A stretch of 23,241 nucleotides of DNA from an uncultured Enterobacterales bacterium (GCA_964464515.1 CAYXGP010000132.1:1-23241); one strand, 5' to 3'; shown: positions 1-23,241, numbered from the stretch's first letter. Notes: generated by a model from the sequence alone, not told the origin. A program made the numbers and translations.

Positions 1-195
1 GGGCCGCGAGGCCCGGGGGGGGGGTTCCGCGGGGGGGGGCTGCGGGCGCACAGGCGCGGAGACGACGCGGTGGTCGCCGAGCGCCTGGTCGACACCTACG
101 TGCGGCGGCTCAGGCGCAAGTTCGAGGCGGTCGATGGGGGGTTCGGTGAGATCCAGACGGTGGTCGGCGCGGGGTATCGTTGGCGTCAGGGTTGA
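1..195 (+). CDS. OmpR/PhoB-family response regulator, C-terminal fragment (winged-helix DNA-binding domain); 5' end lies outside the window
   Basis: Frame 1 reads ...DDAVVAERLVDTYVRRLRRKFEAVDGGFGEIQTVVGAGYRWRQG*, with TGA at 193-195. This is the typical C-terminal signature of OmpR-type winged-helix regulators (V..H...LR.K.e......I.TVRGvGYR). Its 3' end overlaps the start of the downstream histidine kinase by 16 nt, as expected for a two-component operon. The first ~50 nt contain long G homopolymers, so the 5' sequence may be unreliable. Confidence 0.6.
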   Translation, partial: GPRGPGGGFRGGGLRAHRRGDDAVVAERLVDTYVRRLRRKFEAVDGGFGEIQTVVGAGYRWRQG

Positions 196-1679
196 ATCTG
201 CTGAGAATACGTTCCCTCCGCCACCGCGCAATCGCGGTCGTCTGCGTGGTCGTGTTCGCGCCGCTCATCCACGTGTGGCTCAGCGATCTGGGAGACGCCA
301 CCGCTGGCGCGCGCATGAACCAGCGCGTAGAGCGCGTGGCCCTGAAGGTCGCAGAGTCGCTGGAGAAGGGCGAGGATCCCCGACGTGTGGCCGACGAGCA
401 GGCGGCCCGGGCGGGCGTGCGTCTGCGGCTCCTCGACGCGGACGGAGCGGTGTCGATCGACGTCGATCACGAGGCAGGAACAGGGGTCCTCCATCGAGTC
501 GGCACGGTCTTCTTCGGACCGGACGGCGCGCCGCGCCTCGATGAGTGGGACGCGCAGCAGGGGCCGCCCATCGAGCGGACGGTCGTGCGCACGGCGATGG
601 AGAGCGGACGGGCCTCGGCGTGTGTCTCCACCGAGGATCGCAAGCTGCTGGTCTGCGAGGCCGCGCTGCGGACAGACGACCCCGAGATCTCGACCATCTA
701 TGTGCAGGTCAGCTCGCGGCGGGCCATCCGCGCGCTGTACGACGTGCGCTACCAGCTCCTCAAGCTCACCCTGTTCGTGCTGGTGAGCGGTCTGGCGTTG
801 GGTTGGTGGCTGGGTTGGCGGATGGTGCGCCCGGTGGAGATGCTGCTGGAGCAGGTGCTGGCGCGCAGACACGCCCGCGACCCCGCGCCCATAGCGCTCG
901 ATCGCGACGACGAGTTCGGTGATCTGGCTGCGGCGTTCAACGAGCTGATGAGCGCGCTGGCCCAGCGCAACCGGGCCAACGAGGCGTTCGCGGCAGACCT
1001 CGTGCATGAGCTGAAGAACCCGGTGGCGGCGGTGCAGGCAGCGGCGGAGGCGCTGGAGTCGGGCCGGCCGGTCAGCCCGGAGCGGGCGCAGCGGCTGGCG
1101 CGGGTGCTGCGGGACAGCTCTCATCGTCTCGACGTATTGGCTAGCGCCTTCCTGGAATTGGCCCGCGCCGAGGCGGGACTGCGCAGCAGCGTGCGCGAGC
1201 CGGTGGATCTGGTGTTGCTGGCCCGGGGCCTGATCGCTGCGCGGGGGGCCGAGCCGGTGACCTTCGAGTTGATCGCGCCCGACGCGGCGATCATCTCGGG
1301 GGTGGCCGAGCGCGTCGAGACGGCCTTGCGCAACCTGCTGGCGAACGCCGCGGCGTTCGCCGCCAAGGCCCACCCGAGCGGCGACGGACGCGTGACGGTA
1401 CGAATTGCCGCGGGCGGTCTCTCCGACATGACAGCTCACGAGGCGACTGGGAGCCACCGCGTGACGGTGAGCGACAACGGACCGGGGATCGCCCCTGAAG
1501 ACCTGCCGCGCATCTTCGATCGCTTCTTTACGCGCGGTCGGCAGGGCGGCACCGGGCTGGGGCTGGCGCTGACACAGGCCATCATCGAGGCCCACGAGGG
1601 GACCATCGCCGCAGCGTCCACCCGGGAGGGCAGCGACTTCACGGTTACACTGCCCCGATGGCCCCCCCTCCCCGGATAG
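180..1679 (+). CDS. Sensor histidine kinase (2 TM, HAMP, HisKA, HATPase_c)
   Basis: A 499-aa ORF with a TTG start at 180, overlapping the response-regulator stop. There is an N-terminal TM helix (AIAVVCVVVFAPLIHVWL) and a second TM (LKLTLFVLVSGLALGWWLGW) followed by a HAMP-like segment. The H-box reads LVHELKNPVAAVQAAAEAL. The ATP-binding G-boxes read VSDNGPGIAPEDLPRIFDRFF...GGTGLGLAL. The alternative in-frame ATG at 315 would remove TM1, so I prefer the upstream start. Confidence 0.85.
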   Translation: MASGLNLLRIRSLRHRAIAVVCVVVFAPLIHVWLSDLGDATAGARMNQRVERVALKVAESLEKGEDPRRVADEQAARAGVRLRLLDADGAVSIDVDHEAGTGVLHRVGTVFFGPDGAPRLDEWDAQQGPPIERTVVRTAMESGRASACVSTEDRKLLVCEAALRTDDPEISTIYVQVSSRRAIRALYDVRYQLLKLTLFVLVSGLALGWWLGWRMVRPVEMLLEQVLARRHARDPAPIALDRDDEFGDLAAAFNELMSALAQRNRANEAFAADLVHELKNPVAAVQAAAEALESGRPVSPERAQRLARVLRDSSHRLDVLASAFLELARAEAGLRSSVREPVDLVLLARGLIAARGAEPVTFELIAPDAAIISGVAERVETALRNLLANAAAFAAKAHPSGDGRVTVRIAAGGLSDMTAHEATGSHRVTVSDNGPGIAPEDLPRIFDRFFTRGRQGGTGLGLALTQAIIEAHEGTIAAASTREGSDFTVTLPRWPPLPG

Positions 1680-3130
1680 ACGGCCCGCGGCTTGACGGCG
1701 TGCGCATCGCGCTGGTCTTTCCGCTGTTTCTGAGCCACAAGCTGGCCAGCTACCAGGACAACGGACGCTTCCTGGGCAACGTGCCGCCGCTGTCGCTGCT
1801 GTATGTGGCGTCGGCCCTGAAGAGCGCGGGCGCGACGGTGCGGCTGTGGGACTGCCCGGCGCTGGGCCTGAGCCTGGACGATGTGATCGAGGCCGTCCGG
1901 TCGTTCGCCCCCGACTACGTGGGGTTCACGCTGACCACCGTGGACTGGGGCAGCTCGCTGGAGTGGATGGAGCGGTTCCACGGCGCGCTGGGGGTGCCCG
2001 TCGTGGTCGGCGGGGTCCACATGGAGTGCTACCCGGCCGAGACCCTCACCCACGACTGCATCGCGCTGGGCTTCATCGGACCGGCCGATCTGGGGGCGGC
2101 GCGGCTGCTGGAGGTGCATGCCGCTGGCGGCGATCTGCGCGCGGTGCCCGGGGCGGTGTTCCGAGACGAAGAACAGGTGGTGGTGGTTCCGCCGCCGACG
2201 CAGCCCCGCACCGACGCGGGCATGCCGCTGCCGGCCCGTGAGCTGATCGACAATCGTCGGTACTTCACGATCGTCTCGCAGCGACGGAACTTCACTGCGG
2301 CGATGAGCAACTTCGGCTGTCCGTACGGCTGTGAATTCTGCATCCTGCGCGCGAGCCCGGTGCGGCAGCGCAGCGCGGCGTCTGTCGCCCGCGAGATGGA
2401 GATCTGCTACCGCGACCACGGCGTTCGGGAGATGGACTTCTTCGATCCGGTCTTCACCCTGCGGCGCCCGCGGGTGTTCGAGATCTGCGCGGAGATCAAG
2501 CGTCGGAACCTGAAGGGGCTCATCTGGTCGATCCGGGCACGCACCGACACCATCGACGAAGAGCTGCTGGACGTGATGTGGGACGCCGGGTGCCGGCGCA
2601 TCTACTACGGCATCGAGGGGGGCTCACCGGAGATCCGCGGGAGGGTCGACAAGCGACTGGTGTCCAACGCGCACATAGCGCAGGTGCTCGCGGCCACCCG
2701 GGCCCGGGGCTACGAGGTGTTGGCGTTCGTGATGATCGGAAATCCGCTGGAGGATCACACCAGCGTGCGGATGACGCGCAACCTGCTGCGCGACTCGGCG
2801 ATCGATCTCATCCAGGTCGCCAGCCTGTTTCCCCTGCCGCGCACCCCCATCTACCGGGAGATCGTCGCGCGCACCGGCCGGGACTACTGGCGCGAGCATG
2901 TGCTGCACGGCGCGTCCATCCACCCGGTCGAGCGGCTGGACACGGGACTCTCAGATGACGAGATCCGCCGGATGGTCACCGAGACCTACCTGTCGTTCTA
3001 CTTTCGGCCGACCTTCGTGGCCTACGCGTTGAAGCGAGCCCGGCGCCCCGAGCACCTGTGGCGGGGTCTGCGGGCCGCGGCGGGGGTGGGGCAGACGTTC
3101 CTGGCCTCCGCACGTCAGCGTCAGGGCTGA
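1658..3130 (+). CDS. B12-binding domain radical SAM protein (class B radical SAM family)
   Basis: A 490-aa ORF. The N-terminal half resembles a cobalamin-binding Rossmann-like domain (VRIALVFPLF...LLYVASALKSAGATVRLWD...VGFTLTT...VVVGGVH). The canonical radical SAM cluster motif CPYGCEFC (CxxxCxxC) is present, followed by a TIM-barrel-like region (RIYYGIEGGSPEI...). The start is uncertain: the ATG at 1658 overlaps the kinase stop by 22 nt, and the GTG near 1700 (VRIALV...) is also possible. Confidence 0.8.
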   Translation: MAPPPRIDGPRLDGVRIALVFPLFLSHKLASYQDNGRFLGNVPPLSLLYVASALKSAGATVRLWDCPALGLSLDDVIEAVRSFAPDYVGFTLTTVDWGSSLEWMERFHGALGVPVVVGGVHMECYPAETLTHDCIALGFIGPADLGAARLLEVHAAGGDLRAVPGAVFRDEEQVVVVPPPTQPRTDAGMPLPARELIDNRRYFTIVSQRRNFTAAMSNFGCPYGCEFCILRASPVRQRSAASVAREMEICYRDHGVREMDFFDPVFTLRRPRVFEICAEIKRRNLKGLIWSIRARTDTIDEELLDVMWDAGCRRIYYGIEGGSPEIRGRVDKRLVSNAHIAQVLAATRARGYEVLAFVMIGNPLEDHTSVRMTRNLLRDSAIDLIQVASLFPLPRTPIYREIVARTGRDYWREHVLHGASIHPVERLDTGLSDDEIRRMVTETYLSFYFRPTFVAYALKRARRPEHLWRGLRAAAGVGQTFLASARQRQG

Positions 3131-3765
3131 CCGACCTCGACGCACGCCGCGCGCAGGGTGTCTCGCAGCGCAATCAGCCCCGCGGATCGATCGGCGTGCC
3201 AGTTCGACTGAGCACCCTGCAGCAGCACCCGCCCCGACAGCTTGCCGATCACGTTGGCGAAGACCAGATCCGAGCCCGACCGCAGGCGCTGGTTGCGCGC
3301 GATCTGCTCCAGATCGGCGTCGCTCGTCTGGGGCGGCGCGGCCTTGAACGAGACGAGAAAGACCCGGGGGGACCACCCGCGGATCTGCGCGAGGATCTTC
3401 GGCGCGGGCTGGAGCGTGAGCGTGAGCGAGGCCTGTCCGGAGGGGATCTTGCCGGCGGAGGTCGCCACCTCGTAGTCACCGACGGCGGAGGCATGCACCA
3501 CGACCCCGCCCGGGTGCTCGGTGATCCACCGGGCCATCTTGCCCATCAGGTCGCGGGTGGAGCCGAAGATCTGGCTGCGGATGCGGCCGGACAGGTGCTC
3601 GGCGCGCAGGCAGGCCTCGGGGCTGCCGAGGAGGGTGACCGCGGCGGCGCCTGCGAGCTGCTCGGCCAGCCACACCCCGGTGCGGCCCGATGAGCTCGCG
3701 GACAGGTAGCGGATGGCGTCGATCGGGTTGCGCGTGGCCCCGGCGGTGATCAGGACGGCTCTCAT
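3121..3765 (-). CDS. Stand-alone CoaB-like protein (phosphopantothenate-cysteine ligase / DFP flavoprotein family, ligase half only)
   Basis: A 214-aa minus-strand ORF beginning MRAVLITAGATRNPIDAIRYLSASSSGRTG. This closely mirrors the CoaB signature (V)[26 protein letters not shown]. Further CoaB-like motifs are VVHASAVGDYE (cf. AAAVADY), LQPAPKIL (cf. LvkNPDIL) and VSFKAAP (cf. VGFAAET). No CoaC/HFCD decarboxylase half is attached. A GAGG sits about 8-11 nt upstream of the ATG. The 3' end converges on, and overlaps by 10 nt, the radical SAM gene. Confidence 0.65.
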   Translation of the reverse strand: MRAVLITAGATRNPIDAIRYLSASSSGRTGVWLAEQLAGAAAVTLLGSPEACLRAEHLSGRIRSQIFGSTRDLMGKMARWITEHPGGVVVHASAVGDYEVATSAGKIPSGQASLTLTLQPAPKILAQIRGWSPRVFLVSFKAAPPQTSDADLEQIARNQRLRSGSDLVFANVIGKLSGRVLLQGAQSNWHADRSAGLIALRDTLRAACVEVGQP

Positions 3766-3997
3766 CGGCGCCTCGGCAGGATCACGGCTCCTCCACGGTG
3801 GGGCGCAGCTTATCTTGATGTCGCGCCCTCGGTGGGGTCATCGCGCAGCTCCAGCACCTCGGTGTACCAGGCCGCGACGGCGGAGGGATCGGCCGGGAAG
3901 GCCCAGCGTGGCGTGCTGGGAGGAGGCGCGAGTCGGCCACGGTGGTGGGGATCCGGTCGAGGGAGTTCGGTGGGGTTCTCAAGAGAGTTCTCCGTGG

Positions 3998-4019
3998 AAC
4001 CATCTGCGAACCATCTGCG
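3998..4019. promoter_or_regulatory. Perfect tandem 11-bp direct repeat (aaccatctgcg aaccatctgcg) in the divergent CoaB-like/PAP2 intergenic region; candidate regulator binding site
   Basis: The repeat is seen directly. It lies about 120 bp upstream of the PAP2 start and about 235 bp upstream of the CoaB-like start. An 11-bp (one helical turn) head-to-tail periodicity is the architecture bound by OmpR/PhoB-type winged-helix regulators. One such regulator is encoded at the left end of the window. Confidence 0.3.
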
Positions 4020-4139
4020 GAGGGTGTTCGGGTGCCTCGACGATCAGCGGTGTTCTGCAGGGCCGCCAGAGTTGATGCGCGGTCACTCCGGCGCGGGGCC
4101 GGCGCTGGATAGTGTATCCCTGGTCACGAGCCGCGAGGT

Positions 4140-4706
4140 GTGGTTCTGGTGCTCCGGCCTCTTCTGATCATCGCTCTGTCGATCGCGGGTGCTCACCTCG
4201 CGGACGCGCCGGCGTGGCGTCTGCTGCACAGCGGCGATGCGGCGGCGCACGACTGGCACCGGCTGCTGCGGGTGTGCGGATTCCTGCCCACGTGGCTGGC
4301 GATCGGCGCGGCGCTGGCGCTGGTCGATCGCGCCTGGCGTCGGGCAGGGCCGCTGGTGCTCTCCGCGGCGCTCAGCGGGTTGGCGGCGGAACTTCTCAAG
4401 CTGATCGTGCGTCGCGAGCGCCCCGGAGCAGCCGGGGAGTATTCGTTCCGGGCCTTCAGCGATGACCCGCTCAGCACCGCGGCACTCGGCATGCCGTCCA
4501 GTCACGCGGCGGTGGCGTTCGGCGGCGCGTGGATGCTGGCGCGGCTGCATCCGCGGCTGGCGCCGGTCCCCCTGCTCCTCGCAGCGGGCTGCGGGCTGAC
4601 CCGGGTGATCGACCGGGCACACTTCTTCAGCGACGTGATCGCGGCGGCGGGGGTGGCGTGGATGCTGGCCTGGTGGCTGGATCAGCGGATAGGGTCTCGG
4701 CCATGA
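4140..4706 (+). CDS. PAP2-superfamily (acid phosphatase / lipid phosphate phosphatase) membrane protein
   Basis: A 188-aa ORF with a GTG start. It carries the three PAP2 signature motifs: KLIVRRERP (KxxxxxxRP), PSSH (PSGH) and RVIDRAHFFSDV (SRxxxxxHxxxD). There are multiple hydrophobic helices. Its stop overlaps the next start in an ATGA arrangement. Confidence 0.75.
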   Translation: MVLVLRPLLIIALSIAGAHLADAPAWRLLHSGDAAAHDWHRLLRVCGFLPTWLAIGAALALVDRAWRRAGPLVLSAALSGLAAELLKLIVRRERPGAAGEYSFRAFSDDPLSTAALGMPSSHAAVAFGGAWMLARLHPRLAPVPLLLAAGCGLTRVIDRAHFFSDVIAAAGVAWMLAWWLDQRIGSRP

Positions 4707-5050
4707 TCGTCGTCACCAACCGCATCCCCGTCTCCTCCGGCCACGAGATCGACTTCGAGGAGCGGTTCCGCAACCGCATCCACCTCGTGGACACCCACCC
4801 CGGGTTCATCCGCAACGAGGTCCACCGGCCCCGCCCCATGCGCTTCGACCACGAGAGCGGTCGCTGGGTAGATGATCCGGAGGGGGAGGGCTACTACGAG
4901 ATCAAGACCTGGTGGCGCGAGCTGGCGGACTTCGAGGCGTGGGTGGGCAGCCCTGATTTCCGGCGCGCACACAGCAGCCGCCCGCCGCGTGAGATGTTTC
5001 GTGGTCCCAACGTGCTGGAGATCCACGAGGTGCTCTTTCAGCCGGAGTGA
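4703..5050 (+). CDS. Antibiotic-biosynthesis-monooxygenase (ABM/Dabb)-like small protein
   Basis: The ATG at 4703 is translationally coupled (ATGA) to the PAP2 stop. The product is about 115 aa: MIVVTNRIPVSSGHEIDFEERFRNRIHLVDTHPGFIRNEVHRP...YYEIKTWWRELADFEAWVGSPDFRRAH. This resembles the ferredoxin-like ABM fold pattern (IVV.....v..g.e.eFee.f......l...pGF....l.r). Length and composition are typical of stand-alone ABM proteins. The family call rests on motif memory only. Confidence 0.55.
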   Translation: MIVVTNRIPVSSGHEIDFEERFRNRIHLVDTHPGFIRNEVHRPRPMRFDHESGRWVDDPEGEGYYEIKTWWRELADFEAWVGSPDFRRAHSSRPPREMFRGPNVLEIHEVLFQPE

Positions 5051-5072
5051 CGAAAGCGCGTGATGCTCCGCC

Positions 5073-6056
5073 TCAGGTGCTCCAGACGACCTCGTGCTCC
5101 GGCCAACGCCACGCCCCGACGCAGCCGCCGACGCCTCCCTTGTGCATCCCCTGGTAGTCCACGCAGACATGTCGCACCGAGTGGGAGAGTTCTACCCGAC
5201 CCGCCGGACCCCGCTGCGGGCTCCAGGTACGGAGCCATCGCCTCTCCGCCTTGGAGCCCAGCACCTCCACCGGCGCGGCTGGCCCATCGGCGCCTGCGGG
5301 CGGGATGTTCCAGTAGTGTCCGAAGACGGTCCGCTTCGAGGTGTCGATCTCGGGCGTGTCCGTTTGCCACCATGGCAGCCGGGCCAGCGGCCACTGCCTC
5401 CCCTCGGCGTCGGTCACCGGGCCGAGCGCTGCGGACTCCAGGCCCTTCATCAGCACCTCGTGGCGAGTGGCATGCGAGCCGTCCACGCCCCAGCGAGGGA
5501 GGTCCGGCCGAGGACCACGCTCATCGAACGGAGAGCCGATGATGATGTACGGTTGGAGCCACGCCGCGCGTCCGTCGGACACCGTCTCGCTACCGGTGGG
5601 GGTCAATGTCGCGCGGAGCATGCGGACGCTGCTGGTGTGCCAGCACGAATGCACCAGCCGCACCTGAGGCAGGTCGATGGCGATGGGAAGGCGCGCCAGG
5701 AAGGCGAGGGCCGACGCCCATCGATCAGGAACCGCGAGGATCTGCCGCCGTGTCTGCGCGTTGCTGGTGCGCTCCTTGCTTCGTCTCTGTGCGTGAGGCG
5801 CGAACCACCACTCCAGCAGGTTGTACTCGTGGTTGCCCATCAGGCAGAGCGCGTCTCCCCGCTCCATGAGTCCCCGGACAAGCTCGACCACGCCGATGCT
5901 GTCCGGGCCTCGATCGACAAGATCGCCCAAGAAGACCGGCGCGCGCGCGTCGGGGTGGGACCAGCCCTGGTTGGTGTCGTAGCCGAGCGCCTCTGCGGTG
6001 CGTAGGAGCGGGCCGAGATGTCCGTGGACGTCGCCGAAGACGTCGATTCCAGTCAC
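5073..6056 (-). CDS. PPP-family metallophosphoesterase (calcineurin-like; ApaH/PrpE/lambda-phosphatase-type)
   Basis: 327 aa. It has the N-terminal signature DVFGDVHGH, then FLGDLVDRGPDS (GDxxDRG) and LMGNHEYN (GNHE). These are the diagnostic PPP phosphatase / symmetrical Ap4A hydrolase motifs. Its start at 6056 overlaps the stop of the upstream phosphoesterase at 6053. Confidence 0.8.
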   Translation of the reverse strand: MTGIDVFGDVHGHLGPLLRTAEALGYDTNQGWSHPDARAPVFLGDLVDRGPDSIGVVELVRGLMERGDALCLMGNHEYNLLEWWFAPHAQRRSKERTSNAQTRRQILAVPDRWASALAFLARLPIAIDLPQVRLVHSCWHTSSVRMLRATLTPTGSETVSDGRAAWLQPYIIIGSPFDERGPRPDLPRWGVDGSHATRHEVLMKGLESAALGPVTDAEGRQWPLARLPWWQTDTPEIDTSKRTVFGHYWNIPPAGADGPAAPVEVLGSKAERRWLRTWSPQRGPAGRVELSHSVRHVCVDYQGMHKGGVGGCVGAWRWPEHEVVWST

Positions 6057-6958
6057 CTGAGCCTCCGCGGGGTCACGTCCAGACTCGGGCCTACCACGAA
6101 GATCTGGCGAGAAGGGAGCTCGACGGCGAAGAGTCGGCCAGTCTGGTCGATCTCCCCCGAGAGGCAGATGCGATTGGGTGTGAGCACGTGGGGTGCATGG
6201 CTGGAGAGCCCTGAGCGTCGCGCGGGGTTCCTGGTGTGACCGCTGACCACGACGCGGTCCCAGCTCGGGTCGGAGCTACCGCAGAGGTCCTTGTCTCGGA
6301 TGGCGGGCGGAAGCCACTCGTGCACGTCGGGGAGCAGCTTGCGGGCCAGGCGGTCGCGCTGCGGACCCAGCGGCCCGGTCTGCATCCCGGCATGAACGAA
6401 CAGATGCGCGCCCGTGTCGAAGAACCAGGGGAGCGAGCGCAGAAACGCCTGGTGGTGCGCGGGCATCGAGGTCGCGAGATCCTCTGCGGAGTGAGCGCCG
6501 TAGGCTGCGGCGGTGCCCAACCCCAGGTTCCAGTAGCGACTGCGCCAGCGCGCGTACCAGACCGGATCGGGCGCGGTGCCGGGCCAGCCCAGCGCGCGGA
6601 GGCAGGCCAGATCGTGGTTTCCGATGATCGGAACGAAGCGGTCTTTGCGCTCGGCCCGCAGCTCGATCAGCAGGTCGAGCAGGCCAGGGATGTCCGGTCC
6701 GTTGTCGACGTAGTCCCCGAGCGTCACGAGGTTCCAGCGGTCGCCGTGGATCTGGTCGAGCCGCCGGATCAGCGCCCGCAGGTGGTCGGGGTGGCCGTGC
6801 AGGTCTGCGACCGCCACCCAGGTCTCTTCGGCGGACCTTCTACAGACCTGCTCAGCCGCCGAGGTGTCGCGCTCTTCGCTCACGGTCAGGAGCCGAGCCG
6901 CGACCAATGCATCGATCGTCGTGCCACCCTCAACCTTCAGTTCGTCGCTCTGGAACAT
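6053..6958 (-). CDS. PPP-family metallophosphoesterase, second tandem copy
   Basis: Motifs VAVADLHGHP (GDxHG), LGDYVDNGPD (GDxxDxG), IIGNHD (GNHD/E) and FVHAGM/SGHT. I prefer the ATG at 6958 (MFQSDELKV...) over the upstream GTG at 7018 in the ORF track. The extension would overlap the ARH-like remnant. Confidence 0.75.
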   Translation of the reverse strand: MFQSDELKVEGGTTIDALVAARLLTVSEERDTSAAEQVCRRSAEETWVAVADLHGHPDHLRALIRRLDQIHGDRWNLVTLGDYVDNGPDIPGLLDLLIELRAERKDRFVPIIGNHDLACLRALGWPGTAPDPVWYARWRSRYWNLGLGTAAAYGAHSAEDLATSMPAHHQAFLRSLPWFFDTGAHLFVHAGMQTGPLGPQRDRLARKLLPDVHEWLPPAIRDKDLCGSSDPSWDRVVVSGHTRNPARRSGLSSHAPHVLTPNRICLSGEIDQTGRLFAVELPSRQIFVVGPSLDVTPRRLR

Positions 6959-7178
6959 GCGTAACGGCTTCCAGCAGGGAGCGACCCTCGAGGACCTCTC
7001 GCAGGATCCGGCACGCACCCACGGCCGCCTCTGCGGCGTTCGGGTGTCCGTGGGTGATCATCGCCGAGACGCGCACTGCGTCCAGAAGATCTTCGCCGCT
7101 GAACAACACAGGCAGGGGACAGATGCGCATGACAGCGCCGCAGCCCTCAGAGCTGCGCACCTCGCCGGAGCGCCACAC
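6930..7178 (-). pseudogene. ADP-ribosylglycohydrolase (ARH/DraG family)-like remnant, apparently truncated or frameshifted
   Basis: An 82-aa ORF reading ...SSEGCGAVMRICPLPVLFSGEDLLDAVRVSAMITHGHPNAAEAAVGACRILREVL. This matches the central ARH family motifs (GNGaaMRiaPigl ... THxHPea..ga.a.A.ai). A TGA lies immediately upstream in this frame. The expected N-terminal GDALG/TDDT region and C-terminal GGDTDT region are not found intact. The flanking sequence changes frame and the ORF stops 29 nt inside the downstream phosphoesterase start region. Extent is uncertain. Confidence 0.4.
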
Positions 7179-7568
7179 CCGACGTCAGCAGGTCGGCATC
7201 GGGATGCGTGGGAACAAACGCCGCAGGATCGCCTTGCAGCGGGACGCGGTCATCGACCACATCACCGGCCGTCGGGCGCGGGTCCCGCGATGTGCTGGCG
7301 GGTGGGGTAGAGTGATCACCGAGTCTGCGTTGGAAGGGCAGGAGGTCGCCATCGCCCTCCGAGCGCGGGAGCAGTGGCCGAAGTGGATGCGCTTCCTCCG
7401 CCTCTATCGATGACCTCACTGATGAGCGCAATACGAGCGAAACCGACCCGACACAAGATGGTTCAGACACGAATGCTCTCGACAGGGCGATGGTCACAGC
7501 TCCGAGTACCCAACCCGAGCGGGCCGCCATGAAGACACACATGGCGAGCCCTGAAGCGGGGAGGCTAC

Positions 7569-15192: not shown

Positions 15193-15412
15193 CCAACAAC
15201 TGCAGCGCATCGTCTGCTGCGATGAGGACAGCCGTCCCGTTGTCTACCTCCGCCATGCGCCGCTTGAGTTCGCTGGCCCAAGCCACCCGCCACTCGTCAC
15301 TCCCTCCGTTTTGCTCGGACTGGTACACACTGTCGAGCAGGCTCAGCGCGAACACCTCCCGCTGCTCCAAGGGGAGTTTCAGCGCTTCATTCATGAGCTG
15401 ATCAACGGCCAT
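15161..15412 (-). CDS. Putative addiction-module antitoxin (small acidic helical protein upstream of, and overlapping, the ParE-like toxin)
   Basis: The ATG at 15412 gives MAVDQLMNEALKLPLEQREVFALSLLDSV...SDEWRVAWASELKRRMAEVDNGTAVLIAADDALQLL, about 84 aa. This resembles the 'putative addiction module component' family (LxLPxxERxxLAxxLLDSL...W..EL.RR....D.G), which is often paired with ParE/RelE toxins. The ORF-track start at 15454 adds 14 residues. Confidence 0.55.
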   Translation of the reverse strand: MAVDQLMNEALKLPLEQREVFALSLLDSVYQSEQNGGSDEWRVAWASELKRRMAEVDNGTAVLIAADDALQLLDEAIAEAACD

Positions 15413-15468
15413 GTTGATGCGGTATCTCAAGCGATGCGGCAAGTCCAGCGCCATTCGGAGACCACGCT

Positions 15469-18390
15469 ATGTCGCGCCTGATCGTGCCATTGGGAATCCT
15501 GGCTGTGCTCTCCGGGGGCTGCCTCCCCTCCTTCCCCGACCGCAGCTTCAGCGAAGATCCCGAGCACGACTTCGACGGCGACGGCCTCAGCGAGCTGGAC
15601 GGCGACTGCGACGACGCCCAGGCCACCGCCTACCCCGACGGCGAAGAGATCTGCGACGGGATCGACAACGACTGCGATGGCAACATCGACGAGCCCACCG
15701 CCACTGACGCCTCCACCTGGTACGGCGACGAAGACCGCGACGGCTACGGCGCCGACACCTTCACCCTCACCTCCTGCACCCAGCCCGACGGCTTCTCCGC
15801 CGAGTCCGGCGACTGCGACGACGCCGTAGCCGCGATCAACCCCGCCGCCACCGAGACCTGCGACGGCACCGACAACGACTGCGATGGCCTGATCGACGAA
15901 GCCGACCCCTCGATGGAGGGCGAGGCCACCTGGTATCTCGATCGCGACGGCGACTACGTCGGCGACGAGTCCGAGTCCGTCGAGAGCTGTGACCAGCCGA
16001 GCGCCTCCCATGTCCGCGATGCAGGCGACTGTGACGACACCGACGCCTCCATCCACCCCCGCGCTGAGGAACGGTGCAACGAGAAGGATGACGACTGCGA
16101 TGGCCTGATCGATGACGACGACGCGGTCGAGTCCCCTGCGGTCTGGACCATCGATGCGGATGGGGACGGTTACGGCAGCGCTGCGACCAGCGCAGCAACA
16201 CTGGAGCAGTGTACGCCCCCCGATGGCTATGTAGAGGACGCCTCCGATTGTGATGACTCCGACGCTTCAGTCTCACCGGATGGCGAAGAGGTCTGCAACG
16301 AGATCGATGACGACTGCGACGACGTTGTCGATGACGGGGTCCAGACCACCTACTTCGATGACTCCGATGGGGATGGGTACGGCAACATCGCGATCAGCCA
16401 AGGCGCCTGTGAGACCCCACCATCCGGGTTCGTCTCGGACGCGACGGACTGCGATGACCTGAACGCGTCCGTTCACCCGGATGCTGACGAGTACTGCGAC
16501 GAGATCGACAACGACTGCGACGAGTACACGGACGAATCCGACGCTGTGGACGCGACGGTGTGGTACCGGGATGCGGACGAAGACGGCTACGGCGATGACG
16601 TTGTGAGCGAAGCGAGCTGCAGCGCCATCTCAGGCTACGTCGACGTTGGTGGTGACTGCGAAGACGCGATGGATGGTATCAATCCTGGAGCGACCGAGAC
16701 TTGCTATACCACCGATGATGATGATTGCTCAGGTAGCACCAACGATGAGGGCGCAACCGCCTGCGTGACCTGGTACCTCGACGATGATGGCGATGGCTAT
16801 GGTACTGAAGATGATGATGCCTGCCTATGTGTTGCCGAAGGGAGCTACCGAAGTAGGGTGACCGGAGACTGCGACGACTCAGACACCACCATCTCTCCCG
16901 ATGACCTTGAACGCTGCGATAGCGTCGACAACGACTGTGATGGCGATACCGACGAGGAGGATGCTGATGATTGTACCGCCTACTTCTACGACTGGGACGG
17001 CGATGGCTATGGCATCAACGACAGCAGGTGCCTCTGCTCTGATGATGGGTACTACAGGACTATGGCACTGGGAGACTGCGATGACGAAGATGCGGGAGTC
17101 TCACCGGATACACTCATGTGCGGATTGTATGGCGAGATCTCTTCAGATACTTCTGTAGGGTACTTGTCAGAGGGAGTGGTGCATGCTGGAGGAGCCGCTG
17201 TAAAGGCCTTCTCTGGAGATTTTGACTACGACTTGGATGGCTATACAGATATTGTCGCTGCCAGTACGGGTTTTGATAGTTCCTACACTGATGCTGGAGC
17301 GGTATTTCTCTTTCGTGGCCCCGTGTCTGGTGAGCACCTGTTGGATAGCACTACGGATGCGGATATGGTAGTAACTTCTACACAACCACAGTCCTATTTT
17401 GGGTCCGAGGTCAGCGCCGGTGACTTTGATGGCGACTACAGAGATGAACTGTTGATCTCAGCTTGGGGGAGCGGCCAGAGTTACTTCGTTGATGATGGGA
17501 TGAATGGGATAGGGACGCTGACCACGTCGTCTGTTGGAGTAGAGGTGTTGGGGTATGGTTCTGTAAGAGCACTATCAGATGTGAATGACGATGGTTTTGA
17601 TGATGCGGTTGTGGCGAGTGGGACTGCATCCACAACCTACCGATTGTCTTCAGGGTACATCGCATATGGAAGTCTGAGTGGATTGATCCCAGACACTTCA
17701 GGAGGCGATTTTTTTGATGGAAGGCTGTCGGGATCTGGAAACGCGGGTTCCATCGAGGCCCTTACGGCGGGAGGAGACGTTGATTCCGATGGGGTTTCTG
17801 ATCTTATCGCATATACTCATTCGTATTGGTTCTTGCGGGTTCACCTGGGCCCCTCAACGGCTGGAGGAACACTGTCTTTAGTCCCCGATGCCGAAGTCAA
17901 TATTGAGGCGTCCGAACCGGTTGTGTCCTTCATTGGAGACCTAAATGATGATGGATATGGCGACGTCGTATACGGCGAATATGCATATGACGGATATAGT
18001 AGCACAGAGGGTGATTTATACAACTCCGGAATTGTATTGGTGTTCATCGGGGATGCCACAGGTCTCCAAGCAACGTCTGAGGAAGACGCGAACTGGATTT
18101 TGTTGGGTGAGGACCACTATGATGAGTATGGGTTTGACTTTGGTGGTGGTGATATCAACGGGGACAGGTCTAATGACATAGTGATTTCATCAAAAGAAGG
18201 GCGTCCAGCCCTCCTATACTACGGTCCTTTGGTAGACGGCTCGTACGTGCAATCTGATGCAGATGCATCATTCTCCTTCCTCAACCCAGAGGCTGTTCAC
18301 TCTGCGGGGGATGTAGATAGCGATGGATATGACGATCTTCTCGTTGGGTCCGTCGATGATGAGATTTATCTCTTTCTGGGAGGCCCCTGA
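15469..18390 (+). CDS. Giant lipoprotein: about 10 MopE-type putative metal-binding Cys/Asp repeats followed by a 7-bladed FG-GAP (integrin-alpha-like) propeller region
   Basis: 973 aa. The lipoprotein signal reads MSRLIVPLGILAVLSGGCLP. The repeat unit is WY.D.DGDGYG....C..P.G...D.GDCDD.D..I.P.A.E.CDG.DNDCDG.IDE, the MopE/'putative metal-binding motif' family. The C-terminal third carries FG-GAP-like blades (GDFDYDLDGYTDIV, GDFDGDYRDELLI, SDVNDDGFDDAVV, GDVDSDGVSDLI, GDLNDDGYGDVV, GDINGDRSNDIVI, GDVDSDGYDDLLV). GC drops to roughly 45-55% from about 17100 onward. Confidence 0.85.
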   Translation: MSRLIVPLGILAVLSGGCLPSFPDRSFSEDPEHDFDGDGLSELDGDCDDAQATAYPDGEEICDGIDNDCDGNIDEPTATDASTWYGDEDRDGYGADTFTLTSCTQPDGFSAESGDCDDAVAAINPAATETCDGTDNDCDGLIDEADPSMEGEATWYLDRDGDYVGDESESVESCDQPSASHVRDAGDCDDTDASIHPRAEERCNEKDDDCDGLIDDDDAVESPAVWTIDADGDGYGSAATSAATLEQCTPPDGYVEDASDCDDSDASVSPDGEEVCNEIDDDCDDVVDDGVQTTYFDDSDGDGYGNIAISQGACETPPSGFVSDATDCDDLNASVHPDADEYCDEIDNDCDEYTDESDAVDATVWYRDADEDGYGDDVVSEASCSAISGYVDVGGDCEDAMDGINPGATETCYTTDDDDCSGSTNDEGATACVTWYLDDDGDGYGTEDDDACLCVAEGSYRSRVTGDCDDSDTTISPDDLERCDSVDNDCDGDTDEEDADDCTAYFYDWDGDGYGINDSRCLCSDDGYYRTMALGDCDDEDAGVSPDTLMCGLYGEISSDTSVGYLSEGVVHAGGAAVKAFSGDFDYDLDGYTDIVAASTGFDSSYTDAGAVFLFRGPVSGEHLLDSTTDADMVVTSTQPQSYFGSEVSAGDFDGDYRDELLISAWGSGQSYFVDDGMNGIGTLTTSSVGVEVLGYGSVRALSDVNDDGFDDAVVASGTASTTYRLSSGYIAYGSLSGLIPDTSGGDFFDGRLSGSGNAGSIEALTAGGDVDSDGVSDLIAYTHSYWFLRVHLGPSTAGGTLSLVPDAEVNIEASEPVVSFIGDLNDDGYGDVVYGEYAYDGYSSTEGDLYNSGIVLVFIGDATGLQATSEEDANWILLGEDHYDEYGFDFGGGDINGDRSNDIVISSKEGRPALLYYGPLVDGSYVQSDADASFSFLNPEAVHSAGDVDSDGYDDLLVGSVDDEIYLFLGGP

Positions 18391-18396
18391 CCTCCC

Positions 18397-19968
18397 ATGC
18401 GCCACTTCAACACCGCCGGCGTCTGCCAACCCACCCACCATTACATGCTCCCACCGGAGCAGCGCCTACCTGATCTCGGCCGCCTGGTAGATCAGAACGC
18501 CTACCTCATCGTCCACGCCCCCCGACAGACCGGCAAGACCACCACCCTTCGAGCCTTCGCCGCCACCTTGACCGCAGAGGGCCGCCATGCCGCCTTGCTG
18601 ATGTCCTGCGAAGGAGGACAGGTCTTCCCCGACAACATCGCGGCGGTCGAACAGCAGCTCTGGCGCTCGTTGATGCGATCAGCCCGAGCCCAGCTCCCCG
18701 AGTCATTGCGCCCACCTGAACCGGTCGCTGGCGCGGTCGGCGCCCATCTCGAAGACAACCTGGCTCGCTGGGCCCAGGCCTGTCCCCGCCCGATTGTCCT
18801 GGTCCTCGATGAGATCGATGCCCTGATCGGCGATGCGCTGATCAGTGTGCTTCGCCAGCTCCGAGCGGGTCACCCCGATCGCCCGCAGGCATTCCCGGCC
18901 TCGGTGATCCTGTGCGGTCTACGGGATGTGCAGGACTACAAACTGGCGGCCGGCGGCGGTCCGGTTCGCCCCGGTTCGCCGAGTCCGTTCAACATCCTGG
19001 TCAAGTCGATGACGCTGGGCAACTTCACGGAGGCCGAGGTCTCGACGCTCTATGCACAGCATACGCTGGATACGGGACAACCCTTCACCGATCAGGGAAC
19101 GGCGCGGGCCTACCACCTGAGCGGTGGTCACCCGTGGCTGGTCAACGCCCTGGCCCGCGAGGTCATCGAGGAGATGGGTGTCACCGACCCCATCACCGCT
19201 GCACACATGGACACCGCAGCCGAGCGACTCATCCTGGCGCGTGCGACCCACCTCGACAACCTGGTCCACAAGCTCTCTGAGCCACGCGTTCGGAGGGTGA
19301 TCGAGCCCGTGATCGCGGGGAACATCGCCCGAGTCGGCGCAAACTGGAGCGAGGACGTTCGCTATGTCCGCGACCTCGGTCTGATCGCCCCCCACTCGCC
19401 GATTCAGATCGCCAACCCGATCTACCGGGAAGTGATCGTGCGGGTTCTCGCAGACGGGCCGGACGATGTCCTCGTCATTCCACCGACCCGGTCCTTCATC
19501 CAGCCGGACGGCACGCTCGATCTGAGACGCATCTTGGAGGAGTTCGCGGTGTTTTGGCGAGAGCACGGCGACGCCCTCGCCGACGGCATCGTCTGGCACG
19601 AGGTGGCGGCGCAGCTCGTCCTGATGGCGTACCTACAGCGTGTGGTCAACGGCGGCGGCTTCGTGACCCGGGAGTATGGCATCGGGCGCGGGCGCATCGA
19701 CCTGTTGGTCCGGTGGCCGCACCTCGTCCTCGAAGAGCGCCACTGGCAACGCGAAGCGCTGGAGCTCAAGGCGTGGCGTGACAAGAAGCCGGACCCGTTG
19801 AGCAAGGGCCTCCAACAGCTCGACGGCTACCTCGATCGGCTTGGATTGGATACCGGGGTGCTCGTCCTCTTCGATCGGCGATCCAACGCCGGACCCATCC
19901 ATGAACGGACTATCTTCTCCGAGACGACCACCCCCTCCGGCAAGACCATCACCCTGCTCCGCGCATGA
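18397..19968 (+). CDS. AAA-ATPase-like domain protein with C-terminal PD-(D/E)xK-like region (family resembling Pfam AAA-ATPase_like plus PDDEXK_9 / DUF1703)
   Basis: 523 aa. The start is 6 nt after the upstream stop. The N-terminus MRHFNTAGVCQPTHHYMLPPEQRLPDLGRLVDQNAYLIVHAPRQTGKTTTL matches, as far as I recall, the highly conserved opening of the 'predicted AAA-ATPase' family (MR.FNT.GPC.PE.HYML...R....L...I....YF..HAPRQ.GKTT). This assignment is from memory, not a database search. A Walker-B-like motif (IVLVLDEIDAL) follows. The C-terminal part (EYGIGRGRIDLLVRW...ELKAWR) is compatible with a PD-(D/E)xK nuclease-like fold. Confidence 0.7.
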   Translation: MRHFNTAGVCQPTHHYMLPPEQRLPDLGRLVDQNAYLIVHAPRQTGKTTTLRAFAATLTAEGRHAALLMSCEGGQVFPDNIAAVEQQLWRSLMRSARAQLPESLRPPEPVAGAVGAHLEDNLARWAQACPRPIVLVLDEIDALIGDALISVLRQLRAGHPDRPQAFPASVILCGLRDVQDYKLAAGGGPVRPGSPSPFNILVKSMTLGNFTEAEVSTLYAQHTLDTGQPFTDQGTARAYHLSGGHPWLVNALAREVIEEMGVTDPITAAHMDTAAERLILARATHLDNLVHKLSEPRVRRVIEPVIAGNIARVGANWSEDVRYVRDLGLIAPHSPIQIANPIYREVIVRVLADGPDDVLVIPPTRSFIQPDGTLDLRRILEEFAVFWREHGDALADGIVWHEVAAQLVLMAYLQRVVNGGGFVTREYGIGRGRIDLLVRWPHLVLEERHWQREALELKAWRDKKPDPLSKGLQQLDGYLDRLGLDTGVLVLFDRRSNAGPIHERTIFSETTTPSGKTITLLRA

Positions 19969-19981
19969 CCCGGCTCCACCG

Positions 19982-20725
19982 ATGAAACTCAGCAAGATCG
20001 GCCGGAACGAACGCTGCCCCTGCGGGAGCGGCAAGAAGTACAAGCGCTGCTGCCTCAACCGAGATCCACTCGCCGACGCTGCCAGCGAAGATCTACAGGT
20101 GATCGCGGACCTGGTAGAGAGCAGGGATGATGTCCTCGGCGAGGAGCTGCTGTTCCACCTTCGGGATCTGCTCAAGCCGGGCGGGCTGCTCGAAAATCTG
20201 CGCTACAACGATGTTCGCTTCACGCGTGCGGTTGCTCCGTCCCTTCCCCGGCTGATGGAGGAGTTTCCCGATGGGCCCAGCACCAGGGATGGTGGCCAGA
20301 ATCCAGCTGCTCTCGACCGCTGGATGGAGCTCAGCATTCCTTTGCTCACATCCCGCCGGTTCGCGGTCCGGGCACAAGCCGAATTGATGGAGGTGCTCGC
20401 CGATGGGGAGCTCGATGCGCCCTATCGTCAGGCCCTTCTGCTCGCGATGCCCAGAATGGACGCCGGTCCGCATGACGGTCCCAGCTTTCTCGATGCTGCC
20501 CTCTTCCCGATACAAGCCCGAGAGTGGTTGTTAGATTGGCTCGCTCTCCAGGATGCGCTTGAACAGCCCCCTGAGCCCACCGATGACGCCTCCACGGCAG
20601 AGCCCTCGTCAACCCGATCACTCAATGAGGTCTTCTCAGGGGCTCCCCACATGATGTTGACCGTCGAAGGTCCACTCCGTGAAATGGGTCTGGGTCACCT
20701 CATCGATGGTCTGCCGACCGAGTAG
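19982..20725 (+). CDS. SEC-C motif domain protein (N-terminal CPCGSGKKYKRCC zinc-binding motif)
   Basis: The ATG at 19982 gives MKLSKIGRNERCPCGSGKKYKRCC, the SEC-C metal-binding motif. The remaining ~220 aa are helical and acidic, with no recognised domain. It lies 13 nt downstream of the preceding gene and 18 nt upstream of the next. I reject the ORF-track start at 19841 (P-rich extension). Confidence 0.7.
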   Translation: MKLSKIGRNERCPCGSGKKYKRCCLNRDPLADAASEDLQVIADLVESRDDVLGEELLFHLRDLLKPGGLLENLRYNDVRFTRAVAPSLPRLMEEFPDGPSTRDGGQNPAALDRWMELSIPLLTSRRFAVRAQAELMEVLADGELDAPYRQALLLAMPRMDAGPHDGPSFLDAALFPIQAREWLLDWLALQDALEQPPEPTDDASTAEPSSTRSLNEVFSGAPHMMLTVEGPLREMGLGHLIDGLPTE

Positions 20726-20743
20726 TCCCGTCTGGAGCCGCTG

Positions 20744-23241
20744 ATGCGCCCGTCTCTCATTGCCCTCACACTCTCTGCATGTATGCCTTCTTTCACGGAG
20801 CGCGATTTCTCGGAGAATCCGAAGGGCGACTTTGACGGTGATGGACTCTCTGAGTTGGATGGGGACTGCGATGACACCCAGCCCCTCGCCTACCCTGGCG
20901 CAGAAGAAGTCTGTGACGGCATCGACAACGACTGCGACGGGGACGCCGACGAGGACGATGCCACCGACGCCACGCTCTGGTACGGCGACGGCGATCACGA
21001 CGGGTACGGCATCACCACCTACACCATCACCGCCTGTGATCAGCCCGAGGGCTTCGCCGCCGAACTGGGCGATTGTGACGACACCCTGGCCGGCATCAAC
21101 CCAGGCGCGACTGAGACCTGCTCCGGCTACGACGACGACTGCGATGGCCTGATCGATGACGAAGACCCCAGCATGGAGGGGCTCCACTCCTGGCACCTCA
21201 ATGCGGACGGGGATGGGTACGGTGATGACTCTGTCACCGTAGAGGGCTGTGAGCCTCCGCCTGGCTACGTCTACGATGGCGGTGACTGCGACGACCTCAA
21301 CCGCGACGTCTACCCGGGGGCCACCGAGGTCTGCAACGAGCGGGACGACGACTGTGATGGGCTGACGGACGATGCCGACGCCGACATGGTCGGTCCTGAG
21401 ACTTGGTACCCCGACGAAGACGGCGACGGCTATGGAAGTAGCGCGTTGGATGCGGTCACGATCGAGCAGTGCAGCCAGCCTGAGGGATACACGGCTGACG
21501 CTGACGACTGTGATGATGCGGATGCGGAGATTTCACCGGAGGGGGCCGAGGTCTGCAACGAGGTGGACGACGATTGTGATGGGGTCGTCGATGACGGGGT
21601 GCAGACCACCTACTTTCTCGACTCGGACGGGGATGGGTTCGGCAACATCGAGATCTCTGCTGGGGCCTGTGAGGTGGCCCCGTCGGGGTATGTGTCCGAT
21701 GCGACTGACTGCGATGACTTGAACGTGTCCGTACACCCCGAAGCCGACGAGTTTTGCGACGAGATCGACAACGACTGCGACGAGTACACCGACGAATCCG
21801 ACGCCGTGGACGCGACCGTCTGGTACCGAGATGCTGACGAAGATGGCTACGGTGACGACGATGTCAGCGAATCGAGCTGCAGCTCCATTTCTGGCTACGT
21901 CGATGTGGGCGGAGACTGCGAAGACGCGATGGCCGGCATCAACCCCGACGCGACTGAGACCTGCTACACCACCGACGACGACGATTGCTCGGGCAGCACC
22001 AACGATGAGGGCGCGACGGCTTGTGTGACCTGGTACCTCGACGATGATGGCGATGGATACGGCACTGAGGATGATGATGCTTGCCTTTGTGTGGCCGAAG
22101 GGAGCTATCGGAGCAGAGTCACTGGGGACTGCGACGACTCCGACACTACCATCTCGCCAGACGATCTGGAGAGTTGTGATAGCGTTGACAACGACTGTGA
22201 TGGCGATACCGACGAGGAGGATGCCGACGATTGTACCGCCTACTTCTACGACTGGGACGGCGATGGTTACGGTGTAAACGACAGCAGGTGCCTCTGCTCA
22301 GATGATGGGTATTACAGGACTACTATTCTCGGGGATTGTGATGATGAAGATGCCAGTATTTCTCCTGACTCGCTGTCTTGTGGGCTATACGGCGACGTTT
22401 CTAATGATGGGGCTGCGGCTGTATTCCAAAATACGGGAGCGACCTCGAATTACCAGTTGCTCTCTTCGACAAAGTCCTATCATGGGAACTTCGACTACAA
22501 CCTAGATGGGCACGCGGATCTCGTCATGGGAAACGTGCAATACGACTCCTCCTACTCGGACGCCGGTGCCGTATTGTTGTTTCTTGGCCCCATTGAGGGC
22601 AGTTACTCCATTGAATCCTCATCTGATGCAGATCTCATGTTCACAGTCGATAGTGCACAGGCATACTGTGGTTCCGAGGTAGGAGTTGGGGACTTTGATG
22701 GTGATGGCCGCGTTGAACTGATAATCGGATCCGTGGGTAGTGGCCGGAGCTTTCTTGTTGAAGATGGAATGACAGGTTTTGGAACGCTTACAGACACCAG
22801 CGCAGGCATTGTCGAACTAGCATATGAATATACATCCATTGGCTCAGTTGCAGCGGTTGGAGACGTCAACGACGATGGATTTGATGATGCCATTTTATCC
22901 TATACAGGTGGGAGTTCCTCTTATTCTGTCATCCAGTCCTACATTGCCTATGGGAGTACAAGTGGTCTTCAAGTGGACACTTACGCGACGACACATTACG
23001 GCACCTACTATGGTGCAGGAGCCAGCACTGACAAGACAGGATTGGTTGGCAGTTATGTAAGTAGCGGAGACCTTGACGGGGATGGCGTCACTGACGTCAT
23101 TGTCGCTGAGATTGGCGTAGGAATTCACGTTGTCTCGGGTGTTAGTGGTTCTTCATTTGATCCTACAAACACTACCACCACCATCTCAGGAGGTCTATCA
23201 GACACTTTGAGGGGCCCACGTAGCCGCTGTTCTCGCCGAGT
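20744..23241 (+). CDS. Second giant MopE-repeat/FG-GAP lipoprotein, paralog of 15469-18390 (3' end beyond window)
   Basis: The ATG at 20744 gives MRPSLIALTLSACMPSF, with the lipobox LSAC. The repeat architecture matches the first paralog, including a block of about 0.7 kb (about 21713-22393 vs 16440-17120) that encodes a nearly identical protein with many synonymous differences. An FG-GAP region follows (GNFDYNLDGHADLV, GDFDGDGRVELII, GDVNDDGFDDAIL, GDLDGDGVTDVIV). There is no stop codon before the window end, and the open frame was read manually. Confidence 0.8.
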   Translation, partial: MRPSLIALTLSACMPSFTERDFSENPKGDFDGDGLSELDGDCDDTQPLAYPGAEEVCDGIDNDCDGDADEDDATDATLWYGDGDHDGYGITTYTITACDQPEGFAAELGDCDDTLAGINPGATETCSGYDDDCDGLIDDEDPSMEGLHSWHLNADGDGYGDDSVTVEGCEPPPGYVYDGGDCDDLNRDVYPGATEVCNERDDDCDGLTDDADADMVGPETWYPDEDGDGYGSSALDAVTIEQCSQPEGYTADADDCDDADAEISPEGAEVCNEVDDDCDGVVDDGVQTTYFLDSDGDGFGNIEISAGACEVAPSGYVSDATDCDDLNVSVHPEADEFCDEIDNDCDEYTDESDAVDATVWYRDADEDGYGDDDVSESSCSSISGYVDVGGDCEDAMAGINPDATETCYTTDDDDCSGSTNDEGATACVTWYLDDDGDGYGTEDDDACLCVAEGSYRSRVTGDCDDSDTTISPDDLESCDSVDNDCDGDTDEEDADDCTAYFYDWDGDGYGVNDSRCLCSDDGYYRTTILGDCDDEDASISPDSLSCGLYGDVSNDGAAAVFQNTGATSNYQLLSSTKSYHGNFDYNLDGHADLVMGNVQYDSSYSDAGAVLLFLGPIEGSYSIESSSDADLMFTVDSAQAYCGSEVGVGDFDGDGRVELIIGSVGSGRSFLVEDGMTGFGTLTDTSAGIVELAYEYTSIGSVAAVGDVNDDGFDDAILSYTGGSSSYSVIQSYIAYGSTSGLQVDTYATTHYGTYYGAGASTDKTGLVGSYVSSGDLDGDGVTDVIVAEIGVGIHVVSGVSGSSFDPTNTTTTISGGLSDTLRGPRSRCSRR

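Follow-up and report, generated by a model that had tools for sequence, protein, structure and literature searches.

A class-B radical SAM gene overlapping a two-component system and a stand-alone CoaB-like gene in a probable mosaic of independent units

Positions 1-5050 of the 23,241-nucleotide stretch of DNA that we analysed (GCA_964464515.1 CAYXGP010000132.1:1-23241; hereafter the window) probably combine, as a mosaic, four units of independent function that have come to lie side by side in a single lineage of marine, high-GC bacteria resembling Myxococcota. The first unit would be an envelope-sensing OmpR-type operon, the 3' end of which has joined a class-B radical SAM (rSAM) gene that normally stands alone. 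The second would be a stand-alone nucleotide-dependent CoaB-like ligase that keeps the nucleotide-activating residues, namely the equivalent of Lys289 and the AVGDY motif, and has lost Asn210, the residue of the cysteine-ligation half-reaction in canonical CoaB. A PAP2 membrane phosphatase would form a third, functionally independent unit, and a predicted IsdG-type heme-degrading monooxygenase, translationally coupled to PAP2 only in this lineage, the fourth. The original prediction was of a regulated pathway joining all of these genes, and the co-occurrence check in related genomes came out against it. Each gene has different neighbours in every related genome examined, so a chance neighbourhood is the most likely explanation rather than a regulated pathway.

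The gene identities themselves had been predicted correctly, with Pfam searches and reading of the sequence placing every feature where it had been proposed. The region carries the C-terminal end of a response regulator (RR), a sensor histidine kinase (HK), a B12-binding rSAM enzyme, a convergent CoaB/DFP-like protein, a PAP2 phosphatase and an ABM protein (Table 1), and codon-position GC agrees with all six genes (GC3 0.83-0.92). Within bases 1-67, 17 positions differ from L001, a contig of the same species, and every one of them is read as G; these mismatches are a poly-G assembly-end error. An Rfam scan of 1-5050 gave no RNA family. When 1-5200 was scanned for promoter and terminator consensus patterns, nothing resembling a promoter turned up, and three weak terminator-like hairpins were found, versus 0.9 +/- 1.2 in shuffles. 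The possibility that the rSAM, CoaB-like, phosphoesterase or vault-like protein belongs to a defence system was also considered and was dropped, as PADLOC gave nothing relevant.

Table 1. Features of positions 1-5050 of the window.
Feature	Position	Strand	Basis
OmpR/PhoB-type RR gene, 3' end (winged-helix output domain)	1-195	+	Frame-1 translation, L001 counterpart
Sensor HK	180-1679	+	Pfam HAMP, HisKA, HATPase_c
Class-B (B12-binding) rSAM	1658-3130	+	Pfam B12-binding and Radical_SAM
Stand-alone CoaB/DFP-like protein, 214 aa	3121-3765	-	Pfam DFP
Non-coding divergent intergenic region, CoaB-like/PAP2, 374 bp	3766-4139		Flat codon-position GC, all six frames
11-bp unit AACCATCTGCG, two perfect copies in tandem	3998-4019	+	Sequence reading
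Integral-membrane PAP2 phosphatase	4140-4706	+	Pfam PAP2, 70.9 bits
ABM-fold protein, IsdG/MhuD/HmuQ heme-oxygenase type	4703-5050	+	Pfam ABM

Synteny was compared from the rSAM, CoaB-like and PAP2 sides, among relatives that all show at most 66% protein identity, no closer genomes existing besides the same species. From the rSAM side, the two-component system, CoaB-like, PAP2 and ABM genes were found at none of 18 distinct orthologue loci (58-65% identity; the nearest rSAM relatives, P0002 and P0003 at 66%, fall outside this set) and at neither of two more distant loci. A tblastn search of the 18 loci (E <= 1e-5) with the RR, HK, CoaB-like, PAP2 and ABM proteins, the metallophosphoesterases and the MVP-like protein as queries returned no match. 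Many of these loci share a backbone of their own: Aldedh, DUF362, MaoC, DUF525/ApaG, (ABC transporter), rSAM, (chlorite-dismutase-like), FHA-GAF cyclase, MGMT and hydantoinase. Homologues of 40% identity adjoin genes for ArgS, RecD2, topoisomerase and thymidylate synthase. From the CoaB-like side, the other genes of 1-5050 were present at 0 of 4 loci; the orthologues (52-61% identity) adjoin a PunA-type nucleoside phosphorylase, a GMC oxidoreductase or an APS kinase, and never rSAM, PAP2 or ABM. The PAP2 side gave the same count (0 of 4): at its orthologues (60-65% identity) the next gene encodes a TPR protein or an unknown product, not ABM, and the CoaB-like gene is absent upstream.

These comparisons bear directly on the pathway that had been proposed, in which the two-component system controls the B12-rSAM, CoaB-like, PAP2 and ABM proteins acting on one phosphorylated or lipidic substrate, with the 11-bp repeat as an operator in the divergent CoaB-like/PAP2 promoter. 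The genes are compact and overlapping, and their packing is compatible with functional coupling: there are two co-directional overlaps, a convergent overlap in which the 3' ends of the rSAM and CoaB-like genes share 10 nt (3121-3130), and an ATGA junction. No pair of them is found together at any of the loci above, however, and every family is widespread by itself in unrelated contexts. A newly assembled, lineage-specific pathway would be equally unconserved, so that the absent co-occurrence lowers the standing of the proposal without eliminating it; taken with the evidence given below, we regard it as very improbable. If true, it would tie signal sensing to cobalamin-dependent radical chemistry.

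The two-component system at the start of the first unit is of a familiar type. The frame-1 translation of the RR fragment reads VDTYVRRLRRKFE towards its end and closes with GAGYRWRQG and the stop; the whole regulator is encoded in L001 (7849-8538) and has 229 aa with Response_reg and Trans_reg_C domains (precomputed Pfam). The HK has two predicted transmembrane (TM) segments, between which roughly 150 aa form a periplasmic domain. The receiver and Trans_reg_C domains of the RR in L001, together with HisKA and HATPase_c in the kinase, place the pair in the OmpR/PhoB family, and it resembles OmpR/PhoB-EnvZ-type systems in the receiver plus winged helix of the regulator, in the TM1-periplasmic-TM2-HAMP-HisKA-HATPase_c order of the kinase and in genes that overlap or abut. 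The best NCBIfam matches of the system are CreC, ChvG, PnpS, WalK, MtrB and BaeS, but no named equivalog is reached, every HK match lying far under its cut-off (the top one, CreC, scores 132 versus 356). Two Cys-rich lipoprotein genes precede the RR gene in the full contig.

Where this operon departs from OmpR/PhoB-EnvZ-type systems is in continuing straight into the rSAM gene. Of the two overlaps originally predicted here, that of 22 nt between HK (stop codon 1677-1679) and rSAM (ATG1658) stands. ATG1658 is the only in-frame rSAM start that keeps the conserved residues R11, L12 and G14, which lie upstream of GTG1700, and this start, and hence the overlap, is thereby supported. The 16-nt overlap between RR and HK is obtained if the kinase begins at TTG180, against the RR stop codon TGA at 193-195; of the other candidate starts, gene callers favour TTG192 (a TTGA overlap) or GTG246, leaving the exact RR/HK junction uncertain. 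The suggestion of a single RR-HK-rSAM transcript gains support, since the overlaps are too tight for a terminator or promoter and a pattern scan between HK and rSAM gave no promoter or terminator signal above shuffle level. Judging from the 22-nt overlap, the three genes are likely to be co-transcribed in the one species, in an adjacency that looks like a lineage-specific juxtaposition.

Such a juxtaposition could have consequences for the rSAM enzyme alone. It may have been recruited to an envelope-stress two-component operon, making a core modification responsive to a signal, with the CoaB-like, PAP2 and ABM genes as bystanders. The 22-nt overlap with a start codon backed by conservation, the HK/rSAM junction lacking signals above shuffle level, and a spacer of 70-100 nt that lies upstream of rSAM in relatives and is lost here all argue for such a capture, and the lipoprotein genes and the periplasm-sensing kinase suggest envelope sensing. 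On the other hand, co-transcription is itself something that we infer, a promoter inside the HK gene is possible, and the arrangement is known from a single species and so may be selectively neutral. We consider regulatory capture of this kind unlikely, and prefer to view the operon and the rSAM gene as part of the mosaic.

The rSAM protein has the general features of class-B enzymes such as HpnJ, BchE, AprD4, ApyD, PhpK and HpnR, namely an N-terminal B12-binding domain (PF02310, residues 38-145, 57.2 bits versus a cut-off of 32.1) and a CxxxCxxC radical SAM core (PF04055, 58.8 bits). The cysteines of the motif, C221, C225 and C228, are invariant in the 30 homologues aligned, of 113 found. Against these six named families it scores only 65-104 bits versus cut-offs of 480-750, and thus belongs to none of them. 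In NCBIfam no named class-B equivalog (HpnJ, BchE, HpnR, AprD4, PhpK, BzaD or ladderane rSAM) was reached, the best scores against cut-offs being 103.8/500 for AprD4, 103.4/577.6 for HpnJ, 93.3/481 for BchE and 65/650 for a further one. A search of the PDB likewise led to no named family, and assignment to one was rejected; the best structural match is AprD4 (PDB code 6fd2), which we take to be a B12-domain rSAM enzyme that does not use cobalamin. The presence of the domain alone is accordingly no proof of B12 dependence.

The rSAM protein is a member of an uncharacterised class-B family of solitary genes, which is conserved among marine bacteria of Myxococcota-like type and has more distant members in Oligoflexia and Omnitrophota. 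Unlike the named class-B enzymes, its orthologues are encoded by solitary genes amid housekeeping genes and not in hopanoid, photosynthesis, antibiotic or RiPP clusters. This setting in relatives points to a core component as the target, not a pathway intermediate; the enzyme would most likely act on a core cellular lipid, RNA or protein.

The CoaB-like protein, from a large and divergent subfamily, contains a clear DFP domain (PF04127, 102.5 bits versus a cut-off of 22), and shares with the CoaB domain of bacterial CoaBC and with the stand-alone streptococcal CoaB the DFP Rossmann-like fold and the motifs ITAGxTRxPxDxxRxxS..SG.xG, AAVxDY, K(289)-I and FAN. The prediction that it is a stand-alone, non-canonical CoaB is supported on three counts. 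It falls under all NCBIfam CoaB/CoaBC cut-offs (TIGR00521, 81.9 versus 219.7; NF005231, 73 versus 265; TIGR02114, 64.9 versus 217.2). Unlike CoaBC, it is neither fused nor adjacent to CoaC, and the regions flanking its gene, here and at the loci L010-L013, contain no flavoprotein/CoaC gene; among the best 120 of 537 homologues, all are 200-246 aa in length with DFP as the sole domain. Lastly, alignments to PDB entries 1u7u, 4qji and 2gk4 place Ala at the position of the active-site Asn (Escherichia coli N210, Mycobacterium smegmatis N211), a substitution that runs through the family alignment (Ala in 25 of 26 sequences, Ser in one).

Mutagenesis by Kupke reportedly assigns this Asn to the second (cysteine) half-reaction of CoaB. 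The K-X-K-K loop, which in CoaB contacts the CTP triphosphate, is replaced by K-I-P-S, with the first Lys (K106) invariant in the family; the Streptococcus pneumoniae protein (2gk4) likewise deviates, with K-I-S-S. The loop following FAN is shorter than what we take to be the corresponding flap in E. coli. For CoaB, roles of R207, of N211 and of the K-X-K-K motif have been described, N211 of the M. smegmatis enzyme being among the active-site residues and the K-X-K-K loop having 'few exceptions' (PMC7794376).

The non-canonical character of this protein, with Ala for Asn210 and scores under the cut-offs, is a point in favour of the joint pathway. It also enters a compound proposal, that the rSAM gene has been captured by an envelope-sensing OmpR-type operon to give a signal-switched modification, probably of an envelope lipid, and that the CoaB-like subfamily is a nucleotide-dependent carboxylate-amine ligase that does not take phosphopantothenate and cysteine as its substrate; that both parts hold seems to us decidedly doubtful. 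The value of the region under the mosaic reading lies in two large uncharacterised families, the solitary class-B rSAM enzymes and the stand-alone CoaB-like ligases without the canonical Asn.

The long spacer between the CoaB-like and PAP2 genes is flat in codon-position GC in six frames, on which ground a hidden small gene was rejected. It contains no cobalamin or other riboswitch by Rfam and no sigma-70 consensus promoter by pattern scan. The perfect 11-bp direct repeat claimed within it is present as two copies of AACCATCTGCG, and is rare by composition: perfect tandem duplications of at least 11 bp arise 0.007 times per dinucleotide shuffle, versus two arrays in the real stretch, the second consisting of three 15-bp copies in coding DNA of the same contig (13173-13217). 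The spacer also holds, at 3965-4011, the densest cluster of GTTC/GAAC tetramers of the whole stretch, spaced by 10-12 bp. The direct repeats to which regulators of the OmpR family bind recur every 10-11 bp or so, and the 11-bp period of the repeat fits such an operator as far as sequence can tell.

The length and non-coding nature of the spacer, the rarity of the repeat and its period thus favour the operator postulated as part of the pathway. Against that operator, no related copy of AACCATCTGCG is found upstream of the two-component operon in L001 or of the PAP2 orthologues; matches with up to two mismatches number 9, versus 7.4 expected. Tandem duplications of a similar kind are also present within coding DNA of this contig. 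The repeat would most simply be a slippage duplication within a long non-coding spacer. It is a possible candidate for a regulator binding site, and the GTTC/GAAC array around it could be a real operator.

The PAP2 protein, one of 552 homologues, resembles PgpB and undecaprenyl-diphosphatase-type PAP2 enzymes as a small polytopic membrane protein in which the three acid-phosphatase motifs KxxxxxxRP, PSxH and (S/T)RxxxxxHxxxD are intact (in translation KLIVRRERP, PSSH and TRVIDRAHFFSD). It differs from the named PAP2 families in reaching no NCBIfam equivalog (SepP, 22.9 versus 250). The coupling to ABM through ATGA that had been described is evident from the sequence, at 4703-4706. The ABM protein (PF03992, 56.8 bits) has the ferredoxin-like ABM fold of about 105-115 aa seen in IsdG, MhuD, HmuQ and Thermus TT1380, and its Asn/Trp/His triad (N6, a Trp and a His ten residues past it) aligns with those of MhuD, HmoB and TT1380. 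PDB alignments were obtained with TT1380 (1iuj, E 1.2e-16), MhuD (3hx9) and HmoB; TT1380, the closest structure, is uncharacterised. Unlike IsdG, MhuD and HmuQ, the protein has an insertion of about 14 residues and no heme-uptake genes alongside, and its NCBIfam scores lie under the HmuQ/IsdG equivalog cut-offs (HmuQ, 44.1 versus 130; another, 38.9 versus 119). A heme-oxygenase triad is ill-suited to a pathway acting on a lipid or phosphorylated substrate, a further argument against the joint pathway.

A separate observation concerns a vault-protein-like gene outside 1-5050, which has a SAM-II riboswitch, at 9348-9427, directly upstream. Its orthologues elsewhere are associated with SAM-I riboswitches and a gene for an MTA/SAH nucleosidase, so that bacterial vault-protein-like genes repeatedly have a SAM riboswitch, of two unrelated classes, before them and the nucleosidase gene after them. 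A link from the CoaB-like protein to this vault/MtnN module through PNP_UDP_1 neighbours was rejected, since the phosphorylases encoded next to orthologues of the CoaB-like gene are purine nucleoside phosphorylases of PunA type and not MtnN. The riboswitch and nucleosidase context links the vault-like protein to SAM metabolism, and is a more consequential lead than positions 1-5050.

We propose that positions 1–5050 would best be explained as a mosaic of independent units, an account that we regard as probable and as the best supported. The gene identities of the original prediction were confirmed, every named domain being found by Pfam, and codon-position GC supports all six genes (GC3 0.83–0.92, GC2 0.42–0.56). 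The window is a complete metagenomic contig (23,241 bp), and its host is a marine bacterium of high GC content (65–70%); annotations of homologues read Myxococcota or, for sea-water MAGs, 'Deltaproteobacteria'. Identical proteins place four further contigs in the same species, one of them L001 (JGI, 62.5 kb; window position = L001 position minus 8343). The two sequences differ at 18 positions across 13,130 common bases. Since 17 of these are confined to bases 1–67 and are all G in the window (in runs of 9–10 G), this end is a poly-G artefact of the assembly, which garbles the amino acids of the response-regulator (RR) frame.

Features of the contig (window coordinates)
Feature	Position	Strand	Basis or remarks
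RR fragment	1-195	+	Winged-helix end; complete 229-aa OmpR-type regulator in L001
Histidine kinase (HK)	180-1679	+	Pfam HAMP, HisKA, HATPase_c
Radical SAM protein (rSAM)	1658-3130	+	Pfam B12-binding, Radical_SAM
CoaB-like	3121-3765	-	Pfam DFP (CoaB domain)
CoaB-like/PAP2 spacer	3766-4139		374 bp; non-coding by codon-position GC
PAP2	4140-4706	+	Pfam PAP2
ABM	4703-5050	+	Pfam ABM
Metallophosphoesterase 1	5073-6056	-	Calcineurin-like, tandem
Metallophosphoesterase 2	6053-7018	-	Calcineurin-like, tandem; 4-nt overlap
Major-vault-protein-like, 575 aa	7569-9296	-	Vault_3, Vault_4, MVP_shoulder, Band_7
SAM-II (SAM_alpha) riboswitch	9348-9427	-	Full-length; Rfam 61.8 bits, gathering score 36
15-bp repeat	13169-13222		3.6 copies, 97% identity, three perfect from 13173; in-frame pentapeptide in Ser/Thr protein kinase gene 11411-13573
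973-aa protein	15469-18390	+	Six MopE-type metal-binding motifs, FG-GAP repeats
AAA ATPase	18397-19968		
SEC-C-motif protein	19841-20725		

The predicted 16-nt overlap of RR and HK holds for an RR stop at 193–195 and an HK start at TTG180; with TTG192 (TTGA overlap; JGI caller) and GTG246 (other callers) as alternative starts, this junction is tight but inexact. The 22-nt overlap between HK (stop 1677–1679) and rSAM is real, because rSAM residues R11, L12 and G14, which vary little or not at all among 30 homologues, lie upstream of GTG1700, the sole other candidate, and the start must be ATG1658. Given these overlaps and a scan that found no separating signal, RR, HK and rSAM very probably form one transcript in this species. 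HK has a domain of ∼150 residues between two hydrophobic segments, and the two-component system looks like an envelope sensor; an NCBIfam search reached no named two-component equivalog cut-off. Two Cys-rich lipoprotein genes (L001 6651–7830; lipobox signal peptides, no Pfam family) lie 5′ of RR, the nearer stopping a few bases ahead of the RR start, and probably belong to the envelope-sensing operon. The convergent rSAM and CoaB-like genes have 10 nt in common (3121–3130), and the predicted ATGA coupling of PAP2 and ABM is present at 4703–4706.

Synteny was viewed from the rSAM, CoaB-like and PAP2 sides in relatives of at most 66% identity. About 55 rSAM orthologues were found at 54–66% identity, with a second tier at 33–41%. 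Eighteen distinct orthologue loci (L005, L008, L014–L029; flanks up to 10 kb; all more distant than the two closest relatives, P0002 and P0003) were searched by tblastn (E ≤ 1e-5) with the nine proteins encoded from RR to the vault-like gene; besides rSAM itself, this gave zero matches to RR, HK, CoaB-like, PAP2, ABM, both metallophosphoesterases or the vault-like protein. Many of these loci have a different common backbone, comprising aldehyde dehydrogenase, DUF362, MaoC dehydratase, DUF525/ApaG (5′ of rSAM in 11 loci) and sometimes an ABC transporter, then rSAM, often followed by a chlorite-dismutase-like gene, an FHA-GAF adenylate/guanylate cyclase (ten loci), MGMT and hydantoinase. The chlorite-dismutase/HemQ-like gene is near rSAM in nine loci and, where genes were called (L008), convergent and immediately 3′. 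None of this backbone order is found in the window's genome. Two homologues of 40% identity lie between arginyl-tRNA synthetase and sulfatase and between OmpA and RecD2, respectively. As these 20 contexts share no partner with the window, the rSAM family is a solitary gene without a conserved partner, and its solitary housekeeping context suggests a core cellular component as substrate. A functionally relevant capture of rSAM into two-component regulation seems unlikely.

The best 120 of 537 CoaB-like homologues are all 200–246 residues long with a single DFP domain. The four contexts examined (L010–L013) adjoin GMC oxidoreductase, PunA-type purine nucleoside phosphorylase or APS kinase, and rSAM, PAP2 and ABM genes are absent from all of them. 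PAP2 has 552 homologues; its four closest contexts (60–65% identity) have an arginine-deiminase-like gene upstream and contain neither ABM nor CoaB-like genes; on their downstream side is a gene for a TPR protein, an alcohol dehydrogenase gene in convergent orientation or an unknown gene. The original prediction had united the two-component system, rSAM, CoaB-like, PAP2 and ABM in one regulated pathway; its gene identities and couplings largely hold, but no co-occurrence was seen at any junction tested, an outcome that the prediction itself had named as refuting it, and we consider this pathway highly improbable.

rSAM resembles class-B enzymes in its B12-binding domain and invariant CxxxCxxC, but scores only 65–104 bits against cut-offs of 480–750 for HpnJ, BchE, AprD4, ApyD, PhpK and HpnR. 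Because of this distance, and because the match to the closest solved structure, AprD4, is limited to the rSAM core, it is predicted to be a new uncharacterised class-B subfamily. The CoaB-like protein retains the nucleotide-handling motifs of CoaB (ITAGxTRxP, Arg206 equivalent, AVGDY, Lys289 equivalent, FAN), but differs from Escherichia coli CoaB in having Ala at the Asn210 position (Ala in 25 and Ser in one of 26 family members aligned). In CoaB, the triphosphate of CTP is contacted by the lysines of a K-X-K-K loop (PMC7794376); here this loop reads K-I-P-S, comparable to K-I-S-S in the streptococcal structure 2gk4, and the score is far under every CoaB/CoaBC cut-off in NCBIfam. All three phosphatase motifs of PAP2 are intact. 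ABM aligns with MhuD, HmoB and Thermus TT1380, and its conserved IsdG-type Asn/Trp/His triad points to a putative role in heme degradation rather than a lipid or phospho-substrate step.

The predicted 11-bp direct repeat, AACCATCTGCG, is present in two perfect copies at 3998–4019. Perfect tandem duplications of at least 11 bp number 0.007 per window in dinucleotide shuffles; the real contig has two arrays (3997 and 13173). A 10-bp tandem duplication occurs at 18961, and with further arrays present, those at 13173 and 18961 in coding DNA, slippage duplications are a normal feature of this contig. Near-copies of AACCATCTGCG in the window show no excess (nine against 7.4 expected), and copies were neither convincing 5′ of the two-component operon (L001) nor found 5′ of PAP2 orthologues. 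The window's densest GTTC/GAAC cluster, noticed post hoc, takes in both repeat units (3965–4011; five tetramers in 60 bp, spaced 10–12 bp; contig average seven per kb). The original prediction had placed a binding site of the regulator at the 11-bp repeat; an operator here, which this array could form, is possible but unsupported.

Outside this region, the vault-like gene is preceded by a promoter-like TTGACA-N17-TACCGT, the SAM-II riboswitch and an 8-bp hairpin that sequesters a GAGGAGG Shine–Dalgarno sequence, its ATG (9296) lying 51 nt downstream of the riboswitch. Among 15 metagenomic loci with orthologues (33–62% identity, GC 0.30–0.65; features in L035, L036, L041, L046 and L037–L044, L047), two carry a SAM-I riboswitch above the gathering score directly 5′ of the gene on the same strand (L036, 68.2 bits; L041, 47.9 bits), and two more have weaker matches there (L035, 36.3 bits, E 1.6e-4; L046, 27.7 bits, E 0.053). 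An MTA/SAH nucleosidase-family gene follows immediately 3′ in eight of the 15, three passing TIGR01704 (97.9–129.7; cut-off 73.8). In four loci that lack a riboswitch, a divergent regulator of the TrmB type is present instead. The occurrence of two unrelated classes of SAM riboswitch ahead of orthologous genes, together with a gene of SAM salvage sharing their operon, argues for a tie between bacterial vault-like proteins and SAM metabolism. Bacterial MVP homologues are already known (bioRxiv 10.1101/872010); in the literature searched, including papers naming both the protein and riboswitches, no link was found between them and SAM riboswitches or methylthioadenosine nucleosidase (MtnN). This lead merits separate study.

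The metallophosphoesterase pair between the ABM and vault-like genes is absent from all other vault-like loci; its first member is similar to Pnkp phosphatase, PrpE and ApaH, but scores below the cut-offs of these families. The stretch carrying the MopE-type gene, which is followed by the AAA ATPase and SEC-C-motif genes, has a GC content of 0.51, against 0.65–0.70 elsewhere, and is possibly foreign DNA.

What the first reader, a model, noticed from the sequence alone, without database searches (positions are those of the whole stretch)
17100..18390. Abrupt intragenic GC drop: FG-GAP-encoding 3' thirds of both paralogs are about 45-55% GC in an about 70% GC genome
Hand counts of 60-nt blocks (e.g. 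17161-17220 about 55%, 17221-17280 about 43%) contrast with about 70% GC in the 5' MopE-repeat portions of the same ORFs. Codons switch to A/T-ending (gat, tat, agt, ttt). The same shift occurs in the second paralog from about 22300 to the window end. A compositional mosaic inside one reading frame suggests the propeller domain was acquired by domain-level horizontal transfer from a low-GC donor, then the whole gene duplicated. Alternatively, this segment is under unusual constraints such as mRNA structure or translation-speed tuning for a secreted beta-propeller.
Basis: seen in the sequence. Interest (0 to 1): 0.6.

Follow-up and report, generated by a model that had tools for sequence, protein, structure and literature searches.

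The report
Low-GC propeller half inside high-GC genes
Two neighbouring surface-lipoprotein genes in a 69% GC bacterium switch to about 50% GC codon usage over their propeller-encoding halves, and because relatives in other organisms do the same, this looks like a lasting trait of the gene family rather than one borrowed domain.

Summary
In paralog A (15469-18390), third-codon-position GC (GC3) falls from 0.92 to 0.47. Paralog B (20744 to the window end) also ends at 0.47. Other genes in the window have GC3 0.75-0.91. Given each segment's own amino acids and the window's codon usage, the expected GC3 is 0.83-0.84 (z = -20 and -17).

The decline is broad or multi-step. It starts inside the MopE repeats (A: 16009 and 16645; B: 22043) and lies at different homologous positions in the two copies. 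It ends sharply at A's stop codon.

- The propeller halves of A and B are saturated at synonymous sites, yet neither has drifted towards host composition.
- Their nearest relatives are high-GC3 genes from 65-68% GC contigs.
- The same intragenic drop occurs in all three other subfamily genes with enough flanking host DNA to test, including one in a 47% GC host.

My best reading is a module-specific lower GC equilibrium maintained in place. The cause is unresolved. It could be a weakened GC-favouring fixation bias or selection for an AT-rich message. Repeated import from lower-GC carriers remains a live rival.

The parts
15469..18390 (+). Paralog A, a complete gene of 973 aa. It encodes a lipoprotein-type signal peptide, seven Cu-binding_MopE repeats and a C-terminal FG-GAP propeller.
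   Evidence: ORF list and translation. Pfam PF11617 at 9.8e-54 with 7 stretches; FG-GAP_3 at 28.2 bits and FG-GAP at 23.1 bits, both just above their cut-offs.
15469..16644 (+). Paralog A, signal peptide plus canonical MopE repeats. Codon usage is host-like: GC3 0.83 overall, 0.92 before 16009 and 0.76 after.
   Evidence: Change points. Observed GC3 0.83 against 0.82 expected, z = 0.7. CAI 0.72.
16645..17118 (+). Paralog A, two 'CxC-type' MopE-like repeats. This is the compositional transition zone (GC3 0.59). The protein sequence is almost identical to B, but synonymous sites are heavily diverged.
   Evidence: GC3 0.59 against 0.81 expected, z = -7.4. Over 16426-17085, amino-acid identity is 94%, dS about 1.3 and dN/dS 0.023. 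In the core 16700-17000 there is 1 nonsynonymous against 37 synonymous differences.
17119..17133 (+). Conserved junction motif CGLYG between the repeat region and the propeller.
   Evidence: A CGLxG motif is found at the same place in paralog B, L003, L128, L129, L130 and L136.
17119..18387 (+). Paralog A, integrin-alpha-like FG-GAP beta-propeller. This is the low-GC compartment: GC 0.50, GC3 0.47.
   Evidence: GC3 0.47 against 0.83 expected, z = -20.3. AlphaFold2 model with pLDDT 80.7 and pTM 0.85. Foldseek top hits are integrin alpha headpieces, best E about 1e-12. Homologs reach E = 5.7e-52.
18397..19968 (+). AAA-type ATPase gene starting 6 nt after A's stop codon. It has host-like composition and marks the sharp 3' edge of the low-GC compartment.
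   Evidence: Pfam AAA_22, AAA_35 and AAA_16. GC3 0.81. 30-nt GC blocks show the transition.
19841..20725 (+). SEC-C-motif protein gene. These are the coordinates of the mechanical ORF; the real start is probably near 19982-19991.
   Evidence: Pfam SEC-C at 7.4e-09. Weak NCBIfam SEC-C/SWIM motif hits.
20744..23241 (+). Paralog B, open to the window end, with the same architecture as A. It has an LSAC lipobox.
   Evidence: Open frame. Pfam PF11617 at 6.9e-58, plus FG-GAP_3 and FG-GAP. Alignment to A.
22043..22378 (+). Paralog B transition zone in the CxC-type repeats, GC3 0.55.
   Evidence: Change points at 22043 and 22610. GC3 0.55 against 0.81 expected, z = -7.0.
22379..23197 (+). Paralog B FG-GAP propeller, truncated by the window end. 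Low-GC compartment with GC3 0.47. The junction motif CGLYG is at 22379-22393.
   Evidence: GC3 0.47 against 0.84 expected, z = -16.8. Amino-acid identity to A's propeller is 42-45%.

Best explanation
The low-GC stretch is the CxC-repeat plus FG-GAP propeller module of a lipoprotein subfamily. The subfamily's architecture is: signal peptide, canonical MopE repeats, CxC-type repeats, a CGLxG junction, then an integrin-alpha-like propeller. In this subfamily that module sits at its own, lower base-composition equilibrium than the host chromosome and than the 5' half of the same gene.

This state is maintained in place over long times and recurs in different organisms. It is not the fresh scar of one domain transfer followed by duplication.

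Shown here:
- The module is translated, folds as a propeller and is under purifying selection.
- Its synonymous sites have turned over at least about once per site since A and B split, yet both copies stay at GC3 0.47 in a GC3 0.85 genome.
- The decline is graded from the 5' side.

Inferred, and the mechanism I favour: whatever fixation bias holds the host at high GC is much weaker across this module. That bias could be GC-biased gene conversion tied to homologous or paralogous recombination, or weak selection for GC. With it weakened, the module relaxes towards the mutational equilibrium, which would explain the near-uniform fourfold sites. The 5' repeat part keeps being homogenised and stays host-like.
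For: 1. Persistence. Third-position S/W (G/C versus A/T) concordance between the A and B propellers is 0.573 against 0.500 expected, leaving a residual r = 0.145 (CI -0.04 to 0.30). Relaxation towards 0.85 would then predict GC3 0.64-0.70, but observed is 0.47.

2. Recurrence, after controlling for host codon usage and the segment's own amino acids:
- L129 propeller: 0.59 against 0.84 (z = -14.3), in a 67% GC locus.
- L136 propeller: 0.34 against 0.47 (z = -5.6), in a genuine 47% GC host.
- L130 falls from 0.88 to 0.55 along the gene, and L003 from 0.89 to 0.79.
- The MopE parts are host-like or slightly above (z = +0.7, +2.0, +3.5).

3. Change points are scattered from -169 to +157 codons around the conserved junction and differ between A and B. 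The transition in A is broad.

4. Phylogeny. A and B are sisters (75%) inside a 100% clade with the high-GC3 genes L003, L001 and L002. The low-GC3 propellers are not a clade.

5. Strata of different age. A-B identity against A-L003 identity is 70 vs 46 for MopE, 94 vs 56 for CxC, and 45 vs 41 for the propeller. So the 5' parts were homogenised between the paralogs and the propeller was not.

6. The module is functional. The AlphaFold2 propeller model has pTM 0.85 and matches integrin alpha. Between L128 and L136, dN/dS is 0.12.

7. Fourfold sites are near uniform, so this is not a strand-asymmetric mutational signature.

8. No tRNA genes, no mobility domains in the ORFs scanned against Pfam, and terminator-like sites no more frequent than in shuffled sequence.

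9. A link between recombination and higher GC3 in bacteria is documented (PMC4450053).
Against: - The sharp return to host composition exactly at A's stop codon fits an ORF-bound cause better than recombination tracts, which should bleed in from the downstream gene.
- The CxC segment is the part most recently shared between A and B, yet it has intermediate rather than the highest GC3.
- The propeller is not hypervariable (dN/dS 0.12), so there is no measured reason for it to recombine less.
The gap here is 38 points.
- The PKD-fused relatives L001 and L002 belong to the same propeller clade and show no drop. I cannot explain that.
- The sample is six genes from five organisms, all on metagenome-derived contigs. 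No population data were available.
Confidence: 0.4

Rival explanations
1. Repeated import. The 3' modules, or whole genes whose 5' repeats were later overwritten by resident MopE genes, came from lower-GC carriers of the same subfamily. A and B had already diverged as paralogs in the donor and arrived recently, so no amelioration is visible yet.
For: GC3 implies a host GC of 0.48, and GC1 and GC2 imply 0.41-0.53, with no sign of GC3 running ahead of GC1. Real lower-GC carriers exist: L136 in a 47% GC context and L132 in a 52% GC contig. This propeller clade has been fused to different N-terminal regions, PKD-like in L001 and L002, so module shuffling has happened. Between L128 and L136, dS is lower in the propeller (0.38) than in the adjacent CxC part (0.67), which would fit later exchange of the propeller. 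From my own knowledge, accessory and mobile DNA is generally AT-shifted relative to its host, which would also cover the drop in L136.
Against: The best database matches to either propeller are only 37-44% identical and come from high-GC3 genes. The low-GC members are more distant at 27-36%. It needs two separate patches that skip the host-like AAA and SEC-C genes between them, one ending exactly at a stop codon. The CxC zone sits at an intermediate GC3 of about 0.55-0.6 in both copies despite dS of about 1.3 since they split, which is not expected for an unameliorated import. A 40-point GC3 gap between donor and recipient would block homologous recombination (inference). Recurrence in at least four hosts would need repeated events always hitting the same module. 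No mobility genes or tRNA were found.
Confidence: 0.25
2. Selection on the message. AT-rich, host-rare codons are favoured across the propeller. The benefit could be slowing translation of an exported, fast-folding beta-propeller so it stays export-competent, limiting expression, or keeping the mRNA or DNA AT-rich for a regulatory reason.
For: The compartment is bounded by the ORF, with a sharp 3' edge at the stop codon. It is tied to one protein module in several hosts. CAI is 0.33 with 31% rare codons in a secreted lipoprotein. The effect is mainly synonymous: amino-acid composition of A's propeller (GARP fraction 0.27, GC2 0.45) is close to that of the high-GC relative L002 (0.27, 0.44), while GC3 is 0.47 against 0.87.
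Against: There is no position-specific conservation of A/T-ending codons between family members; Mantel-Haenszel odds ratios were between 0.70 and 2.95, none significant (all p > 0.1). The decline starts 27-158 codons upstream of the propeller, inside the repeats, at different places in A and B. Fourfold sites are simply uniform rather than enriched for the rarest codons. The drop also occurs in a 47% GC host, where A/T-ending codons are not rare. The closest propeller relatives L001, L002 and L003 manage without it.
Confidence: 0.2
3. A single domain-level transfer of the propeller from a low-GC donor into a resident MopE gene, followed by duplication of the whole gene in this genome.
For: A and B share the architecture and both carry the low-GC 3' part. 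Their propellers are sisters in the tree.
Against: The relaxation calculation predicts GC3 of at least 0.55-0.70 after the observed synonymous turnover, and the observed 0.47 would need an ancestral GC3 of 0.15 or less. The boundaries lie at different homologous positions in A and B and not at the domain junction. The MopE-CGLxG-propeller fusion is shared with L003, L129, L130 and L136, so it predates this genome.
Confidence: 0.05
4. Assembly artefact. The contig is a chimera of reads from a high-GC and a lower-GC population, joined at conserved repeat sequence.
For: The source could not be found in any collection: no exact protein on record and no near-identical locus. The last 25 nt of the window switch composition, and the protein alignment of paralog B to A breaks there.
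Against: The frame stays open through both transitions. The pattern occurs twice in the window, with a return to host composition exactly at a stop codon. It also recurs in independent assemblies from other projects: L129, L130 and L136.
Confidence: 0.03

Closest known systems
Rhs / YD-repeat elements with a GC-rich core and an AT-rich core-extension
   Same: One long ORF in which a repeat-rich 5' part has host-level or higher GC and the 3' part is markedly AT-richer. A short conserved motif lies near the transition, and there are several paralogs per genome (Rhs description quoted in PMC7259588).
   Different: Here the 3' parts are all homologous FG-GAP propellers rather than unrelated toxin tips. 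The composition change points are scattered from -169 to +157 codons around the CGLxG motif instead of sitting on it. The downstream gene is an AAA ATPase, not a small immunity gene. In Rhs elements it is the GC-rich core that is atypical for its host; here the 5' part is host-like and the 3' part is the anomaly.
Horizontally acquired genes undergoing amelioration (Lawrence-Ochman model; from my own knowledge)
   Same: Atypical composition, with GC3 implying a host GC of 0.48 and GC1/GC2 implying 0.41-0.53.
   Different: No amelioration despite about one or more synonymous substitutions per site between the two copies. No donor-like closer homologs. No mobility genes or tRNA. A graded 5' boundary. 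Recurrence in other hosts, including a low-GC one.
Persistently low-GC surface-structure loci such as O-antigen, capsule and pilin gene clusters (from my own knowledge)
   Same: Envelope-exposed products whose DNA stays well below host GC over long periods without an identified donor.
   Different: Those are whole genes or clusters with highly diverse alleles. Here the anomaly covers only part of a gene, and the module evolves under ordinary purifying selection, with dN/dS 0.12.
Recombination-associated GC enrichment (gBGC) in bacteria, Lassalle et al. 2015
   Same: Recombining sequence has higher GC3 than non-recombining sequence (PMC4450053). Here the parts homogenised between the paralogs are the GC-rich ones.
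   Different: From my recollection of that literature, the reported effects are small differences between genes. Here there is a 38-point GC3 difference within one gene. Recombination was not measured.
MopE-repeat / FG-GAP proteins of Myxococcota-type MAGs (Pfam PF11617 with PF01839 / PF13517)
   Same: Same domain content. Many such proteins were found, often in clusters, for example L131.
   Different: More distant members without the CxC/CGLxG junction (L011, L018, L021, L131, L133-L135) show host-typical GC3 throughout.

Membership tests
MopE-repeat + FG-GAP propeller lipoprotein (protein identity) | Multiple Cu-binding_MopE (PF11617) repeats | tested here: met
   A scores 9.8e-54 with 7 stretches, and B scores 6.9e-58 with 7 stretches.
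MopE-repeat + FG-GAP propeller lipoprotein (protein identity) | FG-GAP repeats forming a beta-propeller | tested here: met
   The Pfam FG-GAP_3 and FG-GAP hits are just above their cut-offs. The AlphaFold2 model has pLDDT 80.7 and pTM 0.85 and is all-beta. Foldseek top hits are integrin alpha propellers, E 9e-13, TM 0.5-0.64.
MopE-repeat + FG-GAP propeller lipoprotein (protein identity) | Lipoprotein signal peptide with lipobox cysteine | not tested
   Seen by eye only: B has ...LTLSAC and A has ...VLSGGC. No signal-peptide predictor was available.
Recently transferred foreign segment (compositional island / mosaic gene) | Composition atypical for the host | tested here: met
   GC3 0.47 against 0.83-0.84 expected, z = -17 to -20.
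Recently transferred foreign segment (compositional island / mosaic gene) | Closest homologs of the atypical part lie in a donor-like (low-GC) lineage, closer than host-clade relatives | tested here: not met
   The nearest relatives are high-GC3 genes from 65-68% GC contigs, at 37-44% identity. The low-GC members are at 27-36%. The clade of A, B, L003, L001 and L002 has 100% support.
Recently transferred foreign segment (compositional island / mosaic gene) | Sharp junctions shared by descendants of the event | tested here: not met
   The 5' transition is broad or multi-step and lies at different homologous positions in A and B. Only the 3' edge, at A's stop codon, is sharp.
Recently transferred foreign segment (compositional island / mosaic gene) | Mobility hallmarks nearby (integrase or transposase, tRNA, flanking repeats) | tested here: not met
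   No tRNA. No mobility domains in the neighbouring genes scanned. Only MopE-repeat families appear among the repeats. The contig beyond 23241 was not seen.
Recently transferred foreign segment (compositional island / mosaic gene) | Time since arrival is short relative to synonymous turnover | tested here: inconclusive
   The A and B propellers are near-saturated at synonymous sites. This rules out arrival before duplication in this host, but not joint recent arrival of two paralogs that were already old.
Rhs/CDI-type polymorphic C-terminal cassette | Composition and conservation change exactly at a conserved demarcation motif | tested here: not met
   A CGLxG motif exists and amino-acid identity between A and B drops there. 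The GC3 change points, however, lie from -169 to +157 codons away.
Rhs/CDI-type polymorphic C-terminal cassette | Unrelated, interchangeable C-terminal domains followed by a cognate small immunity gene | tested here: not met
   All C-termini are homologous propellers. The downstream gene is a 523-aa AAA ATPase.
Programmed rare-codon cluster (translational pausing) | Position-specific conservation of rare synonymous codons among homologs | tested here: not met
   Mantel-Haenszel odds ratios for a shared A/T-ending or G/C-ending third base ranged from 0.70 to 2.95. All p values exceed 0.1 across 15 pairs.
gBGC-depleted (non-recombining) segment | Lower recombination or gene-conversion rate than flanking sequence | tested here: inconclusive
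   Indirect only. The 5' modules show paralog homogenisation (70-94% against 46-56% to the closest full-length relative, L003) and the propeller does not (45 against 41). No population data were available.
gBGC-depleted (non-recombining) segment | AT-to-GC variants favoured in flanks but not in the segment (frequency spectra) | not testable with these tools
   This needs multiple genomes or reads of the source population. The source contig was not found in any collection.

The most novel reading that the evidence does not exclude
The CxC-plus-propeller module of this lipoprotein subfamily is a stable intragenic compositional compartment. It escapes whatever force keeps bacterial genomes GC-rich, so within a working gene it displays the host's mutational equilibrium: GC3 about 0.47 in a 69% GC host, 0.59 in a 67% host and 0.34 in a 47% host. 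It has done so through more than one substitution per synonymous site and in several lineages. If so, it is a natural internal control for separating mutation bias from fixation bias (gBGC or selection) in GC-content evolution.
Probability: 0.3. Interest if true: 0.75.

Novelty: new variant of a known kind. Interest (0 to 1): 0.5.

Why it matters
What keeps bacterial genomes GC-rich against a mutation bias towards AT is a long-standing open question. The two main candidates are selection and GC-biased gene conversion.

This finding offers a translated, folded, purifying-selected gene segment that stays about 38 GC3 points below its own 5' half and its neighbours. It has done so for longer than synonymous sites take to turn over, and it does so repeatedly in different hosts. 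That makes it a within-gene contrast on which both explanations can be tested, using recombination maps, allele-frequency spectra and recoding experiments.

It also carries a practical warning. Atypical composition plus a domain boundary nearby is not enough to call domain-level horizontal transfer.

If the cause turns out to be repeated import after all, the finding is an ordinary mosaic gene.

Tried and rejected
1. Amino-acid composition as the cause. Rejected: GC3 expected from the segment's own residues and host usage is 0.83-0.84.

2. Strand-asymmetric cytosine deamination, suggested by positive GC skew and negative AT skew. Rejected: fourfold sites are uniform with no T excess. The skew comes from G-rich first positions and abundant NNY (C/T-ending) codons.

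3. A general property of FG-GAP propellers. Rejected: in 68 homologous loci, propeller GC tracks host GC, mostly within +/-0.07, whereas the window is at -0.19. Distant MopE-FG-GAP genes show no drop.

4. Finding the source genome or a donor. No exact protein is on record. The genome scan's best hit was 43% identical, the metagenome scan's best were 29-37%, and two protein searches gave at best 38-42% identity across the propeller part.

5. A low-GC cassette clade. Rejected: the low-GC3 propellers are not monophyletic.

6. Hypervariability or diversifying selection of the propeller. Not supported: dN/dS is 0.12 between L128 and L136.

7. The odd 94-99% protein identity with about 15% DNA divergence in the CxC segment as something exotic, such as recoding. 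Explained instead as a strongly constrained module: dN/dS is also 0.02 in the independent pair L128/L136.

8. Position-specific rare codons. No signal.

9. A DGR-like or repeat-templated mechanism, an antisense gene, or terminators and promoters inside the low-GC part. Nothing beyond chance.

10. One look-up failed for technical reasons and was repeated.


Full report
**1. What is there**

The window is about 69% GC chromosomal DNA. The first 15 kb is 0.686 GC. Its genes include a histidine kinase, a B12-radical-SAM enzyme, DFP, PAP2, two metallophosphoesterases, a Ser/Thr kinase and a major-vault-protein-like gene. Their GC3 is 0.75-0.91.

From 15469 onward four genes lie head to tail on the + strand, separated by only a few bases:
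- Paralog A, 15469-18390, 973 aa.
- An AAA-type ATPase, 18397-19968.
- A SEC-C-motif protein, ending at 20725.
- Paralog B, from 20744 and open to the window end.

A and B each have a lipoprotein-type signal, seven Cu-binding_MopE repeats (PF11617, E about 1e-54 to 1e-58) and a C-terminal FG-GAP region. The last two repeats are a distinct 'CxC' type. A conserved motif CGLYG (A 17119-17133, B 22379-22393) links them to the FG-GAP part. An AlphaFold2 model of A's FG-GAP part is confident (pLDDT 80.7, pTM 0.85). Its best structural matches are integrin alpha-subunit propellers, at E about 1e-12. The low-GC DNA therefore encodes a real folded domain.

**2.

The drop is at third codon positions.
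- A goes 0.92, 0.76, about 0.57, 0.47. B goes 0.77, 0.59, 0.41.
- Fourfold sites in A's propeller are near uniform.
- Given each segment's own amino acids and the window's codon usage, expected GC3 is 0.83-0.84. Observed is 0.47 in both propellers (z = -20 and -17) and 0.59 and 0.55 in the CxC repeats (z = -7).
- CAI is 0.33, against 0.64-0.80 for neighbouring genes, and 31% of codons are host-rare.

Two refinements are needed. First, the change is not a step at the domain junction. The best single change point in A is 16645, which is 158 codons upstream. In B it is 22298, or 22043 plus 22610. These are different homologous positions, and a broad sigmoid fits A better than one step. Second, the 3' edge is sharp at A's stop codon.

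**3. History of the two copies**

Synonymous sites are saturated in the N-terminal repeats and in the propeller. There, codon identity at identical residues equals or barely exceeds the shuffled expectation (z = 0.4 and 2.0). Residual signal survives only in the central segment 16426-17085 (z = 5.4). That segment is 94% identical in protein but has dS of about 1.3, giving dN/dS 0.02. In its 100-codon core there is 1 nonsynonymous against 37 synonymous differences.

This looked strange at first. However, the same module has dN/dS 0.02 in an independent pair of relatives, L128 and L136, where the propeller has 0.12. It is simply the most constrained part of the protein.

Comparing A-B identity with A-L003 identity, module by module, gives:

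| Module | A vs B | A vs L003 |
|---|---|---|
| Canonical MopE | 70% | 46% |
| CxC | 94% | 56% |
| Propeller | 45% | 41% |

. The modules therefore have different ages. The 5' parts were homogenised between the paralogs after the propellers had already separated.

**4. Testing the donor hypothesis**

No close relative of either propeller exists in the collections searched. The best matches are 37-44% identical. The closest are P0001, P0002 and L003, from 65-68% GC Myxococcota-type contigs, and their propellers have GC3 0.79-0.87.

In a neighbour-joining tree of the propeller, A and B are sisters (75%) inside a 100%-supported clade with those high-GC3 genes. The low-GC3 propellers fall outside it and are not monophyletic.

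Across 68 homologous loci, propeller GC tracks host GC. The window is an outlier at -0.19. On a regression calibrated on that family, GC3 of the window propellers implies a host GC of 0.48, and GC1 and GC2 imply 0.41-0.53. The amino-acid shift is modest, though: A's composition is close to that of the high-GC relative L002.

A two-state relaxation calculation uses the residual third-position S/W correlation between A and B (r = 0.145, CI -0.04 to 0.30). If the segment had been drifting towards the host's 0.85 since the duplication, it predicts GC3 of 0.64-0.70 now. The observed 0.47 would require an ancestral GC3 below 0.15. 'Transferred once, then duplicated here' is therefore contradicted.

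**5. The drop recurs in the subfamily**

I found six genes with the CxC/CGLxG/propeller architecture for which DNA was available.

| Gene | Host context | Propeller GC3 observed vs expected | Note |
|---|---|---|---|
| Window A | 69% GC | 0.47 vs 0.83 (z = -20.3) | |
| Window B | 69% GC | 0.47 vs 0.84 (z = -16.8) | |
| L129 | 67% GC locus | 0.59 vs 0.84 (z = -14.3) | repeats at 0.91 |
| L130 | short contig | not computed | declines smoothly, 0.88 to 0.55 |
| L003 | ~65% GC | not computed | slight drop, 0.89 to 0.79 |
| L136 | 47% GC host | 0.34 vs 0.47 (z = -5.6) | repeats host-like |

. L136 is the full-length version of the short contig L128.

Change points are scattered from -169 to +157 codons around the junction. 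Relatives in which the same propeller clade is fused to PKD-like domains (L001, L002) show no drop. Neither do more distant MopE-FG-GAP genes (L011, L018, L021, L131, L133-L135).

**6. Explanation**

Three facts point to a module-specific lower equilibrium maintained in place:
- The low GC3 persists through synonymous saturation.
- The 5' decline is graded and differs between the paralogs.
- The drop recurs in several hosts, including a low-GC one.

I favour a weakening of the GC-favouring fixation bias over this module, either GC-biased gene conversion or weak selection for GC.
- The parts that show paralog homogenisation are the GC-rich ones.
- Fourfold sites look unbiased.
- The offset from host grows with host GC.
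- A recombination-GC3 link is documented in bacteria (PMC4450053).

This is inference, and it has real problems. The edge at the stop codon is sharp. The CxC zone has intermediate GC3. The propeller is not hypervariable. The effect is far larger than I recall being reported. L001 and L002 are unaffected.

Selection for an AT-rich or slowly translated message explains the ORF-bound edge. It is weakened by three results: no position-specific codon conservation, onset upstream of the propeller, and the drop in a host where A/T-ending codons are not rare.

Repeated import from lower-GC carriers is kept alive by L136 and L132 and by the donor-like composition. It lacks any closer low-GC homolog. 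It would also need two patches that skip the host-like genes between them.

An assembly artefact is unlikely, given open frames, two occurrences in the window and independent assemblies.

**7. Comparison with known systems**

The nearest textbook picture is the Rhs GC-rich core with an AT-rich extension (PMC7259588). This is not a member of that kind. The 3' parts here are homologous propellers, the composition change is not pinned to the motif, and there is no immunity gene.

It also differs from classical ameliorating islands: no amelioration, no mobility genes, no donor. It resembles persistently low-GC surface-antigen loci, except that the anomaly sits inside a gene.

I rate it a new variant of a known kind, a compositional mosaic gene, with moderate interest. 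If the module really escapes the GC-raising force, it would be a useful natural control for the GC-content debate.

Noticed in passing
window 7572-9296 (-): A 575-aa ORF matches major vault protein families: MVP_shoulder at 1.4e-23, Vault_3 at 3.6e-15, plus Vault_4 and SPFH/Band_7. This is a bacterial MVP-like protein in an ordinary chromosomal neighbourhood.
   Followed up: no
window 16426-17085 vs 21686-22345: The CxC-type repeat segment of the two paralogs is 94% identical in protein (99% in a 100-codon core) but only 82-89% identical in DNA. dS is about 1.3 and dN/dS 0.02. The same very low dN/dS is seen between L128 and L136, so this is the most constrained part of the protein. Its function is unknown.
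   Followed up: partly
window 23217-23241: The last roughly 25 nt turn abruptly GC-rich, and paralog B stops aligning with A there (protein tail ...LRGPRSRCSRR). This may be a contig-end or assembly join.
   Followed up: no
window 18397-20725: An AAA-type ATPase (AAA_22 / AAA_35 / AAA_16) and a SEC-C-motif protein, both of host-like composition, are wedged between the two paralogs with 6-nt and 18-nt spacers. Terminator-like sites in the region were no more frequent than in shuffled sequence. Whether this pair was inserted between tandem duplicates was not resolved.
   Followed up: partly
L001 10001-12202 and L002 2723-4201: The propellers closest to the window's, outside the window itself, are fused to PKD-like N-terminal regions instead of MopE repeats. 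They have host-typical GC3 of 0.84-0.87. So this propeller clade has changed partners during its history.
   Followed up: partly
L130 5-1510 and 1579-2019: The closest homolog of paralog B found in the search (42% identity) has its propeller split by a stop or frameshift into two ORFs. The second ORF carries the C-terminal blades. This is either a pseudogene or a sequencing error.
   Followed up: no
L136 11798-13080 vs L128 39-1118: Between these two related low-GC strains, synonymous divergence is lower in the propeller (dS 0.38) than in the adjacent CxC repeats (dS 0.67). A rough hand z-test on the counts gives about p = 0.02. This could mean the propeller was exchanged between them more recently.
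   Followed up: no
L131 3198-22001; L132 4673-11776: MopE-FG-GAP genes occur in clusters elsewhere. L131 has at least four copies within 22 kb of a 73% GC Myxococcota contig, next to S8 peptidase and CHAT genes. L132 has tandem, frameshift-ridden copies in a 52% GC contig that also carries planctomycete-type PSD/PSCyt domains.
   Followed up: no
L058 6900-8400: This is the only other locus among 68 whose FG-GAP region is clearly below the rest of its contig (0.49 against 0.60 GC). The contig as a whole declines in GC along its length, so this may be a regional effect.
   Followed up: partly
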